From: Escherichia coli | GTDB taxonomy: Bacteria > Pseudomonadota > Gammaproteobacteria > Enterobacterales > Enterobacteriaceae | Length of the DNA stretch: 64,000 nucleotides | Direction: 5' to 3' (one strand) | NCBI RefSeq assembly: GCF_029227855.1 | Contig: NZ_CP074356.1 | Shown: piece after piece, positions 1-64,000 of the stretch | How the letters are laid out: each line of letters begins with the position of its first letter | Position numbering within the stretch: the stretch's first letter is position 1 | Program-made: the position numbers and the translations under genes | Notes under the pieces: model-generated | The model's input: the letters and a program-made list of their open reading frames with translations, nothing else | Database searches by the model: none | What the model was told of the DNA's origin: nothing

Positions 1-343
1 GCGCCCGTTCATAAAACGCAAAACGATTGATGCGGATGATGTCAGGACACGGGGCTTGTAGTGAAAGCGCATTACGGTAACGTCGTTCTACTTCAGGATC
101 GAGAGTGTCACCTTCTACCGCCGCCATCATCACCAGCGGCGGTGCATAACTGTCCAGTTCAAATAACGGGATTATCGCCTGGAGCAAGTCGCTCACCAAC
201 AGGCCATCAGCGCGGATCACCTGCGGTCCCATCGAATGGGCGGGAAAGTGAGCATCGGAAAAAATAATTTCATCTCCATGCCCCATCTCTGCCAGCACTT
301 TCAATAGTTCGGGAGAAATTAACGGCGAAATTGTTTTCAGCAT
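1..343 (-). CDS. fucU: L-fucose mutarotase FucU, N-terminal 114 codons only (3' end cut by window edge)
   Basis: ATG at 343-341 two nt downstream of the fucK stop; reverse-strand translation [34 protein letters not shown]... is RbsD/FucU-like; position in fuc operon. Confidence 0.8.
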
Positions 344-344
344 T

Positions 345-1793
345 TCACACTTCCTCTATAAATTCAGGTTCAGTTTGCGGGTAGAAATAACGGTACTGAT
401 AATGAATCTGTGCGCGGGCTTCTTCCGGGCTGTTAAATTCCCCTACGCCATACCAACCGAACAGCGCAGCTCCTGCGACGGTCGTTTCTGCGTCGTCGAG
501 AACTTTTACCGGAATATCAAGCATATTGGCTTTAATCTGATTCCACAATGTGTTGCGACTTCCTCCGCCGACTAACAATAATTCAGAGGCTTTAAAGTGC
601 CCGATTTTTTCCAGCATCTGTAGATTGCGCTGTAATTGCGCGGTTAACCCTTCCAGCGCCGCGCGATAGAAATGCCCCCGCGTGGTATTAAGCGTCACTC
701 CTTGCCAGCCAGCGTTCTGACACGACAATAAATCACACTGCATTTTCACGCCATCCGCGCCAGGCGCGATCAGACGAGCCTCTTCAATCAACATTTGCCA
801 GGGAGTTTCTGCCGTCCAGAACAGTTTTCTCACCCACTCCAGCACGCCGGATGCCAGCCATTGCATACCTGGGTTATACAACCCTGCCTGACTATCCAGT
901 TCGCAGGTGGAACCGGCATACTGACTTAACAGCGAAGTATCAACCTGGGCGCTACGGACCATTAAAATTTCCCATGTACCGGAAGAGAGCACGGGTTCAT
1001 TTTGTTCGGCACCAGCGCCAAAAAGGGCGAACTGGGTATCGTGACCTGCGGAAATCACCGGTATGCCAACGGGTAAGCCGAGCATTGCTGCGGCGCTGTT
1101 CTGTAACGTACCAATCTGTTCACCCGCTTCCACCAGACGAGGGAAGAGTCGGCGTGGAATACCGGTGGCTTGTAAAATTTGCGGACTGAAATCGCGTTGC
1201 TGGATATCCAGCATCTGGCTGGTTCCGGCCATCGTGATATCAGTAGTGAATTCGCCGGTTAAACGGTGGTTAATCAGCGACGAAATAAAGAGCCAGGCGT
1301 GCGCGAGTTCCAGCAGTTGTGGATGATTTTCTTTCAACCACACCAACTTATATAACGTATTGAAACTAAAGGCTCCGACGCCAGAAATAGCCTGCAACTG
1401 CTGTGCGGAGATCAACCGTTCAATATTGTCCATTACCGCTGCTGTTCGCGGACATTTCCAGCTAATGATCGGATAGAGCAGATTGCCTTGCTTATCTACC
1501 AGAGCGCCATCCACACCAAAGGTGGTGACGGCGATACCGCGGATGTGGCAATCAGTCAGTTCACTATTGATTTGCCGACAGCAATCAGCAAAGCGTTGCA
1601 AAATGGCGTCTAAAGACCACTGGTGCCAGGTGTTGTTTTCCATCGCGATATCGCTGGCATTAGGCGTTGAGGCGCGGGCAACAATTTTTCCCTGCCGATT
1701 AACCGCGATGGCTCTGACATTGGTCGCGCCACAGTCGAGTACCAGGATAACTTCTTGTTTCATAATCGCTCCTGCAATATAGCCGGATAACAT
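345..1793 (-). CDS. fucK: L-fuculokinase (FGGY kinase), 482 aa
   Basis: ORF track 482 aa; sequence and length match FucK; operon context fucPIKU. Confidence 0.93.
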
Positions 1794-1871
1794 TGTTTAT
1801 CCGGCTAACCACTCTTGCTTGTTCAGGCCCGGTAGCCGGAGCGACCGGGCATCACATCAGGGAGTAATGTA

Positions 1872-3647
1872 TTAACGCTTGTACAACGGGCCGTAGTTCT
1901 GGCAAGCGCGGTAATCCTGGCCTTCAATATCCATGCCGTGCGCGGCCCAGGCAGAAGGACGATACACTTTGGTCTCTTCAACGTTGTGCATACATACCGG
2001 GATACGCAGCATGGAGGCAAGAGTGATAAAGTCTGCGCCAACGTGGCCGATGGTCAGAACCCCGTGGTTAGCGCCCCAGTTCGCCATTACCGAGTACACA
2101 TCCGTAAACGGCCCTTTACCGGTGAGGCGCGGTGCAAACCAGGTGGTTGGCCAGGTTGAGTTGGTGCGTTTGTTGAGGATGTCATGCACATCCTTCGGCA
2201 ATTCCACGCTCCAGCCTTCCGCGATTTGCAGTACCGGTCCCAGGCCTTTGATGATGTTGACTCGAGTCATAGTGAACGGGACGCCGCCTTCGGTAAGGAA
2301 GCGAGAAGAGTAACCGCCGCCACGGAAGTATTCGTGGATCGCCGGGCACCATTCGGTAGCGGCGAGGCAAGCGTCAGCCTCTTGCTGAGAGATTTCCCAG
2401 TGCGGCTTCATCGTCGGGTTACCTTCGCTGTCGCGTTGTTTACAGGAACCGTCCAGCGCAGCAGAACCGGAGTTGATCAAATGGATGATGCCGTGTTCTG
2501 CCAGTCCGTCCAGTTTATGCCCCGTTACACGCTCAATTGCTTCTGGTGACCAGTAGGTACGCACATCGGCAAATACCTGAGCGGTACCAGTGAGCTGGTG
2601 GCCCATTAGCATTGCCACGCCGTTAAGACTGTCGTTTTCGGTCGCCACGACAAAGGGTTCGCGCACGCCATTCCAGTCAAATGAACTGTTAAGGATCGCT
2701 TCGGCGGTGTCGCCATTGGGATATTGATCGGTCCAGTGGCGTTGTCCCTGGAAGCCCGCAGCGATGGCGTTGTAGCCAAGTGATTCTTCCACGCGACCAA
2801 TATCGGCCAGTTTGCTGTTGCCTTGCATCATGTCGCGGATACACATCGCCATCAGTAAACTTTCGCGCAGAACTGCGCGGCTTTGCTCGGCATTGCGTTG
2901 ATACTGTTTGTTATTTTCATCTTCGCCATAGCGGAAGTTTTTATCAGCCCAGGCCAGCGCCATTTCCAGTTCGGCTTCGTCGTAAATCTTCTGATCGATA
3001 CGGCGACGCAGTTCGGTCATATCCACCGCCTGGACTTTCATTCCCAGCCAGGATTCAAAGAAGTTGTGATCAACAATGGAACCGGCGATACCCATCGAAA
3101 CGCCGCCCAGCGACAGATAGCTTTTACCTTTCATGCTGGCGACGGCCAAACCGGCGCGGGCAAAGCGCAGCAGTTTTTCTTCAACATCAGCAGGAATCGA
3201 TGTGTCATCGGCATCCTGAACGTCATGACCGTAAATGGAGAATGCCGGGATGCCTTTCTGGCTGTGAGCTGCCAGAGCCGCTGCCAGGTAAACAGCGCCG
3301 GGACGTTCAGTGCCGTTAAAGCCCCAAATGGCTTTCGGGCGGGTTGGATCCATGTCGATGGTTTCACTGCCATAGCACCAGCAAGGCGTTACCGTAATGG
3401 TGAGGCCTACATTCTGACTGCTGAATTTTTCTTCGCAAGCAGCGGCTTCAGCCATACCCGCGATACAGGTATCGGAAATGACACACTCGACGGCAGCTCC
3501 GCAGGCATGGCGCAGTTTCTCGGTCAGCAGTGCGGCCGTGGCTTTCGCCATATTCATTGTTTGTTCTTCAAGCGACTCACGAACACCCATGCGACGACCG
3601 TCAATAACCGGGCGGATACCAATTTTCGGTAAGCTGATTTTTTTCAT
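1872..3647 (-). CDS. fucI: L-fucose isomerase, 591 aa
   Basis: ORF track 591 aa [19 protein letters not shown]...; length and context. Confidence 0.95.
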
Positions 3648-3679
3648 TACTGATTCCTCACTTTATTCGGAAAATATGT

Positions 3680-4996
3680 TCAGTTAGTTGCCGTTTGAGA
3701 ACGGAAACGGGCAAAGATAAAGATGACTGCGAAGCAGAGTGCCGGGATCAGTTCGGCAGTGGGGATGTTGCCCGCTGCGTCACTGACAAACCCCATGACC
3801 GGAGTGACAATACCGCCGCCAATAATGGTCATAACGATGAAGGACGAACCGTATTTGGTGTCCTGGCCGAGATTTTTAATGCCCAGCGAGAAGATTGTTG
3901 GGTACTGAATCGACATAAAGGCACTGCATAAAGTCAGGGCTATTAAGCCCACATGACCGCCAGCGAAGGCTGAGATCAGGCACAGTGCCATAGCGATTAA
4001 TGCGTAGGCGGCCAGGACTTTGTGTGGTGCGAAGCGACTGATGAGCCAGGTACCGGTGAAACGACCAATAAAGAAGCACACCATGGTTCCGGTTAAATAG
4101 TTAGCGGCAAAGCCTGCAGTCATACCTGGAATTTCTTCTACAGCGTAGCGAATCAAATAGCTCCAGCAGGCCGTTTGTGCGCCGACATAGCAGAATTGCG
4201 CTAATACCGCCCAGCGCCAGTGACGAATACGCGCCAGACGAGAAAGCGATGCGGAGAACGATCCTTGTTTGGCGTCACTGTGATTATCACTCTGCAATGC
4301 CGGGAATTTCGTCAGCATGATCAGCAGGGCGACCAGTAACACGATAGCCACGATGATCATATAAGGTGTCTGTACCGATAATACCAGGCTGTGTTTATAC
4401 GCACTCAATTGCTCTGGAGACATTTTATCGAGAACGTCTTGCGATTGATGTGGCACGTTAGACAAAATAAGACTTTGCCCAAAGACAACCGCGATAATTG
4501 CGCCAAATGAGTTAAATGTTTGCGCAAGATTTAAGCGGAAGTGACCACTGCTTTCCGGCCCTAATACCGTAACAAAAGGGTTTGCGGCAGTTTCCAGACA
4601 ACCTAATCCGGCTGCAATAATAAATAGGCCAACTAAAAATAAGGTGTAGTTCATTATTTCTGCAGCGGGCCAGAATAATGCAGCGCCCAAGGCATATAAA
4701 AATAATCCGGTAATAATCCCTGCTTTATAACTGAGTTTTTTCATCAATATCCCGGCAGGGATTGGGATAATGAAATAACCAAAGTAAAAGGCCGATTGGA
4801 TCAGGCCAGCCTGGAAATTTGTCAGCGTAAAAGCCTGCTGGAATTGAGGTAATAAAATGTCGTTAAGGTTATTGGCTACCGCCCAAAGAAAAAACAGTGA
4901 GCACAGCAGCGCGAATGGAATAATGTAACTTCTGCTTTGCCCTGCATCTTTATCTACCGCACGGTAACTCTGCGTTTGTATTGATGTGTTTCCCAT
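3680..4996 (-). CDS. fucP: L-fucose:H+ symporter (MFS), 438 aa
   Basis: ORF track 438 aa, polytopic hydrophobic protein; first gene of fucPIK. Confidence 0.93.
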   Translation of the reverse strand: MGNTSIQTQSYRAVDKDAGQSRSYIIPFALLCSLFFLWAVANNLNDILLPQFQQAFTLTNFQAGLIQSAFYFGYFIIPIPAGILMKKLSYKAGIITGLFLYALGAALFWPAAEIMNYTLFLVGLFIIAAGLGCLETAANPFVTVLGPESSGHFRLNLAQTFNSFGAIIAVVFGQSLILSNVPHQSQDVLDKMSPEQLSAYKHSLVLSVQTPYMIIVAIVLLVALLIMLTKFPALQSDNHSDAKQGSFSASLSRLARIRHWRWAVLAQFCYVGAQTACWSYLIRYAVEEIPGMTAGFAANYLTGTMVCFFIGRFTGTWLISRFAPHKVLAAYALIAMALCLISAFAGGHVGLIALTLCSAFMSIQYPTIFSLGIKNLGQDTKYGSSFIVMTIIGGGIVTPVMGFVSDAAGNIPTAELIPALCFAVIFIFARFRSQTATN

Positions 4997-5542
4997 AGCA
5001 TCCTCTTAGGTTCAGAAGCTTAAGCACGTAATCGGTTATGTTTTCAAAAGTGCAAAACCAGCGAGTTCGGGCTTCATATCAGTGAATATTTGCCTGTCAG
5101 AAATGAACTCATGGATTCATTTTCAAATAAAAAACGCTCTGTAATATGACGGCGGTCACACTTATTAGCTGGGAGGTGACTTTATGTGACTACCATCACT
5201 TTAATAATCGAAATTTCATGCCCGTTTCAGAAAATAAATCATAAAAAACACAAACCCGATGACCGTATTAATTGTTTGTGCCGAAAACGGGCATTTCTGG
5301 CGAGAGGGAATGGGAAAATGACCGTTTTGATAAATATTTTTAAGAGCGGTCATTTTTAATGGGGTTATAAAAAGAGAAGTTGCAGTTATTTACTGTGATT
5401 AGTTGAACCAGGTCACAAAATATAAGCTTGTGAATTTCTTTCTTGTTAATCAGGAAGAAGATGGTGGGTAATTAAACGGCTAATTCAATAGTGTGAAAGG
5501 AACAACATTATTGCCCTGTTTTGAATCAGAGAGAGGTAGCTA
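4997..5542. promoter_or_regulatory. Divergent fucPIKU / fucAO control region; CRP-like site TGTGACTACCATCACT near 5185-5200 and three ATGACCG-type motifs
   Basis: 546 bp AT-rich intergenic between divergently oriented fucP and fucA; near-consensus CRP half-sites read directly. Confidence 0.55.
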
Positions 5543-6190
5543 ATGGAACGAAATAAACTTGCTCGTCAGATTATTGACACTTGCCTGGAAATGACCCGCC
5601 TGGGACTGAACCAGGGGACAGCGGGTAACGTCAGTGTACGTTATCAGGATGGGATGCTGATTACGCCTACAGGTATTCCATATGAAAAACTGACAGAGTC
5701 GCATATTGTCTTTATTGATGGCAACGGTAAACATGAGGAAGGAAAGCTCCCCTCAAGCGAATGGCGTTTCCATATGGCGGCCTATCAAAGCAGACCGGAT
5801 GCCAACGCGGTTGTTCACAATCATGCCGTTCATTGCACAGCAGTTTCCATTCTTAACCGACCGATCCCCGCTATTCACTACATGATTGCGGCGGCTGGCG
5901 GTAATTCTATTCCTTGCGCGCCTTATGCGACCTTTGGAACACGCGAACTTTCTGAACATGTTGCGCTGGCTCTCAAAAATCGTAAGGCAACTTTGTTACA
6001 ACATCATGGGCTTATCGCTTGTGAGGTGAATCTGGAAAAAGCGTTATGGCTGGCGCATGAAGTTGAAGTGCTGGCGCAACTTTACCTGACGACCCTGGCG
6101 ATTACGGACCCGGTGCCAGTGCTGAGCGATGAAGAGATTGCCGTAGTGCTGGAGAAATTCAAAACCTATGGGTTACGGATTGAAGAGTAA
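5543..6190 (+). CDS. fucA: L-fuculose-1-phosphate aldolase, 215 aa
   Basis: ORF track 215 aa MERNKLARQIIDTCLEMTRLGL...; class II aldolase. Confidence 0.95.
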   Translation: MERNKLARQIIDTCLEMTRLGLNQGTAGNVSVRYQDGMLITPTGIPYEKLTESHIVFIDGNGKHEEGKLPSSEWRFHMAAYQSRPDANAVVHNHAVHCTAVSILNRPIPAIHYMIAAAGGNSIPCAPYATFGTRELSEHVALALKNRKATLLQHHGLIACEVNLEKALWLAHEVEVLAQLYLTTLAITDPVPVLSDEEIAVVLEKFKTYGLRIEE

Positions 6191-6214
6191 TTTCGTAAAG
6201 CAACAAGGAGAAGG

Positions 6215-7366
6215 ATGATGGCTAACAGAATGATTCTGAACGAAACGGCATGGTTTGGTCGGGGTGCTGTTGGGGCTTTAACCGATGAGGTGAAACGCCG
6301 TGGTTATCAGAAGGCGCTGATCGTCACCGATAAAACGCTGGTGCAATGCGGCGTGGTGGCAAAAGTGACCGATAAGATGGATGCTGCAGGGCTGGCATGG
6401 GCGATTTACGACGGCGTAGTGCCCAACCCAACAATTACTGTCGTCAAAGAAGGGCTCGGTGTATTCCAGAATAGCGGCGCGGATTACCTGATCGCTATTG
6501 GTGGTGGTTCTCCACAGGATACTTGTAAAGCGATTGGCATTATCAGCAACAACCCGGAGTTTGCCGATGTGCGTAGCCTGGAAGGACTTTCCCCGACCAA
6601 TAAACCCAGTGTACCGATTCTGGCAATCCCCACCACAGCAGGCACTGCGGCAGAAGTGACCATTAACTACGTGATCACTGACGAAGAAAAACGGCGCAAG
6701 TTTGTTTGCGTTGATCCGCATGATATCCCGCAGGTGGCGTTTATTGACGCTGACATGATGGATGGTATGCCTCCAGCGCTGAAAGCTGCGACGGGTGTCG
6801 ATGCGCTCACTCATGCTATTGAGGGGTATATTACCCGTGGCGCGTGGGCGCTAACCGATGCACTGCACATTAAAGCGATTGAAATCATTGCTGGGGCGCT
6901 GCGAGGATCGGTTGCTGGTGATAAGGATGCCGGAGAAGAAATGGCGCTCGGGCAGTATGTTGCGGGTATGGGCTTCTCGAATGTTGGGTTAGGGTTGGTG
7001 CATGGTATGGCGCATCCACTGGGCGCGTTTTATAACACTCCACACGGTGTCGCGAACGCCATCCTGTTACCGCATGTCATGCGCTATAACGCTGACTTTA
7101 CCGGTGAGAAGTACCGCGATATCGCGCGCGTTATGGGCGTGAAAGTGGAAGGTATGAGCCTGGAAGAGGCGCGTAATGCCGCTGTTGAAGCGGTGTTTGC
7201 TCTCAACCGTGATGTCGGTATTCCGCCACATTTGCGTGATGTTGGGGTACGCAAGGAAGACATTCCGGCACTGGCGCAGGCGGCACTGGATGATGTTTGT
7301 ACCGGTGGCAACCCGCGTGAAGCAACGCTTGAGGATATTGTAGAGCTTTACCATACCGCCTGGTAA
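6215..7366 (+). CDS. fucO: Lactaldehyde reductase (iron-containing alcohol dehydrogenase), 382-383 aa; start may be second ATG at 6218
   Basis: ORF track MMANRMILNETAWFGRG...; GGGSPQD iron-ADH motif. Confidence 0.95.
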   Translation: MMANRMILNETAWFGRGAVGALTDEVKRRGYQKALIVTDKTLVQCGVVAKVTDKMDAAGLAWAIYDGVVPNPTITVVKEGLGVFQNSGADYLIAIGGGSPQDTCKAIGIISNNPEFADVRSLEGLSPTNKPSVPILAIPTTAGTAAEVTINYVITDEEKRRKFVCVDPHDIPQVAFIDADMMDGMPPALKAATGVDALTHAIEGYITRGAWALTDALHIKAIEIIAGALRGSVAGDKDAGEEMALGQYVAGMGFSNVGLGLVHGMAHPLGAFYNTPHGVANAILLPHVMRYNADFTGEKYRDIARVMGVKVEGMSLEEARNAAVEAVFALNRDVGIPPHLRDVGVRKEDIPALAQAALDDVCTGGNPREATLEDIVELYHTAW

Positions 7367-7384
7367 ATGCGCTGATGTGATAAT

Positions 7385-7414
7385 GCCGGATGCGACGTTT
7401 GCGCCGTATCCGGC
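7385..7414. repeat. REP-like palindrome GCCGGATGCGACG...CGTATCCGGC between convergent fucO and xni
   Basis: Imperfect inverted repeat read directly; typical REP sequence class. Confidence 0.6.
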
Positions 7415-7420
7415 ACGCCG

Positions 7421-9654
<2,234 letters not shown>

Positions 9655-9711
9655 AGGAAATACATCGCGTTAAAACGGAGGAAGCGCCGCCCGAAAGCGG
9701 CGCGAAAGGAC

Positions 9712-11001
9712 TTAGCTGAACAGAGAGTAGAAGATTGCGGAGATTGCAATCAGACCCATCACGACAACGAATACGTTGCTGATGTGACCGCTGTACTTAC
9801 GCATTGCCGGTACTTTCTGAATTGCGTACATCGGCATCAGGAACAGGATCATCGCGATGATTGGGCCGCCCAGGGTTTCAATCATACCCAGGATGCTCGG
9901 GTTCAGGGTGGCAACAATCCAGGTCGTTACCAGCATGAACAGCGCAGTGATACGGTTCAGCTTGTTGATTTCGATAGACTTACCTTTACCACGCAGAGAT
10001 TTAATCACCATACCGTTGAAGCCTTCACGTGCGCCCAGGTAGTGGCCGAGGAAGGATTTGGTGATAGCGATAATCGCGATAATCGGTGCCATCCATGCGA
10101 TAACCGGTGCGTTAAAGTGGTTAGCCAGGTAAGACAGAATCGAGATGTTCTGCTCTTTAGCCGCAGCCAGGTCTGCCGGAGTCAGGCTCAGTACACAGCT
10201 GAATACGAAGAACATTACGGTCAGCACCATCATGATGTGTGCGAATGCAAGGATCTTCGAGCATTTCTGTTCTGCCATATCGCCGTACTCTTCACGCTTC
10301 GCAACGGCGAAAGAAGAGATGATCGGAGAGTGGTTGAACGAGAACACCATTACCGGAATTGCCAGCCACAGGGTCATCCACAGACCGTTTCCGGTTGCAG
10401 ATGCAGTGTCCAGAGACAGCGTTTCCAGTGCTGCGCCGTTCCACTGCGGGATCAGGTACAGAGCCAGCAGCATCAGTACGCCAACAAACGGGAATACCAG
10501 AATACTCATCGCTTTAACGATCATCTGCTCACCGAAGCGAACGATGGTCATCATACCCACGATCAGGATCAGCGACAGAATCGCACGCGGCGGTGGTGTC
10601 ATACCCAGCTGGTGAGACATGAAGCTTTCAACTGTATTGGTGATTGCCACGCTATAAACCAGCAGGATCGGGTAGATAGCGAAGAAGTAGAGCAGGGTAA
10701 TCAGTTTACCTGCGCCAATACCAAAGTGTTCTTCTACAACCTCGGTGATGTCTTCGCCTGGGTTTTTACCAGACAGTACGAAGCGAGTCAGACCGCGGTG
10801 AGCAAAAAATGTCATCGGGAACGCAAGGATAGCCATGATGATCAGCGGGATCATACCGCCAACACCGGCGTTGATTGGCAGGAACAGCACGCCCGCGCCG
10901 ATTGCCGTGCCGTAAAGGCCCAGCATCCACATGGTGTCTGTCTTGCGCCAGGCACTACGAGAGTCTTTCGACGCAATCGTGCTGGTTTGAGTCGTTTCCA
11001 T
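9712..11001 (-). CDS. sdaC: Serine:H+ symporter, 429 aa
   Basis: ORF track 429 aa membrane protein; upstream of sdaB. Confidence 0.93.
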
Positions 11002-11557
11002 CTATTTCTCCTGGAGGAATGCAAATAATTCAGCTTTTAGCCAGTTCAGCCCGGGAAGGTGCCTGACCGTAAAAATGAAATCTGTCTATCGGCGATGGCT
11101 TAATCATTTACCGCCGTAATAATTTGAGGGCGGAAAGATACACACAAGTTATGTATCTATCAGTGATCTTGATCCCAAATACAATAATCTACTTGGAAGA
11201 TAGATTATCCCAACGCTTTACTCTGTAAATCAAAAGTAAAAGAGAATTTAAGGGCAATATTTGCCCATTAAACGACATCTGACTTCTTCCGGGGCGCGCA
11301 ATATATGTAGGTTGAACTGAAAAAATCAATACTTTTAGTTAATCATGGCGATAATTTCTTTTTCATAGCGATAAAATGTGGTTTATGAAAATAGGGAAAC
11401 GTTTGCGTTACAACATAAATTGTATGACATATTAACTGTAATGATATTTGTTGCGTGAGGGTGGTAAGAAACATTCATATAACAAATGAAATGAGTTGAT
11501 GAGTAAGTGACCAAAAACGAGAAAACCCGGCAACAAACGTCACCGGGGGAGGGGAGA

Positions 11558-12922
11558 TTACGTGCAGATTTCGTAGCAAGGGATGTAGGCTGAGCCTGGC
11601 AACTTCATACGATGCTGGGCAACAAAACCCTGTAGCAGGTCATCCATACGACGCATAATCTCTTTATCGCCGTTGATTTTATAAGGACCAAACTCTTCAA
11701 TGGCGCGAATACCGACTTCTTTTACGTTACCCGCCACAATACCGGAGAACGCACGGCGCAGGTCGGCAGCCAGCACTTCAACGGGTTGATCCGGGTAAAG
11801 CTTCAGATTAGCCATATTCTCGTGAGACGGCTCAAACGGCATTTGCAAATCTGGCGCAATGCGCATTGACCAGTTAAAGCTGTAGGCATCGCCTGTATCA
11901 CGGCGATTTTCTTTCACCAGCGGCATCGATTTTTTCATCTGACGGGCGACTTCAGCGGCGTCATCAATGATGATGCGGTAATGGCGGCGCGCGTTTTCAC
12001 CCAGCGTATGCACGACAAACTCGTCCAGTACGCGGAAGTAGTCGGCGCTCTCTTTCGGGCCGGTGAGGATCAATGGTAAAACCTGATCTTTGTTGGCCGG
12101 GTTCATTAAAATTCCCAGCAAATACAGCAACTCTTCTGCCGTACCCACACCGCCAGGGAAGATAATGATACCGTGAGCGATACGGACAAACGCTTCCAGA
12201 CGTTTTTCGATATCCGGCATGATGATCAATTCGTTGACCAGCGGGTTAGGCGGTTCAGCGGCGATAATCGACGGCTCTGTCATACCAATAAAACGACTGT
12301 CTTTGTAACGCTGCTGCGCGTGTCCGACCGCAGCACCTTTCATCGGCGCTTCCATCGCTCCCGGACCACAGCCGGTGCAGATATTCAGCTCACGCAGGCC
12401 CAGCTGATTCCCGACGCGACGGGCATACAAATACTCGTTTTCGTTAATTGAGTGCCCGCCCCAGCAGACCACCATATTTGGCGCTTCACCAACATGCAGC
12501 GCGCGAGCGTTACGCAAGATGGAAAAGACCAGGTTAGTGATGTGGACGGAGTTGTCGAGATTCAGGTTGGGAAAACGAACGGTGTTATGGATTTGCCCGT
12601 AAACGAAGAGAATGTCGCGCAGAACCGCGAACAAGTTGGCCTGCAAAGCGCGAATAATTCGCCCATCGACAAAAGCCTCTTCCGGGGGATTAATCAGTTC
12701 CAGCTTTACGCCGCGTTCACGGCGCAGGACGTTAATATCGAAATTTTCAAAACGAGACAGCAATTCTTTGCTGTTATCGGTCAAACTACCGGAGTTCAGT
12801 ACGGCAAGTGAACAGTTGCGAAACAGTTGATAGAGGTCGCTGCTGGCGGTGCGTTTAAGCATATCCACTTCCAGCTGCGACAACATATCCATGGAGCCAA
12901 GCGGGCTAATATGTGTAATCAA
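11558..12922 (-). CDS. ppnN: Nucleotide 5'-monophosphate nucleosidase PpnN (YgdH, LOG family), 454 aa
   Basis: ORF track 454 aa [24 protein letters not shown]...; LOG-like motif [10 protein letters not shown]. Confidence 0.9.
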
Positions 12923-13033
12923 GAAAAACTCCTTATGGGACGAATATCGTCATTCCCTTTGATTACAATAGCCCTGCCTGATGACCTTTCACAACCTTCT
13001 GCGTGAATCCAGCACGCAAAATTGAGAAAAAAT

Positions 13034-13882
13034 TTATTGCCGAACCAGTCTTGTGGTCGATGGGACAAAATCGCTATTACTGCGCCACGGGTTAATGTCC
13101 AGACCGCCACGACGGGTATAACGTGCGTAAACGCTCAATTTCTCTGGCTGGCAGAAGCGTAACAGGTCATTAAAGATGCGTTCCACGCACTGTTCGTGGA
13201 ACTCGTTGTGATGACGGAAAGAAACCAGGTAACGCAGCAGTTTTTCTCTGTCAATTTGGCGTCCACGATACTGAATTTGGATCGATCCCCAATCTGGTTG
13301 ATGGGTGATCAGGCAATTTGATTTCAGCAGGTGGCTGACGAGCGTCTCTTCTACTACTTTTTCTCCACTGGTGGCATTCTCCAGATAGTCAGTAGTGAAT
13401 TCATAGTTATCGATAGTGATATCCTGGCCATCAATGCAAGTGCCATTGAAATGACCTATCGGTTGGCCTTCCAGTTCATCAAGACGATATAACGCCACGC
13501 TAACCTTACCCTGAGCGCAAGTGCTTAAGTCGCGCTCCAGCGTCTGGCGCACCTCATCCCAGTTATTAAAACGCGTCTGGTTAAAACTGTTGAGATAGAG
13601 CTTAAAACTCTTCGACTCAATCAGATTTGCGCTGGTGTAATCAAGTTCAACATGACCGACGGCGACCTGCGGCAAACCTTTCGCATTCAGCCAGGAAAGT
13701 TCATATAGCGTCCAGATATCCGTACCGTGAAAAGGCAGGTTATCCGCTTTCAGACCCAGCGGATCGCGATTCAGACTACGCGGAACGCCTTGCAGTAGGC
13801 TGGCGTCATAGGTATCCCGGTAATCGGTTGATTTTCCAAGAGTCAGGCCCGCAAGTGCCTGATGGTTTGCATAAGAAGACAT
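13034..13882 (-). CDS. queF: NADPH-dependent 7-cyano-7-deazaguanine reductase, 282 aa
   Basis: ORF track 282 aa [31 protein letters not shown]... Confidence 0.93.
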
Positions 13883-13949
13883 GTTTCACCGTCATAAACC
13901 AGATAAACTAAACGACAAGTGTATCTGGTTTAAGTGAAGAGAGAAATTA

Positions 13950-14495
13950 GTGGACGATTTGACCGCACAAGCCCTGAAAGATTTTACTGCACGCTACTGC
14001 GATGCGTGGCATGAAGAGCATAAAAGCTGGCCGTTGAGTGAGGAACTGTACGGCGTTCCTTCACCGTGCATTATTTCAACCACCGAAGACGCCGTATACT
14101 GGCAACCCCAGCCGTTTACCGGGGAACAAAATGTAAACGCGGTTGAACGCGCTTTTGATATTGTGATACAACCCACAATTCATACCTTTTATACGACTCA
14201 GTTTGCCGGGGATATGCACGCGCAGTTTGGCGATATTAAACTGACATTGCTGCAAACCTGGAGTGAAGACGACTTCCGTCGGGTGCAGGAAAATCTGATT
14301 GGTCATCTGGTGACTCAGAAAAGGCTAAAATTGCCGCCCACGCTATTTATCGCGACGCTGGAAGAAGAGTTAGAGGTGATCTCGGTGTGTAATCTCTCCG
14401 GTGAAGTGTGCAAAGAGACGCTGGGAACACGTAAACGGACGCATTTAGCCTCAAATCTTGCGAAATTCCTTAATCAACTTAAGCCTCTTCTGTAA
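13950..14495 (+). CDS. syd: SecY-interacting protein Syd, 181 aa (GTG start)
   Basis: ORF track 181 aa [20 protein letters not shown]... Confidence 0.9.
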
Positions 14496-14513
14496 TCCAA
14501 ATACCCCATCTGG

Positions 14514-14531
14514 TTGTGAGAGATCTCTTAC
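14514..14531. promoter_or_regulatory. 18-bp palindrome TGTGAGAGATCTCTTACA, candidate UvrY (BarA/UvrY) box about 180 bp upstream of csrB
   Basis: Near-perfect inverted repeat read directly; matches the UvrY/SirA box class known upstream of csrB. Confidence 0.6.
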
Positions 14532-14705
14532 AGACTCTGTAGGAGATCGCCAGGAAATAAGCGATTACTTAAAAAGATAAGAATCGTTATTTTCATTTAA
14601 AATCAATATATTGCTTGTCAATTCTTAACTTTCATATGAAATTTTCCTTAAGGCATTGTCTGTAAGCGCCTTGTAAGACTTCGCGAAAAAGACGATTCTA
14701 TCTTC

Positions 14706-39280: not shown

Positions 39281-40735
39281 ATGTCTTTATCTCGCGCAGC
39301 GATTGTCGACCAGCTAAAGGAAATTGTTGGTGCAGATCGCGTAATTACCGATGAAACAGTATTAAAGAAAAACAGTATTGACCGTTTTCGCAAATTTCCG
39401 GATATTCATGGCATTTATACTTTGCCGATTCCGGCAGCGGTCGTAAAACTCGGTTCCACAGAACAAGTATCCCGTGTGCTGAATTTTATGAATGCGCACA
39501 AAATTAACGGTGTGCCGCGTACCGGTGCTTCCGCTACCGAAGGTGGGCTGGAAACCGTTGTGGAAAACTCGGTGGTGCTCGACGGCTCCGCCATGAATCA
39601 AATCATTAATATTGATATTGAGAATATGCAGGCCACGGCGCAATGTGGCGTTCCGCTGGAGGTGCTGGAAAACGCGTTGCGTGAAAAAGGTTACACCACG
39701 GGGCATTCTCCGCAGTCAAAGCCGCTGGCGCAGATGGGCGGCCTGGTAGCAACCCGCAGTATCGGGCAGTTCTCCACACTCTACGGCGCAATCGAAGATA
39801 TGGTCGTTGGTCTGGAAGCAGTACTGGCAGATGGCACCGTAACACGCATTAAAAACGTACCACGCCGCGCGGCAGGCCCGGACATTCGTCACATCATCAT
39901 CGGCAACGAAGGTGCATTGTGCTATATCACTGAAGTAACTGTGAAAATCTTTAAGTTCACCCCGGAAAACAACCTCTTCTACGGCTATATCCTGGAAGAC
40001 ATGAAAACCGGCTTCAACATCCTGCGTGAAATCATGGTGGAAGGGTATCGTCCGTCGATCGCTCGTTTGTATGACGCTGAAGATGGCACCCAACACTTCA
40101 CCTATTTTGCCGATGGTAAATGTGTGCTGATCTTTATGGCTGAAGGTAACCCTCGCATTGCGAAGGCGACAGGCGAAGGGATTGCGGAAATCGTGGCACG
40201 TTACCCGCAATGCCAGCGAGTGGACAGCAAGCTGATCGAAACCTGGTTTAATCACCTGAACTGGGGGCCGGATAAAGTGGCCGCTGAACGTGTGCAGATC
40301 CTCAAAACCGGCAACATGGGCTTTACCACCGAAGTGTCCGGCTGCTGGAGCTGCATCCACGAAATCTACGAAAGCGTTATTAACCGTATTCGTACCGAGT
40401 TCCCGCACGCCGACGACATCACCATGCTGGGCGGTCACTCCTCTCACAGCTACCAGAACGGTACCAACATGTACTTCGTTTACGACTACAACGTTGTTGA
40501 CTGTAAGCCGGAAGAGGAAATCGACAAGTACCACAATCCGCTCAACAAAATCATCTGCGAAGAAACCATTCGCCTCGGCGGTTCGATGGTGCACCACCAC
40601 GGTATTGGTAAACATCGCGTTCACTGGAGCAAACTGGAACACGGCAGCGCGTGGACGTTGCTGGAAGGTTTGAAAAAACAGTTCGATCCTAACGGCATTA
40701 TGAATACGGGTACTATCTATCCGATTGAAAAATAA
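39281..40735 (+). CDS. ygcU: FAD-linked oxidase (alkyl-DHAP synthase / D-lactate dehydrogenase-like), 484 aa
   Basis: ORF track 484 aa; FAD-binding PCMH-type domain features. Confidence 0.85.
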   Translation: MSLSRAAIVDQLKEIVGADRVITDETVLKKNSIDRFRKFPDIHGIYTLPIPAAVVKLGSTEQVSRVLNFMNAHKINGVPRTGASATEGGLETVVENSVVLDGSAMNQIINIDIENMQATAQCGVPLEVLENALREKGYTTGHSPQSKPLAQMGGLVATRSIGQFSTLYGAIEDMVVGLEAVLADGTVTRIKNVPRRAAGPDIRHIIIGNEGALCYITEVTVKIFKFTPENNLFYGYILEDMKTGFNILREIMVEGYRPSIARLYDAEDGTQHFTYFADGKCVLIFMAEGNPRIAKATGEGIAEIVARYPQCQRVDSKLIETWFNHLNWGPDKVAAERVQILKTGNMGFTTEVSGCWSCIHEIYESVINRIRTEFPHADDITMLGGHSSHSYQNGTNMYFVYDYNVVDCKPEEEIDKYHNPLNKIICEETIRLGGSMVHHHGIGKHRVHWSKLEHGSAWTLLEGLKKQFDPNGIMNTGTIYPIEK

Positions 40736-40827
40736 TGTGTGAGGCAGCGTTCCGCTATGAGGGGCGTTGCCTTTTCGGCTTCTCAGGCGAGAAGCCGTTC
40801 TTATTACCGGACAATGAAGGGGTAAAG

Positions 40828-42165
40828 ATGAACACTTCACCGGTGCGAATGGATGATTTACCGCTTAACCGTTTTCACTGTCGAATTGCTGCGCTCACTT
40901 TCGGCGCGCACCTGACCGACGGTTATGTTCTCGGCGTCATTGGTTACGCCATTATTCAGCTTACGCCCGCCATGCAACTGACGCCGTTTATGGCGGGAAT
41001 GATTGGCGGCTCGGCGCTACTTGGCCTGTTTATCGGTAGCCTGGTTTTGGGGTGGATCTCCGACTATATTGGTCGGCAAAAAATCTTCACCTTCAGCTTT
41101 TTGCTGATTACGCTCGCTTCGTTCTTGCAATTTTTTGCCACCACTCCAGAGCATCTTATTGGACTACGCATTTTGATCGGCATTGGTCTGGGAGGCGATT
41201 ACTCAGTCGGTCACACCTTGCTGGCTGAATTTTCCCCGCGCCGCCATCGCGGTATTTTGCTTGGCGCATTCAGTGTGGTGTGGACCGTAGGCTATGTGCT
41301 GGCAAGTATTGCCGGACATCACTTTATTAGCGAAAGCCCGGAGGCCTGGCGCTGGCTGCTGGCATCAGCGGCGTTACCAGCCTTGCTGATTACGCTGCTA
41401 CGTTGGGGAACGCCAGAATCGCCACGCTGGCTACTGCGCCAGGGGCGTTTTGCAGAAGCTCACGCTATCGTGCATCGCTATTTTGGTCCCCATGTTTTAC
41501 TGGGCGATGAAGTGGCAACAGCGACCCATAAACACATCAAAACCTTGTTCTCTTCGCGCTACTGGCGGCGCACAGCGTTTAACAGCGTCTTCTTTGTCTG
41601 CCTAGTAATCCCATGGTTTGTGATTTATACCTGGCTGCCAACTATCGCCCAAACTATTGGTCTGGAAGATGCGCTGACCGCTAGCCTGATGCTTAATGCG
41701 TTGTTAATTGTGGGCGCGCTGCTGGGATTAGTTCTGACGCACCTGCTGGCACATCGCAAATTTTTGCTGGGAAGTTTTTTGTTGCTGGCGGCAACGCTGG
41801 TAGTAATGGCCTGTTTGCCTTCCGGCAGTTCATTAACGCTGCTGCTTTTTGTTCTCTTCAGCACCACCATTTCGGCAGTCAGTAATCTGGTGGGCATTTT
41901 GCCTGCGGAAAGTTTTCCTACTGACATTCGCTCGCTGGGCGTCGGTTTTGCCACCGCCATGAGTCGGTTGGGCGCGGCGGTAAGTACTGGCCTGCTGCCG
42001 TGGGTGCTGGCGCAGTGGGGAATGCAAGTCACCTTATTGCTCCTGGCGGCAGTGTTGTTGGTTGGTTTTGTCGTGACCTGGCTATGGGCACCAGAAACCA
42101 AAGCACTCCCGCTGGTGGCGGCGGGAAATGTTGGAGGTGCGAATGAACATTCTGTTAGCGTTTAA
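40828..42165 (+). CDS. ygcS: MFS transporter (sugar-porter-like), 445 aa
   Basis: ORF track 476 aa trimmed to MNTSPVRMDDLPLN (ATG 40828, GAAGGGG RBS). Confidence 0.85.
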   Translation: MNTSPVRMDDLPLNRFHCRIAALTFGAHLTDGYVLGVIGYAIIQLTPAMQLTPFMAGMIGGSALLGLFIGSLVLGWISDYIGRQKIFTFSFLLITLASFLQFFATTPEHLIGLRILIGIGLGGDYSVGHTLLAEFSPRRHRGILLGAFSVVWTVGYVLASIAGHHFISESPEAWRWLLASAALPALLITLLRWGTPESPRWLLRQGRFAEAHAIVHRYFGPHVLLGDEVATATHKHIKTLFSSRYWRRTAFNSVFFVCLVIPWFVIYTWLPTIAQTIGLEDALTASLMLNALLIVGALLGLVLTHLLAHRKFLLGSFLLLAATLVVMACLPSGSSLTLLLFVLFSTTISAVSNLVGILPAESFPTDIRSLGVGFATAMSRLGAAVSTGLLPWVLAQWGMQVTLLLLAAVLLVGFVVTWLWAPETKALPLVAAGNVGGANEHSVSV

Positions 42166-42922
42166 AGCCGAACCGGATGCCGGAATGCTGGCGGAAAAAG
42201 AGTGGCAGGCGGCGGCTCAGGGTAATAGCGGACCGGATGTTTCGCTTCTGCGAAGTTTGCTCGGTGCTGATGAACAGGCTGCCGCCGCGCTGCTGATGGC
42301 GCAGAGAAAAAACGGTACGTCGATGTCTTTAACCGCGTTGAGCATGGGGGATGAACGGGCGTTGCACTGGCTGCGCTATCTTATGGCTCTTGGGTTTGAG
42401 GAAGCTGTATTGCTGGAGACGGCGGCAGATCTGCGCTTTGCGCCGGAATTTGTCGCTCGCCATATTGCCGAATGGCAGAACCAGAATCCGCTGGAGCTGA
42501 TAATTACTGGCTGCCAAAGCAGCGAAGGGCAGAATGGGCAAACGCCATTTTTGCTGGCGGAAATGCTGGGCTGGCCCTGCTTCACCCAGGTGGAGCGTTT
42601 TACTCTCGACGCGCCGTTTATCACCCTTGAACAGCGTACTGAAAACGGGCTGCGCTGTTGCCGGGTTCGCTTGCCTGCGGTGATTGCCGTGCGTCAGTGC
42701 GGTGAAGTGGCCTTGCCAGTACCGGGAATGCGTCAGCGAATGGCGGCGGGGAAAGCAGCAATTATCCGTAAAACTGTTGCTGCCGAATCGCCAGCGATGC
42801 AGTGTCTGCAACTGGCAAGAGCAGAGCAACAACGCGGAGCGACGCTGATTGATGGGCAAACGGTAGCAGAAAAAGCGCAAAAGCTATGGCAGGACTATTT
42901 ACGCCAAAGGATGCAGCCATGA
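42143..42922 (+). CDS. ygcR: Electron-transfer flavoprotein beta-subunit-like (FixA family), 259 aa
   Basis: ORF track 264 aa trimmed to MNILLAFKAEPD; overlaps ygcS stop. Confidence 0.82.
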   Translation: MNILLAFKAEPDAGMLAEKEWQAAAQGNSGPDVSLLRSLLGADEQAAAALLMAQRKNGTSMSLTALSMGDERALHWLRYLMALGFEEAVLLETAADLRFAPEFVARHIAEWQNQNPLELIITGCQSSEGQNGQTPFLLAEMLGWPCFTQVERFTLDAPFITLEQRTENGLRCCRVRLPAVIAVRQCGEVALPVPGMRQRMAAGKAAIIRKTVAAESPAMQCLQLARAEQQRGATLIDGQTVAEKAQKLWQDYLRQRMQP

Positions 42923-43779
42923 ATATCGCAATTGTGACAATAAATCAGGAGAATGCCGCAATAGCGAGCTGGCTGGCAGAACAGGATTTCAGCGGTTGTA
43001 CCCTGGCACACTGGCAGATTGAACCTCAGCCCGTAGTGGCGGAACAGGTGCTGGATGCGCTGGTGGAACAGTGGCAGCGAACGCCTGCGGACGTTGTTCT
43101 CTTTCCGCCGGGAACGTTTGGCGATGAACTGTCGACCCGGCTGGCCTGGCGTTTACATGGAGCAAGCATCTGCCAGGTGACTTCGTTAGATATTCCAACC
43201 GTAAGCGTGCGCAAATCCCACTGGGGAAATGCGCTAACGGCGACGCTGCAAACAGAAAAACGCCCGCTATGCCTTTCCCTGGCGCGTCAGGCGGGAGCAG
43301 CGAAAAACGCCACGTTGCCCTCTGGTATGCAGCAACTGAACATTGTCCCAGGTGCGCTTCCCGACTGGCTGGTTAGCATAGAGAATCTGAAAAATGTTAG
43401 CCGCGACCCATTAGCTGAAGCCAGACGGGTGCTGGTGGTGGGGCAGGGCGGAGAGGCAGATAACCAGGAAATCGCTATGCTGGCAGAAAAGCTGGGAGCC
43501 GAAGTGGGCTACAGTCGGGCGCGAGTGATGAACGGTGGCGTTGATGCTGAAAAAGTGATTGGTATTTCCGGACATCTGCTGGCACCTGAGGTGTGTATTG
43601 TTGTTGGCGCTTCCGGCGCAGCAGCGTTAATGGCGGGCGTACGCAATAGCAAGTTTGTGGTGGCGATTAATCATGACGCCAGCGCAACGGTATTTTCACA
43701 GGCAGATGTTGGCGTGGTTGATGACTGGAAAGTGGTGCTGGAGGCACTGGTGACAAACATTCACGCAGAATGCCAATAA
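42919..43779 (+). CDS. ygcQ: Electron-transfer flavoprotein alpha-subunit-like (FixB family), 286 aa
   Basis: ORF track 297 aa trimmed to MNIAIVTINQ; ATGA overlap with ygcR stop. Confidence 0.82.
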   Translation: MNIAIVTINQENAAIASWLAEQDFSGCTLAHWQIEPQPVVAEQVLDALVEQWQRTPADVVLFPPGTFGDELSTRLAWRLHGASICQVTSLDIPTVSVRKSHWGNALTATLQTEKRPLCLSLARQAGAAKNATLPSGMQQLNIVPGALPDWLVSIENLKNVSRDPLAEARRVLVVGQGGEADNQEIAMLAEKLGAEVGYSRARVMNGGVDAEKVIGISGHLLAPEVCIVVGASGAAALMAGVRNSKFVVAINHDASATVFSQADVGVVDDWKVVLEALVTNIHAECQ

Positions 43780-43785
43780 CGTGCA

Positions 43786-43886
43786 GCCGGATGATCCTGC
43801 CTACGGTTCCGGGCTGGGGACTTGTAAGCCTGATAAGACGCGTCAAGCGTCGCATCAGGCGCTGAATGTCGGATGTTGCGTGCAGC
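43786..43886. repeat. REP/BIME-type palindromic units, including GCCTGATAAGACGCGTCAAGCGTCGCATCAGGC, between convergent ygcQ and ygcP
   Basis: Palindromic REP sequence read directly; near-identical copy at 50331-50362. Confidence 0.7.
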
Positions 43887-43925
43887 CTACAAATCACACA
43901 AATTCAACTCGTTACGAGTATCCCG

Positions 43926-44501
43926 TCAAAGCAATTTTTTCGCTAACGTCCAGACCCCGGTATTCGTGGTGGAAAGCGCCACAACACCCGCGTTAATCGC
44001 ATTACGCGCATCTTCTTCATCGCACACCAGCCCGCCGGCAATCAGCGGTTGGCGGATTTTCTCCGTCACCCAGCCCAGCACTTTAGGCATACAGCCTGGC
44101 AGGATCTCAATACAATCCGGATTCGATTGCGCAACTTGCTTATCAATGTTGTGAAACGAAATCGAATCAACAATAAACAGGCGATGAATACAGAAAAAAC
44201 CTTCCGCTCTTGCCGCTTTCAGCATCGATGCTTTCGTGCTGATAATGCCGTCCGCCTCGGTCACCAGTTTCAGAAACTGAATCACCACTTCTTTGTTCGA
44301 TGCGCCTTCCAGCAAATCAACATGAATAAAAGCATATTTCCCGGCGTTCTTAATCTTTTTAACGATATTACTGATGGTGCAGATATTGCCGTACAACACT
44401 GAAATAAACTGGCATTCAGAATCGATTGCCAGTTGCAGGCTGGCATTATCTTTAACGGCAGCAATCACCGGATTCTGGCGGAGCAGGTGTAAGAGGGGCA
44501 T
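43926..44501 (-). CDS. ygcP: GlpP-family putative transcription antiterminator, 191 aa
   Basis: ORF track 191 aa MPLLHLLRQNPVIAAVKDNASLQLAID... Confidence 0.82.
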   Translation of the reverse strand: MPLLHLLRQNPVIAAVKDNASLQLAIDSECQFISVLYGNICTISNIVKKIKNAGKYAFIHVDLLEGASNKEVVIQFLKLVTEADGIISTKASMLKAARAEGFFCIHRLFIVDSISFHNIDKQVAQSNPDCIEILPGCMPKVLGWVTEKIRQPLIAGGLVCDEEDARNAINAGVVALSTTNTGVWTLAKKLL

Positions 44502-44517
44502 AAATTATCCTTATTAT

Positions 44518-44778
44518 TTATCCAAAGCGGTAGGTGATGCCGAATCCGGAAGGCGGATAGCGCCACTGTTGTAGTGTTGATTCGTCGCACAGCAAACGGC
44601 AGGTGCCACACTCCAGGCAGCCGCGATAATCAACGCGTAAGTCACCTTCCGGTGTGAGCGAAAAAAGACCAGCTGGACAAGCGTTAATCAACCGTTGTAC
44701 CGTCTGGCGCTCAACGGAGTCAGCCGGAACAATGTGCGGCGCATCGGCAACGCGCCAGAGATTACGGGCTACAGACAT
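44518..44778 (-). CDS. ygcO: Ferredoxin-like protein (FixX family), 86 aa
   Basis: ORF track 98 aa trimmed to MSVARNLWRVADAPH; cysteine motifs CPAG / CLECGTC. Confidence 0.8.
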   Translation of the reverse strand: MSVARNLWRVADAPHIVPADSVERQTVQRLINACPAGLFSLTPEGDLRVDYRGCLECGTCRLLCDESTLQQWRYPPSGFGITYRFG

Positions 44779-46040
44779 CGCAGACTCCTGATAACATCGC
44801 CCGCCAGATGCCACAGGCCGTGACGACGTAAATGACGCCAGAATAACTGGCGCAGCGGTGGAACAGGTTTATCACCCTGATCCCATAAATCACGGGAAAT
44901 ATCCTGCATTAACGCAGGCCACGCACGGTACCATCCAGGGCGTTGCAAAAGCGCCGGAACATGCTGATAACGTTGTAGAACATCCCATAGCAGGCTGCGC
45001 TCTACGTTGTGATGATAAAGCGCAAACAGATTTTGCGGCTCGCGGTGCTGGCAGGCGCTTATCAGCGTTTGTGCCGCCGCCTGCGCGCCAGTCAGCGCCA
45101 TATCCATGCCGCGCACGGAAATTCCGGTATTGACGCAACTGCGCAACGCATCGCCCACCAGCAGCCAGCCGTTACCGGCGTATTGCACCGGCATACTGTG
45201 CAAGCCACCTTCTGGCACCAGATGCGCACCATACTCCAGTGATTCCGTGTTTTTGATAAGCGGGCGCACTGCCGGATGCGTTTTAAAGCGAGCCAGCAGC
45301 TCGCTTGCCGGAACACGACTTTGCGTAAGGGAAGAGAGCGGGCAAACAATCCCTAACGAGAGCGTTTGTTGATTAGTATAAAGAAATGCGCCGCCGGGTA
45401 AGTCATCACAGATCCCGCCGCTGAACAGCAACGCTGCGCCTTCGTTATTCTCCAGATGAAAACGTTCTTCAATAGCGGATGTTTCCAGCGACAGCACTTC
45501 TTTGATCCCCAACGCCATCGCTTCGCCAGCAGGACGAGTCACTAACCCGTGACGTTCAGCCAGGACGCTGTTGGCACCTTCTGCCAGCACCACATAACGG
45601 GCGCGGAGAATATCGTCACCACAAATGACACCACACACCCTGCCGTTTTCTTCATACAGCGCATCCACCGTCGCACCGGGGATGCATTCGACACCTTCTT
45701 TTTCGGCTTCGGCAACCAGCCACGGATCGAACCGTGCACGTAATACACTCCAGGATTCACGGCCGGGCTGTAAGCTGGAAAACGTCGTTGCGCCATCCGG
45801 CGTTAGCAGAGAAAGGCTTTCGTGAGTGATGCGTCGTTCAAGAGGCGCGGTCAGATGAAATTGCGGGAGGAGTTCCGCGAGCGCATGGGTGTATAAACGC
45901 CCGCCGGAAAGATTTTTGCTGCCGGGGATTTCAGCGCGTTCCAGTAACAGAACGGACAAACCTGCCCGCGTGCAGCGTAACGCGCAAGCGGTGCCTGCTA
46001 TACCCGCACCAATAATAATAATGTCGCAGTTGTCTTCCAT
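44769..46040 (-). CDS. ygcN: FAD-dependent oxidoreductase (FixC / ETF-QO-like), 423 aa
   Basis: ORF track 433 aa trimmed to MEDNCDIIIIGAGIAG (FAD-binding GxGxxG). Confidence 0.82.
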   Translation of the reverse strand: MEDNCDIIIIGAGIAGTACALRCTRAGLSVLLLERAEIPGSKNLSGGRLYTHALAELLPQFHLTAPLERRITHESLSLLTPDGATTFSSLQPGRESWSVLRARFDPWLVAEAEKEGVECIPGATVDALYEENGRVCGVICGDDILRARYVVLAEGANSVLAERHGLVTRPAGEAMALGIKEVLSLETSAIEERFHLENNEGAALLFSGGICDDLPGGAFLYTNQQTLSLGIVCPLSSLTQSRVPASELLARFKTHPAVRPLIKNTESLEYGAHLVPEGGLHSMPVQYAGNGWLLVGDALRSCVNTGISVRGMDMALTGAQAAAQTLISACQHREPQNLFALYHHNVERSLLWDVLQRYQHVPALLQRPGWYRAWPALMQDISRDLWDQGDKPVPPLRQLFWRHLRRHGLWHLAGDVIRSLRCL

Positions 46041-46117
46041 GTCATGCCCCAGATATCCAGAACACAACACCCTAACATGGCGTTACTTAAGGGAAATTGA
46101 CCGCCGACACACTCTTA

Positions 46118-46483
46118 TCATTCGCCGCGATAGATACAGCCTGCAGTACAGGTTTCTTTTACCATCACCGCACTTAACAGCGGCACAACCGGTTTAACTT
46201 GATCCCAAATCCATTTTGCTAAAACTTCGCTGGTTGGGTTTTCCAGACCTGGAATATCATTGAGATAATGGTGATCGAGACGCTCGTAGGTTGGCTTAAA
46301 CGCCGCTTTCAGTTCAGCGAAATCGATAATCCAGCCCGTATGCGGATCGACTTCCCCGGTGATTTCCAGTCGCACCATAAAGGAATGCCCGTGCAGGCGA
46401 CCACATTTATGCCCTTCCGGGACGTGTGGTAAGCGGTGAGCGGCTTCGAAGGTGAAATCTTTAAATAACGTGGTGGACATCAT
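46118..46483 (-). CDS. queD: 6-carboxy-5,6,7,8-tetrahydropterin synthase, 121 aa
   Basis: ORF track 149 aa trimmed to [33 protein letters not shown]. Confidence 0.9.
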
Positions 46484-46798
46484 AATTTCTCTACAGGACG
46501 ATAAAACCGCCGTAGAGTACCGGAAAGCCTGTTTTTTCGCATTACTAAAAACGGGTTTGTTGCGCAAAATGACCGATTTAACTTAATTGTGGCCGATATT
46601 TATCTATTTTTCATAGAGTTAATAAATCTATTTTGTTGTTAAAGACTATTGCTAAAACAGGTTAGTCGATTTGGTTATTAGTTATCGCTATCCCGTCTTT
46701 AATCCATCCCCTTCGCGCCGTTAACCTTACCTTCTCTTCTGTTTTATGGGCGCTGACAGGGCCGATAAACAGCTTTGCTTACTGGAACATAACGACGC

Positions 46799-48598
46799 AT
46801 GACGACACAGGTCCCACCTTCCGCTTTGCTTCCGCTGAACCCGGAGCAACTGGCACGCCTCCAGGCGGCCACAACCGATTTAACGCCCACCCAGCTTGCC
46901 TGGGTTTCTGGCTATTTCTGGGGAGTGCTTAACCAGCAACCTGCTGCGCTTGCAGCGACGCCAGCTCCTGGTGCAGAAATGCCGGGTATAACGATTATCT
47001 CTGCTTCGCAAACCGGCAATGCGCGTCGGGTCGCCGAAGCATTACGCGATGATTTATTAGCGGCAAAACTGAACGTTAAGCTGGTGAACGCGGGCGACTA
47101 TAAATTCAAACAAATCGCCAGTGAAAAACTGCTTATCGTGGTGACGTCAACACAAGGGGAAGGGGAGCCGCCGGAAGAAGCCGTCGCGCTGCATAAGTTC
47201 CTGTTCTCCAAAAAAGCGCCGAAGCTGGAAAACACCTCGTTTGCTGTGTTTAGCCTCGGCGATAGCTCTTATGAATTTTTCTGCCAGTCCGGGAAAGATT
47301 TCGACAGCAAGCTGGCGGAACTTGGCGGTGAACGCCTGCTCGATCGTGTCGATGCCGATGTTGAATACCAGGCTGCCGCCAGCGAATGGCGCGCCCGCGT
47401 GGTTGATGTACTGAAATCGCGCGCGCCTGTCGCAGCACCTTCACAATCCGTCGCCACTGGTGCGGTGAATGAAATCCACACCAGCCCATACAGCAAAGAA
47501 GCGCCGCTGGTGGCGAGTCTCTCTGTTAACCAGAGAATTACTGGACGTAACTCTGAAAAAGACGTTCGCCATATCGAAATTGACTTAGGCGACTCTGGCC
47601 TGCGTTATCAGCCGGGCGATGCGCTGGGTGTCTGGTATCAGAACGATCCGGCACTGGTTAAAGAACTTGTCGAACTGCTGTGGCTGAAAGGCGATGAACC
47701 CGTCACCGTTGATGGCAAAACGCTGACTCTGAGTGAAGCGCTACAGTGGCATTTTGAATTGACGGTTAACACCGCCAACATCGTTGAGAACTACGCCACG
47801 CTTACCCGCAGTGAAACGCTGCTACCACTGGTGGGCGATAAAGCGAAATTGCAGCATTACGCCGCGACCACCCCAATTGTCGACATGGTGCGTTTCTCTC
47901 CGGCGCAACTGGATGCCGAAGCGCTGATTAATCTGCTGCGTCCGCTGACCCCGCGCCTGTATTCCATCGCCTCCTCGCAGGCGGAAGTCGAGAACGAAGT
48001 ACATGTCACCGTTGGTGTGGTGCGTTACGACGTGGAAGGCCGAGCCCGTGCCGGTGGTGCCTCCAGCTTCCTCGCGGATCGCGTGGAAGAAGAGGGTGAA
48101 GTCCGCGTCTTTATCGAACATAACGATAACTTCCGCCTGCCAGCCAATCCGGAAACGCCGGTGATTATGATTGGCCCAGGCACCGGCATCGCGCCGTTCC
48201 GCGCCTTTATGCAGCAACGCGCCGCCGACGAAGCGCCGGGGAAAAACTGGCTGTTCTTTGGCAACCCGCACTTTACGGAAGATTTCCTCTACCAGGTGGA
48301 ATGGCAGCGCTACGTCAAAGAGGGCGTGCTGACGCGTATCGATCTTGCCTGGTCGCGCGATCAAAAAGAAAAAATTTACGTACAAGACAAACTGCGCGAA
48401 CAGGGCGCAGAGCTGTGGCGCTGGATCAATGACGGTGCCCACATTTATGTCTGCGGCGACGCTAATCGCATGGCGAAAGACGTTGAGCAGGCACTTCTGG
48501 AAGTGATTGCCGAATTTGGTGGCATGGACACCGAAGCGGCGGATGAATTTTTAAGTGAGCTGCGCGTAGAGCGCCGTTATCAGCGAGATGTCTACTAA
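46799..48598 (+). CDS. cysJ: Sulfite reductase (NADPH) flavoprotein alpha subunit, 599 aa
   Basis: ORF track 599 aa [24 protein letters not shown]... Confidence 0.96.
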
Positions 48599-50310
48599 TG
48601 AGCGAAAAACATCCAGGGCCTTTAGTGATCGAAGGAAAACTGACAGACGCCGAGCGCATGAAGCTTGAAAGCAACTACCTGCGCGGCACCATTGCGGAAG
48701 ATTTAAACGACGGTCTGACCGGCGGCTTTAAGGGCGATAACTTCCTGCTGATCCGCTTCCACGGCATGTATCAGCAGGATGACCGCGACATCCGCGCCGA
48801 ACGTGCTGAACAGAAGCTGGAGCCACGTCATGCAATGCTGTTGCGCTGCCGTCTGCCGGGTGGCGTGATTACCACCAAACAGTGGCAGGCGATCGATAAA
48901 TTTGCCGGTGAAAACACCATCTATGGCAGCATTCGCCTGACCAACCGCCAGACGTTTCAGTTCCACGGCATTCTGAAAAAGAACGTCAAACCGGTGCACC
49001 AGATGCTGCACTCGGTCGGTCTTGATGCGCTGGCGACTGCTAACGACATGAACCGTAACGTACTCTGCACCTCGAACCCTTACGAGTCGCAGCTACACGC
49101 GGAAGCGTATGAATGGGCGAAGAAAATCTCTGAACATCTGCTGCCGCGTACCCGCGCGTATGCGGAGATCTGGCTCGATCAGGAAAAAGTCGCCACCACC
49201 GATGAAGAACCGATCCTCGGTCAGACTTATTTGCCGCGTAAATTCAAAACTACGGTAGTGATCCCGCCGCAGAACGATATCGATCTGCATGCCAACGACA
49301 TGAACTTCGTGGCAATCGCCGAAAACGGCAAGCTGGTGGGCTTTAACCTGTTGGTGGGCGGTGGGCTTTCTATCGAACACGGCAACAAGAAAACCTACGC
49401 CCGCACGGCGAGTGAGTTTGGCTATCTGCCGCTGGAGCATACGCTGGCGGTGGCAGAAGCCGTCGTGACGACTCAGCGCGACTGGGGTAACCGTACCGAT
49501 CGTAAAAATGCCAAAACCAAATACACGCTGGAGCGCGTGGGGGTTGAGACGTTTAAAGCGGAAGTGGAGCGTCGCGCGGGGATCAAATTTGAACCGATCC
49601 GTCCATATGAGTTCACCGGACGCGGCGATCGTATTGGCTGGGTTAAAGGCATTGATGATAACTGGCACCTGACGCTGTTTATCGAAAATGGTCGCATCCT
49701 TGATTATCCTGGGCGTCCGCTGAAAACCGGCCTGCTGGAGATCGCGAAGATCCACAAAGGCGATTTCCGCATTACGGCGAACCAGAATCTGATCATCGCC
49801 GGTGTGCCGGAAAGCGAGAAAGCGAAGATCGAGAAGATTGCCAAAGAGAGCGGGTTAATGAATGCCGTCACGCCGCAGCGTGAAAACTCAATGGCCTGCG
49901 TGTCATTCCCGACTTGCCCGCTGGCGATGGCCGAAGCCGAGCGTTTCCTGCCGTCTTTTATCGACAACATCGATAATTTAATGGCGAAACATGGTGTCAG
50001 CGATGAGCATATCGTGATGCGTGTAACAGGCTGCCCGAACGGTTGTGGTCGCGCGATGCTGGCGGAAGTGGGCCTGGTGGGTAAAGCGCCGGGTCGCTAC
50101 AACCTGCATCTTGGCGGCAACCGCATTGGGACACGTATCCCACGGATGTATAAAGAAAACATCACCGAACCGGAAATCCTGGCGTCGCTTGATGAACTGA
50201 TAGGGCGCTGGGCGAAAGAGCGCGAAGCGGGTGAAGGCTTCGGCGACTTTACGGTGCGTGCGGGCATCATTCGCCCGGTGCTCGATCCGGCGCGCGATTT
50301 GTGGGATTAA
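48598..50310 (+). CDS. cysI: Sulfite reductase hemoprotein beta subunit, 570 aa
   Basis: ORF track 570 aa [26 protein letters not shown]... Confidence 0.96.
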
Positions 50311-50330
50311 CCATCAGCCCGGTCTTGTAG

Positions 50331-50362
50331 GCCTGATAAGACGCGTGAGCGTCGCATCAGGC
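50331..50362. repeat. REP palindromic unit GCCTGATAAGACGCGTGAGCGTCGCATCAGGC between cysI and cysH
   Basis: Read directly; near-identical to the unit at 43828-43860. Confidence 0.7.
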
Positions 50363-50383
50363 AAGGCAAACAGTGAGGAATCT

Positions 50384-51118
50384 ATGTCCAAACTCGATCT
50401 AAACGCCCTGAACGAACTGCCGAAGGTAGATCGCATTCTGGCGCTGGCAGAAACTAACGCCGAACTGGAAAAACTGGACGCTGAAGGCCGCGTTGCCTGG
50501 GCGCTGGATAATCTGCCCGGTGAATATGTACTTTCTTCCAGTTTCGGCATTCAGGCGGCGGTGAGCCTGCATCTGGTGAATCAGATTCGCCCGGATATTC
50601 CAGTGATCCTCACCGATACGGGTTACTTGTTCCCGGAAACCTACCGCTTTATTGACGAGTTAACGGACAAACTCAAGCTCAACCTGAAAGTGTACCGCGC
50701 TACCGAAAGCGCCGCCTGGCAGGAAGCACGTTACGGAAAACTGTGGGAGCAGGGTGTTGAAGGCATTGAAAAGTACAATGACATCAACAAAGTCGAACCG
50801 ATGAACCGGGCGCTGAAAGAACTGAATGCGCAAACCTGGTTTGCTGGCCTGCGCCGTGAACAATCCGGCAGCCGCACCAATTTACCGGTGCTGGCAATTC
50901 AGCGTGGCGTATTTAAAGTGCTGCCGATTATCGACTGGGATAACCGAACTATTTATCAGTACCTGCAAAAACATGGCCTGAAATATCACCCATTATGGGA
51001 TGAAGGATATTTATCGGTCGGTGATACCCATACAACCCGTAAATGGGAACCCGGCATGGCGGAAGAAGAAACGCGTTTCTTTGGCTTAAAAAGAGAATGT
51101 GGGTTACACGAAGGGTAA
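50384..51118 (+). CDS. cysH: Phosphoadenosine phosphosulfate reductase, 244 aa
   Basis: ORF track 295 aa trimmed to [19 protein letters not shown] (ATG 50384, GAGGA RBS). Confidence 0.94.
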
Positions 51119-51136
51119 ATATTGCCGGATAAATTA

Positions 51137-51175
51137 AACGCCTCTGTCAGAAATGATGGGGGCGTTTTTATTTTG
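51137..51175 (+). terminator. Probable cysJIH terminator: AACGCC ... GGCGTT stem followed by TTTTTATTTT
   Basis: Inverted repeat plus T tract read directly, 20 nt after the cysH stop. Confidence 0.45.
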
Positions 51176-51382
51176 CGAGCAGCATTCCTGATTTTAAACG
51201 TGAACGCCGCTGGAAGAATTATCAGGTATAGAATGGCGTTGGGTGCTTGAGGCTGTCTGGCGTTAAGCATTCGCGAGGTTCCAGATGGACAAAAGCCCCA
51301 GGCGATATTTCTATCAACCTGAGGCCAGCGTTCGAACCTAAGCAATTCGAATGTTAGTCTCTTCTTTGCAGGGAGGCAAGAC

Positions 51383-51535
51383 ATGCTGACAAAATATGCC
51401 CTTGTGGCAATCATCGTACTGTGTTGTACAGTACTGGGATTCACGCTGATGGTAGGCGACTCGTTGTGTGAGTTGAGTATCAGAGAACGTGGTATGGAGT
51501 TTAAGGCAGTTCTCGCTTACGAATCGAAGAAGTAG
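51383..51535 (+). CDS. hokX: Hok/Gef-family type I toxin (hokX-like), 50 aa: [50 protein letters not shown]
   Basis: Below the ORF-track size cutoff; translated by hand: single TM helix then Hok signature SLCEL-IR...G.E..A.LAYES; GGGAGG RBS 6 nt upstream; lies between cysH and cas3 like the K-12 hokX/sokX locus. Confidence 0.8.
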
Positions 51536-51729
51536 CCACCACGCGGGGGTAAAACCCCGCGTATTGAATTGTGATGGTTTGGTCTCCTGCACCCTTTTTT
51601 AATTTATATTGTTTATGTGAATATTATGCCTATGTTTATTATTCATATATATTACGGATGAAAATTATTTGATTATTCATAATGTAAATATTTTATTGAA
51701 CGATATATATCACAGATAATTTTTAATAT
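51536..51729 (+). promoter_or_regulatory. Strongly AT-rich cas3 upstream region (likely cas3 promoter; H-NS-type silencing target)
   Basis: About 190 bp of AT-rich sequence directly before the cas3 start; inference from known H-NS/LeuO control of E. coli cas. Confidence 0.45.
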
Positions 51730-54360
51730 ATGCGTAAATATCCTTTAAGTTTACTGAAGGATAAAAATATTGTGACTTTTTTTGATTTCTGGGGAAAAAC
51801 CCGACGCGGCGAGAAAGACGGGGGCGACGACTATCACCTTCTTTGCTGGCATTCGCTGGATGTAGCCGCGATGGGCTATTTAATGGTTAAAAGCAATTGC
51901 TTCGGGCTGACTGACTATTTTCGTCAACTAGGTTTCGCTGATACGGAGCAGGCAGCACAATTTTTCGCCTGGCTATTGTGCTGGCACGATACTGGAAAAT
52001 TTGCCCGCTCTTTTCAGCAACTTTACCTGCACCCACAACTCAAGGTTCCGGAAGGCGCAAGAAAGAATTACGAAAAGATCTCTCATTCAACGCTGGGCTA
52101 CTGGCTGTGGCATCATTATTTAAGTGAATACGAAGAATTGCTTCCTTCATCTTCACTCTCTCCGCGCAAACTTAAACGGGTGATGGAGATGTGGATGCCC
52201 ATGACTACCGGGCATCATGGTCGGCCCCCTGACCGTATTGATGAACTGGATAATTTTCTGCCTGAAGACAAAGCTGCCGCACGAGATTTTCTCCTTGAAA
52301 TCAAGGTACTGTTTCCGCTCATCGAGATCCCCGCATTCTGGGATGATGACGAGGGCATTGAACTTTTAAAACAACTTTCCTGGTATATCTCTGCAACCGT
52401 CGTACTCGCAGACTGGACGGGATCGTCAACGCGGTTTTTTCCACGCGTTGCACAGGCAATGGATATTAAAGATTACTGGCAGAAGGCTTTAGTTCAGGCT
52501 CAAAACGCCTTAACCGTCTTTCCTCCAAAAGCACAAACCGCGCCTTTCACCGGAATTAATACGCTGTTTCCTTTTATTGAGCACCCGACACCGTTACAGC
52601 AAAAGGTGCTGGATCTGGATATCAGCCAGCCTGGGCCACAGTTATTTATTCTGGAGGATGTGACTGGCGCAGGTAAAACAGAAGCGGCGCTTATCCTGGC
52701 CCACAGGTTGATGGCTGCGGGGAAAGCACAGGGTTTGTTTTTTGGCCTGCCAACAATGGCAACGGCCAATGCCATGTACGATCGGCTGGTAAAAACCTGG
52801 CTTGCTTTCTATTCGCCAGAATCCCGCCCCAGCCTGGTGCTGGCACACAGTGCCCGCACATTAATGGACCGCTTTAATGAATCACTCTGGTCCGGTGATT
52901 TAGTCGGGTCAGAAGAACCGGATGAACAAGCGTTCAGTCAGGGATGTGCGGCCTGGTTTGCCGACAGTAACAAGAAGGCGTTGCTGGCTGAAATTGGCGT
53001 CGGCACGCTGGATCAGGCGATGATGGCGGTGATGCCGTTTAAACATAATAATCTGCGGCTTCTGGGACTGAGTAACAAAATCCTGCTGGCTGATGAGATC
53101 CATGCCTGTGACGCTTACATGTCGTGCATTCTTGAAGGATTGATTGAGCGGCAGGCGCGTGGAGGAAACAGCGTTATTTTGCTTTCTGCCACGTTATCTC
53201 AACAGCAGCGCGACAAACTCGTTGCTGCCTTTGCGCGTGGTGCAGAGGGCCAGCAAGAAGCTCCGTTCCTGGAAAAGGATGATTACCCCTGGCTGACGCA
53301 CGTTACGAAATCGGATGTGCATTCACACCGGGTAGCAGCGCGCAAAGACGTTGAGCGTAGCGTGAGCGTGGGTTGGCTTCATAGCGAACAAGAGTGTATT
53401 GCGCGTATCGAATCGGCGGTAAGTCAGGGGAAATGCATCGCCTGGATCCGGAATTCTGTCGATGATGCTATTAAAGTTTATCGTCAGTTACTTGCCCGCG
53501 GCGTCATTCCTGCTTCCAGCCTTTCTCTTTTTCATAGCCGCTTTGCTTTTAGCGATCGCCAGCGAATTGAAACGGAAACGCTGGCACGCTTTGGTAAAGA
53601 AGATAGCTCACAGCGTGCCGGAAAAGTCCTCATTTGTACTCAGGTCTTAGAGTCGAGCGTTGATTGCGATATGGACGAAATGATTTCCGACCTTGCCCCC
53701 ATTGATTTGCTGATCCAGCGAGCGGGGCGATTACAGCGACATATCCGCGATATTAATGGTCAGTTAAAGCGTGACGGAAAAGACGAGCGTTCCCCTCCTG
53801 AATTGCTGATTCTGGCCCCCGTCTGGGACGACGCTCCAGGTGACGAATGGTTCGGCAGTGCCATGCGTAACAGTGCATATGTCTATCCCGATCATGGACG
53901 AATCTGGCTGACGCAGCGTGTACTGCGTGAGCAAGGCGCTATTCAAATGCCACACGCAGCCCGCCTTCTTATTGAATCAGTCTACGGTGAGGACGTGGTA
54001 ATGCCGGAAGGATTTGCCCGCAGCGAGCAGGAACAAGTGGGCAAATATTACTGCGATCGCGCAATGGCTAAAAAGTTTGTGCTGAACTTTAGGCCCGGCT
54101 ATGCCGCCAATATCAACGATTACCTCCCGGAAAAACTGTCGACACGTCTGGCTGAGGAGTCTGTTTCCCTGTGGCTGGCTACCTGTATTGCCGGTGTGGT
54201 GAAGCCTTATGCCAACGGTGCTCACGCATGGGAAATGAGCGTTGTCAGAGTGCGTCGAAGCTGGTGGAAAAACATCGGGATGAGTTTTCTTTACTGGAAG
54301 GGGAAGCGTTCAGGCAGTGGTGCATTGAACAGCGGAAAGATCCGGAGATGGCAAACGTGA
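51730..54360 (+). CDS. cas3: Cas3 HD nuclease / superfamily 2 helicase (type I-E); ORF ends at 54360 after about 35 low-quality codons, while a protein-like C-terminal segment continues in another frame to 54428 (apparent frameshift near 54240-54262)
   Basis: ORF track 876 aa; HD motif LLCWHDTGKF, Walker A DVTGAGKTEAAL, motif II LLADEIHACD, motif VI QRAGRLQRH; track ORF 54171..54428 carries ...KLVEKHRDEFSLLEGEAFRQWCIEQ... Confidence 0.88.
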   Translation: MRKYPLSLLKDKNIVTFFDFWGKTRRGEKDGGDDYHLLCWHSLDVAAMGYLMVKSNCFGLTDYFRQLGFADTEQAAQFFAWLLCWHDTGKFARSFQQLYLHPQLKVPEGARKNYEKISHSTLGYWLWHHYLSEYEELLPSSSLSPRKLKRVMEMWMPMTTGHHGRPPDRIDELDNFLPEDKAAARDFLLEIKVLFPLIEIPAFWDDDEGIELLKQLSWYISATVVLADWTGSSTRFFPRVAQAMDIKDYWQKALVQAQNALTVFPPKAQTAPFTGINTLFPFIEHPTPLQQKVLDLDISQPGPQLFILEDVTGAGKTEAALILAHRLMAAGKAQGLFFGLPTMATANAMYDRLVKTWLAFYSPESRPSLVLAHSARTLMDRFNESLWSGDLVGSEEPDEQAFSQGCAAWFADSNKKALLAEIGVGTLDQAMMAVMPFKHNNLRLLGLSNKILLADEIHACDAYMSCILEGLIERQARGGNSVILLSATLSQQQRDKLVAAFARGAEGQQEAPFLEKDDYPWLTHVTKSDVHSHRVAARKDVERSVSVGWLHSEQECIARIESAVSQGKCIAWIRNSVDDAIKVYRQLLARGVIPASSLSLFHSRFAFSDRQRIETETLARFGKEDSSQRAGKVLICTQVLESSVDCDMDEMISDLAPIDLLIQRAGRLQRHIRDINGQLKRDGKDERSPPELLILAPVWDDAPGDEWFGSAMRNSAYVYPDHGRIWLTQRVLREQGAIQMPHAARLLIESVYGEDVVMPEGFARSEQEQVGKYYCDRAMAKKFVLNFRPGYAANINDYLPEKLSTRLAEESVSLWLATCIAGVVKPYANGAHAWEMSVVRVRRSWWKNIGMSFLYWKGKRSGSGALNSGKIRRWQT

Positions 54361-54525
54361 TTTTAGTTACCGATGACGAAAGTTGCGGGTATTCGGCTAT
54401 GGAAGGATTGACTGGCAAGGTTGGTTGAGATGCCTGCGACAGGGCTCTCTGAATAGTTGATACACCGAAAAGGATGGAATGATGGACAACCGACCTGGGA
54501 TGGTCTTTTTTACGAGAGGATGCGT

Positions 54526-56088
54526 ATGAACTCGTTTTCACTTCTGACAACCCCGTGGTTGCCCGTTCGTTATAAAGACGGAACGACAGGCAAACTGGCG
54601 CCTGTCGATCTGGCGGATGAAAATGTTGTCGATATTGCTGCGCCACGGGCAGATCTCCAGGGAGCGGCATGGCAGTTTTTGCTGGGGCTACTACAAACCA
54701 GCTTTGCGCCAAAAGATCATCGTCGTTGGGATGATATCTGGGAAGACGGACTGGAATCTGAAAAGCTACGGGAAGCATTGCTGTCCTTAGAACACGCTTT
54801 CCAGTTTGGGCCAGATTCCCCTTCATTTATGCAGGATTTCGAGGCGCTCACAGGAGATAAAGTTCAGGTCGCTTCGCTACTGCCTGAGATTCCCGGCGCT
54901 CAAACAACGAAGTTTAATAAAGACCACTTTATCAAGCGTGGTGTAACGGAATACCTGTGCCCACATTGTTCTGCGTTAGCTCTGTTCTCCCTACAGTTAA
55001 ATGCGCCGTCAGGTGGTAAAGGCTACCGCACCGGTTTACGCGGCGGTGGGCCGATGACCACTCTGATTGAATTACAGGAATATCAGGGCAATCAACAAAC
55101 GCCCTTGTGGCGCAAACTGTGGCTCAATGTGATGCCGCAGGACGAAGCCGACTTACCGCTACCCAAAAAATTTGACGATCTGGTTTTCCCCTGGCTTGGC
55201 CCGACGCGTACCAGCGAACTGGCCGGTGCGGTGGTAACCGATGATCAGGTTAATAAACTCCAGGCGTACTGGGGAATGCCGCGGCGTATTCGTATTGATT
55301 TTAATACCACGACAGTCGGCAACTGCGATATTTGCGGCGAGCAGAACGACGCGCTCCTGAGCCTGATGACGACCAAAAATTACGGCGCGAATTATGCCAT
55401 GTGGCAGCATCCCTTAACGCCTTACCGTGTACCCCTTAAAGAGGGCGGCGAGTTTTACTCGGTCAAACCACAACCAGGCGGTTTAATCTGGCGCGACTGG
55501 TTAGGCCTTATCGAAACGGGTAAATCAGAAAACAATACGGAACTTCCCGCGCTGGTGGTGAAACTCTTTAATGCCAGCAGTCTCAAGCAGGCAAAAGTGG
55601 GCCTATGGGGATTTGGTTATGATTTTGACAACATGAAAGCGCGCTGTTGGTACGAACACCATTTCCCGCTACTGCTCAATAAAAAAGAAGGCCAGATACC
55701 GAAGCTGCGGCTGGCTGCGCAAACGGCTTCACGGATTCTGAGTCTGTTACGGAGTGCATTGAAAGAAGCATGGTTCTCCGATCCAAAAGGTGCAAGGGGT
55801 GATTTCAGTTTTGTGGATATCGACTTCTGGAACAAAACTCAGCATCGCTTCCTGAGGTTAGTGCGCCAAATTGAAGAAGGTCAGGATGCGGATGAATTAC
55901 TCGGCAAATGGCAAAAGGAAATTTGGTTATTCGCGCGTCAGGATTTTGACGAGCGTGTATTCACTAATCCTTATGAGCCCGTTGATTTGAAACGCGTCAT
56001 GACCGCGCGCAAGAAATATTTTACAACATCGGCGGAGAAGCAAAGTGCTAAAGCCGCCAGGGAGAAAAAGCAGGAGGCTGCTGAATGA
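54526..56088 (+). CDS. casA: Cascade large subunit Cse1 (CasA), 520 aa
   Basis: ORF track 543 aa trimmed to MNSFSLLTTPWLPVRYKDG (ATG 54526, GAGAGGA RBS); first gene after cas3 in I-E order. Confidence 0.88.
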   Translation: MNSFSLLTTPWLPVRYKDGTTGKLAPVDLADENVVDIAAPRADLQGAAWQFLLGLLQTSFAPKDHRRWDDIWEDGLESEKLREALLSLEHAFQFGPDSPSFMQDFEALTGDKVQVASLLPEIPGAQTTKFNKDHFIKRGVTEYLCPHCSALALFSLQLNAPSGGKGYRTGLRGGGPMTTLIELQEYQGNQQTPLWRKLWLNVMPQDEADLPLPKKFDDLVFPWLGPTRTSELAGAVVTDDQVNKLQAYWGMPRRIRIDFNTTTVGNCDICGEQNDALLSLMTTKNYGANYAMWQHPLTPYRVPLKEGGEFYSVKPQPGGLIWRDWLGLIETGKSENNTELPALVVKLFNASSLKQAKVGLWGFGYDFDNMKARCWYEHHFPLLLNKKEGQIPKLRLAAQTASRILSLLRSALKEAWFSDPKGARGDFSFVDIDFWNKTQHRFLRLVRQIEEGQDADELLGKWQKEIWLFARQDFDERVFTNPYEPVDLKRVMTARKKYFTTSAEKQSAKAAREKKQEAAE

Positions 56089-56621
56089 GTATTGTAAAAG
56101 AGGAGCACAAAGCCACGCTGCGTAAATGGCACGAAGAGTTGCAGGAAAAACGCGGCAATCGTGCCAGTCTGCGGCGTAGCACAACGGTTAATGATGTTTG
56201 TCTGTCAGAAGGGTTTCGTTCTCTGCTGATGCAGACCCACACGTTGTGGAAAATTGAATCACAGGAGTGGCGTTTTACCGCACTGGCGCTGGTTGCCGCC
56301 GTTGCCGCCAATGTAAAAGCCATTGATGAACGGCAGCCTTTTGCCGCGCAGTTGGCGGCGGTAATGTCTGAGGGGCGTTTTACTCGCCTGTCGGCAGTCA
56401 AAACGCCGGATGAATTACTGCGCCAGTTACGTCGCGCGGTCAAATTATTAAATGGTTCCGTCAATCTTATCTCTTTGGCAGACGATATTTTCCGCTGGTG
56501 CCAGGAGAGCGACGATCTGCTCAATCATCACCGCCGCCAGCAGCGGCCAACAGAATTTATCCGTATCCGCTGGGCGCTGGAATATTACCAGGCTGGCGAC
56601 GCCGATAACGAACAAAATTAA
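56085..56621 (+). CDS. casB: Cascade small subunit Cse2 (CasB), 178 aa
   Basis: ORF track 178 aa; ATGA overlap with the cse1 stop. Confidence 0.85.
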   Translation: MSIVKEEHKATLRKWHEELQEKRGNRASLRRSTTVNDVCLSEGFRSLLMQTHTLWKIESQEWRFTALALVAAVAANVKAIDERQPFAAQLAAVMSEGRFTRLSAVKTPDELLRQLRRAVKLLNGSVNLISLADDIFRWCQESDDLLNHHRRQQRPTEFIRIRWALEYYQAGDADNEQN

Positions 56622-56635
56622 TAAAGGACTATCTC

Positions 56636-57691
56636 ATGACGACATTTATTCAGCTTCATTTGTTAACCGCTTACCCTGCTGCCAACCTTAACCGTGATGA
56701 CACCGGTGCGCCAAAAACTGTGGTACTGGGTGGAGCAACGCGTCTGCGCGTTTCCTCACAAAGTCTGAAACGTGCGTGGCGCACTTCTGCACTTTTTGAA
56801 CAGGCACTGGCGGGCCATATTGGTATTCGCAGTGGGCGTATTGCGCGTGAGGCGGCAACTATCCTGATTGAGAAAGGCATCGAAGAGAAAAAAGCCATCG
56901 AATGGGCGGCAAAAATTGCGGATTATCTTGGGAAAGCTAAAAACGACAAAAAACCAAAAGATCCGCTCACTAACGCCGAAACTGAACAGCTAGTCCATAT
57001 CAGCCCGGCAGAATTTGACGCCGTAAAAGCGCTGGCCCATCAACTGGCCGAAGAAAAGCGCGCGCCAAAAGAGGAAGATCTCGCTTTGTTACGTAAAGAT
57101 CGCATGGCGGTAGATATCGCTATGTTTGGTCGTATGCTGGCGAATAAACCCGAATTTAATGTTGAAGCCGCCTGCCAGGTCGCGCATGCATTTGGTGTCA
57201 GTGAAACGATTGTCGAAGATGATTTTTTCACCGCCGTTGATGATTTGCGCCAGGCTTCTGAAGATGCCGGTGCCGGGCATCTTGGTGAAACCGGATTCGG
57301 TTCTGCGCTGTTCTACACCTATATCTGCATCGATAAAGATCTGCTGGTCGAAAACCTCGGCGGTGACGAAGCGTTAGCTAATCAGACCTTGCGCGCCTTT
57401 ACGGAAGCCGCACTTAAAGTCTCCCCAACCGGCAAACAGAACAGCTTTGCCAGCCGTGCCTACGCCTCCTGGGCGCTGGCAGAAAAAGGCACTGAACAAC
57501 CACGCTCTCTGGCGGCGGCTTTCTATGAACCCATTAATGGCACCCGGCAGTTAGATGTGGCGGTGCAGCGTATTACAACGCTTCGCGAAAATATGAATAC
57601 GGTCTATGAACAGAAGACCGAATGCGCAAGCTTTGACGTGATGAACAAACAGGGAAGCATGAAGGACGTGCTGGACTTTATCTGCGCGTAA
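56636..57691 (+). CDS. casC: Cascade backbone subunit Cas7 (CasC), 351 aa
   Basis: ORF track 351 aa MTTFIQLHLLTAYPAANLNRDDTGAPK... Confidence 0.88.
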   Translation: MTTFIQLHLLTAYPAANLNRDDTGAPKTVVLGGATRLRVSSQSLKRAWRTSALFEQALAGHIGIRSGRIAREAATILIEKGIEEKKAIEWAAKIADYLGKAKNDKKPKDPLTNAETEQLVHISPAEFDAVKALAHQLAEEKRAPKEEDLALLRKDRMAVDIAMFGRMLANKPEFNVEAACQVAHAFGVSETIVEDDFFTAVDDLRQASEDAGAGHLGETGFGSALFYTYICIDKDLLVENLGGDEALANQTLRAFTEAALKVSPTGKQNSFASRAYASWALAEKGTEQPRSLAAAFYEPINGTRQLDVAVQRITTLRENMNTVYEQKTECASFDVMNKQGSMKDVLDFICA

Positions 57692-57701
57692 GGGGCGGCT
57701 A

Positions 57702-58448
57702 ATGAGCCAATATTTGATTTTTCAGCTTCATGGGCCAATGGCATCCTGGGGCGTCGATGCCCCCGGCGAAGTGCGTCATACCCATGAACTGCCTTCGCGC
57801 TCAGCATTGCTGGGGCTGCTGGCTGCCGGGGTAGGGATTCGGCGTGATGATACCGAACGATTAAACGTGTTTAACCGCCACTATTCACTGGTGGTTTGCG
57901 CCAGCCGTAACCCGCGCTGGGCACGGGATTATCACACAATCCAGATGCCAAAAGAGGTGCGTAAAGCGCGTTATTTCAGCCGTCGCGAAGAGTTGAGCGA
58001 CCCTGATCTTCTGAGCGCGATTATCTCCCGGCGCGACTACTACACCGACGCCTGGTGGATGGTGGCGGTGGCAACAACAGCCGATGCGCCTTACAGCCTC
58101 GAACAGTTGCAGGGCGGTTTACGCCATCCAGTTTTTCCTCTTTATCTGGGGCGAAAAAGTCATCCGCTGGCGTTACCACTTGCGCCGTTACTGCTCGAAG
58201 GCAACGCGTCTGATGTCTTACGTAACGCATACCAACAGTATCAGGATAGTTTCCGCGAACTGAAAGTCTCACTCCCGAAACTTCAGGATGAATGCTGGTG
58301 GGAAGGGGAACACGACGGCCTGGTCGCGAGCAAAATATTACGTCGCCGGGATGTTCCTTTAAATCGTCAGCAGTGGCTGTTTGGGGAACGCACCATCAAT
58401 CAGGGGCCGTGGCTCAGCAAGGAGGAACCATGTACCTCTCAAGAATAA
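57702..58448 (+). CDS. casD: Cascade subunit Cas5 (CasD), 248 aa
   Basis: ORF track 248 aa MSQYLIFQLHGPMASWGVDAPGEVRHT...LLGLLAAGVGIRRDD. Confidence 0.88.
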   Translation: MSQYLIFQLHGPMASWGVDAPGEVRHTHELPSRSALLGLLAAGVGIRRDDTERLNVFNRHYSLVVCASRNPRWARDYHTIQMPKEVRKARYFSRREELSDPDLLSAIISRRDYYTDAWWMVAVATTADAPYSLEQLQGGLRHPVFPLYLGRKSHPLALPLAPLLLEGNASDVLRNAYQQYQDSFRELKVSLPKLQDECWWEGEHDGLVASKILRRRDVPLNRQQWLFGERTINQGPWLSKEEPCTSQE

Positions 58449-59076
58449 CCTTACATACCGGCCAGCTTTCGCCTGCGCAGTTGCTGCATCTGGTGGATCG
58501 CGGTGAATATGTAATGCATCAGTGGCTGTGGGATCTTTTTCCTGGCGGCAAAGAAAGGCAATTTCTTTATCGTCGGGAAGAACTCCTGGGGGCGTTTCGC
58601 TTTTTTGTCCTGTCGCAGGAACGCCCGGCGGAAAATGATATTTTCACCATCGAATGCCGACCATTTGCGCCAGAGTTGCGTACCGGACAATCCCTTTGTT
58701 TCAACCTGCGGGCGAATCCAACAATTTGTAAAGCGGGCAAACGCCACGACTTGCTGATGGAGGCGAAACGGCAGGTGAGGGGGCAGGTGGAAGGAAGTGA
58801 TGTCTGGTTGCATCAACAACAGGCGGCGCTGGACTGGCTGGCAGCGCAGGGGGAAAGAAGCGGTTTTACACTACTGGATACCTCGGTCGATGCCTACCGA
58901 CAACAGCAACTGCGGCGGGAAAACTCCCGGCAACTGATCCAGTTCAGTAGCGTGGATTATACGGGGATGCTTACGGTCACCGATCCTGGGTTATTTCTGC
59001 AACGTCTGAGCCAGGGGTATGGCAAAAGCCGCGCGTTCGGCTGTGGTCTGATGCTGATCAAACCCGGAGCAGAGGC

Positions 59077-59080
<4 letters not shown>
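58430..59080 (+). CDS. casE: Cas6e (CasE) pre-crRNA endoribonuclease, 216 aa
   Basis: ORF track 262 aa trimmed to MYLSRITLHTGQLSPAQL (ATG 58430, GGAGG RBS); 19-nt overlap with cas5; C-terminal G-rich motif GYGKSRAFGCGLMLI. Confidence 0.86.
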
Positions 59081-60290
<1,210 letters not shown>

Positions 60291-60386
60291 GTTATCTGTT
60301 CTTTAAAAATAAGGAAATGTTTTAATTTAGTTGGTAGATTGTTGATGCGGAATAAATTTGTTTAAAAACAGTTATGTATGCTTAGT
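60291..60386 (+). promoter_or_regulatory. AT-rich CRISPR leader between cas2 and first repeat; contains GTTGGTAGATTGT at 60330-60342
   Basis: AT-rich 96 bp; motif shared with the queE-proximal array leader at the same spacing. Confidence 0.7.
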
Positions 60387-61025
60387 GTGTTCCCCGCGCC
60401 AGCGGGGATAAATCGAGATCACCGTGTTAAATAACCGATTGAACGCCGTGTTCCCCGCGCCAGCGGGGATAAATCGGCCAGGCCAATACAGTTGGCGAAG
60501 AAGCGAAGGTGTTCCCCGCGCCAGCGGGGATAAATCGACACCGGGCTGGATAAAAAAACTATCGGGAAAGTGTTCCCCGCGCCAGCGGGGATAAATCGCC
60601 GTTTGATAGCTGTTCACGCTGGCTGATGCCGTGTTCCCCGCGCCAGCGGGGATAAACCGCGCAGTTCGCTACCGAGCGTGGTTTGCTGGTCGTGTTCCCC
60701 GCGCCAGCGGGGATAAACCGGCGCACAGCGACGCGAAATCAACGAAAATTTAGTGTTCCCCGCGCCAGCGGGGATAAACCGATTGCCAGATACTGTGTAT
60801 ATCCACCGACTAAGTGTTCCCCGCGCCAGCGGGGATAAACCGCAGGGAAACCGTTCGTACTTATCGACCTCAACGTGTTCCCCGCGCCAGCGGGGATAAA
60901 CCGAAGGGGACGGCTACGGGACGCCGCCTATTGATGTGTTCCCCGCGTCAGCGGGGATAAACCGGACGCACTGGATGCGATGATGGACATCACTTGGAGT
61001 TCCCCGCCCCTGCGGTAGAACTCCC
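60387..61025 (+). CRISPR. CRISPR array (K-12 CRISPR I / 2.1 equivalent): 11 x 29-bp repeats GTGTTCCCCGCGCCAGCGGGGATAAA(T/C)CG, 10 x 32-bp spacers, period 61; terminal repeat degenerate (GAGTTCCCCGCCCCTGCGGTAGAACTCCC)
   Basis: Repeats start at 60387, 60448, 60509, 60570, 60631, 60692, 60753, 60814, 60875, 60936, 60997; counted directly. Confidence 0.96.
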
Positions 61026-61045
61026 AGCTCTCATTTTCAAACCCA

Positions 61046-62083
61046 TCAAGACGCCTTCGCCAGCTCCTTCACCAGCGGTAGCATTATCCGCATAACATCA
61101 CGGCAGCGACGTTCTATTCTTCCAGGAAGTGCCTTATCAATATGTTGTTGATTATCCAGTCTTACGTCATGCCAGCTATTTCCCGCAGGGAATGCAGCTG
61201 TTTTTGCGCGTTGCTGATAACCATCCTTATTCCCAAGATTCCAATTTGTTGCTTCTACCGAAAGTACGGCAATACCGGCTTTGTCGAAAACTTCGGCATC
61301 ATTACAACAGCCAGTACCCTTCGGATAATTTTTATTCAAACCCGGATTGGTCGTTGCGGCAATTCCATGACTACGCGCAATTGCCAGCGCCCTGTCGCGC
61401 GTTAATTTCCTTACTGCTTCAGGGGTTTTTACACCGCTGTTGAAATACAATTTATCGCCAACAATTAAGTTATCGAGATTAATCACCAGCAGCGTATTTT
61501 TCTTTTCGGTGTCACTCATCCGCTTGAGTAAATTCTCAGCGCCTAATTTCCCTTCCTCTTCGCCGCTGGTCGCCACAAATCGAATACCATACTCGGTAGG
61601 CGTATTTTTCAGGCGTTCTGCCAGTTCCAGCATGACACCTAAACCTGCAGCGTTATCATCCATTCCTTGTAACGTCAGTCCGCCGAGATTGGCATCGGCG
61701 TCAGCATCGCTCAGCGGGGCGTAAGTATCCAGATGCGCCATAATGATGATCTGCTGCGGCGCTTTGCCTTCATGAGCGGCAATCACCGTACTTCCCGTCA
61801 CGTTATGCCAGCTCTTGCGATTATCGCGGGCGGTATAAATATACCGACTATTAAATGTCCGAATATCACTGCGATAACCCATTTGCTGAAACTGTTGGCG
61901 AATATAATCGGCAGATAACATTTCTGCAGGAGTTCCGGTCATGCGTCCCGGAAAGAAAGTAGCAATATGTCGTGCCTGAGTATTAGCAAAATCGCCAGGT
62001 TTAGCTGACGAGGCGTGTACGGGGAGAATAAAGCATACGCCGAGCGCCAGGGCAGCGGTACGGTGGCGCAATGCGGAAAACAT
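61046..62083 (-). CDS. iap: Alkaline phosphatase isozyme conversion aminopeptidase, 345 aa
   Basis: ORF track 345 aa MFSALRHRTAALALGVCFILPVHASSAKPG... with signal peptide. Confidence 0.9.
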   Translation of the reverse strand: MFSALRHRTAALALGVCFILPVHASSAKPGDFANTQARHIATFFPGRMTGTPAEMLSADYIRQQFQQMGYRSDIRTFNSRYIYTARDNRKSWHNVTGSTVIAAHEGKAPQQIIIMAHLDTYAPLSDADADANLGGLTLQGMDDNAAGLGVMLELAERLKNTPTEYGIRFVATSGEEEGKLGAENLLKRMSDTEKKNTLLVINLDNLIVGDKLYFNSGVKTPEAVRKLTRDRALAIARSHGIAATTNPGLNKNYPKGTGCCNDAEVFDKAGIAVLSVEATNWNLGNKDGYQQRAKTAAFPAGNSWHDVRLDNQQHIDKALPGRIERRCRDVMRIMLPLVKELAKAS

Positions 62084-62334
62084 AGTGAGTCCTTAAATAC
62101 CATGCAAATTTTTTTACCGCCATAGTATGAAACTGCCGATGCGCTAAAACAATTTCAAATCTTCCTAAACGCCCGAAATCCGGTGCCTTAAGCACTTTTT
62201 GATATTAGCTTTGCCAAATCGTTATTCCGTTAAGGAACTACTCATTCTAATTGGTAATTTCATTCGTTCTCTTACGCTCCCTATAGTCGAAACATCTGAT
62301 GGCAAGAAAATAGCGGTATTGCAAAGGAACGGTT

Positions 62335-63243
62335 ATGGATCAAAAACGACTTACTCACCTGCGGCAACTGGAGGCGGAAAGCATCCACATTATTCGCGAG
62401 GTGGCGGCAGAATTCTCAAATCCGGTGATGCTCTACTCTATCGGTAAAGATTCCAGCGTCATGCTGCATCTGGCGCGCAAGGCGTTTTATCCAGGTACGC
62501 TGCCTTTCCCGTTGCTGCATGTCGATACCGGCTGGAAATTCCGCGAGATGTATGAGTTCCGCGATCGTACGGCTAAAGCCTACGGCTGCGAGCTGCTGGT
62601 GCATAAAAACCCGGAAGGCGTGGCGATGGGGATTAATCCATTCGTTCATGGCAGCGCGAAACATACCGATATTATGAAAACTGAAGGCCTGAAACAGGCG
62701 CTGAATAAATACGGTTTTGATGCCGCCTTCGGTGGTGCGCGCCGCGACGAAGAGAAATCCCGCGCTAAAGAGCGAATCTACTCTTTCCGTGACCGCTTCC
62801 ATCGCTGGGATCCGAAAAATCAGCGCCCGGAGCTGTGGCACAACTACAACGGGCAAATTAACAAAGGCGAAAGCATCCGCGTCTTCCCGCTCTCTAACTG
62901 GACCGAGCAGGATATCTGGCAATATATCTGGCTGGAAAATATCGACATTGTGCCGCTGTATCTCGCTGCGGAACGACCGGTTCTGGAACGCGACGGTATG
63001 TTGATGATGATTGATGACAACCGTATCGACCTGCAACCGGGCGAAGTGATTAAAAAACGGATGGTGCGTTTCCGTACGCTGGGCTGCTGGCCGCTGACCG
63101 GCGCGGTGGAGTCAAATGCGCAAACACTGCCGGAAATCATCGAAGAGATGCTGGTTTCCACCACCAGTGAACGTCAGGGCCGCGTGATTGACCGCGACCA
63201 GGCGGGGTCTATGGAGCTGAAAAAACGTCAGGGGTATTTTTAA
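62335..63243 (+). CDS. cysD: Sulfate adenylyltransferase subunit 2, 302 aa
   Basis: ORF track 302 aa [27 protein letters not shown]... Confidence 0.96.
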
Positions 63244-63244
63244 G

Positions 63245-64000
63245 ATGAACACCGCACTTGCACAACAAATCGCCAATGAAGGCGGCGTCGAAGCCTGGAT
63301 GATTGCGCAACAACATAAAAGCCTGCTGCGTTTTCTGACCTGTGGTAGCGTCGATGACGGCAAAAGTACCCTGATTGGTCGCCTGCTGCACGATACCCGC
63401 CAAATCTACGAAGATCAGCTCTCATCGCTGCATAACGACAGTAAACGTCACGGCACCCAGGGCGAAAAACTGGATCTGGCACTTCTGGTGGACGGCCTGC
63501 AAGCTGAGCGCGAACAGGGCATCACCATTGACGTGGCTTACCGTTATTTCTCTACCGAGAAGCGTAAATTTATTATCGCCGATACCCCAGGGCACGAGCA
63601 GTACACTCGCAATATGGCGACTGGCGCATCGACATGTGAACTGGCGATCTTACTGATCGATGCCCGTAAAGGCGTGCTCGATCAAACCCGTCGTCACAGT
63701 TTTATCTCCACACTGTTGGGGATCAAACATCTGGTCGTGGCGATCAACAAAATGGATCTGGTGGATTACAGTGAAGAGACGTTCACCCGTATTCGTGAAG
63801 ATTATCTGACCTTTGCCGGGCAGCTGCCGGGTAATCTGGATATCCGCTTTGTGCCGCTCTCCGCACTGGAAGGTGACAACGTGGCTTCGCAAAGTGAAAG
63901 TATGCCGTGGTACAGCGGTCCGACACTGCTCGAAGTGCTGGAAACCGTGGAGATCCAGCGAGTGGTGGATGCCCAGCCAATGCGCTTCCCGGTGCAGTAC
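63245..64000 (+). CDS. cysN: Sulfate adenylyltransferase subunit 1 (GTPase), N-terminal 252 codons, truncated by window end
   Basis: ATG at 63245 one nt after the cysD stop; hand translation [48 protein letters not shown]... with G1 motif GSVDDGKST; not in ORF track because no stop within window. Confidence 0.92.

Follow-up and report, generated by a model that had tools for sequence, protein, structure and literature searches.

Two stem-loops in the fucI-fucK spacer of Escherichia coli as a probable remnant of an inverted REP pair

REPs and BIMEs of Enterobacteriaceae (Y, Z1 and Z2 units and the GCCCGGT-type of Klebsiella and Citrobacter) are the closest described relatives of the elements analysed here. 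The classic stabiliser of this kind is reportedly the malE-malF REP of Newbury et al. 1987. It is an intercistronic REP-type hairpin with proposed stabilisation of upstream message and/or reduced read-through, i.e. the role that we propose for the fuc locus. REPs have been documented both as stabilisers of upstream mRNA and as partial terminators, and mRNA half-lives are not uniformly changed by them (bioRxiv 10.64898/2026.03.23.713779). REP325 of the yjdMN operon (same source) is likewise a REP-type hairpin between co-transcribed genes for which upstream-biased expression was proposed. As to their mobility, recognition by TnpA_REP needs the GTAG tag, and TnpA_REP activity is abolished when a regular stem is restored (PMC8266576).

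The pair of hairpins between fucI and fucK resembles known REPs and BIMEs in several respects. It is extragenic, lies within one operon, consists of two opposed units about 20 nt apart that are predicted to form stable stem-loops on mRNA, and it has been targeted by IS1397. On the other hand, its tags read GTTA and CTGA, AA-TT pairs stand in place of the bulge, upper stem and loop have shrunk to a 6-nt loop, and the exact sequence occurs once per genome. REP325 and malE-malF consist of several canonical REP units and are backed by experiments, whereas the fuc hairpins are degenerate and their role is proposed by analogy. To specialists they will appear as an ordinary and unsurprising element.

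The window, i.e. the whole stretch of E. coli DNA that was analysed, comprises 64,000 nucleotides. Both genes concerned lie on its minus strand: fucI (L-fucose isomerase) at 1872-3647 according to the ORF list and RefSeq, and fucK (L-fuculokinase, 472 aa from the RefSeq start) at 345-1763 according to the ORF list, RefSeq and the TIGR02628 profile. Under RefSeq annotation they are separated by an untranslated intercistronic spacer of 108 nt (1764-1871, minus strand) that accommodates both hairpins and corresponds to 2937360-2937467 of MG1655. Hairpin 1 starts 21 nt downstream of the fucI stop codon (1874-1872), and 19 nt separate its stem from that of hairpin 2. An AGGAG Shine-Dalgarno sequence of fucK, read from the sequence at 1769-1773 (minus strand), follows 6 nt (1774-1779) past the base of hairpin 2 and precedes the AUG by 5 nt. 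No discussion of this spacer and no experiment on the locus were found in the literature searched.

Hairpin 2, the fucK-proximal unit, is a perfect inverted repeat. The plus strand of the window reads AGCCGGATAA at 1781-1790, CATTGT at 1791-1796 and TTATCCGGCT at 1797-1806. These letters agree with the original prediction of a perfect 10-bp palindrome with a CATTGT loop at 1781-1806, and the inverted-repeat search extends its arms to 11 bp (1780-1790 and 1797-1807) around the 6-nt loop. The whole feature (1780-1807, minus strand) appears on the mRNA as 5'-UAGCCGGAUAA-ACAAUG-UUAUCCGGCUA-3', so that an AUG at 1793-1791 does lie inside the loop, as had been noticed. In silico, hairpin 2 folds on its own with -15.9 kcal/mol, and in its context the mean pair probability is 0.96. 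Just five distinct hairpins in the window combine a perfect stem of 10 bp or more with a loop of 3-10 nt. When nested versions are included there are 12 entries, whereas 60 first-order Markov simulations gave an average of 0.55; such hairpins being far fewer in the simulations, chance does not account for the palindrome. Relative to dinucleotide shuffles, folding of the 146-nt region has a z-score of -3.0.

A second GC-rich inverted repeat had been placed at about 1826-1850 in the same spacer as the palindrome. Its arms were indeed found at 1827-1836 and 1841-1850 (90% complementary), and they form hairpin 1, the fucI-proximal unit in inverted orientation (1827-1850, minus strand), identified by inverted repeat, fold and REP model. 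Its mRNA sequence is 5'-GCCCGGU CGCUCCGGCU ACCGGGC-3', with a predicted stand-alone fold of -17.4 kcal/mol and a pair probability of 0.99.

Position of an AUG in the loop invites the reading that hairpin 2 exposes or regulates the start codon of fucK or, in a weaker version, that it acts as a standby-site structure immediately upstream of the Shine-Dalgarno sequence, in either case tuning fucK initiation. The loop AUG (1791-1793, minus strand) is in frame, its predicted probability of being unpaired is 0.97, and a 482-aa form of fucK beginning there is found in older database entries. Nevertheless, we regard this reading as improbable, and the claim that the loop AUG is the start codon of fucK did not hold. 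In RefSeq, both in a 100%-identical strain and in K-12 MG1655 (NP_417283.2), fucK encodes 472 aa and starts at window position 1763, behind AGGAG and 30 nt downstream of the loop AUG. The 472-aa form is also that of the UniRef entry FUCK_ECOLI, present on at least 1000 contigs, while 45 contigs, most of them older GenBank entries, carry the 482-aa form.

Comparative data point to the same start. All 45 orthologs confirmed by tblastn align from residue 1 of the 472-aa form. In the 46 orthologous fucI-fucK loci whose spacers were compared, conservation sets in at the ATG at 1763, and a GGAG-type Shine-Dalgarno sequence lies 5-7 nt ahead of the MKQ/MKN ATG in every one. An in-frame ATG at -30 is confined, among these spacers, to E. 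coli-like sequences and three Citrobacter loci, where it is coincidental. E. albertii carries AUA in place of the loop AUG and an in-frame TAA at -36, which leaves no alternative upstream start for fucK there, and the loop sequence is variable within the genus. The L-fuculokinase equivalog profile TIGR02628 (842 bits) aligns from residue 14 of the 482-aa ORF, and the onset of alignment with the family profile and with solved FGGY homologues falls at residues 10-18 of this long ORF. Finally, this AUG lacks a free Shine-Dalgarno sequence because the sole GGA sits in the stem. It is thus most likely an unused, incidental loop sequence that was taken as the start by older annotation, now superseded.

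Control of fucK translation from the loop fares no better. Start codon at 1763 and Shine-Dalgarno sequence at 1769-1773 both lie outside the hairpin. Masking of the Shine-Dalgarno sequence in dependence on hairpin 2 was considered and dismissed, since partition function calculations gave a mean unpaired probability of 0.30 with the hairpin intact and 0.25 with the hairpin disrupted, i.e. accessibility is barely altered. Moreover, E. whittamii has lost hairpin 2 and its fucK is intact. Only 6 nt lie between AGGAG and the base of hairpin 2, near enough for a 30S subunit to reach it during initiation, and the hairpin may influence this step modestly. The outcome is mostly a correction: the impression of a start codon in a loop goes back to the old 482-aa fucK annotation, which still circulates in databases. 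Design of fucK fusions and knockouts should take the ATG at window position 1763.

The evidence suggests instead that hairpin 2 is one half of a decayed inverted REP pair. In the same spacer of Citrobacter, Klebsiella, Salmonella and others, ...GCCTAC is followed by GTAGGCCGGATAAG...CCATCCGGC, i.e. canonical REPs in opposite orientations, and both E. coli hairpins occupy the position of these BIME-like pairs in Citrobacter, Klebsiella and Salmonella. Covariance models of REPs were built from non-Escherichia copies only. With these models, the calibration of which is rough, hairpin 1 (1823-1851) is the best match in the window (20.6 bits, E=0.0064, model of the Citrobacter/Klebsiella GCCCGGT-type REP). 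Hairpin 2 (1782-1809) comes third in the window with the REP model from other genera, at 16.6 bits and E=0.15, which is not significant alone; the matches above it are two obvious canonical REPs, at 50327 and 43824. As this E value is insufficient, the case for REP descent of hairpin 2 rests on its position, its orientation, an IS1397 insertion and the stronger match of its partner.

Structural features of REPs are preserved in part. The lower stem (GCCGGAT...ATCCGGC or GCCCGGT...ACCGGGC) agrees with the consensus in 7 of 7 pairs in both hairpins, and that of hairpin 2 is identical with the GCCGGAT/ATCCGGC of Y-type REPs. Given the 472-aa start of fucK, both hairpins are extragenic between tandem genes. 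They also display the alternating orientation and short linker of a BIME (hairpin 1 as ...CTAC, hairpin 2 as GTAG...), and orthologous spacers are organized alike. On the other hand, the GTAG/CTAC tag typical of group 2 REPs is absent from both units. The alignments obtained with cmsearch place GUUA (1806-1809, minus strand) opposite GUAG of the model in hairpin 2, and CCUGA opposite CCUAC in hairpin 1, where CUGA (1823-1826, minus strand) represents the mutated remnant of the inverted CTAC tail. The final two bases of the GUUA remnant now lengthen the stem of hairpin 2. Nor is there an AA/GC mismatch bulge: orthologous REPs retain AA opposite C or GC(C), whereas in hairpin 2 AA pairs with UU, and this conversion of the bulge to AA-TT pairs has made hairpin 2 a perfect 11-bp palindrome. 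Both units have therefore lost features required by the transposase, and we consider them immobile fossils; judging from its sequence, hairpin 2 would be expected to serve no longer as a TnpA_REP substrate.

[quoted passage not shown] In other loci, at least 12 in number, the REP model detected additional copies downstream of fucR, which indicates a dispersed family. The exact 40-mer of hairpin 2 is found at a median of one place per E. coli genome. Two other matches of the 9-mer GCCGGATAA in the window (40267 and 51124) turned out not to be REPs. A scan of window positions 1-6000 against Rfam, with E up to 10, yielded zero matches. The RefSeq annotation of MG1655 consulted here contains zero repeat_region features and omits even REP203, so that a missing REP annotation between fucI and fucK is uninformative.

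Insertion of IS1397 provides an additional line of evidence. REPs are reported to be the specific insertion target of this element (PMC1525189). One copy, 1432 bp long, resides at the junction of loop and 3' arm of hairpin 2 in strain BH100 substr. MG2017 and is accompanied by the target duplication GTTA, so hairpin 2 has served as an IS1397 target in a single natural event. Further IS1397 insertions that we examined, at four distinct sites, are all at the apex of REP-type palindromes. Taken together, the locus offers a clean example of REP decay: tag and bulge are gone, the stem has been perfected, and the hairpin is still conserved and still a target of IS1397.

An inverted repeat of 11 bp with a 6-bp spacer has the geometry of many operators as well, and gyrase, IHF and DNA polymerase I have been reported to bind REPs or BIMEs (PMC1525189). 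The palindrome might thus be a double-stranded DNA site for a dimeric regulator, gyrase, IHF or Pol I. We regard this as very improbable: the palindrome is internal to a transcription unit and 2.5 kb away from the fuc promoters, its sequence is accounted for by REP descent, and no obvious IHF-type motif was seen in the linker on reading the sequence. Besides, a model REP was found to have no role in chromosome compaction (bioRxiv 10.64898/2026.03.23.713779).

We next turn to conservation, which bears on the question of whether the REP-derived hairpins are mere neutral fossils, i.e. dead REP copies preserved via close Escherichia lineages or via recombination at the fuc locus. Their REP recognition features are gone, useful covariation is wanting, E. 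whittamii has deleted hairpin 2, IS elements are present in the loops of both hairpins in natural isolates, and REP content at the fucI-fucK site turns over between genera. All this would be in keeping with neutrality. Yet the pattern of substitutions speaks against it. In E. coli the 40-mer of hairpin 2 exists in two common loop forms: 4911 genomes share the K-12 allele and 476 that of the window, which adds up to 5387 of 5424, so that rarer variants account for at most 37 genomes. The loop reads ACAAUG, GCAAUG, GUAAUG or GCCAUA across Escherichia and the stems are invariant; the four distinct changes in the 28-nt hairpin all fall within the 6 loop positions. Counted per 108 nt, the spacer differs at 2, 8 and 3 positions. 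Fourfold-degenerate sites of the flanking genes, taken from the same genomes, would lead one to expect 14-28. At these sites divergence amounts to 0.13-0.27, i.e. within Escherichia the spacer evolves 3-8 times slower (binomial P 7e-6 to 3e-8). Recent recombination is no explanation, since the spacer is slower than flanking sites of the same genomes.

Strong hairpins are, moreover, retained in every orthologous spacer, even where the sequences are unrelated: in each of the 46, one or more hairpins reach -11.6 kcal/mol or below. We therefore consider neutrality unlikely, somewhat less so than control of the start codon. The hairpins are not singled out by this slow evolution, as the remaining intra-operon spacers are conserved to an equal degree. 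Covariation in the REP stems is minimal (one compensatory pair; 50 of 500 shuffles reach the observed score), so that these data do not tell selection on RNA structure apart from conservation of the family at the sequence level.

In Enterobacter, Raoultella, Kosakonia and Symbiopectobacterium the spacer is short and its GC hairpin leads into a stretch of U, a terminator-like arrangement. As in E. coli, these hairpins are stable GC-rich stem-loops at the same junction, a few nt past the fucI stop codon. They differ in possessing a run of 5-7 U and in having no REP sequence kinship, whereas a U run is absent after both E. coli hairpins, the tails of which are CUGAACAA and UAUUGCAG. No GC hairpin with a succeeding U run, the mark of an intrinsic (Rho-independent) terminator, exists in 1764-1871, and promoter and terminator scans detected nothing within this spacer. 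The terminator table in the supplement of bioRxiv 10.64898/2026.03.23.713779 likewise has no row for it.

We propose that both hairpins, which are predicted in silico to fold into stable stem-loops on the polycistronic fucPIKUR mRNA, act at the level of this transcript. Their tags and bulge have been lost by mutation (GTAG to GTTA, CTAC to CTGA), and within Escherichia purifying selection nonetheless appears to maintain their stems. Judging from REPs that have been characterised, the stem-loops would most likely shield the upstream fucP-fucI segment from 3'-to-5' exonucleases and/or partly attenuate transcription into fucK-fucU-fucR, and expression would consequently be tilted to the upstream genes. 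The idea of an mRNA processing or stabilising site, raised in the original prediction, fits such a REP-derived stem-loop pair. On the whole, we find it probable that hairpin 2 is half of a decayed inverted REP pair, that fucK starts at 1763 and that the stem-loops stabilise fucPI or attenuate fucKUR. Published RNA-seq values point in the same direction: baseMean is 1727 over 1776 nt for fucI and 869 over 1419 nt for fucK (supplement of bioRxiv 10.64898/2026.03.23.713779). When normalised to length this is an approximately 1.6-fold fall from fucI to fucK, a weak comparison because it concerns uninduced cells and values compared across genes.

A bolder extension, which we put forward tentatively and hold to be possible rather than probable, is that the immobile REP pair has been co-opted by the host and is selected as an RNA structure that sets the ratio of FucP/FucI to FucK/FucU/FucR, other Enterobacteriaceae using canonical REPs or a leaky terminator instead. 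If so, it would be one more case for the current debate on REP function, and the fucI-fucK junction would represent a natural example of convergent, interchangeable devices of operon polarity. Should the hairpins indeed set the fucI:fucK ratio, this would be relevant to engineering of fucose and fucosyllactose pathways in E. coli.

Lastly, fucI and fucK are listed in reviews among genes repressed in a microarray of Spot 42 overexpression, and docking of this sRNA in the fucK leader could be envisaged. It is the least credible of the readings discussed here. Among 25-nt duplexes of the fucK leader with nt 1-62 of Spot 42, the best has -14.1 kcal/mol, at the 10th percentile of random windows, so the 25-nt scan is unremarkable; RNAduplex run at full length produced duplexes that were long and meaningless. 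Pairing of Spot 42 with the fucP leader attains -23.4 kcal/mol (0.03th percentile). As the fucP leader pairs better, the simpler account of the effect on fucK is that the transcript of the entire operon is repressed or decays.

The L-fucose operon of E. coli occupies the minus strand at window positions 1-5000, with fucP at 3680-4996, fucI at 1872-3647, fucK ending at 345 and, of fucU, the start only. Using a 601-bp query, the fucI/fucK junction was found in 5424 of 5426 complete E. coli genomes with 95-100% identity. The palindrome originally predicted to carry the fucK start codon in its loop is present exactly as reported, with slightly longer arms: 11 perfect base pairs (1780-1790 and 1797-1807) enclose a 6-nt loop, ACAAUG in the mRNA, which does contain an AUG (1793-1791). 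A second inverted repeat from the same prediction was confirmed as well (1827-1836 and 1841-1850). Both lie in the fucI-fucK spacer (1764-1871); the fucI-proximal structure is referred to as hairpin 1 (1827-1850) and the fucK-proximal one as hairpin 2 (1780-1807). The palindrome is genuine and not a product of chance: 5 distinct perfect hairpins with a stem of 10 bp or longer occur in the 64-kb window (12 entries including nested versions), compared to a mean of 0.55 entries in first-order Markov simulations, and the hairpin region folds more stably than its shuffles (z-score -3.0). The only other such palindromes in the window are 15039-15064, 30506-30530, 31893-31922 and 38354-38393; the third has A5/T5 flanks, as typical for a bidirectional terminator.

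The loop AUG is the first codon of a 482-aa ORF. In RefSeq, fucK encodes 472 aa and starts at 1763, 30 nt downstream of it; this annotation, leaving a 108-nt spacer after fucI, is given in both a 100%-identical strain and K-12 MG1655 (NP_417283.2). AGGAG is located 5 nt upstream of the AUG at 1763, and in each of the 46 compared loci a GGAG-type motif precedes the homologous ATG by 5-7 nt. Alignments of the 472-aa protein with the 45 orthologs found in other species invariably start at residue 1; 5' of that ATG the sequence diverges completely, with spacers 50-183 nt long. An in-frame ATG at -30 is confined, in this comparison, to E. coli-like sequences and three Citrobacter loci, in which it is a coincidence. 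In E. albertii, AUA replaces the loop AUG and a TAA lies in frame at -36, which precludes the N-terminal extension. TIGR02628, the L-fuculokinase equivalog profile, matches the 482-aa ORF from residue 14 onwards, and alignments of solved FGGY kinases begin at residues 10-18. UniRef lists the 472-aa form as FUCK_ECOLI, and it was seen on at least 1000 contigs, against 45 contigs, in older GenBank depositions, for the 482-aa form. Since RefSeq, Shine-Dalgarno sequence, ortholog alignment, E. albertii and TIGR02628 all favour 1763, the original prediction drew on a superseded annotation, and the start codon in the hairpin loop is an annotation artefact.

Translational control of fucK through the loop AUG is thus contradicted, and predicted Shine-Dalgarno accessibility, which in the folding model is independent of hairpin 2, argues against it too. 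In silico, hairpin 1 forms with probability 0.99 (-17.4 kcal/mol) and hairpin 2 with probability 0.96 (-15.9 kcal/mol). The Shine-Dalgarno sequence lies outside hairpin 2; its predicted mean probability of being unpaired is 0.30 in the intact sequence versus 0.25 with the 5' arm of hairpin 2 complemented. It is predicted to pair (CAGGA) with UCCUG in codons 6-7 (1740-1775, minus strand), which leaves four of its five bases unpaired with probability about 0.2, hairpin 2 being irrelevant. The fucK coding segment GUUAUCCUGGUA resembles GUUAUCCGGCUA, the 3' arm of hairpin 2 (an inverted repeat).

Pairing of Spot 42 with the fucK leader is a further explanation to be considered, as reviews list fucI and fucK among repressed genes; a search for complementarity to Spot 42 in this leader revealed none notable. 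Candidate complementarity was seen in the fucP 5' UTR (5012-5035, minus strand; 16-39 nt before the ATG of fucP at 4996), where CCGAUUACGUG is fully complementary to Spot 42 CACGUAAUCGG over 11 nt, supplemented by a second block. At -23.4 kcal/mol, the predicted duplex falls at the 0.03th percentile of random 25-nt windows.

The origin of the hairpins becomes apparent from other genera. Citrobacter, Klebsiella, Salmonella (subspecies arizonae and diarizonae) and several others carry two canonical REPs in opposite orientation in the fucI-fucK spacer, the first being TGCC(C/T/G)G(G/A)T...CCTAC and the second GTAGGCCGGATAAG...CCATCCGGC. E. coli hairpins match them in position and orientation: UGCCCGGU-N10-ACCGGGCCUGA corresponds to UGCCCGGU-N11-ACCGGGCCUAC, and GUUAGCCGGAUAA-N8-AUCCGGC to GUAGGCCGGAUAA-N10-AUCCGGC. 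Covariance models were built from non-Escherichia copies only and the whole window was searched with filters off. With the GCCCGGT-type model, 1823-1851 (minus strand) ranks first (20.6 bits, E=0.0064), outranking a canonical REP of E. coli; with the Y-type model, 1782-1809 (minus strand) ranks third (16.6 bits, E=0.15), after obvious REPs at 50327-50362 and 43824-43860. The Y-type model also has hits 3' of fucR in 12 or more of the other loci, so this is a dispersed family and not a fuc-specific motif. The hairpins are thus very probably a REP-derived intercistronic stem-loop pair, and as such an ordinary, nicely decayed REP pair that offers little new. A DNA-level protein site is possible, and conceivable for any REP, but nothing in the present results points to it.

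The window also holds canonical or nearly canonical REPs at 7385-7416 (REP203, between fucO and ygdG), 43786-43861 (apparently a REP pair), 45770-45801 and 50327-50363 (a Z-type REP). The RefSeq table of MG1655 (NC_000913.3 2895000-2944000) holds no repeat_region features in 49 kb; because REP203 itself is unlisted, missing REP annotation there means nothing. Both hairpins contain UCCGGCUA (minus strand, 1833-1840 and 1780-1787), and the 5' arm of hairpin 2 (1800-1807) could form 8 bp with internal sequence of hairpin 1, echoing the large REP-REP hairpin preferred by RNAfold in many orthologous BIMEs.

Cleavage of E. coli REPs by TnpA_REP requires a GTAG tag, which tolerates no substitution, and an AA/GC bulge, repair of which abolishes activity (PMC8266576). 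In contrast, hairpin 2 has GUUA for GTAG and two A-U pairs in place of the bulge; together with two extra basal pairs, these extend the lower stem from 7 bp to the perfect palindrome of 11 bp. Hairpin 1 has CUGA for CTAC. With the tag lost in both units and the bulge in hairpin 2, they are best described as immobilised REP fossils.

Their loops are nevertheless hit by insertion sequences in natural isolates. IS1397 is reported to insert specifically into REPs (PMC1525189). In E. coli BH100 substr. MG2017, in which the 40-mer covering hairpin 2 is interrupted, a 1432-bp copy (3528-4959 of locus L052) lies in hairpin 2 where the loop meets the 3' arm (window ~1794-1797) with target duplication GTTA, and separates fucI and fucK by 1.4 kb; the hairpin is intact in the sister record BH100N. 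The other inspected IS1397 copies, from four distinct sites, all occupy an apical position within REP-type palindromes and are flanked by 3-bp duplications. This makes the insertion in hairpin 2 an in vivo pointer to its REP origin. In E. coli 13KWH46, a 1331-bp IS3-family element (1670-3000 of locus L058) occupies the apical loop of hairpin 1 (window ~1836-1840; target duplication CTCCG). Its ends look like those of IS2.

Within Escherichia, the pair is well preserved. Among 5424 E. coli genomes, the hairpin 2 40-mer is the exact K-12 allele in 4911 and the exact window allele, differing at one loop base, in 476; anything else is found in at most 37. All four distinct substitutions seen in the 28-nt hairpin 2 fall into its six loop positions (ACAAUG, GCAAUG, GUAAUG, GCCAUA). 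Compared with the window, the 108-nt spacer shows 2 differences in Escherichia sp. MOD1-EC7003 (L003; fucI/fucK fourfold-degenerate divergence 0.13-0.16, binomial P 7e-6), 8 in a divergent E. coli-clade genome (L004; 0.25-0.27, P 8e-7) and 3 in E. albertii (L005; 0.21, P 3e-8). Hairpin 1 of the most divergent lineage stays paired, a G-C pair having become G-U. Slow spacer divergence and loop-only substitutions disfavour purely neutral fossils, with the caveats that the other two intra-operon spacers are equally conserved and that covariation across genera is minimal. Escherichia whittamii (L036 2447-2500) has a 54-nt spacer with hairpin 1 only, followed by UUUAUCC and the Shine-Dalgarno sequence; it looks like a deletion of ~54 nt took the linker and the 5' arm and loop of hairpin 2.

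In none of the 46 orthologous spacers is the strongest hairpin weaker than -11.6 kcal/mol. Enterobacter, Raoultella, Kosakonia and Symbiopectobacterium have a 51-57-nt spacer (about 2445-2500 of loci L023, L025, L028, L030, L037, L040 and L043), in which a GC-rich hairpin with 5-7 U within the next 8 nt directly precedes the fucK Shine-Dalgarno sequence; by sequence, it resembles an intrinsic terminator inside the fuc operon. Structure at this junction thus persists while sequence is replaced. In two Citrobacter loci (L011 2317-2500 and L044 2382-2500), the spacer contains a different, longer insert of 183 and 118 nt, respectively, in which GCAGGACAAAAA...UUUUUGUCCUGC makes up a long perfect hairpin and GUAUGACGGG motifs are repeated.

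On the fuc mRNA, the REP-derived pair may form a barrier to decay and/or weakly attenuate transcription, a role that we favour, by analogy, with moderate to low confidence. REP325 limits read-through into the downstream gene, partly in a Rho-dependent manner, and stabilises the upstream transcript, and expression of REP-separated tandem gene pairs is biased genome-wide to the upstream gene (bioRxiv 10.64898/2026.03.23.713779). RNA-seq baseMean values in the supplementary table of this preprint are 226 for fucP, 1727 for fucI, 869 for fucK, 279 for fucU and 421 for fucR. Normalised to length, the fucI value exceeds that of fucK about 1.6-fold, at best a hint of upstream bias, the operon being uninduced and baseMean crude across genes.

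Follow-up and report, generated by a model that had tools for sequence, protein, structure and literature searches.

The ATGACCG-type motifs lying between fucP and fucA in the 64,000-nucleotide stretch of Escherichia coli DNA analysed here (hereafter the window) very probably form part of an array of FucR boxes placed centrally in the divergent control region shared by fucPIKUR and fucAO. The FucR box of the window is asymmetric, ~15 bp long, with the consensus wwAAACGG(T/G)CATtt, and is present in five good copies (A to E) and one degenerate copy (A'). Both the FucR operator motif and two of these boxes are already published, and the original prediction, which had proposed the motifs as operator half-sites for FucR, is a correct rediscovery. 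That the motifs are FucR operators is borne out by their agreement with the published motif and by their conservation, whereas the term 'half-site' is only partly apt, since box E remains ~70% active without its partner, box D.

FucR boxes in the fucP-fucA intergenic region

The 546-bp gap between fucP and fucA (4997-5542) was matched in more than 5,000 complete E. coli genomes. The gene layout of the best-matching record gave the following flanking genes:

3680-4996, minus strand: fucP
5543-6190, plus strand: fucA

The minus strand carries fucPIK and the plus strand fucAO; fucI and fucK are found farther to the left, fucO farther to the right, and fucU and fucR just beyond the window edge. 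FucR of the matching genome has the domains HTH_DeoR (E = 7e-23) and DeoRC (E = 2e-45); a sequence search of this protein against solved structures gave nothing useful at E < 1e-5, with a marginal DeoR-family PDB match at E = 0.2, and thus no structure similar enough in sequence for modelling how FucR contacts DNA. Judged by the gene layout and the FucR domains, the motifs had been rightly placed in a fuc divergent control region served by a DeoR-family FucR, and they are located in the fucPIKUR/fucAO control region of a genome that encodes this regulator. Alignment of the window with the K-12 intergenic region was gap-free (546 columns, 14 differences), so that K-12 coordinates transfer directly to the window; positions 5354-5217 of the window are equivalent to K-12 coordinates of about 2,933,876-2,934,013.

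The published FucR motif, G(A)C(T)C(G)A(C)A(G)A(TC)A(T)CGGT(G)CAT(A)T(CG), was derived in vitro by DAP-seq with purified FucR (Baumgart 2021, as quoted in the text of Zhang et al. 2024, PMC11011485); as a 15-mer, the consensus is given there as RYSMRHW-CGG-K-CA-WB. The same text describes two K-12 sites, OFucR2 (ccgaaaaCGGtCAtt), whose mutation reduces fucose-induced PfucAO activity by ~30%, and OFucR3 (ttaagagCGGtCAtt), whose mutation reduces it more than 50-fold; in both cases the mutant evidence is lost reporter induction, not lost binding. Zhou et al. 2025 (PMC11894529) added 'putative' OR0 and OR1 sites to these two (there OR2 and OR3), the coordinates of which are absent from the text and supplements of that paper, as far as these go. 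We assigned the following boxes in the window:

5217-5231, minus strand: box A, tctgaaaCGGgCAtg (ATGCCCGTTT on the plus strand at 5218-5227, AAACGGGCAT on the minus strand), from sequence and motif match
5240-5254, plus strand: box A', cataaaaAACACAaa, reading AAAAAACACAAAC in the window; degenerate partner of A at +23, with a putative function
5258-5272, minus strand: box B, attaataCGGtCAtc, which includes the first ATGACCGT (5259-5266); inverted pair with C
5281-5295, plus strand: box C (OFucR2/OR2), ccgaaaaCGGgCAtt, which includes the related motif AAAACGGGCAT (5284-5294)
5317-5331, minus strand: box D, atcaaaaCGGtCAtt, which includes the second ATGACCGT (5318-5325); paired with E
5340-5354, plus strand: box E (OFucR3/OR3), ttaagagCGGtCAtt, which includes GCGGTCAT (5346-5353); principal FucR site for fucAO

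All four motifs originally singled out are present at the positions given in brackets, and the two plus-strand copies of ATGACCGT represent the FucR box in the opposite orientation. The original list was nevertheless incomplete, as it omitted a fifth box with plus-strand ATGCCCGTTT at 5218-5227. This box, A, is the FucR-type box closest to the CRP site of the fucPIK promoter (OCrp1), and probably corresponds to either OR0 or OR1, the putative sites of Zhou et al. 2025.

The core CGGKCA is intact in all five boxes (A-E). Compared with the published consensus, box D matches at 15/15 positions, B and C at 14/15 each, and A and E at 12/15 each by our own count. A position weight matrix (PWM), built from sites of non-Escherichia genera only, scored D at 20.9 bits (the top match of the window), C at 19.6, A at 14.5 and B at 14.3 bits; the five boxes took ranks 1 (D), 2 (C), 5 (E), 6 (A) and 7 (B) among ~128,000 window positions. 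Box D is also one of only two perfect consensus matches in the 64 kb, the other lying inside an ORF. Boxes C and E are at the same locus and have the same motif as K-12 OFucR2 and OFucR3, and are identical to them save for a T-to-G change at the K position of C. While the literature, as represented by these two papers, lists four FucR sites, the window contains five good boxes and one degenerate one. Box D lies between OR2 and OR3 and is therefore not among the four published sites, if their names follow map order; in the sources considered here it appears to be unnamed.

At the K position of box C (5291), the window has G (CGGgCAtt) where K-12 has T, and the consensus permits both. Escherichia sp. 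MOD1, E. albertii and other E. coli lineages likewise have CGGGCAT at this site; K-12 and strain F5656C1 have CGGTCAT. Within Escherichia, G may be the ancestral base of the site targeted by mutation in the published K-12 study.

Two lone FucR-motif matches were seen elsewhere in the window, both on the minus strand and both lacking a partner box. The match at 46565-46584 (19.3 PWM bits) is in a divergent intergenic region, adjoining a 599-aa ORF (46799-48598) that we take to be cysJ; the one at 39377-39391 is a perfect 15/15 match inside a 484-aa ORF. Both are probably due to chance.

CRP sites and promoter elements around the array

The remaining regulatory elements of the intergenic region were mapped as follows (a strand is given for the promoter elements):

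5052-5062: SrsR box, GCAAAACCAGC
5143-5164: OCrp0, CRP site taaTaTGAcggcggTCACActt, with a CGGTCAC that belongs to the CRP half-site
5182-5203: OCrp1, CRP site of the fucPIK promoter, TGTGActaccaTCACT, flanking the array on the fucP side (literature and conservation)
5402-5423: OCrp2, essential CRP site of PfucAO, ttagtTGAaccaggTCACAaaa, flanking the array on the fucA side (text of PMC11011485 and conservation)
5470-5475, plus strand: PfucAO -10 element AATTAA, mapped from the text of PMC11011485
5480 (C), plus strand: fucAO transcription start, -63 from the fucA ATG, by 5'RACE (text of PMC11011485)
5491-5512: OCrp3, mapped from the text of PMC11011485

The -35 element given in the text of Zhang et al. 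2024 (PMC11011485) as 'TTGtgA, -96 to -91' reads TAATCA in the window (5447-5452). The nearby hexamers TTGTGA and TTGTTA are found at -115 to -110 (5428-5433) and at -99 to -94 (5444-5449), respectively. On this point the published promoter annotation is slightly inconsistent, with no consequence for the FucR boxes.

A further difference from K-12 concerns the IS5 target CTAG, which reads CTGG at 5169-5172 of the window (TTAGCTGGGAGG versus TTAGCTAGAAGG in K-12). According to the text of PMC11894529, IS5 sits at this CTAG (-374 to -371 of fucA) in all K-12 propanediol-positive mutants. The exact 65-bp haplotype of the window at 5141-5205 is carried by 404 of 5,014 E. coli genomes. Judging by the altered target, the window strain may be unable to activate fucAO by the CTAG/IS5 route.

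Clustering of the motif in the control region

Counting both strands, the 64 kb contain 15 copies of ATGACCG, compared with 8.1 +/- 2.6 in shuffled sequences, and three of these 15 copies are packed into 95 bp of the fuc control region. For the enrichment test we took CGGKCA, the core of the FucR motif, which had been published independently. Five copies of this core are found at positions 5210-5360 (151 bp) versus 0.255 expected from the remaining window (Poisson P ~7e-6), and for the extended form CGGKCAT, also present five times, the expected number is 0.057 (P ~5e-9). When the intergenic region was simulated 20,000 times with a first-order Markov model, no run reached five copies of CGGKCA, and none of the 151-bp stretches of the window outside the fucP-fucA intergenic region had more than three. 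A sixth CGGKCA match (CGGTCAC, 5153-5158) is part of OCrp0, not a FucR box.

Conservation across Enterobacterales

A scan for FucA with one genome per species returned 80 loci, in 46 of which an adjacent divergent fucP (at least 76% identical) was present. In almost every one of these 46 fucP-fucA loci, CGGKCA boxes were placed and oriented equivalently. A motif search in orthologous fuc regulatory regions had been proposed with the original prediction, loss of the motifs there being named as evidence against it; the boxes proved to be kept from Escherichia to Yersinia, Photorhabdus and Edwardsiella, and such loss was not encountered. Each of the features compared, namely the box, its orientation and its position, was found again in orthologous regions. 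Across ~45 Enterobacterales genera and species, the five boxes stand out as islands of conservation, and an alignment of 44 sequences shows conserved boxes, CRP sites and fucP -10 region, with largely diverged sequence in between. Box density amounts to 4.84 per 550 bp upstream of fucA versus 0.59 in the adjacent coding sequence. When 7-mers other than AT-only ones were counted de novo, those repeated at least three times in orthologous intergenic regions were exclusively fragments of AAACGGKCAT.

Individual boxes vary in characteristic ways. Within Escherichia, every box is invariant except for the K position of C, while the C-D linker is riddled with substitutions. The core of box E is CGGACA in many genera, and boxes A, B and D are conserved. 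The position of A' reads AAAACCCACAG in most genera, being degenerate in Enterobacteriaceae, and is occupied by a true TTCGGTCAT box in Photorhabdus; the AAAAAACAC of A' is moderately conserved in the alignment. All three minus-strand boxes have plus-strand partners in ~40 of 47 fucP-fucA regions, from Escherichia to Yersinia, and some Photorhabdus keep the B|C pair alone.

Three Edwardsiella loci carry the full five-box array ~350-225 bp upstream of fucA, with spacings of 42/23/33/23 and CGGACA in box E. The adjacent permease of these loci is ~40% identical to E. coli FucP and lies ~1 kb away. On the Edwardsiella evidence, the array appears to travel with fucA and not with E. coli-type fucP.

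Inverted pairs and two-module geometry

For every minus-strand box there is a partner on the plus strand, its CGG located 23 bp farther right; the resulting inverted pairs are A|A', B|C and D|E. Pairs of the form TGMCCG-N20-24-CGGKCA were confined to B|C and D|E in the entire 64 kb, and an independent repeat search recovered D|E as a 42-bp palindrome with arms 5315-5335 and 5336-5356 (81% complementary). The distances between consecutive elements were compared across species:

OCrp1 to A: 31.5 bp in 29 of 29 species
A to B: 41-42 bp in 29 of 30 species
B to C: 23 bp in 33 of 34 species
C to D: 30-58 bp; the value of 17 obtained in four cases for Photorhabdus belongs to a different pair of boxes
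D to E: 23-24 bp in 34 of 34 species
E to OCrp2: 61.5-62.5 bp in 29 of 33 species; in the remaining four, all Photorhabdus, the script picked different boxes

From these spacings, the region is apparently built of two rigid modules, OCrp0-OCrp1-A-A'-B-C and D-E-OCrp2-promoter, with a free linker between them. As spacing is fixed across each whole module, it does not in itself single out the pairs as units.

The joint between the modules was delimited as follows:

5296-5316: C-D linker, an unconstrained joint, hypervariable in sequence in E. coli and variable in length between genera

Approximately half of the linker positions differ among nine Escherichia sequences, and of 5,019 E. coli genomes, 4,498 have a 151-bp array that is, because of this hypervariability, only 90-95% identical to that of the window. 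An IS1 element was observed within the linker (~5307) of E. coli strain E3 (NZ_CM130010.1), where boxes A-C with the fucP promoter end up on one side of it, and boxes D-E with the fucAO promoter on the other.

The inverted-pair and two-module geometry, together with its conservation in Enterobacterales, is not described in the text of PMC11011485 or PMC11894529, as far as these sources extend, and our literature search for a comparative-genomics FucR regulog in Enterobacterales gave nothing relevant.

Relation of the boxes to published reporter data

FucR binding to DNA is stated in the literature, so far as covered here, to require inducer. In the text of PMC11011485, fucAO is described as needing both FucR with inducer and CRP, with a critical OFucR3 and an auxiliary OFucR2; the main contribution of FucR, in the authors' proposal, is to assist CRP in occupying OCrp2. 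The truncation series reported there, assayed with a reporter at the lac locus under saturating fucose, can be read directly against the window map. PAO.V5 (-270, window 5273) removes A and B and leaves fucAO unaffected. PAO.V6 (-206 to +30, window 5337) further removes C and D at a cost of only ~30%, the same loss as that of the OFucR2 point mutant, so that ~70% of induced activity stays. PAO.V7 (-166) removes E as well and loses nearly all activity. It follows from PAO.V5 and PAO.V6 that A, B and D are dispensable for fucAO.

These data create a tension around box D, which is the best-scoring and among the most conserved boxes of the array, yet is dispensable for fucAO in the published assay. 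As expected of palindromic operators, the pairs show inverted orientation and a fixed offset of 23-24 bp, but E deprived of D still supports ~70% of fucAO activity, and this independence of E weakens a model based on pairs. We had considered D|E as an obligatory palindromic operator of fucAO and downgraded this candidate, since the deletion of D in PAO.V6 costs nothing beyond the loss attributable to OFucR2.

Discussion

FucR, a DeoR-family activator answering to fuculose-1-phosphate, very probably binds the array described here. In K-12 the literature shows it to act, together with its inducer, through E, and to a lesser degree through C, in activating PfucAO jointly with CRP at OCrp2. Boxes A, B and probably C may have the corresponding role for PfucPIKUR through OCrp1 and OCrp0. 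The paired layout suggests cooperative binding of a FucR oligomer. Box D is geometrically part of the fucAO module, and it could serve cooperative binding when FucR or inducer is limiting, act on the fucP side, or mediate communication between the modules.

It is extremely improbable that the repeats lack a regulatory role and merely reflect chance, or the base composition of an AT-rich intergenic region. Such an account could appeal to the fact that short 7-8-mers are individually common, as with the 15 ATGACCG copies of the window, and that the pattern had been chosen by eye post hoc. However, the clustering is far above expectation even with a motif published a priori, the boxes stand out as G+C-rich against the 37% G+C of the region, their position, orientation and spacing are kept across Enterobacterales, and two of them have mutant phenotypes; with the enrichment statistics, conservation and the de novo 7-mer count all against it, we regard this explanation as ruled out. 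Hardly more credible is a reading in which the boxes are not FucR sites but promoter hexamers or targets of another factor (CRP or SrsR, for example). The region does contain four CRP sites and one SrsR site, one CGGTCAC does belong to OCrp0, and OFucR3 overlaps the -35 of an old computer-predicted promoter. Yet the CRP sites (5143-5164, 5182-5203, 5402-5423 and 5491-5512) and the SrsR box (5052-5062) map elsewhere, the boxes are devoid of TGTGA/TCACA, the promoter predicted at OFucR3 proved inactive according to the literature consulted, and the FucR motif, as quoted in the text of PMC11011485, was obtained with purified FucR. Our search for a sigma-70 consensus match in the region found none, and an identity as CRP, SrsR or promoter-hexamer sites was rejected on the grounds that those sites map elsewhere and no sigma-70-like site was seen.

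On a further and tentative reading, somewhat less likely than not, the region would comprise three inverted pairs in place of four sites, making up two CRP-FucR modules, one per promoter, and D would be a genuine unnamed FucR site whose role is other than fucAO activation as assayed to date, for instance in cooperative or low-inducer binding, in fucPIKUR control or in communication between the modules. A different organisation, which we consider rather unlikely, would have the boxes act as independent, orientation-specific single sites, with C and E serving fucAO, and A, B and D serving fucPIKUR, and with FucR binding every box separately in the orientation that points to the promoter concerned. 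It draws on E alone giving ~70% of fucAO induction after the deletion of C and D (PAO.V6), on the unchanged fucAO activity after the deletion of A and B (PAO.V5), on the published motif being one asymmetric 15-mer, and on the extended mutual similarity of the three minus-strand boxes (direct repeats D1 and D2). Against such independence, the 23-bp pair offset is kept in 33/34 and 34/34 species, and Photorhabdus has a full A|A' pair; D is rigidly tied to E and OCrp2 and not to the fucP-side module, with the C-D distance varying; and D|E forms a 42-bp, 81% complementary palindrome.

Among known systems, DeoR (deo) and GlpR (glp operons) exert multi-operator control, as repressors that are released by inducer. 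The fuc region resembles them in the HTH_DeoR and DeoRC phosphosugar-sensing domains of its regulator, in operators repeated over more than 100 bp, in having CRP as co-regulator and, presumably, in the oligomeric state of the regulator. It differs in that FucR is an activator, and in that its box is asymmetric with widely spaced inverted partners instead of being a compact palindrome. The araBAD/araC and rhaSR/rhaBAD systems are CRP-dependent divergent sugar regulons in which a specific activator is positioned upstream of CRP. As in fuc, a pathway-specific activator and CRP act jointly there, the activator sites are upstream of or next to a CRP site, and the geometry is conserved; unlike fuc, their activators belong to the AraC/XylS family and not to the DeoR family, and fuc has one central array for two divergent promoters.

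For the biology of the window strain, the missing CTAG could affect its evolving growth on propanediol by the IS5 route. For fuc regulation more generally, our results confirm what is known at textbook level and change nothing fundamental. Their addition is a modest one, consisting of a map of five to six boxes, an apparently unnamed box D, a conserved two-module geometry and a natural linker joint, and it would be of use to specialists in fuc regulation and to those building fucose biosensors from the fuc promoter region.

Follow-up and report, generated by a model that had tools for sequence, protein, structure and literature searches.

The spacer between syd and csrB in the Escherichia coli chromosome contains an 18-bp palindrome, and the locus raises the question of whether this palindrome is the operator through which phosphorylated UvrY (UvrY-P) activates csrB. 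The stretch of DNA analysed here (64,000 nt, referred to as the window) covers the chromosomal region fuc-sdaCB-queF-syd-csrB-yqcC-truC-gud-barA-rlmD-relA and onward, and the features relevant to the question are listed in Table 1.

Table 1. Features of the syd-csrB spacer and associated genes, with window positions, strand, and the basis of each assignment
Feature	Positions	Strand	Basis
syd (SecY-interacting protein)	13950..14495	+	ORF; NCBIfam NF003439 equivalog, 285.7 bits; annotated as syd in a near-identical genome
18-bp inverted repeat TGTGAGAGATCTCTTACA, UvrY-P binding site, csrB upstream activating sequence	14515..14532	.	Sequence, consensus, conservation, and published K-12 footprint
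Second conserved block CTGTAGGAGATCGCCAG (CTGTRRGAGATCGCCAG)	14537..14553	+	Identity of 0.91 and fixed 5-nt gap in 11 genera
IHF consensus match AATCAATATATTG (fits WATCAANNNNTTR)	14601..14613	+	AT-rich; between UvrY box and promoter
Conserved block CTTGTAAGAC	14670..14679	+	-36 to -27; identity of 0.97
Conserved block GATTCTAT	14694..14701	+	Identity of 0.97
csrB, 369-nt CsrA-sequestering sRNA	14706..15074	+	Rfam RF00018; K-12 annotation
barA, tripartite sensor kinase phosphorylating UvrY	21341..24097	-	918-aa ORF; NCBIfam NF008318; annotated as barA in a near-identical genome

The 18-mer TGTGAGAGATCTCTTACA occurred only once in the window, at 14515-14532. A preliminary description of the locus had placed it at 14514-14531, which reads TTGTGAGAGATCTCTTAC and is one base too far to the left. 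The two distances given there, 19 nt from the syd stop and about 180 nt before csrB, proved to be correct; the stop codon (TAA) occupies 14493-14495, leaving a gap of 19 nt, and the centre of the box is located 182.5 nt upstream of the csrB start (14706), i.e., at -183/-182. The 5' end of csrB was taken from the K-12 annotation (369-nt csrB and 210-nt syd-csrB spacer), which was aligned base for base with the window. The csrB gene differed from K-12 csrB by two substitutions; its match to Rfam RF00018 extended over 14715-15074 (382.9 bits), and its terminator hairpin (15039-15064) was followed by a T run.

The symmetry of the element was evaluated separately from its sequence. TGTGAGAGATCTCTTACA is an imperfect dyad, in which eight of the nine pairs are complementary and two bases differ on the reverse strand. 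Palindromy by itself was not significant; nine 18-nt near-palindromes (at most one mismatched pair) were found in the window compared with 6.7 ± 2.3 in shuffled sequences, and palindromy was dropped as evidence because near-palindromes of this length occur at chance frequency. The match of TGTGAGAGATCTCTTACA to the published box consensus was above chance. The UvrY/GacA box TGTRAG-N6-CTYACA (TGTRAGNNNNNNCTYACA) was matched exactly at 14515-14532 and nowhere else in the 64 kb, for an expected number of 0.02, and any match at all was observed in only two of 100 shuffles.

Conservation was assessed by retrieving Syd orthologues (70-93% identical) of ten additional genera of enterobacteria and comparing the DNA that follows their genes, giving 11 genera with the window; loci chosen by Syd are selected blind to the box. 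csrB was present at the same place in all ten further genera. Across the 11 genera, 17 of the 18 columns of TGTGAGAGATCTCTTACA were invariant (identity of 0.99), the sole change being G to C in Intestinirhabdus, whereas the flanks showed identities of 0.67 (19 nt before the box) and 0.65 (5 nt after it). The distance from the box to csrB, measured to the Rfam start of csrB, was 199-203 nt in every genus, while the intervening DNA was only 0.5-0.7 identical, and the box was found at the same distance in four Escherichia loci that share a 39-nt pattern at the csrB 5' end. Within the species, 5426 complete E. coli genomes were compared; 5425 of them contained the 65 nt around the box, always in a single copy, and the sequence was identical in 4363. 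Compared with K-12 MG1655, the syd-csrB spacer of the window carried substitutions at five of 210 positions, none of which fell in the box or in the second half-site downstream of it. The alignments place both the box and its spacing under strong purifying selection. The element combines the consensus, the position upstream of csrB, and the conservation amid diverged flanks that characterize UvrY/SirA/GacA/VarA boxes. A functionless chance palindrome, which the count of near-palindromes in the window relative to shuffled sequences (9 vs 6.7 ± 2.3) might have suggested, is already refuted by this conservation and by the UvrY-P footprint that has been published for the same sequence in K-12; the rarity of the consensus and the fixed distance to csrB also contradict it, and we give it no credence.

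The same genome comparison showed some variation in the locus as a whole. For 22 of the 5425 E. coli genomes (e.g., NZ_CP046009.1), no single place covered 80% of a 721-nt syd-csrB-yqcC query. A break in the match was seen in strain 1919D62 at approximately window position 14799, inside csrB, suggesting an insertion or rearrangement in the gene. The syd-csrB-yqcC region was missing from one E. coli genome and was located on a plasmid record in another.

Zere et al. 2015 (PMC4682653) applied ChIP-exo to UvrY in both E. coli and Salmonella and found csrB and csrC to be by far the strongest targets. In that study, the strongest UvrY peak genome-wide extended from -222 to -142 of E. coli csrB, and TGTGAGAGATCTCTTACA, with its midpoint at -183/-182, lay in the middle of this peak. 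The DNase I footprint at csrB covered the inverted repeat only and was obtained with phosphorylated UvrY only, and deletion of barA led to an approximately 35-fold loss of in vivo UvrY binding at csrB (PMC4682653). Without IHF, CsrB decreased approximately 10-fold, an effect epistatic to uvrY, and IHF raised UvrY binding approximately 2.5-fold and csrB expression 10- to 12-fold (PMC4682653). The same work reported that UvrY-P, IHF, and RNA polymerase yielded no csrB transcript in a defined in vitro transcription system and that a second, promoter-proximal crosslinking site (-56 to +25) gave no footprint in vitro; mutagenesis of the box was not part of it (PMC4682653). As early as 2006, sRNA genes of the csrB type were being predicted with a conserved 18-bp UvrY/GacA site in their upstream DNA as a criterion (PMC1488887). 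Related forms have been quoted for Shewanella (TGTAAGN6CTTACA; PMC3171408) and for Vibrio, where TGTG[AC]GAGATCTCT[TC]ACA is given as the VarA site preceding four copies of csrB (PMC6262261).

Earlier work on K-12 DNA of identical sequence has thus demonstrated binding in vivo and in vitro, as well as dependence on phosphorylation, BarA, and IHF. The UvrY site upstream of csrB is already known, and its importance is established in the literature; our analysis confirms the observation at this locus and supports its interpretation. The proposal that the palindrome is a UvrY operator for csrB is borne out by UvrY-P binding to the identical 18-mer at the identical position in K-12 (PMC4682653). 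The assignment to UvrY in the preliminary description was accurate, while its wording ("UvrY-box-like") was too weak, as the site is the UvrY box itself, footprinted in K-12 on the identical sequence. A real regulatory site had been recognised there from the sequence alone. As the window is the same as K-12 at the box and the half-site, the UvrY-P footprint and EMSA that it proposed have already been performed.

The second conserved block, which follows the box at a distance, contains an accessory half-site, TGTAGGAGA (14538-14546), 5 bp downstream of the box. It repeats the left arm in the same orientation, and PMC4682653 refers to it by the words "partially conserved additional sequence". 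The palindrome and this neighbour can also be read at the RNA level, as a hairpin that closes the syd mRNA at its 3' end and serves as a terminator or stabiliser, in place of a DNA site for a protein. The element begins 19 nt past the syd stop, and the RNA of 14496-14560 was predicted to form a 12-bp hairpin (-21.8 kcal/mol, z = -3.25), in which the right arm of the box pairs with the second box. However, this hairpin is probably an automatic by-product of three half-sites whose orientation alternates. The variants of the second box among genera (TGTAGGAGA, TGTGAGAGA, and TGTAAGAGA) were one-sided and stayed within the half-site consensus, with no compensatory change. The same 18-mer precedes Vibrio csrB genes in other genomic contexts (PMC6262261), and direct protein binding has been published (PMC4682653). 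No U tract follows the hairpin; an intrinsic terminator of syd was rejected, as the hairpin lacks a following T run and the terminator scan reported none there. We regard an RNA hairpin in place of a protein-binding site as very unlikely, although a secondary role at the 3' end of syd mRNA may exist beside UvrY binding.

CRP-cAMP sites follow the consensus TGTGA-N6-TCACA, in which the 6-bp spacer is obligatory. The left arm of the box contains TGTGA, which is a CRP half-site, and CRP binding upstream of csrC in competition with UvrY is cited in PMC7591399; the box could accordingly be taken for a CRP-cAMP site. At the 6-bp spacing, however, the right half is TCTTA, which agrees at only three of five positions, and the candidate was rejected because the dyad is absent. 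CsrB expression was unchanged during growth according to PMC7591399, and the footprint published for the box is that of UvrY-P. A CRP-cAMP site is hardly conceivable here, even less so than the syd hairpin.

The IHF consensus match AATCAATATATTG lies in AT-rich DNA, with the UvrY box on one side and the promoter on the other, as an IHF site would, and IHF is predicted to bind there. Nine matches to WATCAANNNNTTR were found in the window, compared with 2.5 expected, and a consensus match alone would be weak evidence of a site. AATCAATATATTG differs from K-12 by two substitutions, both at NNNN positions, so that the IHF consensus is preserved, and its cross-genus identity was moderate (0.73). 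A putative IHF site is marked in a figure of PMC4682653 between the two crosslinking regions, and AATCAATATATTG is a candidate for it.

An AT-rich near-palindrome, AACTTTCATATGAAATTT, was also observed at 14627-14644, centred at -70.5 of csrB, with an identity of 0.68. Its core, TTTCATATGAAA, was shared by E. coli, Salmonella, and C. koseri, had one change in E. albertii, and was not retained in the more distant genera. The search for a regulator of 14627-14644 gave no assignment.

No canonical sigma-70 promoter was found at csrB by the consensus scan. The two conserved blocks preceding the start provide likely promoter elements; TTGTAA (14671-14676) in CTTGTAAGAC is likely the -35 region, and GATTCT in GATTCTAT is likely the -10 region, judging by its distance from position 14706, where csrB starts. 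The two hexamers are 17 nt apart, and GATTCT agrees poorly with TATAAT, which would be expected where a promoter depends on an activator. CTTGTAAGAC is also readable as a perfect UvrY half-site (TGTAAGA) and falls within the published downstream crosslinking region of -56 to +25 (PMC4682653).

We conclude, with a probability of about 0.96, that 14515-14532 is the high-affinity site of UvrY-P, which from there, together with IHF bending, switches on csrB; no observation spoke against this assignment. BarA (21341-24097) phosphorylates UvrY, a regulator of the FixJ/NarL family probably encoded outside the window; UvrY requires BarA-dependent phosphorylation to bind, as published experiments on the same K-12 box have established. 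UvrY-P presumably binds as a dimer, with one 9-bp arm (TGTRAGAGA) per subunit, and the third half-site, TGTAGGAGA, probably recruits further protein. Because approximately 183 bp separate the box from the weak promoter downstream, IHF bending would be needed for activation. IHF would bend the intervening AT-rich DNA at the consensus match (14601-14613), and the bend may deliver UvrY-P to RNA polymerase at the -35/-10 elements (TTGTAA, 17 nt, GATTCT) by DNA looping. The fixed spacing of 199-203 nt is compatible with such an IHF-bend geometry. Once csrB transcription is on, the CsrB RNA sequesters CsrA.

Two further properties of the spacer could modify this activation, although we consider both improbable: UvrY-P binding may be sensitive to Dam methylation, and CTTGTAAGAC may act as a low-affinity UvrY half-site after IHF bending. 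A GATC site (14522-14525) lies exactly on the dyad of the box, in the central AGATCT, and a second one (14545-14548), at a distance of 23 bp, is part of the accessory block. Ten of the 11 genera have retained each of these sites, the first being lost in Intestinirhabdus and the second in C. freundii, and both losses were G to C changes at the same half-site position. The central GATC may simply come from abutting two TGTRAGAGA arms. Dam or GATC sites at the csrB promoter were not mentioned in Zere 2015 or in the other papers found, and the literature search returned only incidental co-occurrences. If UvrY-P binding were methylation-sensitive, CsrB synthesis would also depend on whether the DNA is methylated or hemimethylated.

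The second property would explain the promoter-proximal ChIP-exo crosslink, and CTTGTAAGAC was not described as a promoter-proximal UvrY half-site in the literature examined. Two direct copies of TGTAAG, at 14661-14666 and 14672-14677, were observed 11 bp apart, at -45 and -34, and both fall inside the promoter-proximal UvrY crosslinking region. The -45 copy was lost in five of the 11 genera (Yokenella, Enterobacter, Kosakonia, Kluyvera, and Raoultella). The -34 copy lies in the invariant block CTTGTAAGAC and coincides with the likely -35 region, a hexamer that would be conserved in any case. The csrC promoter carries no TGTAAG at its -35 region despite the same downstream crosslink. As a promoter-proximal UvrY site, the TGTAAG pair suggested by the sequence is weakened by the loss of the -45 copy in five genera and the lack of an equivalent at csrC.

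The sensor kinase gene barA had been noted as a neighbour of the palindrome, 7 kb away. The ORF at 21341-24097 matched the NCBIfam NF008318 BarA equivalog with 1623.9 bits (cutoff of 890), and its distance from the box was 6.8 kb, which agrees with that statement. No support for a functional meaning of this linkage between the csrB box and barA was found here or in the literature examined, and uvrY was not among the genes annotated across window positions 3400-64000.

Other features were observed in the remainder of the window. relA (25503-27737) and mazG (27833-28624) are separated by 95 nt, with no mazE-mazF pair between them; in E. coli K-12, this position is occupied by mazE-mazF. The near-identical genome JNEC-KY178 is annotated likewise, with relA and mazG and without mazE-mazF between them. 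Two type I-E CRISPR arrays (34109-34686 and 60387-60964) contain ten repeats each with a 61-nt periodicity, and, going by how the near-identical genome is annotated, a complete cas3-casABCDE-cas1-cas2 operon is located between approximately 51.8 and 60.4 kb. A sok antitoxin RNA (Rfam RF01794, 111.7 bits; 51241-51398) adjoins a gene of the Hok/Gef family, and this hok/sok locus is chromosomal, located between cysH and cas3.

The closest known counterpart of the box is the UvrY site of E. coli K-12 csrB (PMC4682653), which has the same 18-mer at -183/-182, TGTAGGAGA 5 bp downstream, and a 210-nt spacer. The window strain differs from it by the five spacer substitutions elsewhere, two of which are in degenerate IHF positions. 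At Salmonella csrB, the SirA site carries this 18-mer as well, with its centre at -182/-181; the second half-site is likewise shared, and an IHF site is present (PMC4682653). The Salmonella row of the 11-genus alignment was identical to the window in the box, while the gap between the syd stop and the box was 17 nt, compared with 19 nt in the window. The UvrY site of E. coli csrC (TGTGAGACATTGCCGATA) shares the left arm, the far-upstream position, and a UvrY-P footprint with the csrB site. In contrast to the csrB site, it has weak symmetry and no IHF dependence, and its extra TGTAAG is located 16 bp upstream, whereas the csrB half-site is located 5 bp downstream.

Outside this group, the GacA/VarA box TGTAAG-N6-CTTACA (rsmX/Y/Z and the csrB genes of Vibrio and Shewanella) has the outer hexamers and the 18-bp dyad in common with the window box and, like it, is located upstream of genes for sRNAs that titrate CsrA/RsmA. 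The Vibrio form TGTG[AC]GAGATCTCT[TC]ACA also shares the centre. The central six bases are free in the generic GacA consensus, whereas csrB-type sites in Enterobacteriaceae and Vibrio have them fixed as AGATCT. The analogy drawn in PMC4682653 is with narG, which is controlled by NarL, IHF, and Fnr. The regulator, half-site, and signal of narG differ from those of csrB, but in both cases a regulator of the FixJ/NarL family binds near -190 and IHF bends the DNA in between.

Follow-up and report, generated by a model that had tools for sequence, protein, structure and literature searches.

A conserved hairpin with a U-rich tail between ygcU and ygcS of Escherichia coli: a candidate leaky terminator within the ygcW–ygcQ operon

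Gene order and hairpins of the ygcU–ygcS junction

The entire ygc cluster, an uncharacterized catabolic locus of Escherichia coli, shows synteny throughout Enterobacterales. The cluster was analyzed in a stretch of E. coli DNA of 64,000 nucleotides (the window), and all positions refer to this stretch unless K-12 is named. The genes of the locus are arranged as follows.

35324–36802, minus strand: ygcE, a kinase gene transcribed divergently from ygcW
36829–38106, minus strand: yqcE, a transporter gene
38426–39211, plus strand: ygcW, a short-chain dehydrogenase gene (Pfam)
39281–40735, plus strand: ygcU, an FAD-linked oxidase gene with the FAD_binding_4 and FAD-oxidase_C domains (Pfam)
40733–40735, plus strand: TAA stop codon of ygcU
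40828–42165, plus strand: ygcS, a sugar-type MFS transporter gene (Pfam)
40828–40830, plus strand: ATG start codon of ygcS
42143–42922, plus strand: ygcR, an electron-transfer flavoprotein subunit gene (Pfam)
42919–43779, plus strand: ygcQ, an electron-transfer flavoprotein subunit gene (Pfam)
43926–44501, minus strand: ygcP, encoding a full-length GlpP-family protein (PF04309, E = 1e-62)
beyond ygcP, minus strand: ygcO and ygcN, encoding electron-transfer flavoproteins (YgcNO)

The genes ygcS, ygcR and ygcQ overlap each other and look translationally coupled. The gap between ygcU and ygcS spans 92 nt (40736–40827), in agreement with how RefSeq annotates an identical E. coli record. In that record, a CRISPR array was annotated just past ygcE, reaching position 34686 of the window approximately. 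Between the convergent genes ygcQ and ygcP (43785–43909), REP-like palindromes were observed, with weak matches to the Rfam family naRNA4 that remained below the gathering score. The end of the ygcW–ygcQ operon showed no canonical terminator, and no account of the function of ygcP was found in the literature searched.

The distribution of the junction among E. coli genomes was also evaluated. The 801 bases around the central hairpin of the gap (HP2) were 100% identical to those of E. coli JNEC-KY178, and of the 5426 complete E. coli genomes, 5093 carried this region, each as a single copy. Identity to the window of 99% or more in the ygcU–ygcS region (40400–41200) was reached by only approximately 50 of these 5093 genomes, and most were 95–96% identical; these values point to a divergent allele or lineage for this part of the window. 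In K-12 MG1655, HP2 was identical to that of the window, and the ygcU–ygcS gap had 93 nt.

The complete gap, TGTGTGAGGCAGCGTTCCGCTATGAGGGGCGTTGCCTTTTCGGCTTCTCAGGCGAGAAGCCGTTCTTATTACCGGACAATGAAGGGGTAAAG, folded with an energy of −43.9 kcal/mol (z = −4.8) into three hairpins.

40741–40773, plus strand: HP1, found in Escherichia only, 13 pairs including G-U and a 7-nt loop, followed by UUUUC
40776–40797, plus strand: HP2, CGGCUUCUC-AGGC-GAGAAGCCG, 9 bp including 6 G-C pairs, with a loop of 4 nt
40798–40805, plus strand: the interrupted U-rich tail of HP2, UUCUUAUU, with U at 6 of 8 positions
40804–40825, plus strand: HP3, a weak UUACC...GGUAA pairing of 5 bp with a 12-nt loop

The initial annotation of this gap had described a hairpin CGGCTTCTC-AGGC-GAGAAGCCG at 40776–40797 followed by TTCTTATT, and the sequence reads exactly so; its neighbors HP1 and HP3 had been missed. 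The two arms of HP2 (40776–40784 and 40789–40797) paired perfectly in the pattern scan, with 9 pairs of which 6 were G-C. The fold energy of HP2 was −15.6 kcal/mol, compared with −5.8 ± 2.3 kcal/mol for shuffled sequences (z = −4.3), and none of the 200 shuffles folded as well. Chance occurrence was evaluated by scanning for perfectly paired stems of 9 bp or more with loops of 3–8 nt and 5 or more T in the following 8 nt. Five distinct places of this type were found on the plus strand of the 64-kb window, whereas 0.15 were found per dinucleotide shuffle with both strands counted. The tail score T of the Escherichia hairpin was 2.94, and its terminator score d, which was of the d'Aubenton-Carafa type and calculated with modern energies, was borderline (approximately 2).

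HP1 lies directly upstream of HP2 and starts 5–7 nt past the ygcU stop codon, depending on the number of closing pairs counted. It folded with −21.8 kcal/mol (z = −4.4), all changes among 8 Escherichia sequences were compatible with pairing, and its terminator score was weak (d of 4–15). HP1 was missing outside Escherichia; in other genera, either nothing or an ERIC-like insertion was found at its position. The stretch from the ygcU stop codon to HP2 is an insertion hot spot, with HP1 in Escherichia and ERIC-like elements in some other genera. ERIC-like palindromes of approximately 120–190 nt occurred in K. spallanzanii, Enterobacter 10-1 and Raoultella, and a short form occurred in C. koseri (four loci). 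The ygcW–ygcU gap also carries ERIC-like insertions in some of the ERIC-bearing genomes. HP3 spans the ygcS Shine-Dalgarno sequence GAAGGGG (40816–40822), was restricted to the Escherichia/Citrobacter/Klebsiella group and had slight covariation; a function of HP3 is doubtful.

Several other features of the gap were considered and set aside. When 36000–47000 was scanned against Rfam (E up to 10), neither the ygcU–ygcS junction nor the leaders of ygcW and yqcE matched a family. HP1 and HP2 as repeat elements were rejected, as E. coli genomes contained each of them only once and neither was found on a true plasmid. A terminator acting on the opposite strand at HP2 was likewise rejected, because that side lacks a T run in Escherichia, and no antisense gene is present that a terminator could serve. 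In the strain of the window, the ygcS reading frame is open upstream as far as an ATG at 40735 that overlaps the ygcU stop codon (TAATG), which would add 31 codons, and a 22-codon open reading frame (40757–40825) crosses HP2. Neither frame is kept in K-12, in which the gap is one base longer, and both are probably meaningless.

Conservation of HP2 across genera

Related loci were collected by a scan with YgcU, in which one genome per species was used, and 57 loci were obtained. Two of them were of unexpected origin: a locus labeled as a Planctomycetota MAG had an Escherichia-type ygc locus with YgcU 99% identical, and the locus labeled as Chryseobacterium sp. 18061 was of the Enterobacteriaceae type. 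Both are probably contamination or mislabeling in public assemblies.

Orthologues of HP2 were found in approximately 28 Enterobacteriaceae genomes, just upstream of ygcS, with the pattern (A/C)CGGCTTCYC-loop-GRGAAGCCG(T). They occurred in Escherichia, Citrobacter, Klebsiella, Raoultella, Superficieibacter, Yokenella, Pluralibacter, Mixta, Entomohabitans and several Enterobacter, in each case after the ygcU stop codon and before the ribosome-binding site of ygcS. The covariance model of HP2 found exactly one copy per locus. In the alignment, the stems were kept while the loops and flanks varied freely, and 94.2% of the stem cells formed standard pairs; the pairing fell to approximately 50% in a control in which the 3' partners were slid out of register. 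Changes on both sides were found at 4 of the 10 pairs, such as C-G to U-A at the base and U-A to C-G in Superficieibacter, and the covariation score was reached by none of 500 shuffles. Moreover, the stem sequence itself (GGCUUC...GAAGCC) was conserved beyond the need of pairing alone. The structure, position, conservation and covariation of HP2 could be established directly in this way. On these grounds, HP2 is regarded with high confidence as a real element under selection.

In more distant genera, a hairpin other than HP2 was found at the junction. In the Cedecea group, Limnobaculum, Budvicia and Serratia, an unrelated GC hairpin with a T run occupied the same position, and every genome with ygcS after ygcU had a GC-rich hairpin with a T-rich tail in between, the direct U run being missing in some. 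The operon's other junction, ygcW–ygcU, was AT-rich and had no stable hairpin. Among 28 distinct orthologous hairpins, the 8 nt after the stem contained 4.5 T on average, whereas 1.9 were expected. The direct U run was clear in C. sedlakii, Pluralibacter, Mixta and Citrobacter MGH106, and the terminator score was high in C. sedlakii (d = 44) and in Pluralibacter (d = 34, 11 bp plus T6). By contrast, the hairpin was kept with no direct U run in C. amalonaticus/braakii, C. koseri and Enterobacter 10-1 (d of −39 to −44), where the stem was followed by CAATTTTA, CGACTTTA and CCTTTACC, respectively. Hence, the hairpin is conserved even where canonical termination looks poor, and a role in protecting or processing 3' ends was kept, both as a component of the preferred reading and as a rival to it. 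In lineages whose unit ends with ygcU (Erwinia, Pantoea, Ewingella and the Serratia proteamaculans group), a terminator follows directly after this gene. A terminator at the end of ygcWU thus looks long-standing.

Antiterminator element of the ygcW and yqcE leaders

The initial annotation had proposed HP2 as a second target of antitermination. The elements that bear on this proposal were found in the two divergent leaders of ygcW and yqcE.

38335–38403, plus strand: ygcW leader, with the element and terminator forming an antiterminator/terminator switch; consensus CAGUUACY-N15-RGUAACUUCYC
38120–38192, minus strand: yqcE leader, with the second copy of the element, UUACUAGAGACC-UGAGAAAAGUAA, then a terminator with U9

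The terminator of the ygcW leader has 19 bp and U9 (38353–38394 and following). A 35-nt element, CCAGUUACC-AGAGAUAAUGAGAAA-GGUAACUUCCC (with the N15 segment in the middle), overlaps its 5' arm and was almost invariant across Enterobacterales. The 7-bp helix of this element and the terminator are mutually exclusive. The helix was 99.5% paired and covaried, with C-G exchanged for U-A in 12 of the 27 distinct sequences. The covariance model built on the element gave 61 bits on the ygcW leader. The only other significant match in the 64-kb window was in the yqcE leader (38192–38169, minus strand, 20.5 bits, E = 0.004), and the yqcE-leader element scored as high as 54 bits in other genera. In a search of 56 related loci, the element was located at the ygcW and yqcE leaders, with the yqcE-leader copy in nearly all of them; it was also located upstream of ygcW/ygcU homologues in two loci of Firmicutes MAGs (L049, 3545–3578; L056, 5821–5854). 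In the ygcW leader, this element probably serves as the RNA target of the GlpP-like YgcP, and it appears to be undescribed.

Both leader terminators correspond to 3' ends mapped in K-12 by Term-seq (PMC7815308). The end at 2900311 (minus strand), 38 nt upstream of ygcW, had 40,640 reads and an intrinsic score of 15.8, and the end at 2900556 (plus strand), 36 nt upstream of yqcE, had 1,557 reads and an intrinsic score of 11.4; neither was Rho-dependent. A CRP site, cacTGTGAttacgaTCACAtta, lies between the divergent leaders at 38283–38304. It corresponds to a high-affinity CRP site at K-12 2900412 with a Kd of 1.7 nM (Footprint-seq preprint, PMC12871828). At the divergent leaders, initiation looks CRP-dependent, and elongation looks antiterminator-dependent.

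At the ygcU–ygcS junction, the leader-element model gave no match within 40736–40827 with E up to 10 and filters off, and no match in the 56 related loci with E up to 1. Since the element was present at the ygcW and yqcE leaders and never at the junction, the second target of the antiterminator would be the yqcE leader rather than HP2. This assignment of the antiterminator RNA targets to the ygcW and yqcE leaders is the more useful by-product of the analysis, and it sharpens work on YgcP.

Read-through at HP2 and comparison with known systems

The transcription of ygcSRQ was considered with respect to the space available at the junction. In the window, neither the gap nor its surroundings contained a promoter-like site. 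In many genera, here called short-gap genera, the ygcU–ygcS gap had only 52–62 nt, and the ygcS ATG followed the stem after 19–30 nt. The distance from the end of the stem to the ygcS ATG was 19–32 nt in the genera with HP2 or the Cedecea-type hairpin, and the ATG was only 21–29 nt past the stem in C. sedlakii and Pluralibacter. A promoter of ygcS itself was thus rejected as a candidate, given the lack of a promoter-like site and of room for one in the short-gap genera. Judged from the sequences, ygcSRQ would have no promoter of their own and would depend on read-through. As there is no room for a promoter in several genera, ygcSRQ would be transcribed through the hairpin, and the signal would hence be only partial or conditional, or would protect 3' ends, or both.

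The reading preferred here is that HP2 and its U-rich tail are a conserved leaky signal of the intrinsic terminator type and/or a 3'-end-protecting hairpin that sets the expression of ygcWU above that of ygcSRQ. This reading is considered probable by a modest measure. Transcripts that pass the regulated terminator of the ygcW leader would reach HP2 after ygcU, and a fraction of them would end there. HP2 would have to be leaky because ygcSRQ seem to have no other route to transcription. A 3'-terminal HP2, with its end arising either from termination or from a cut in the AU-rich tail, would probably also shield ygcWU from 3' exonucleases. The outcome would be a higher level of the enzymes (ygcW and ygcU) than of the transporter and the electron-transfer flavoprotein subunits (ygcS, ygcR and ygcQ). 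The initial annotation had suggested a partial terminator that sets operon polarity. The conserved hairpin and T-rich tail with compensatory changes, together with the forced read-through in the short-gap genera, agree with this suggestion; termination and stabilization at HP2, and the extent of each, are what we infer from these features.

The initial annotation had also named missing 3' ends at the hairpin as evidence against termination. Among the Term-seq tables examined from Adams et al. (2021; PMC7815308), none listed a 3' end near K-12 2897893–2897960, so this observation formally speaks against termination at HP2; the ygcW leader terminator was active in LB. The missing end at HP2 is uninformative because the upstream leader terminator was active in the conditions sampled. 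The operon was also not listed in the SMRT-Cappable-seq tables. A leader terminator that blocks transcription in laboratory media would account for both results.

The same expression outcome, with upstream genes above downstream genes, would also arise if HP2 acted purely on RNA stability or processing with the polymerase not terminating, either by blocking 3' exonucleases after an RNase E cut in the AU-rich tail or by protecting the 5' end of ygcSRQ. The retention of the hairpin in the genomes with no direct U run (C. amalonaticus/braakii, C. koseri and Enterobacter 10-1) and the interrupted tail of the Escherichia hairpin are consistent with such a role. However, the T enrichment after the stem was general across the orthologues, several orthologues resembled strong canonical terminators, and the lineages that lack ygcS had a terminator at the equivalent position. 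A purely stabilizing role is thus considered unlikely.

The distance of the hairpin from the ygcU stop codon may influence its efficiency. In the genera free of insertions, the spacing from stop codon to stem was 5–12 nt, mostly 8–10 nt, whereas HP2 of Escherichia starts 40 nt past the stop codon and the close position is taken by HP1. The tR2 terminator was nearly fully repressed at 8–9 bp from a stop codon and was maximally active at more than 30 bp, and the repression was attributed to masking of the hairpin by the terminating ribosome (Li et al., 2016; PMC4824070). Based on the ancestral close spacing and such masking, termination mainly of untranslated transcripts is predicted. In most genera, the terminating ribosome would suppress termination, and only untranslated transcripts would stop. 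In Escherichia, HP1 was inserted at the close position, and HP2 at 40 nt would work at its own weak intrinsic efficiency. An ancestral coupling to translation and its rewiring by HP1 in Escherichia is what we infer from these distances. A further reading, in which HP2 is a conditional checkpoint and not a fixed leak, is regarded as distinctly unlikely. In this reading, HP2 would be either a translation-sensing attenuator, conserved in Enterobacteriaceae, that admits the polymerase to ygcSRQ only if ygcU is translated (rewired by HP1 in Escherichia) or a degenerate YgcP-responsive terminator acting through the CUUCYC/GRGAAG apex.

A very unlikely explanation is that HP2 is a roleless leftover of an old terminator at the end of ygcWU, from before ygcSRQ joined the unit, or that it tunes the translation of ygcS through HP3 and the Shine-Dalgarno sequence. 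The lineages with no ygcS do close the unit with a terminator after ygcU, and HP3 does overlap the ygcS Shine-Dalgarno sequence. However, a functionless hairpin would not hold 94% pairing and compensatory changes amid freely diverging loops and flanks, and HP3 is weak, is not conserved outside one group and has little covariation.

Control of HP2 by YgcP, as a second conditional terminator, is highly improbable. YgcP is a full-length GlpP-family protein encoded beside the operon, and the motif CUUCYC/GRGAAG is common to HP2 and the apex of the ygcW-leader terminator, with weak cross-matches of the HP2 model (15–25 bits). In addition, a TTACC-N12-GGTAA pairing just downstream of HP2 resembles the leader helix, and this pattern occurred 3 times in the window, compared with 0.32 expected. 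However, the leader-element model selected the yqcE leader and nothing in the ygcU–ygcS gap, and this lack of the leader element at HP2 was observed directly. When 100 nt upstream and the 5' arm of HP2 were folded together in 18 genomes, only short and inconsistent competing pairings were found, so the arm has no conserved upstream competitor segment. The proposal of a second antitermination target is not supported, given these two results. Moreover, only 6–10 nt separate the ygcU stop codon from the stem in most genera, and a YgcP binding site would therefore fall in translated sequence. The TTACC/GGTAA pairing is located after the U tract, which would be too late to block termination, and half of the genera lack it. 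The reading of HP3 as a copy of the antiterminator helix in the leader was rejected, since the motif, although enriched, was not scored by the leader model and does not occur in half of the genera. The terminator of the yqcE leader has no CUUCCC apex, so the apex is not a shared recognition feature, and known GlpP targets are 5' leaders (PMC9604022).

If HP2 is a leaky terminator, ygcWU and ygcSRQ would be expressed at different, hard-wired levels. Such unequal levels would matter for the reconstruction and engineering of the pathway and for the reading of transcriptomes of the locus.

Intra-operon partial intrinsic terminators, or attenuators, exist in E. coli at rplL–rpoB and as T1 of rpsU–dnaG. 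HP2 resembles them: its GC-rich hairpin and U-rich tail separate cistrons of one transcription unit, in which the downstream genes need read-through and a fixed step-down of expression is expected. In contrast to these systems, the U tract of HP2 is interrupted in Escherichia, and the ygc operon is uncharacterized and silent in standard media, HP2 being known from its sequence. In the translation-coupled attenuators of rph–pyrE and pyrBI, the stop codon lies within approximately 10 nt of the stem. HP2 in most genera is similar, with the stem 6–10 nt past the stop codon, and both HP1 (5–7 nt) and the insertion-free HP2 lie within this range, whereas HP2 of Escherichia, at 40 nt, lies beyond it. 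The nucleotide-sensitive pausing or regulatory input of pyrE and pyrBI has no sign at HP2.

GlpP-type antitermination of the B. subtilis glpD, glpFK and glpTQ leaders likewise combines a GlpP-family gene, here ygcP within the cluster, with terminators that need read-through. The features of a leader target (the 35-nt element, an antiterminator helix on the 5' arm of the terminator and a site in a 5' leader) are found at the ygcW and yqcE leaders, and all of them are missing at HP2. The REP sequence of malE–malF is an intercistronic stabilizer hairpin, and HP2, as a stable intercistronic hairpin, could similarly protect the upstream mRNA from 3' exonucleases. Unlike REP/BIME or ERIC sequences, HP2 is single-copy and belongs to no repeat family, and the adjacent ERIC-like elements of some genera are separate from it. 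Taken together, these comparisons suggest that HP2 is most likely a fresh example of a well-known type of signal, which would serve the ordinary fine-tuning of an operon by lowering downstream expression.

Follow-up and report, generated by a model that had tools for sequence, protein, structure and literature searches.

A hokX/sokX type I toxin-antitoxin locus between cysH and cas3 on an Escherichia coli chromosome

RESULTS

The intergenic region between cysH and cas3

We analysed a 64,000-nt stretch of an Escherichia coli chromosome (contig NZ_CP074356.1), referred to below as the window, in which cysI and cysH (stop at 51118) are followed by a 611-bp intergenic region and by cas3 of a type I-E system. 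A terminator scan placed the intrinsic terminator of cysH on the plus strand at 51136–51177, with a 14-pair stem and then a T-run, which sets the cysH transcript apart from the hok locus downstream. Rfam matches to ctRNA_p42d and Spot_42 at 51076–51176 scored far below their gathering scores and merely reflect this terminator hairpin. A sequence-only reading of the same DNA had placed a Hok-family type I toxin locus between cysH and cas3, at 51200–51600. Pfam and Rfam matches, RefSeq annotation, K-12 sokX and the literature all bear this out, and the proposed interval was about right, the locus exceeding it little on either side. With high confidence, we identify the small intergenic gene as hokX of the E. 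coli chromosomal hokX/sokX type I toxin-antitoxin pair, and the locus is intact in this strain. The locus is already described and annotated, so it is not new: hokX names the hok copy of the cysH–iap region and was initially recognised in E. coli B (PMC7232551), and RefSeq names identical DNA in many strains "Hok/Gef family protein" (WP_000956458.1).

The coding part of hokX, from the second hok codon to the mRNA end, was present at 95–100% identity in 4220 of 5426 complete E. coli genomes, with all matches chromosomal, and about 22% of the complete genomes were without it. An intact annotated ORF was found in each of 30 sampled E. coli records. K-12 strains align to the window only up to 51385, at the hok ATG, and carry unrelated sequence beyond; they retain the promoter, the leader and sokX, the hok body being deleted, and from cysH through the hok ATG they are identical to the window except for 5 substitutions. 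In urinary isolates, hok plus sokX adjoins cysH in 90%, and the remainder carry sokX alone, as K-12 does (PMC12736100). Likewise, hok sok was reported in every CRISPR-I arrangement except that with the K-12-type cas variant (PMC3903273). The arrangement in the window is the common, intact form. The locus is nonetheless dispensable, since its coding part is missing from about a fifth of the genomes and some strains carry IS insertions. In strain CH4796, an IS421/IS186-type element (2650–4000 of the extracted locus) sits ~22 nt past the hok stop, between the GC hairpin and the fbi element described below, and resembles the insertions "close to but not in hok" at K-12 hokC and hokE. Strain JMK_KBN3987 has an IS1 within the cysH–cas3 intergenic region.

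Copies of the locus in other genomes

With one genome taken per species, scanning for an exact pattern gave 29 loci, and an alignment of 31 hokX/hokE-type mRNAs (the 31 homologs) underlies the conservation figures given below. Copies lie 3' of cysH in several Escherichia species and in Kluyvera, Atlantibacter and Pluralibacter. The Klebsiella copy adjoins mutS instead, and that of E. coli N32 adjoins iap. Tandem pairs of hokE- and hokX-type loci, ~0.5–1.2 kb apart, were seen in E. coli SCPM-O-B-8794, Escherichia sp. MOD1-EC7003 and Klebsiella spallanzanii (3882–4749, 8349–9215 and 492–2049 of the extracted loci).

Some records call for caution over their labels. Three genomes labelled Pseudocitrobacter carry an E. 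coli-like cysH–hokX region, with CysH 97–99.5% identical to that of the window and hokX nearly identical, and one of them also has the cas3 variant of the window; such similarity suggests either mislabelling or recent transfer. The 3.3-kb contig JAEWTL010000007.1, from a "Bacillota bacterium" MAG, holds a K-12-type sokX remnant and junction followed by a K-12-type cas3; it almost certainly entered the bin as contaminating E. coli K-12 DNA. A distant blastn search against plasmids did not reach R1-type hok/sok and returned only mis-filed chromosomes, hokE copies and one Klebsiella copy. Several PLSDB records of 4.8–5.4 Mb are chromosomes filed as plasmids, an example being CP125156.1 (5.37 Mb), entered as "Klebsiella pneumoniae plasmid unnamed2". 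Because the collection holds whole chromosomes, its matches are no evidence of a plasmid-borne hokX locus.

The HokX coding sequence

The hokX coding sequence of 50 codons runs on the plus strand from the ATG at 51383 to the TAG at 51533–51535, and a GGAGG ribosome-binding site (51372–51376) lies 6 nt 5' of the ATG, so that the 50-codon ORF with a good ribosome-binding site recognised from the letters alone is confirmed. The Hok signature read at the C-terminus is likewise there. The peptide matches the whole Pfam HOK_GEF model (PF01848): residues 5–46 align with model positions 1–42 of 42 (E 6.3e-10). The best NCBIfam matches were the HokA equivalog NF007290 (53 bits, cutoff 89) and the Hok family subfamily NF007279 (39.5 bits, cutoff 73). 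As both scores fall under the curated cutoffs, HokX is not HokA and belongs to a separate branch, the hokX/hokE clade, of the wider family.

Members of the Hok/Gef family share a Cys-Glu pair in the periplasmic part and a Cys, or an editable Tyr, near the C-terminus, according to the text of a recent preprint (bioRxiv 10.1101/2025.08.07.668861). HokX encodes C29-E30 and Y46, both invariant among the 31 homologs, and with the UACG at the tyrosine it shows the conserved Cys-Glu plus editable-Tyr pattern of the family. The Tyr46 codon (UAC, 51518–51520) lies within UUACGAA (51517–51523, plus strand), which fits the A-to-I editing motif of TadA and is invariant in the 31 homologs. The same preprint reports A-to-I editing at the corresponding position of other Hok mRNAs; by analogy, TadA editing of the UAC would recode Tyr46 of HokX to Cys, a partner of Cys29. 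The local hairpin around the UACG motif of hokX folds at −1.5 kcal/mol, no better than shuffled sequences.

Substitution patterns were compared with copies from five other genera and within Escherichia, and dN/dS ranged from 0.04 to 0.25. Against the other genera there were 13–20 synonymous and 6–12 non-synonymous differences; Escherichia-type copies differed at 3–7 synonymous and 0–3 non-synonymous positions, despite about three times more non-synonymous sites. By this measure the hokX coding sequence is under purifying selection. That the ORF is a chance open frame beside a fortuitous hairpin has its small size in its favour and nothing else; the Pfam and Rfam matches, conservation across genera with low dN/dS and the covarying RNA structure argue against it, and we regard this explanation as practically negligible.

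The text of the preprint also bears on toxicity. A peptide identical to HokX was cloned as LRP171 (46_982) for its toxicity screen, in which 42 of 45 cloned homologs were toxic upon arabinose induction, and the three non-toxic exceptions that the text names are sequences other than 46_982 (bioRxiv 10.1101/2025.08.07.668861). As far as that text goes, the toxicity test of the cloned ORF that the sequence-only reading had called for has in effect already been performed.

The SokX antisense RNA

A Sok-like antisense RNA had been expected on the minus strand within 51280–51380, and K-12 sokX (ncRNA b4701, annotated at 2887353–2887411) maps into this interval by position, as a 59-nt RNA running from 51343 to 51285 on the minus strand. 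The K-12 sequence and that of the window differ at 2 nt. SokX folds at −22.7 kcal/mol (z = −3.6) into a 5' tail and a terminator hairpin, which is followed by CUUUUGU; the 5' tail is complementary to the loop of the target hairpin in the mRNA. A putative sokX promoter lies at 51379–51351 on the minus strand, with a −35 box TTGCCT (51379–51374), a 17-nt spacer and a −10 box TAACAT (51356–51351). Its −35 box shares bases with the plus-strand hok ribosome-binding site, and the complements of the two boxes, AGGCAA and ATG(T/G)TA, vary little or not at all among the 31 homologs. SokX is accordingly predicted to have the features of a cis-antisense Sok RNA, overlapping the leader and having a promoter and a terminator of its own. 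Expression is hinted at solely by the few reads counted for "sok_15/sokX" in an EHEC RNA-seq table.

The hokX mRNA leader, promoter and ends

Covariance-model search, which had been suggested as a check, gave a match to Rfam RF01794 at 51241–51398 with 111.7 bits against a gathering score of 59 (E 2.2e-26). RF01794 is named "sok antitoxin" but describes the hok-sense strand, its model spanning the leader up to the hok AUG. In K-12 it matches the hokC/mokC strand, opposite the annotated sokC, and it does likewise at the K-12 sokX site. The match therefore marks the leader of the hok mRNA, with the true Sok encoded within it on the other strand.

A putative −10 box of the hokX promoter, TAGAAT (51229–51234, plus strand), stands 7 nt 5' of the start of the Rfam match. 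It is identical in the Klebsiella copy, and hokC has TATAAT and hokE TAAGAT; no good −35 box was seen for it. Consensus promoters were scanned for over 51050–51800 with a 9-of-12 threshold, together with terminators. Neither the hok nor the sok promoter was picked up in this interval, as they match at most 8 of 12 positions (8 of 12 for the putative sokX promoter). A promoter-like site inside the hok coding sequence (51386–51414, plus strand) was taken as chance, 2.0 such sites being expected in shuffled sequences.

From homology we infer that the hokX mRNA begins at ~51241, and from the fbi element plus a U6 run that it ends at ~51600, which predicts a full-length plus-strand mRNA of ~360 nt. 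Folding found no local terminator hairpin ahead of the U6 run, so that the position of the 3' end follows only from these elements.

Two conserved folds of the hokX mRNA

The minimum free energy fold of the predicted full-length mRNA pairs its two ends (z = −3.6). The tac element GGGUGCuuGAGGCU at 51241–51254 pairs with the fbi element GGUCUCcuGCACCC at 51581–51594, which is followed by the U6 run (51581–51600 in all, both on the plus strand), with GGGUGC..GAGGCU pairing with GGUCUC..GCACCC. Such tac/fbi end pairing defines hok mRNAs, the mechanism of which is summarised in PMC9841398. Among the 31 homologs the GGGUGC/GCACCC helix is 100% paired and varies only from G-C to G-U. Compensatory changes occur in three other helices of the full-length fold, including the adjacent long-range ones; in the helix of alignment columns 15–22/45–50 and the long-range helix 108–116/334–342, four pairs each have changed on both sides.

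Removal of the last 35 nt gave a different fold, in which the 5' end pairs with itself at 51241–51272. Taken by itself, this 5' hairpin has a folding energy of −17.5 kcal/mol (z = −4.2), and it also shows compensatory changes. The same 3'-truncated fold forms the Sok-target hairpin (GAGGC...GUCUC, loop CCUAAGCAA) at 51321–51361 on the plus strand, where four pairs have undergone compensatory changes among the 31 homologs. Within this hairpin is the GAGG that in R1-type loci serves as the ribosome-binding site of mok. In the alternative fold of 5' and target hairpins, 91% of cells were paired and 7 pairs had changed on both sides across the alignment. Covariation in both the closed and the alternative fold indicates that both states of the switch are conserved. 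The sequence-only reading would have been given up had the region not folded like hok family mRNAs; both the end pairing and the alternative fold are kept in the 31 homologs.

The GC hairpin that had been noted downstream of the ORF lies just past the stop codon on the plus strand, as a perfect 8-bp stem of ACGCGGGG (51541–51548) and CCCCGCGT (51555–51562) around the loop GTAAAA. It was recovered in the predicted folds and is 98.8% paired among the 31 homologs. In the R1 system, toxicity is lost when the last stem-loop of the truncated mRNA is mutated (PMC9841398), and the hairpin at 51541–51562 would be expected to act as the protective 3' hairpin of the processed mRNA.

Upstream ORFs and the start codon of mok

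In R1, mok starts 7 nt past the GAGG in the Sok-target hairpin, and mutation of its start abolishes Hok translation, which needs mok to be translated only as far as the hok ribosome-binding site (PMC9841398). No ATG, GTG or TTG was found 4–10 nt past the GAGG at 51321–51324 in the window, where the sequence reads CCAGCGUUCG. The triplet at the R1 mok-start position is TCG in the window, and TCG or another non-start codon in all Escherichia hokX and hokE copies examined. The arrangement of GAGG, 7 nt and ATG occurs in 9 of the 31 relatives, namely Klebsiella (6), Kluyvera (2) and Pluralibacter (1), and in no Escherichia hokX or hokE copy sampled. In these relatives the R1-type ATG is usually in frame with hok, which makes Mok an N-terminally extended Hok, like K-12 MokC.

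Several upstream frames were considered for the role of mok. The sequence-only reading had pointed to a short upstream ORF, which does exist, with 18 codons on the plus strand from the ATG at 51285–51287 to the TAA at 51339–51341; its label as mok-like is not supported. This ATG-GAC-AAA ORF stops 42 nt 5' of hok, its ATG is absent outside Escherichia (in the Klebsiella, Kluyvera, Atlantibacter and Pluralibacter copies), and it lies opposite the 3' end of SokX, not opposite the 5' end, where the mok start is targeted in R1. It probably does not function as mok. A long TTG frame from mRNA position 7 was rejected as well, having no ribosome-binding site and being interrupted in the window; in E. 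whittamii and some E. coli alleles a 1-nt deletion fuses this frame to hok.

Another upstream ORF, of 12 codons (51351–51389, plus strand), ends in a TGA that overlaps the hok start (AUGCUGA) and is a candidate substitute for mok. Its ATG at 51351 is the one upstream ATG that is invariant in 31 of 31 homologs, and in 30 of them the frame that it opens extends to the hok start or beyond. This invariance, with a frame that reaches hok, makes it the best candidate for a coupling function. The ORF has no ribosome-binding site before its ATG, which doubles as the complement of the sok −10 box, so its role as a substitute for mok is putative. On these sequence comparisons we tentatively suggest, as one possibility, that the Escherichia branch of hokX, together with hokE, has lost the mok start, though its toxin ORF stays under purifying selection, and that Hok translation may be coupled to the 12-codon ORF. 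If true, this coupling would be a stripped-down mok mechanism.

The same comparisons could also mean that the locus is a translationally silent relic, in which the mok start has been lost in Escherichia, HokX is effectively never made and no present function remains. The distribution of the R1-type ATG, kept in 9 of 31 relatives and in no Escherichia copy, is consistent with such a relic, as are the non-toxicity of R1 mok-start mutants (PMC9841398), the inactivity of chromosomal hok loci in post-segregational killing in earlier work and the loss or interruption of the locus in many strains. A silent gene sits poorly, however, with the excess of synonymous (3–7) over non-synonymous (0–3) differences within Escherichia-type copies, with an intact ORF in 30 of 30 sampled records, with maintained RNA switch structures and with an invariant upstream ATG whose frame extends to the hok start in all but one of the 31 copies. 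We consider the relic rather unlikely.

The boundary with cas3

hokX and cas3 (ATG at 51730) are co-directional, and 130 nt separate the end of the hok mRNA from cas3. The AT-rich region that the sequence-only reading had noticed next to cas3 is indeed there, with 16–19% G+C over 51600–51750. Neither the terminator scan nor folding found a canonical intrinsic terminator in 51536–51730, and the sole helix that abuts the U6 run is the long-range tac/fbi helix.

Orientation, the short distance and the want of a canonical terminator between 51536 and 51730 would fit a hokX transcript that, besides its toxin-antitoxin role, reads through into cas3 or modulates its promoter, as would the linkage of hok/sok to one cas variant and its absence with the other (PMC3903273). 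The linkage is explained by module replacement (PMC3903273), however, and K-12 expresses cas3 without the hok body. The fbi element and U6 run also occur in copies with no cas3 downstream, next to mutS in Klebsiella and to iap in E. coli N32, and we give read-through low weight. Judged on sequence, a read-through contribution to cas3 is improbable, and less likely than coupling of HokX translation to the 12-codon ORF.

The cas3 gene itself has an A5 run at ~54268–54272 where strain NRZ88308, with an identical intergenic region, has A6. The cas3 ORF of the window consequently ends at 54360 (876 aa) rather than at the equivalent of 54429 (899 aa), and its C-terminal ~30 residues are out of frame. 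This may be either a real frameshift or a homopolymer sequencing error. In strain CH4796, cas3 is annotated as frameshifted.

DISCUSSION

The plus strand of the hokX/sokX locus carries a predicted mRNA of ~360 nt that encodes HokX, a membrane toxin of 50 aa, and the minus strand carries the 59-nt SokX. A model of how the two would act can be drawn by analogy with R1. Pairing of tac with fbi would close the full-length mRNA, which would then be shut off from both translation and Sok binding. Trimming of the 3' end to the GC hairpin at 51541–51562, a slow step, would let the 5' end refold as its own hairpin and thereby expose the Sok-target hairpin at 51321–51361. SokX would pair with this hairpin and the duplex would be destroyed; once SokX was exhausted, HokX would be made and the inner membrane damaged. 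As the mok position has no start codon, ribosomes would load on hok either via the 12-codon ORF (51351–51389) that ends on the hok start or very inefficiently. The text of the preprint states that chromosomal hok loci tested earlier gave no post-segregational killing (bioRxiv 10.1101/2025.08.07.668861).

Beyond correct annotation, the locus is of little importance in itself. It serves as a marker of E. coli CRISPR-I arrangements, since it accompanies the non-K-12 cas variant and is missing where the K-12 variant has come in. Bench work might be worthwhile only on how HokX is translated without a canonical mok start, on whether TadA edits Tyr46 to Cys, as reported for related Hok mRNAs, and on whether the hokX transcript ends before the H-NS-type AT-rich promoter region of cas3.

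Comparison with known hok loci

The plasmid R1 hok/sok system and hokX share the Hok/Gef family, the same Rfam leader model, tac/fbi end pairing, the GAGG in the Sok-target hairpin, a sok −35 box over the hok ribosome-binding site and the GC hairpin past the stop. No R1 sequence was among the blastn results, so this comparison draws on the Rfam model and on PMC9841398. Unlike R1, hokX is chromosomal and syntenic across genera, with DNA similarity too low for blastn; it lacks the 70-codon mok as well as any start codon where mok would begin, and its U6 run follows fbi directly, with no separate downstream terminator hairpin seen. Post-segregational killing by hokX is not expected.

K-12 hokC/mokC/sokC resembles hokX in matching the same Rfam family on the hok-sense strand and in having a sokC that is also annotated at 59 nt. 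MokC consists of HokC extended in frame at its N-terminus, and the mok of the Klebsiella hokX copies is built in the same way, whereas Escherichia hokX is without the mok ATG, and the two peptides are only distantly alike.

The closest DNA paralog is hokE, with ~79% identity over the leader and coding sequence and ~80% identical peptides. It has the leader architecture and the Tyr46 UACG motif of hokX, and likewise no R1-type mok start. Unlike hokX, it occupies another site, near ybdK, and its tac/fbi pairing joins GGGUGCC to GGCACC; the upstream ATG of hokE shares the hok frame and gives an N-terminally extended product, where hokX has the separate 12-codon ORF.

At the sokX site of K-12, everything after the hok ATG has been lost, and IS insertions are found at hokX in E. 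coli B and in some further strains; in both respects the window strain has the intact form. There is no difference of substance between the window and the known hokX/sokX of E. coli, which occupies the same cysH–cas3/iap site and encodes the same protein.

What the first reader, a model, noticed from the sequence alone, without database searches (positions are those of the whole stretch)
54171..54428. cas3 appears frameshifted about 60 codons before its natural end
The long cas3 frame reads convincing Cas3 sequence up to ...ANGAHAWEMS, then runs about 35 codons of Arg/Trp-rich, non-protein-like sequence (SVVRVRRSWWKNIGMSFLYWKGKRSGSG...) to a stop at 54360. A second frame carries protein-like sequence (SKLVEKHRDEFSLLEGEAFRQWCIEQRKDPEMANVILVTDDESCGYSAMEGLTGKVG) to 54428. 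That pattern fits a 1-nt indel around 54240-54262, either a real inactivating mutation or a sequencing error. If real, the interference nuclease lacks its C-terminal domain while the adaptation genes and Cascade remain intact.
Basis: partly seen in the sequence, partly recalled or inferred. Interest (0 to 1): 0.6.

Follow-up and report, generated by a model that had tools for sequence, protein, structure and literature searches.

The report
One-base deletion truncating E. coli cas3
The E. coli CRISPR nuclease gene cas3 in this window is missing one A from a run of six, which cuts off the last 52 amino acids; this is an ordinary strain-private pseudogene or a single sequencing error, not a new kind of feature.

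Summary
The type I-E cas3 gene (starts at 51730) has an A5 run at 54268-54272. Two near-identical relatives have A6 there: JNEC-KY178, and GCA_017075055.1 at 99.98% identity. So did every relative aligned or listed. None of 2,410 complete E. coli genomes matched an A5 probe exactly. The frame shifts at codon 848. The product is 876 aa (847 native plus 29 aberrant) instead of 899.

"SVVRVRRSWWK" is genuine Cas3, and "SKLVEK" in the second frame is not.

The lost 52 residues are the confidently modelled second half of the C-terminal domain (AlphaFold2 pLDDT 81-95; TM 0.77 to T. fusca Cas3). They include Y888 and G893, which are invariant in 100 diverse homologues. The HD nuclease and helicase cores, Cascade, cas1-cas2 and both CRISPR arrays are intact.

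This is the only indel in about 63 kb outside the arrays when compared with the nearest relative, so the assembly is clean. The same A5 call also appears in three error-ridden public assemblies, so this run is prone to miscalling.

Real recent mutation about 0.55; lone sequencing error about 0.38. Only reads or Sanger sequencing can decide. Low interest.

The parts
51730..54270 (+). cas3, native reading frame, codons 1-847 (HD nuclease, RecA1, RecA2, linker and first half of the C-terminal domain)
   Evidence: ORF. Pfam Cas3_HD at 21-237 and Cas3-like_C_2 at 566-672. NCBIfam cas3_core and cas3_HD score above their cut-offs for the truncated protein as well. Only one substitution against JNEC-KY178 (53892, D721E).
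54268..54272 (+). A5 homopolymer: site of the one-base deletion (A6 in relatives)
   Evidence: Alignment A1. Indel list against JNEC-KY178. A6 in L008, L009 and L010. No exact match to the 69-nt A5 probe in 2,410 complete E. coli genomes.
54271..54360 (+). Out-of-frame tail: 29 aberrant codons (NIGMSFLYWKGKRSGSGALNSGKIRRWQT) plus stop TGA
   Evidence: Translations.
54273..54428 (+). Orphaned native 3' end of cas3 (codons 849-899, HRDEFSLLEGEAF...YSAMEGLTGKVG, plus stop), now in another frame
   Evidence: Inserting one A restores an 899-aa protein that differs from JNEC-KY178 Cas3 at one residue. Y888 and G893 are invariant in 100 homologues.
54171..54428 (+). It is a mechanical ORF: its first 34 residues are out-of-frame sequence and there is no family match.
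   Evidence: No NCBIfam hit.
54526..56088 (+). casA/cse1 (520 aa), intact
   Evidence: Identical to the annotated JNEC-KY178 gene. The exact protein is on record on 24 read contigs.
56085..56621 (+). casB/cse2 (178 aa), intact
56636..57691 (+). cas7e/casC (351 aa), intact
57702..58448 (+). cas5e/casD (248 aa), intact
58430..59080 (+). cas6e/casE (216 aa), intact
   Evidence: Coordinates transferred from the JNEC-KY178 annotation. No differences. ORF end confirmed.
59077..60000 (+). cas1e (307 aa), intact
59997..60290 (+). cas2e (97 aa), intact
60387..60964 (+). CRISPR-1 array next to cas2: 10 repeats and 9 spacers
34109..34686 (+). CRISPR-2 array (ygcE-queE interval): 10 repeats and 9 spacers

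Best explanation
A genuine, very recent single-base deletion in an A6 run has turned the type I-E cas3 of this E. coli strain into a 3'-truncated pseudogene. The mechanism would be slipped-strand mispairing at codons Lys847-Lys848 (AAA AAA).

Shown:
- The window carries A5 at 54268-54272.
- The frame shifts at codon 848.
- The product is 847 native plus 29 aberrant residues.
- The last 52 native residues are lost.
- Those residues form the ordered second half of the C-terminal domain and include two family-invariant residues.
- The HD nuclease, the helicase core, Cascade, cas1-cas2 and both arrays are untouched.
- The allele is private to this genome.

Inferred:
- In type I-E Cas3 the C-terminal domain caps the ssDNA channel over the two RecA domains and helps dock Cas3 on Cse1 of Cascade. 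The truncated protein should therefore fold or dock poorly.
- Target degradation and Cas3-dependent primed adaptation would then be lost or strongly reduced.
- crRNA processing, Cascade target binding and naive Cas1-Cas2 spacer uptake would remain possible.
- E. coli type I-E systems are normally silenced by H-NS (background knowledge from K-12). The loss is therefore probably near-neutral decay rather than an adaptation.
For: - One-base gap in the alignment with three relatives.
- It is the only indel in about 63 kb outside the CRISPR arrays against JNEC-KY178, alongside just 6 SNPs.
- All 8 homopolymers of 7 nt or more, and 59 of 60 six-nt runs, are unchanged. The assembly is therefore not prone to homopolymer errors.
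- The one indel falls in a dispensable gene, as expected for a surviving real frameshift. Two of the 7 differences from JNEC-KY178 lie in cas3, which is 4.3% of the compared length (Poisson P about 0.04, my arithmetic).
- A6 is ancestral. JNEC-KY178 and L009 (99.98% identical, and sharing the window's T at 53892) both have A6.
- Among 24 read contigs encoding the identical CasA, the three distinct contexts shown all carry an 899-aa cas3. The other 21 were collapsed as places with mostly the same neighbouring proteins.
- Structural role of the lost part: AlphaFold2 model with mean pLDDT 91.5 and pTM 0.93. The domain elements are strands 811-820, 823-826 and 838-842, helices 843-852 and 858-868, and strand 876-879. 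Residues 841-890 score pLDDT 87-95.
- The model has TM 0.77 to T. fusca Cas3.
- Y888 (99 of 99) and G893 (100 of 100) are invariant in homologues of 34-69% identity.
- Literature: the C-terminal domain closes the ssDNA channel and contacts Cascade, and T. fusca Cas3 without it binds Cascade less well (PMC5965380).
Against: - There are no reads, so a single consensus error cannot be excluded.
- The same A5 call occurs as an evident artefact in three public assemblies whose cas genes are shattered by frameshifts. This shows the run is easily under-called.
- No independent high-quality assembly carries A5.
- The exact 876-aa protein is absent from a 15-billion-protein collection.
- The functional consequence is inferred from homologues at 26% identity and from a whole-domain deletion. 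No experiment has tested this cas3 variant or this exact truncation.
Confidence: 0.55

Rival explanations
1. Sequencing or assembly error. The organism carries A6 and an intact 899-aa Cas3, and one A was dropped from the consensus at a homopolymer.
For: - The change is a -1 in a homopolymer, the classic error type.
- The identical A5 call is found in GCA_046507405.1, GCA_019430965.1 and SCPN01000303.1. In the two GCA assemblies cysH, cas3, casA and cas7 are all fragmented. SCPN01000303.1 has 75 gaps in 14.5 kb.
- An A7 call also exists (P0169).
- No clean assembly carries A5.
- A published case left cas3 frameshifts in O26 draft genomes unresolved between error and mutation (PMC5592225).
Against: - The window is otherwise free of indels against a relative that differs by only 6 SNPs in about 63 kb.
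- The longer runs, which are more error-prone (six of 7 nt and two of 9 nt), are all correct.
- A random error would fall in cas3 only about 6% of the time: 4 of the 68 runs of 6 nt or more lie in cas3.
Confidence: 0.38
2. The deletion is real, but the truncated Cas3 keeps useful activity as a hypomorph. The HD and helicase cores are complete and the first half of the C-terminal domain remains.
For: - The catalytic domains score the same as in the intact protein.
- Most alignments with homologues of about 40% identity end near residue 842-849, so much of the tail varies in sequence.
- Removing the whole domain from T. fusca Cas3 is reported to lower Cascade affinity, not to abolish it (PMC5965380).
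Against: - The cut falls inside helix 843-852 of a compact, confidently modelled domain.
- The lost part holds the only invariant residues of the tail, Y888 and G893.
- 29 unrelated residues are appended.
Confidence: 0.05
3. Recoding or an on/off switch. Either a -1 ribosomal frameshift or transcriptional slippage on the A-run restores full-length Cas3, or the run is a phase-variable contingency tract.
For: - A -1 shift at TGG AAA AAC would recreate W-K-K-H exactly (sequence).
- The run varies in length (A5, A6, A7) across public assemblies.
Against: - Every relative aligned or listed is in frame with A6, and none of the 2,410 complete genomes holding this segment matches the A5 probe exactly. 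No lineage requires recoding.
- G_AAA_AAC is not a canonical X_XXY_YYZ site.
- The downstream fold is weak (z = -1.94).
- A5 or A6 is far shorter than known slippage or phase-variation tracts.
- The A5 and A7 variants come only from error-ridden assemblies.
Confidence: 0.02

Closest known systems
Type I-E Cas3 of the second E. coli cas variant (the 899-aa form in E. coli W, O157:H7, O104:H4 and others), e.g. WP_471724390.1 of strain JNEC-KY178
   Same: Same gene in the same place (cysH - hok - cas3 - casA...cas2 - CRISPR - iap). After one A is restored the protein differs at one residue (D721E).
   Different: The window has A5 instead of A6 at codons 847-848. This gives an 876-aa product that lacks residues 848-899.
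Thermobifida fusca Cas3 (PDB 4QQW-4QQZ, 6C66) and Thermobaculum terrenum Cas3 (4Q2C)
   Same: Same architecture of HD, RecA1, RecA2, linker and C-terminal domain. The model of the repaired protein has TM 0.77 to these structures. Sequence E-values are 1e-64 to 1e-79.
   Different: Only about 26% identical. The C-terminal domain cannot be aligned by sequence beyond its first strand. The window's protein is cut in the middle of that domain.
E. coli K-12 Cas3 (YgcB, NP_417241.1, 888 aa)
   Same: Same locus position and same system type.
   Different: Only 29% identical, with no alignable C-terminal domain. The cas3-casA gap is 414 nt in K-12 and 97 nt here. K-12 experiments transfer only by analogy.
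Frameshifted cas3 reported in draft genomes of E. coli O26 strains DEC9A, DEC9E and DEC10D
   Same: Premature stops in type I-E cas3 from frameshifts. The authors could not tell error from mutation (PMC5592225).
   Different: Different strains. The positions are not given in the text I read, and DEC9A also has a cse1 frameshift.

Membership tests
Type I-E Cas3 helicase-nuclease | N-terminal HD nuclease domain | tested here: met
   Pfam Cas3_HD at 21-237, E 5e-32. TIGR01596 scores 88.8 bits against a cut-off of 43.45 on the window's 876-aa product.
Type I-E Cas3 helicase-nuclease | SF2 helicase core with two RecA-like domains | tested here: met
   TIGR01587 cas3_core scores 218 bits against a cut-off of 102 on the truncated product. 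Cas3-like_C_2 at 566-672. D455, E456 and H458 are invariant in the family alignment.
Type I-E Cas3 helicase-nuclease | Complete accessory C-terminal domain that caps the RecA domains and faces Cascade | tested here: not met
   The frame is lost at codon 848, inside helix 843-852. Helix 858-868, strand 876-879 and the invariant Y888 and G893 are missing.
Type I-E Cas3 helicase-nuclease | Encoded beside cse1-cse2-cas7e-cas5e-cas6e-cas1e-cas2e and 29-nt type I-E repeats | tested here: met
   Gene order and annotation in the near-identical relative. ORFs in the window. Arrays with the GTGTTCCCCGCGCCAGCGGGGATAAACCG repeat.
Type I-E Cas3 helicase-nuclease | Overall fold like solved type I-E Cas3 structures | tested here: met
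   The model of the repaired 899-aa protein has pLDDT 91.5. Foldseek gives TM 0.77 and E 8e-48 to 4QQZ.
Type I-E Cas3 helicase-nuclease | Cascade-dependent DNA degradation activity | not testable with these tools
   Needs an interference assay with the A5 and repaired alleles.
Programmed -1 ribosomal frameshift / transcriptional slippage gene | The frameshift requirement is conserved among homologues | tested here: not met
   Every relative aligned or listed is in frame with A6. None of 2,410 complete genomes matches the A5 probe exactly.
Programmed -1 ribosomal frameshift / transcriptional slippage gene | Canonical slippery heptamer with a strong downstream structure, or a long homopolymer (9 nt or more) | tested here: not met
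   The site is G_AAA_AAC and the run is only 5 nt. The downstream fold scores z = -1.94, with 9 of 200 shuffles as good.
Phase-variable contingency locus | Tract length polymorphic among high-quality genomes of the species | tested here: not met
   A5 and A7 were found only in assemblies with pervasive frameshifts. Clean relatives all have A6.

The most novel reading that the evidence does not exclude
The deletion is real and was selected, not neutral. Knocking out Cas3 while keeping Cascade and Cas1-Cas2 would have relieved targeting of a newly acquired plasmid or prophage, or would have left a nuclease-free Cascade acting as a natural crRNA-guided repressor. One observation fits a lineage whose system was recently active: the closest relative with intact cas3 carries one extra leader-proximal spacer.
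Probability: 0.04. Interest if true: 0.45.

Novelty: already known. Interest (0 to 1): 0.1.

Why it matters
If the deletion is real, this strain has a type I-E CRISPR system that can still make crRNAs, bind targets and take up spacers, but probably cannot destroy DNA. That is useful to know when typing the strain or predicting its openness to plasmids and phages.

It is also one more example of the piecemeal decay of cas genes in E. coli, where the system is usually silent. It raises no new mechanism.

The practical lesson concerns annotation. The same homopolymer is miscalled in noisy public assemblies. A lone cas3 frameshift at this site should therefore be checked against reads before it is interpreted.

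A small by-product is the invariant Tyr-x4-Gly motif at the extreme C-terminus of this Cas3 clade. It marks the tail as functionally constrained.

Tried and rejected
1. Looked for the A5 allele elsewhere.
   - An exact 27-nt pattern found nothing in the GTDB species representatives.
   - It found one metagenome contig. That contig is 95% identical with 75 gaps, so it is noise.
   - A 69-nt probe gave no exact match in 2,410 complete E. coli genomes. An A5 allele with another nearby change would have escaped this test.
   - The exact 876-aa protein is not on record.
   - A search with the aberrant tail found only fragment ORFs from shattered assemblies.
2. Tried to identify the source genome. 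No complete RefSeq E. coli genome is identical. The best matches are JNEC-KY178 (6 SNPs in about 63 kb) and GCA_017075055.1. The source remains unknown.
3. Tested self-targeting as a reason to lose cas3. All 18 spacers, plus the two extra spacers of JNEC-KY178, hit only the two arrays in the JNEC-KY178 chromosome. They hit no phage record. The only plasmid match is a weak one of 88% identity at E = 0.6. There is no support for self-targeting, but the window's own full genome could not be searched.
4. Tested recoding. The site is not canonical and the downstream fold is weak, so I rejected it.
5. Considered the 85-aa second-frame ORF as a separately made C-terminal piece. Its first 34 residues are out-of-frame sequence. 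The nearest Shine-Dalgarno-like GAGGAG is 11 nt upstream of a GTG start. It has no family hit. Rejected.
6. Tried to read Huo et al. 2014 directly for the domain limits and the deletion data. The paper is not held, so I relied on the review PMC5965380.
7. The promoter and terminator scan of 54100-54600 found nothing above chance.
Full report
**What is in the sequence.** The window is E. coli chromosome, running from the fuc operon through cysJIH, the type I-E cas operon and iap to cysDN. In relatives, cas3 is 2700 nt / 899 aa and occupies the interval that is 2699 nt here. A four-way alignment shows a single gap: the window reads GG-AAAAA-C at 54268-54272 where the others read AAAAAA. Putting one A back gives an 899-aa protein that differs from Cas3 of strain JNEC-KY178 at one residue, D721E.

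The native protein reads ...AHAWEMSVVRVRRSWWKKHRDEFSLLEGEAFRQW...YSAMEGLTGKVG. The frame is lost at codon 848 (AAA to AAC). 847 native residues are followed by 29 aberrant ones (NIGMSF...RRWQT), and 52 native residues are lost. That stretch is genuine Cas3, with S837 near-invariant in the family. The 'SKLVEK' at the start of the second-frame segment is the out-of-frame part.

**How private the change is.**
- 2,451 of 5,426 complete E. coli genomes carry this cas3 variant.
- A 69-nt probe centred on the run found the segment in 2,410 genomes, none with an exact match. The best hits each span 70 nt, which means A6.
- The nearest relative, JNEC-KY178, differs from the window outside the two CRISPR arrays by 6 SNPs and this one indel in about 63 kb.
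- A second relative, GCA_017075055.1 (L009), is 99.98% identical over 9.5 kb. It shares the window's T at 53892 but has A6.
- Among 24 read contigs that encode the identical CasA, the three distinct contexts shown all have an 899-aa cas3. The other 21 were collapsed as similar places.
- A6 is therefore ancestral, and A5 sits on the terminal branch leading to this genome.

**Real mutation or error.**

For a real mutation:
- The window has no other indel against a relative separated by only 6 SNPs.
- All six 7-nt and both 9-nt homopolymers, and 59 of 60 six-nt runs, are unchanged.
- The one change lies in a dispensable gene.
- Together with the D721E substitution, 2 of 7 differences fall in cas3, which is 4.3% of the compared length (Poisson P about 0.04).

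For an error:
- The change is a -1 in a homopolymer.
- The same A5 call turns up in three public assemblies that are plainly riddled with frameshifts. In GCA_046507405.1 and GCA_019430965.1, cysH, cas3, casA and cas7 are all in pieces. SCPN01000303.1 has 75 gaps in 14.5 kb.
- An A7 call also exists (P0169).
- No clean assembly has A5, and the 876-aa protein is not in a 15-billion-protein collection.
- Published work met the same ambiguity for cas3 frameshifts in O26 draft genomes (PMC5592225).

I put a real mutation at about 0.6 overall: 0.55 as an inactivating mutation plus 0.05 as a hypomorph. I put an error at about 0.38. Only reads can settle it.

**What is lost.**
- Pfam and NCBIfam place the HD nuclease (21-237) and the helicase core (306-676) upstream of the break. 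They score the same in the truncated and the intact protein. No library model covers the tail.
- A search of 1.84 billion representatives gave thousands of homologues. I aligned 100 full-length ones of 34-69% identity.
- In the lost segment most positions vary. However, Y888 (99 of 99) and G893 (100 of 100) are invariant and L894 is common, preceded by a hydrophobic strand at 877-880.
- AlphaFold2 on this alignment gave a confident model (mean pLDDT 91.5, pTM 0.93). After a lower-confidence linker at 791-810, a compact C-terminal domain follows: strands 811-820, 823-826 and 838-842, helices 843-852 and 858-868, strand 876-879, and short terminal bridges at 887-893. Confidence there is pLDDT 94-95 for 811-880 and 81-87 for the last 19 residues.
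- The model superposes on T. fusca and T. terrenum Cas3 at TM 0.77.
- A family profile aligns as far as T. fusca 826-838 (TRFGAGSVRVLC), which corresponds to T805-R806-L807 here. This is the entry into that domain.
- The frameshift therefore cuts inside helix 843-852 and removes the second half of the domain.

**Likely consequence (inferred).** According to the review PMC5965380, which cites Huo et al. 2014 and Gong et al. 2014, the C-terminal domain sits on top of both RecA domains and closes the ssDNA channel. It is proposed to contact Cse1, and T. fusca Cas3 lacking it binds Cascade less well. A half-domain with 29 foreign residues is likely to be misfolded. I expect loss or strong reduction of target degradation and of Cas3-dependent priming. 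casA, casB, cas7e, cas5e, cas6e, cas1e and cas2e are base-for-base identical to the annotated intact genes of JNEC-KY178. Both arrays are present with 9 spacers each. crRNA production, target binding and naive spacer uptake therefore remain possible. E. coli type I-E systems are generally silenced by H-NS (my background knowledge, from K-12). That makes neutral decay the simplest evolutionary reading. K-12 Cas3 is only 29% identical and its tail cannot be aligned, so K-12 data apply only by analogy.

**Alternatives examined.**
- Recoding. A -1 shift would recreate W-K-K-H. But relatives are in frame, the heptamer G_AAA_AAC is not canonical, the run is short, and the downstream fold is unremarkable (z = -1.94).
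- Phase variation. Length variants occur only in error-ridden assemblies.
- A separately translated C-terminal piece from the 85-aa ORF. Its first 34 residues are out of frame and it has no family match.
- Selection by self-targeting. The spacers hit only the two arrays in the JNEC-KY178 chromosome and no phage record. The only plasmid match is weak, to a plasmid T4SS gene.

**Comparison and verdict.** This is the known type I-E cas3 of the second E. coli cas variant, carrying a private one-base deletion in a homopolymer. The gene, the system, the kind of lesion and the error-versus-mutation ambiguity are all familiar. Interest is low (0.1). Its interpretation is supported, with corrected coordinates and a corrected native reading.

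Noticed in passing
window 60291-60964 (leader and CRISPR-1): The window's cas-adjacent array has 9 spacers. The near-identical relative JNEC-KY178, whose cas3 is intact, has the same 9 plus one extra spacer at the leader-proximal (newest) position: TCCGTATGGGTCGCCCGGGTGAAATGTTTATC. Either the relative acquired a spacer recently or the window lost its first unit.
   Followed up: partly
window 34109-34686 (CRISPR-2, ygcE-queE interval): The window lacks one internal repeat-spacer unit that JNEC-KY178 has as its 9th of 10 spacers (CGCCAGTCTGAGGTTTTCCGGTCATACATCGT). It looks like a 61-nt deletion between repeats. Two of the structural differences between these two very close genomes are therefore in the CRISPR arrays.
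   Followed up: partly
window 54268-54272; loci L006, L011, L012: The same A-run is called A5 (and A7 in protein P0169) in public assemblies whose whole cas operon and cysH are broken into fragments by frameshifts (GCA_046507405.1, GCA_019430965.1, SCPN01000303.1). This is a recurrent homopolymer miscall site in noisy E. coli assemblies.
   Followed up: yes
window 54390-54410 (codons 888-893 of native cas3): The extreme C-terminus of this Cas3 clade carries an invariant Tyr-x4-Gly(-Leu) motif (Y888, G893). It is conserved in 100 representatives of 34-69% identity, although the surrounding tail is highly variable. Its role is unknown to me.
   Followed up: partly
window 51383-51535: An intact 50-aa Hok/Gef-family toxin ORF lies between cysH and cas3. 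It is annotated as such in relatives. At the same place, the K-12 stretch fetched here shows only the sokX small RNA annotated.
   Followed up: no
window 54429-54525: The cas3-casA gap is only 97 nt in this cas variant, with no sigma-70-like consensus match in 54100-54600. In K-12 the gap is 414 nt. Cascade genes may be co-transcribed with cas3 here, or may use a promoter inside the cas3 3' end.
   Followed up: partly
window 60843-60874 (CRISPR-1 spacer 8): This spacer has a weak match (29 of 33, E = 0.6) to a type IV secretion coupling-protein gene on conjugative plasmids of Enterobacter and E. coli. No spacer matched any of 50,697 phage records.
   Followed up: partly
window 53892: The only substitution in cas3 relative to JNEC-KY178 is T versus G, giving D721E. 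It is shared with GCA_017075055.1. Together with the deletion, 2 of the 7 differences from JNEC-KY178 in about 63 kb lie in cas3.
   Followed up: partly

Follow-up and report, generated by a model that had tools for sequence, protein, structure and literature searches.

The 13-mer shared by both CRISPR leaders of an Escherichia coli chromosome most probably corresponds to the known upstream Cas1-Cas2 recognition element of type I-E leaders

The 13-mer GTTGGTAGATTGT was found to be present in both CRISPR leaders of the window, the 64-kb stretch of DNA analysed here, and it is most probably (probability of about 0.9) the known upstream Cas1-Cas2 recognition element of the type I-E leader, variously named the integrase anchoring site (IAS), CBS2 or the upstream recognition motif. 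The element is real and conserved, and its finding is the rediscovery of a characterised site, not of a new one. Exactly two copies were found in the window, at 60330-60342 (+ strand) in the cas2-side (CRISPR 2.1) leader and at 34052-34064 (+ strand) in the queE-side leader. The two next-best matches were located elsewhere and contained 2 mismatches, and the expected number of second exact copies in 2 x 64 kb was calculated as about 0.002. Both copies occupied positions -57 to -45 relative to the leader-repeat junction, followed by a gap of 44 nt up to the repeat. The 13-mer was parsed as G-TTGGT-AGATTGT, and the cas2-side copy, which stands at the CBS2/IAS position of PMC5224486, was found to contain the TTGGT of the integrase anchoring site at -56 to -52 and a GTAG core at -53 to -50. 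A search of the literature for the literal 13-mer string returned unrelated papers only.

The window was found to be chromosomal E. coli DNA, and RefSeq complete genomes with cas2e and CRISPR annotation matched it at 100%. The cas1e gene (59077-60000, + strand) matched NCBIfam Cas1e at 2.8e-114 and the cas2e gene (59997-60290, + strand, with the stop codon ending at 60290) matched Cas2e at 1.9e-37; the Cas1e-Cas2e encoded at 59077-60290 would be the integrase that reads the motif. The Cas1 of the window matched the K-12 Cas1 chain of PDB 5WFE and related entries with E = 7e-176. The iap aminopeptidase was identified by NCBIfam downstream of the cas2-side array, and QueE was matched at 1.8e-110 beside the other one. 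The initial annotation had already used the labels cas2-adjacent and queE-adjacent, which these protein matches bear out, and had described the 13-mer as common to both leaders at an equal distance from repeat 1, in agreement with the exact copies at -57 to -45 in each; its cas2-side coordinates were right, and its queE-side coordinates (34053-34065) were one base off.

The cas2-side leader (60291-60386, + strand) comprised the 96 nt from the cas2 stop codon to repeat 1, which is exactly the span that had been marked initially. It was followed by the cas2-side type I-E array (60387-60964, + strand) with 10 repeats and 9 spacers, whose repeat 1 (60387-60415), the integration target, starts with GTGTTCCCC. 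The intergenic region between queE and its array (33771-34108, + strand) was found to contain, in its last ~200 nt, a colinear paralogue of the cas2 3′ end and leader. The queE-side type I-E array downstream of queE (34109-34686, + strand) contained 10 repeats, the last one degenerate, and its repeat 1 starts at 34109 with GAGTTCCCC. The repeats were of the I-E type (GWGTTCCCCGCGCCAGCGGGGATAAACCG), and the leaders belong to I-E arrays served by Cas1e-Cas2e. From 5′ to 3′, each of the two leaders was found to contain a distal module, the 13-mer, about 9 unconserved bases, the proximal IHF region and a TTAGT sequence, followed by repeat 1. The junction-proximal TTAGT was located at -5 to -1, at 60382-60386 (+ strand) in the cas2-side leader and at 34104-34108 (+ strand) in the queE-side leader, and forms the conserved leader end beside the integration site.

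The identification follows from published work on the K-12 CRISPR 2.1 leader. The region -44 to -59 was found to be conserved in 17 I-E leaders, and the leader was scrambled in 12-bp blocks (Yoganand 2017, NAR, PMC5224486). Mutation of CBS2 (-46 to -57) abolished array expansion in vivo, and in vitro it led to the loss of the super-shifted complex of IHF with Cas1-2 and of the integration product, with IHF binding and bending unaffected (PMC5224486). Within CBS2, only the central 4 bp were essential (-50 to -53, GTGG), which were named the integrase anchoring site, and the 4-bp blocks at -54 to -57 and -46 to -49 were dispensable; the IHF site was placed at -9 to -35, where mutation abolished IHF binding and bending (PMC5224486). 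In a 2023 review of the structural work (PMC10011333), positions -50 to -55 are described as contacting the junction-bound Cas1-Cas2 after the leader is bent by IHF through about 180 degrees, and 10.1101/2023.05.26.542337 describes a motif about 50 bp upstream that is recruited by one IHF. The sequence TTGGT was named as the IAS by Kieper et al. (PMC6607411). Both window copies were found to coincide with these published positions (CBS2 at -46 to -57, IAS at -50 to -53 and the contact at -50 to -55).

The same position was found to be conserved across species in a sample of leaders that was gathered through the Cas2 protein and not through the motif. An alignment of 8 Cas2e sequences was used for the scan, with one genome per species, and it gave 80 loci, of which 74 contained an array directly downstream of cas2; the 73 distinct leaders among them were anchored at the repeat start. 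The sample covered Escherichia, Salmonella, Klebsiella, Citrobacter, Pectobacterium, Dickeya, Brenneria, Serratia, Pantoea, Gilliamella, Zobellella, Oceanimonas, Marinomonas, Marinobacterium and several Desulfobacterales MAGs. The motif was found in the same register in 70 of the 73 leaders and one base closer to the repeat in the other 3, so that its distance is conserved as well. The consensus of these cas2-adjacent I-E leaders at -56 to -45 was TTGGTRGAtTTT, with T-56 in 82%, T-55 in 79%, G-54 in 96%, G-53 in 100%, T-52 in 96%, G-50 in 84%, A-49 in 78%, T-47 in 85%, T-46 in 74% and T-45 in 81% of the leaders; position -51 was occupied by A in 34, G in 35 and T in 4 of them. The core TTGGT followed by R-G was thus found as TTGGTAG in the window, as TTGGTGG in K-12 CRISPR 2.1 and as TTGGTRG in the consensus.

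Further conserved islands were found as an A-tract at -34 to -31, AAA(A/T)CA(A/G) at -22 to -16, T-10 and A-9, and TTAG(A/T) at -5 to -1, the last containing A-3 in 97% and G-2 in 99% of the leaders. An A-rich run at -61 to -58 followed by T-56 was also conserved across species. The positions -43 to -36 contained essentially no sequence information in the 73 leaders, yet their length was fixed; the corresponding stretches of the window between the motif and the IHF A-tract (60343-60351 and 34065-34073) behave as pure spacer. Within E. coli, the 13-mer was invariant in 6 cas2-side leaders of the window type and 5 queE-side leaders, 11 leaders drawn from the most divergent ones, and the flanks were found to vary. 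Conservation in orthologous I-E leaders was the check that the initial annotation had proposed, and the motif passed it in the 73 leaders. Of the two roles suggested there, that of a leader-recognition site stands, the 13-mer coinciding with CBS2/IAS and being conserved in this sample, and that of an IHF-type site does not, the IHF site being the one at -35 to -9.

The motif was found to occur in two alleles in E. coli, GTTGGTGGGTTGT with the K-12-type operon and GTTGGTAGATTGT with the window-type operon and with all sampled queE-side leaders. The cas2-side leader of K-12 MG1655 contained GTTGGTGGGTTGT at -57 to -45 (L002, 3825-3837, - strand), and its GTGG at -53 to -50 is exactly the 4 bp mutated in PMC5224486. 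The queE-side leader of MG1655, which is the leader containing AAGTTGGTAGATTGTGACTGG, was found to contain GTTGGTAGATTGT at -57 to -45, identical to the window, and the queE-side 13-mer was present at the same position in O157:H7, K99B and EC20-72C-1. The queE (ygcF)-side leaders of K-12 and the window were 89% identical overall, with the differences located at -64 to -59, -38, -27 and -1 and none in the motif. The cas2-side leaders of the window and of K-12 are homologous, yet that of the window comes with the other E. coli I-E variant; the window-type cas/leader variant was found in 2692 of 5426 complete E. coli genomes and the K-12 type in 1222. In E. albertii the motif allele was GTTGGTTGATTGT.

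The K-12 allele is the one allele that has been tested experimentally, and the window allele differs from it by A for G at -51 and -49. The GTAG allele would be expected to work in the same way with the Cas1 variant of this strain, since position -51 is R across species, K-12 contains both alleles and the Cas1 is a close homologue. The A/G difference at -51 is probably tolerated, because A and G were found there at about equal frequency across species.

The positions G-54, T-55, T-56 and T-47 were found to be strongly conserved though they lie outside the essential -50 to -53, so that a part of the conservation is left unexplained by Cas1 anchoring as it was assayed. A second role of the flanks (T-56, T-55, G-54, A-49, T-47 and the A-run at -61 to -58) as the pre-crRNA start or core promoter of cas2-side leaders is conceivable but unlikely. 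If it were true, RNA polymerase and the IHF-folded integrase would compete or coordinate on the same ~15 bp, and array transcription would be coupled to spacer uptake.

That the block is conserved mainly as a pre-crRNA promoter or transcription start region, and not for integration, is very unlikely. The K-12 CRISPR-1 start is given as about 50 nt upstream of repeat 1, inside the motif (Pul 2010, as related in PMC10011333), TTGGTA resembles a -35 hexamer, arrangements of TTGGTA-16 nt-TAAATT and TTGGTA-16 nt-AAAAAT were recognised by eye, and the conserved A-rich run at -61 to -58 followed by T-56 could be a -10-like element; such a role would also suit conservation that extends past the 4 bp essential for integration. 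However, the CRISPR-2 (queE-side) start is given as about -95 in the same review, yet the motif was identical and equally placed there. When the two leaders were scanned for promoters and terminators, neither showed anything over the motif, a sigma-70-like consensus promoter included, and the sole nearby + strand promoter match starts downstream of it, at 34067. The in-vitro integration defect was seen with purified proteins and no transcription (PMC5224486), and a base-exact distance to the repeat is not needed by a promoter. A promoter is therefore very unlikely to be the main explanation, given the CRISPR-2 start, the negative scan and the defect seen in vitro in the absence of transcription. 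A paper on LrhA was also examined for a leader-binding role, and none was described in it.

Between the motif and the junction, an IHF-binding region was placed at -35 to -9 in both leaders, the position being taken from PMC5224486 and PMC10011333. The putative cas2-side region (60352-60378, + strand) contained an AATAAA A-rich tract followed by AAACAGTTATGTA at -21 to -9, and the putative queE-side region (34074-34100, + strand) contained AAAAAATCAATAATTAATAATAGGTTA. By manual count, the cas2-side core contained 3 mismatches to the IHF consensus WATCAANNNNTTR at -21 to -9, which is weak evidence on its own, and the validated K-12 IHF site contained 3 mismatches in the same register; a scan for WATCAANNNNTTR allowing up to 2 mismatches gave no match at -21 in the cas2-side leader of either the window or K-12. 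The queE-side leader contained WATCAANNNNTTR with 1 mismatch at -31 to -19 and with 2 mismatches at -21 to -9. The sequence TTTAAAAACA was conserved in the E. coli and E. albertii leaders of the cas2-side type of the window, and K-12 contained TTTAAGAACA. Across species, 47 of 74 leaders matched WATCAANNNNTTR with up to 2 mismatches at -21 to -9 of the + strand, where the matches formed a sharp peak. At the level of sequence, an IHF site was thus found between the motif and the junction (-9 to -35).

That the 13-mer itself binds IHF or another architectural protein is highly improbable. Reverse-strand matches to WATCAANNNNTTR with 2 mismatches were found over it in the cas2-side leader (TAGATTGTTGATG at -52 to -40 and TAGTTGGTAGATT at -59 to -47), but the queE-side leader did not contain them, and minus-strand matches at -52 were found in 6 of 74 leaders as against the 47 of 74 with the + strand site at -21. 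Moreover, CBS2 mutants bind IHF and bend normally, whereas mutants of -9 to -35 lose both (PMC5224486). As a conserved match to WATCAANNNNTTR, the 13-mer was rejected, the matches being 2-mismatch ones on the minus strand of one of the two leaders and unconserved.

The two leaders were found by MAFFT and blastn to be old, colinear paralogues, joined by a chain of small blocks that reaches into the cas2 3′ end. Their ungapped identity over -96 to -1, anchored at the junction, was 48/96. The longest identical run was the 14-mer AGTTGGTAGATTGT at -58 to -45, and the identity outside this block was 34/82 (41.5%), which is close to that of unrelated AT-rich sequences, estimated at about 29%. In simulation, a run of at least 14 was obtained with a probability of 0.0002 to 0.002, and at 41% flanking identity common descent therefore does not explain the 14-base run. 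While the intervening 44 nt diverged, neither the sequence nor its spacing from the repeat changed. It is hardly credible that the 13-mer identity is a relic of leader duplication or gene conversion kept without selection, as the colinearity of the leaders and the remnant of the cas2 3′ end kept by the queE-side one would allow, since the divergence outside the block and the improbability of the perfect run speak against it and the conservation of the same core, equally placed, in 73 leaders of distant orders refutes it.

The queE-side region 33909-34010 was found to be colinear with the cas2 3′ end at 60203-60294, through the blocks TGGAGTGAAAAT, GGTGGATTT and AATCAAT..TTA. The individual blocks of this cas2 remnant were weak (E = 0.016-0.66), and their order was preserved. 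The arrangement suggests that the queE-side array may have arisen by duplication of a unit comprising the cas2 end, the leader and the array. The GGTGGATTT at 33947-33955 in the queE-side region was considered as a second upstream copy resembling the IAS and was rejected; it aligns colinearly with the P-V-D-L codons of cas2 (CCGGTGGATTTG) and is more readily seen as a vestige of the 3′ end of cas2.

For the anchoring site, a mechanism can be proposed in which the prespacer-loaded Cas1-Cas2 would recognise the junction and the repeat weakly, and IHF would bind at -35 to -9, an A/T-rich site lying between motif and repeat, and fold the leader back. The folding would bring TTGGTRG, ~50-56 bp or five helical turns upstream, onto a second Cas1 surface, and the Cas1 lobe that meets it would belong to the prespacer-bearing Cas1-Cas2 complex docked at the leader-repeat junction. 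This two-point contact would exist at repeat 1 only, so that integration would be polar and efficient. A contact that spans a bend induced by a protein would also require a constant distance from motif to junction. As both arrays carry the element, the single Cas1-Cas2, which is encoded beside the cas2-side array, should be able to use either of them as a target. The present analysis contributes the identity and position of the motif, its conservation across species and independently of the paralogue, the fixed spacing and the IHF consensus in between; the requirement for acquisition and integration, the independence from IHF binding and the Cas1 contact come from the literature on the K-12 allele GTTGGTGGGTTGT and would apply to the window by analogy.

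The motif is a part of the machinery that makes CRISPR memory chronological, with new spacers at the leader end only, and its genetics, biochemistry and structure have already been worked out in E. coli. The IAS or upstream recognition motif of E. coli CRISPR 2.1 is reportedly treated by Wright et al. in 2017 (PDB 5WFE) and Nunez et al. in 2016. The points added here are that the non-K-12 cas variant, the commoner one in complete genomes, contains the GTAG allele in both leaders, that the spacing to the repeat is base-exact across paralogues otherwise diverged almost to saturation, and that hardly any of the 73 sampled leaders, some of them from outside Enterobacterales, departs from the core GGT. 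They are useful for the annotation of leaders and the orientation of arrays and are not a discovery.

The closest known counterpart is the IAS of K-12 / BL21 CRISPR 2.1, which shares with the window the type I-E, the species, the position -57 to -45, the TTGGT core, the intervening IHF site and the TTAG. In type I-F (P. aeruginosa Cas1-2/3), an IHF-folded leader likewise presents upstream motifs to the integrase with phase-dependent spacing, but the motifs and the spacing are other ones, Cas2/3 is a fusion, and two IHF sites with two IHF bends have been shown structurally, whereas one IHF is described as needed for E. coli I-E. The leader-anchoring sequence of type II-A and motif III of I-D are also short sequences in the leader by which Cas1-Cas2 is placed at repeat 1, and the I-D motif III (TTGGC) resembles TTGGT (PMC6607411). 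However, the II-A site lies directly against the repeat and does not require a bending factor, and the I-D host is without an E. coli-type IHF.

Upstream of the 13-mer, a distal module was found in both leaders. The cas2-side module (60282-60306, + strand) contained the IHF consensus AATCAATAAGTTA at 60282-60294 (-105 to -93) followed by TCTTTAA at 60300-60306, and the queE-side module (33993-34017, + strand) contained AATCAATGAATTA at 33993-34005 (-116 to -104) followed by TCTTTAA at 34011-34017. Both AATCAATAAGTTA and AATCAATGAATTA contained 0 mismatches to the IHF consensus, and TCTTTAA sits 17-18 nt downstream of it, at 18 nt in both leaders of the window. The cas2-side consensus overlaps the cas2 stop codon (AAT CAA TAA), and no cas2 gene was present at the queE-side module. 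The sequence AATCAATRRGTTA, with 0 or 1 mismatch, was found in both window leaders, in both K-12 leaders and in 56 of 74 other leaders, 53 of which also contained TCTTTAA. The consensus is present without a coding constraint in queE-side leaders, in the 171-nt leaders of Marinomonas (at -103) and in K-12 (after the stop codon). The distances of the distal site to the junction were -93, -105 and -116, in steps of 12 and 11 bp or about one helical turn, and in other leaders the site was located at -93, -105 or -103. According to 10.1101/2023.05.26.542337, which refers to Santiago-Frangos et al. 2021, multiple IHF sites are present in 'some I-E' leaders, and that 2021 paper may already describe the distal module.

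A degenerate remnant array was found ~500 bp downstream of the queE-side array, at 35159-35278, with repeats at 35189-35217 and 35250-35278 and a partial GGGATAAACCG at 35159-35169; upstream of it, neither the 13-mer nor a recognisable leader was found. In the cas2-side array, the four repeats at the leader end (60387-60598) end with ATAAATCG and the older repeats (60631-60964) with ATAAACCG. The C-to-T variant was common to the four leader-proximal repeats and absent from the older ones, which is the pattern expected when repeat 1 is copied repeatedly during leader-end integration, and it is consistent with a mutation of repeat 1 propagated by at least 3 later acquisitions at the leader end.

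What the first reader, a model, noticed from the sequence alone, without database searches (positions are those of the whole stretch)
60387..61025. Repeat polymorphism in the cas-adjacent array marks the four leader-proximal units as a later acquisition block
Repeats 1-4 read ...GGGGATAAATCG, whereas repeats 5-10 read ...GGGGATAAACCG. Repeat 10 also carries GCGTCAGC instead of GCGCCAGC, and repeat 11 is degenerate. Because new units are copied from the leader-proximal repeat, the C-to-T change probably arose in repeat 1 and was then inherited by the next acquisitions, giving a relative chronology for the spacers.
Basis: seen in the sequence. Interest (0 to 1): 0.4.

Follow-up and report, generated by a model that had tools for sequence, protein, structure and literature searches.

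The report
Inherited repeat SNP in E. coli CRISPR
The four newest repeats of this E. coli type I-E CRISPR array share one base change because each new repeat is copied from the repeat next to the leader; this is real and useful as a strain-history marker, but it is a known, experimentally established behaviour.

Summary
The cas-adjacent (iap-side) type I-E array of an E. coli genome has 11 repeats and 10 spacers. R1-R4 carry T at repeat position 27 and R5-R10 carry C. R10 also has C13T, and R11 is degenerate.

Sister assemblies form a nested ladder at the leader end: S2-S4, then S1-S4 (the window), then X1+S1-S4. Every added repeat is T27. In all 18 T27-block arrays and fragments read, the T27 repeats are contiguous, and they abut the leader wherever the leader end is present. 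T27 inside unrelated arrays stays a singleton. Yosef et al. 2012 showed experimentally that new repeats are copied from repeat 1.

Three corrections:
- Four T repeats mean three post-mutation acquisitions (S1-S3). S4 was already the newest spacer when the change arose.
- Position 27 is not a stem base. It is position -3 of the crRNA 5' handle (Cas5e/Cas7.6 contact), and R10's change lies in the loop.
- T27 is not private to this array. 153 of 5426 complete E. coli genomes have it, and the same number carry spacer S8. Most are a second array type with seven other spacers on the same S8-S10 base.

Whether T27 arose once (followed by loss of S4-S7 in that type) or twice is unresolved. Novelty: already known. 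Interest is low.

The parts
51730..60290 (+). Complete type I-E cas operon: cas3 51730-54360, cse1 54457-56088, cse2 56085-56621, cas7e 56636-57691, cas5e 57702-58448, cas6e 58430-59080, cas1e 59077-60000, cas2e 59997-60290
   Evidence: Pfam hits are all far above cut-off. The 1310 nt upstream of R1 are identical to JNEC-KY178, where RefSeq annotates cas6e/cas1e/cas2e.
60291..60386 (+). AT-rich leader between the cas2e stop codon and repeat 1; new units are inserted at its 3' junction
   Evidence: Sequence. It is identical in L001, L014 and L015, which differ from the window only by units added or missing directly at this junction.
60387..60598 (+). T27 block: repeats R1-R4 (60387-60415, 60448-60476, 60509-60537, 60570-60598) with spacers S1-S3 between them. 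These are the post-mutation acquisitions.
60599..60630 (+). Spacer S4. It was the newest spacer when C27->T arose in the repeat upstream of it, so it predates or coincides with the mutation.
   Evidence: Inference from the semi-conservative duplication of R1 (PMC3384332) and from the T-before-S4 / C-before-S5 boundary.
60631..60935 (+). Repeats R5-R9 (consensus, C27) with spacers S5-S9. S5-S7 are private to this lineage. S8 is shared with the 7/2-type arrays, and S9 is shared too but differs by one base (their X9).
   Evidence: S5 matches a prophage baseplate-hub gene 31/32 with an ATG flank. S6 matches a prophage integrase/recombinase gene 31/32.
60936..60996 (+). Repeat R10 with C13T in the hairpin loop, plus the oldest spacer S10
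   Evidence: The T13 repeat before S10 is present in every array read that ends in S10, including plasmid pIOMTU792. GCGTCAGC is also the form given in the published species consensus (PMC3737337).
60997..61025 (+). Degenerate terminal repeat R11
   Evidence: It is identical in L001.
61046..62083 (-). iap (alkaline phosphatase isozyme conversion aminopeptidase), the conserved trailer-side neighbour that identifies this array as the iap-side CRISPR (CRISPR1 / CRISPR2.1)
   Evidence: Pfam Peptidase_M28 and RefSeq annotation of the matching loci.
34109..34686 (+). Second type I-E array of the same genome (GAGTT-type repeats), used as a comparator; it has no T27

Best explanation
This is the iap-side type I-E CRISPR array of an E. 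coli strain. A C->T substitution arose at repeat position 27 in the leader-proximal repeat, at a time when S4 was the newest spacer. Cas1-Cas2 integrates each new spacer at the leader-repeat junction. The two strands of repeat 1 are separated and each is filled in, so both daughter repeats inherit whatever repeat 1 carried. The next three acquisitions (S3, S2, S1), and X1 in sister strains, therefore all carry T27, while the older repeats R5-R10 keep C27.

The SNP is most likely a neutral, heritable time stamp. The duplication rule is shown experimentally in the literature, and the nested arrays are shown here. The neutrality of T27 is inferred. So is the sub-claim (about 0.55) that T27 arose only once, in an ancestor carrying S4-S10, with the common 7/2-type array later losing S4-S7 by an internal deletion.
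For: - Block structure and coordinates.
- Nested ladder of leader-end units, all T27: L014 (3 T), window (4 T), L001/L015 (5 T). The flanks are identical over 1310 nt upstream.
- In the 7/2-type family (L002-L011, L013, L024, L025, metagenome L020) the T27 repeats are always contiguous and abut the leader.
- Internal or trailer-end T27 in unrelated arrays stays a singleton: NCTC9699 CRISPR2, an Erwinia MAG, Pluralibacter, L018, L021.
- No T27 in the window's second array, so it is not copied from there.
- Repeat 1 is the template for the new repeat (PMC3384332).
- The cas operon is complete.

For a single origin:
- T27 is rare, in 153 of 5426 genomes, and the same number of genomes (153) carry spacer S8.
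- Every sampled array with S8 also has T27.
- The flanks of the two array types differ by only 1-2 SNPs.
- Internal deletions are frequent in this family: at least 5 different ones among 13 full-length 7/2-type arrays.
- E. coli array evolution is reported to be explained by vertical descent plus deletion (PMC4524480).
Against: - The ladder could in principle be produced by successive loss of the first unit rather than by gain. Against that, all deletion variants seen in the 7/2 family keep the first spacer X2.
- The T/C boundary lies before S4 in this lineage but before X8 (directly on S8) in the 7/2 type. A single origin therefore needs an unobserved 4-spacer deletion. No array combining X spacers with S4-S7 was found: S1-S7 occur as array spacers only in JNEC-KY178 among 5426 complete genomes, and S4 had 0 hits in metagenome contigs.
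- Recurrence at a repeat site does happen. pIOMTU792 has T13 in R1-R4 and again in R10, with C13 between.
- Neutrality of T27 is untested. Position -3 of the 5' handle is reported to make specific protein contacts.
Confidence: 0.9

Rival explanations
1. Parallel mutation. C27->T arose twice in repeat 1, once upstream of S4 in the window lineage and once upstream of X8 in the 7/2 lineage, from a common ancestor whose array was leader-R(C)-S8-S9-S10. The copying mechanism is the same; only the history of the SNP differs.
For: The boundary positions differ and no intermediate array was found. T27 has arisen independently elsewhere as singletons. The T13 pattern in pIOMTU792 shows that a repeat-1 site can change to the same state more than once.
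Against: T27 is rare, and among complete E. coli genomes T27 blocks were found only in arrays sharing the S8-S10 base (153 T27 genomes, 153 S8 genomes). No S8 array without T27 was sampled. Deletions are far commoner here than any specific repeat substitution.
Confidence: 0.33
2. Recombination. The T27 block with S1-S4 was imported as a segment from another strain's array and replaced the leader end of a C27 array, so the block marks a transfer rather than in-situ acquisitions.
For: Identical 7/2-type arrays occur in genomes of very different size and background. CRISPR segments are found on conjugative plasmids next to ISEcp1-blaCTX-M-15, so this locus does move.
Against: S1-S4 were found only together with S5-S10. 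No donor array was found. The one-unit steps S2 -> S1 -> X1 are what single acquisitions give, not segment replacement. PMC4524480 found no need for recombination to explain E. coli arrays.
Confidence: 0.04
3. Concerted evolution. The T spread between neighbouring repeats by gene conversion or unequal crossing-over, independent of acquisition.
For: Tandem repeats can homogenise, and unequal recombination clearly acts on these arrays, as the deletions show.
Against: Every block abuts the leader and grows only at the leader end together with a new spacer. Internal variants (R10 T13, R8 G20A in L004/L006-L008, NCTC9699 T27) have not spread to their neighbours.
Confidence: 0.02
4. Assembly or sequencing artefact in a repetitive region.
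For: Arrays are repeat-rich and short-read assemblies often break in them; L015 ends inside the array.
Against: The same pattern is present in a complete genome and in two independent Logan assemblies.
Confidence: 0.01

Closest known systems
E. coli type I-E CRISPR array next to cas2/iap (CRISPR1 of Touchon; CRISPR2.1 of Diez-Villasenor), 'CRISPR-A' repeat form (GTGTT...)
   Same: It has the same 29-nt repeat, 32-nt spacers, 61-nt period, AT-rich leader after cas2e, degenerate last repeat and iap neighbour.
   Different: Nothing structural differs. This array only carries the rarer T27 allele in its four newest repeats.
Repeat-1 templated duplication during adaptation (Yosef, Goren & Qimron 2012, PMC3384332)
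   Same: A one-base label in repeat 1 is transmitted to every newly inserted repeat. The natural T27 block and the S2 -> S1 -> X1 ladder are the in-the-wild counterpart of that experiment.
   Different: The label there was position 2 (GAG/GTG) in an engineered two-repeat array with overexpressed Cas1-Cas2. Here it is a spontaneous change at position 27 in natural isolates.
7/2-type array (e.g. NZ_CP023820.1; includes strains named 405)
   Same: It has the same cas/leader/iap haplotype (1-2 SNPs apart), the same oldest spacers S8, S9 (one base different) and S10, the same T13 repeat before S10, and the same T27 allele in a leader-proximal block.
   Different: Its seven T27 repeats are followed by seven entirely different spacers (X2-X8). 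It lacks S1-S7, and its T/C boundary sits directly on S8.

Membership tests
Type I-E CRISPR-Cas locus (E. coli iap-side array) | Complete cas3-cse1-cse2-cas7-cas5-cas6e-cas1-cas2 operon adjacent to the array | tested here: met
   Pfam hits for all eight proteins. The matching RefSeq loci are annotated cas6e/cas1e/cas2e.
Type I-E CRISPR-Cas locus (E. coli iap-side array) | 29-nt repeat matching the E. coli consensus, 32-nt spacers, 61-nt period, and a stable hairpin in the repeat | tested here: met
   The fold is -15.1 kcal/mol with the stem at positions 5-11/16-22. The consensus is quoted in PMC3737337.
Type I-E CRISPR-Cas locus (E. coli iap-side array) | AT-rich leader on the cas2 side, degenerate terminal repeat on the far side | tested here: met
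   The polarity is confirmed by arrays that differ only at the cas2-side end.
Type I-E CRISPR-Cas locus (E. coli iap-side array) | Spacers derived from mobile elements with a type I-E PAM (AAG/ATG) next to the protospacer | tested here: inconclusive
   S5 is 31/32 to a prophage baseplate-hub gene with an ATG flank. S6 is 31/32 to a prophage integrase with an ATA flank. No protospacer was found for X1 or S1-S4 in phages, plasmids or E. coli genomes.
Signature of repeat-1 templated duplication | Variant repeats form one contiguous block that abuts the leader | tested here: met
   This holds for the window, L001, L014 and L015, and for all 7/2-type arrays read.
Signature of repeat-1 templated duplication | Sister arrays with extra leader-end units carry the variant in the added repeat | tested here: met
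   Three T (L014), then four (window), then five (L001, L015).
Signature of repeat-1 templated duplication | Variants arising in internal repeats are not propagated | tested here: met
   R10 T13 and R8 G20A stay single. T27 singletons occur in NCTC9699 CRISPR2, an Erwinia MAG and Pluralibacter.
Signature of repeat-1 templated duplication | Direct demonstration that this strain's Cas1-Cas2 duplicates a T27 repeat 1 | not testable with these tools
   This needs an adaptation assay. The principle is shown for E. coli BL21-AI in PMC3384332.

The most novel reading that the evidence does not exclude
T27 may not be neutral. It changes position -3 of the crRNA 5' handle (AUAAACCG -> AUAAAUCG), which is reported to contact Cas5e/Cas7.6, and it changes the repeat-derived 'self' PAM equivalent from CCG to TCG. 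crRNAs from T27 units might load into Cascade or interfere less well, which would favour priming. That could explain why both T27 lineages show runs of new spacers (3-4 here, 6-7 in the 7/2 type) in a species whose arrays are usually considered static.
Probability: 0.05. Interest if true: 0.5.

Novelty: already known. Interest (0 to 1): 0.15.

Why it matters
The practical value is modest. T27 is a clean, rare clade marker: 153 of 5426 complete E. coli genomes carry it, the same number that carry spacer S8. It splits the array into pre- and post-mutation parts.

The S2 -> S1 -> X1 ladder in near-identical Japanese isolates is direct evidence of recent one-at-a-time spacer gain by a native E. 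coli type I-E system in nature, where such activity is usually thought to be rare. It does not reveal a new mechanism.

Tried and rejected
- An exact scan of metagenome contigs for spacer S4, to find an X8-S4 intermediate, gave 0 hits.
- A scan of one genome per species for the T27 repeat found only two singletons, in Pluralibacter and an Erwinia MAG. The metagenome scan for T27 found four loci: one 7/2-type fragment and three singletons.
- The protospacer search for X1 and S1-S10 found nothing in 50,697 phage records. In plasmids it found only CRISPR arrays, in chromosome-sized records filed as plasmids or on a hybrid plasmid, plus a weak 29/33 match of S8 to a T4SS gene. A priming signature for the T-era spacers therefore could not be tested.
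- The look-up of encoding contigs collapses similar places. Only 2 of 10 contigs with the window's Cas2 allele and 2 of 37 with the common allele could be read.
- I considered Dcm-site deamination as a cause of recurrent C->T. By eye, neither position 13 nor position 27 lies in a CCWGG site, so I dropped it.
- I considered the window's second array as the source of T27. Rejected, because it has none.
- The genome with 8 T27 repeats was not located.

Full report
**What is there.** The window is E. coli chromosome. The region from cas1e to iap matches 5422 of 5426 complete E. coli genomes. A complete type I-E operon, cas3 to cas2e (51730-60290), was confirmed with Pfam. It is followed by a 96-nt AT-rich leader, then an array of eleven 29-nt repeats and ten 32-nt spacers (60387-61025), then iap on the minus strand (61046-62083). 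This is the iap-side array, called CRISPR1 or CRISPR2.1 in the literature (PMC3737337). A second array with GAGTT-type repeats lies at 34109-34686.

**The observation.** It is correct in every particular.
- R1-R4 end in ATAAATCG and R5-R10 end in ATAAACCG.
- R10 has GCGTCAGC.
- R11 is degenerate.
- The chance that 4 T among 10 repeats are exactly the four nearest the leader is 1/210.
- The pattern recurs in independent assemblies, so it is not an artefact.

**Where the variant bases sit.** Folding puts the hairpin at positions 5-11/16-22 with a GCCA loop at 12-15. The T27 repeat folds identically, at -15.1 kcal/mol. T27 is therefore not a stem base. Mature crRNA begins with the last 8 nt of the repeat, AUAAACCG (PMC4288178). 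T27 becomes position -3 of the 5' handle of the downstream crRNA (S1-S4). That paper lists -3 among the positions with sequence-specific contacts to Cas5 and Cas7.6. R10's C13T is a loop base. GCGTCAGC is also the form printed in the published E. coli consensus. Every array I read that ends in S10 has it before S10. It is an old, shared allele rather than a private mutation.

**Related arrays, same lineage.**
- JNEC-KY178 (L001) has the window's array at 100% identity plus one extra unit at the leader end. That extra repeat is T27.
- Looking up the window's rare Cas2 allele (G86; the common allele is V86) found Logan assemblies. DRR063306 (L014) reads leader-S2-S3-S4|S5-S10 with three T27 repeats. 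DRR794474 (L015) reads X1-S1-S2-S3-S4|... with five.
- The three states are nested, differ only at the leader junction, and each added repeat is T27. The flanks are identical: 0 mismatches in 1310 nt upstream against JNEC-KY178.

**Related arrays, the other T27 family.**
- An exact search for the T27 repeat finds it in 153 of 5426 genomes, with a median of 7 copies.
- Nearly all are one array type. Strain 7/2 and many others, including strains named 405, have seven T27 repeats with spacers X2-X8. These are followed by C27 repeats with S8, S9 (one base different, called X9 here) and S10.
- Thirteen full-length arrays of this type were read, plus one metagenome fragment. In all of them the T27 repeats are contiguous and abut the leader.
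- At least five different internal deletions occur among them, and all retain the first spacer X2.
- Spacer S8 is also present in exactly 153 genomes. Every sampled S8 array has T27.
- S1-S7 occur as array spacers only in JNEC-KY178.

**T27 elsewhere.** In unrelated arrays T27 is a singleton. It is internal in the NCTC9699 CRISPR2 array and in an Erwinia MAG, and it is the trailer-most repeat in Pluralibacter. This is what is expected if only changes in repeat 1 are propagated.

**Mechanism.** Yosef et al. [quoted passage not shown] Goren et al. 2016 describe ruler-based cutting 8 nt beyond the GCGGG anchor. Position 27 lies in that 8-nt stretch, outside the anchor. Both daughter repeats derive from the old R1. 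The pattern T-before-S4 and C-before-S5 therefore means the substitution arose in R1 while S4 was the newest spacer, or as a fill-in error during S4 integration. Four T repeats correspond to three later acquisitions (S3, S2, S1), not four.

**Open point.** The T/C boundary lies before S4 here but before X8, directly on S8, in the 7/2 type. There are two readings.
- T27 arose once, in an ancestor with S4-S10, and the 7/2 lineage later lost S4-S7. A crossover between a T27 and a C27 repeat upstream of position 27 leaves C27 before S8, as observed. Rarity of T27, the equal counts of T27 and S8 genomes, the nearly identical flanks and the frequent deletions favour this (about 0.55).
- T27 arose twice (about 0.33). 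The missing intermediate favours this. So does pIOMTU792, which has T13 in R1-R4 and again in R10 with C13 between, showing that a site can recur.

I could not decide between them with the collections available.

**Comparison with what is known, and verdict.** This is an ordinary member of the E. coli type I-E array family. The block is a natural example of an established rule. The SNP adds no ordering beyond array polarity. It is a time stamp and a clade marker. The leader-end ladder in near-identical isolates is good circumstantial evidence for recent natural adaptation by this system. Novelty: already known. Interest: about 0.15.

Noticed in passing
L026 (NZ_LC542972.1, pIOMTU792) 1-7032: A 293-kb IncHI2A conjugative plasmid carries cas7e..cas2e, a 10-spacer array and iap next to wbuC/blaCTX-M-15. 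In its array R1-R4 have C13T, R5-R9 are consensus, and the repeat before S10 is again C13T. This is a second leader-proximal 4-repeat SNP block, but the same allele recurs non-contiguously.
   Followed up: partly
L027 (NZ_CP107157.1, pR11-698-2) 4780-5060: An IncI1 conjugative plasmid carries a fragment of the 7/2-type array right beside ISEcp1-blaCTX-M-15-wbuC. The fragment is the tail of X5, then R(T27)-X6-R(T27)-X7-R(T27), then 3 nt of X8. The sequence GGTTTAATCTCA is present at both ends of the fragment, which suggests the resistance unit was mobilised out of a chromosomal CRISPR array.
   Followed up: partly
window 34109-34686 and 35189-35278: The second type I-E array has ten GAGTT-type repeats, and two degenerate repeats lie about 500 nt further on. 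The cas-adjacent array uses GTGTT-type repeats, so the two arrays of one genome carry the two different species-wide repeat forms described in PMC3737337.
   Followed up: no
window 60660-60752 (S5, S6); L022, L023: S5 matches a prophage baseplate-hub gene (31/32, ATG flank). S6 matches a prophage integrase/recombinase gene in about 54 E. coli genomes (31/32 or 29/29; the flank in the copy read is ATA). None of X1 or S1-S4 has a detectable source in phages, plasmids or E. coli genomes.
   Followed up: partly
L003, L005, L010, L011, L013, L025: All deletion derivatives of the 7/2-type array keep the first spacer X2 and lose only internal units, so the leader-proximal unit appears protected from deletion.
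   Followed up: no
window 60253 (cas2e codon 86): The window, JNEC-KY178 and the two Logan assemblies share a rare Cas2 G86 allele (V86 in the 7/2 type, which the index lists in 6914 blocks). It is a handy marker for this sublineage.
   Followed up: partly
E. coli genome search: One genome has 8 exact T27 repeats, possibly a 7/2-type array with a new leader-end spacer. Four records labelled as plasmids carry spacer S8. Neither was located or read.
   Followed up: no
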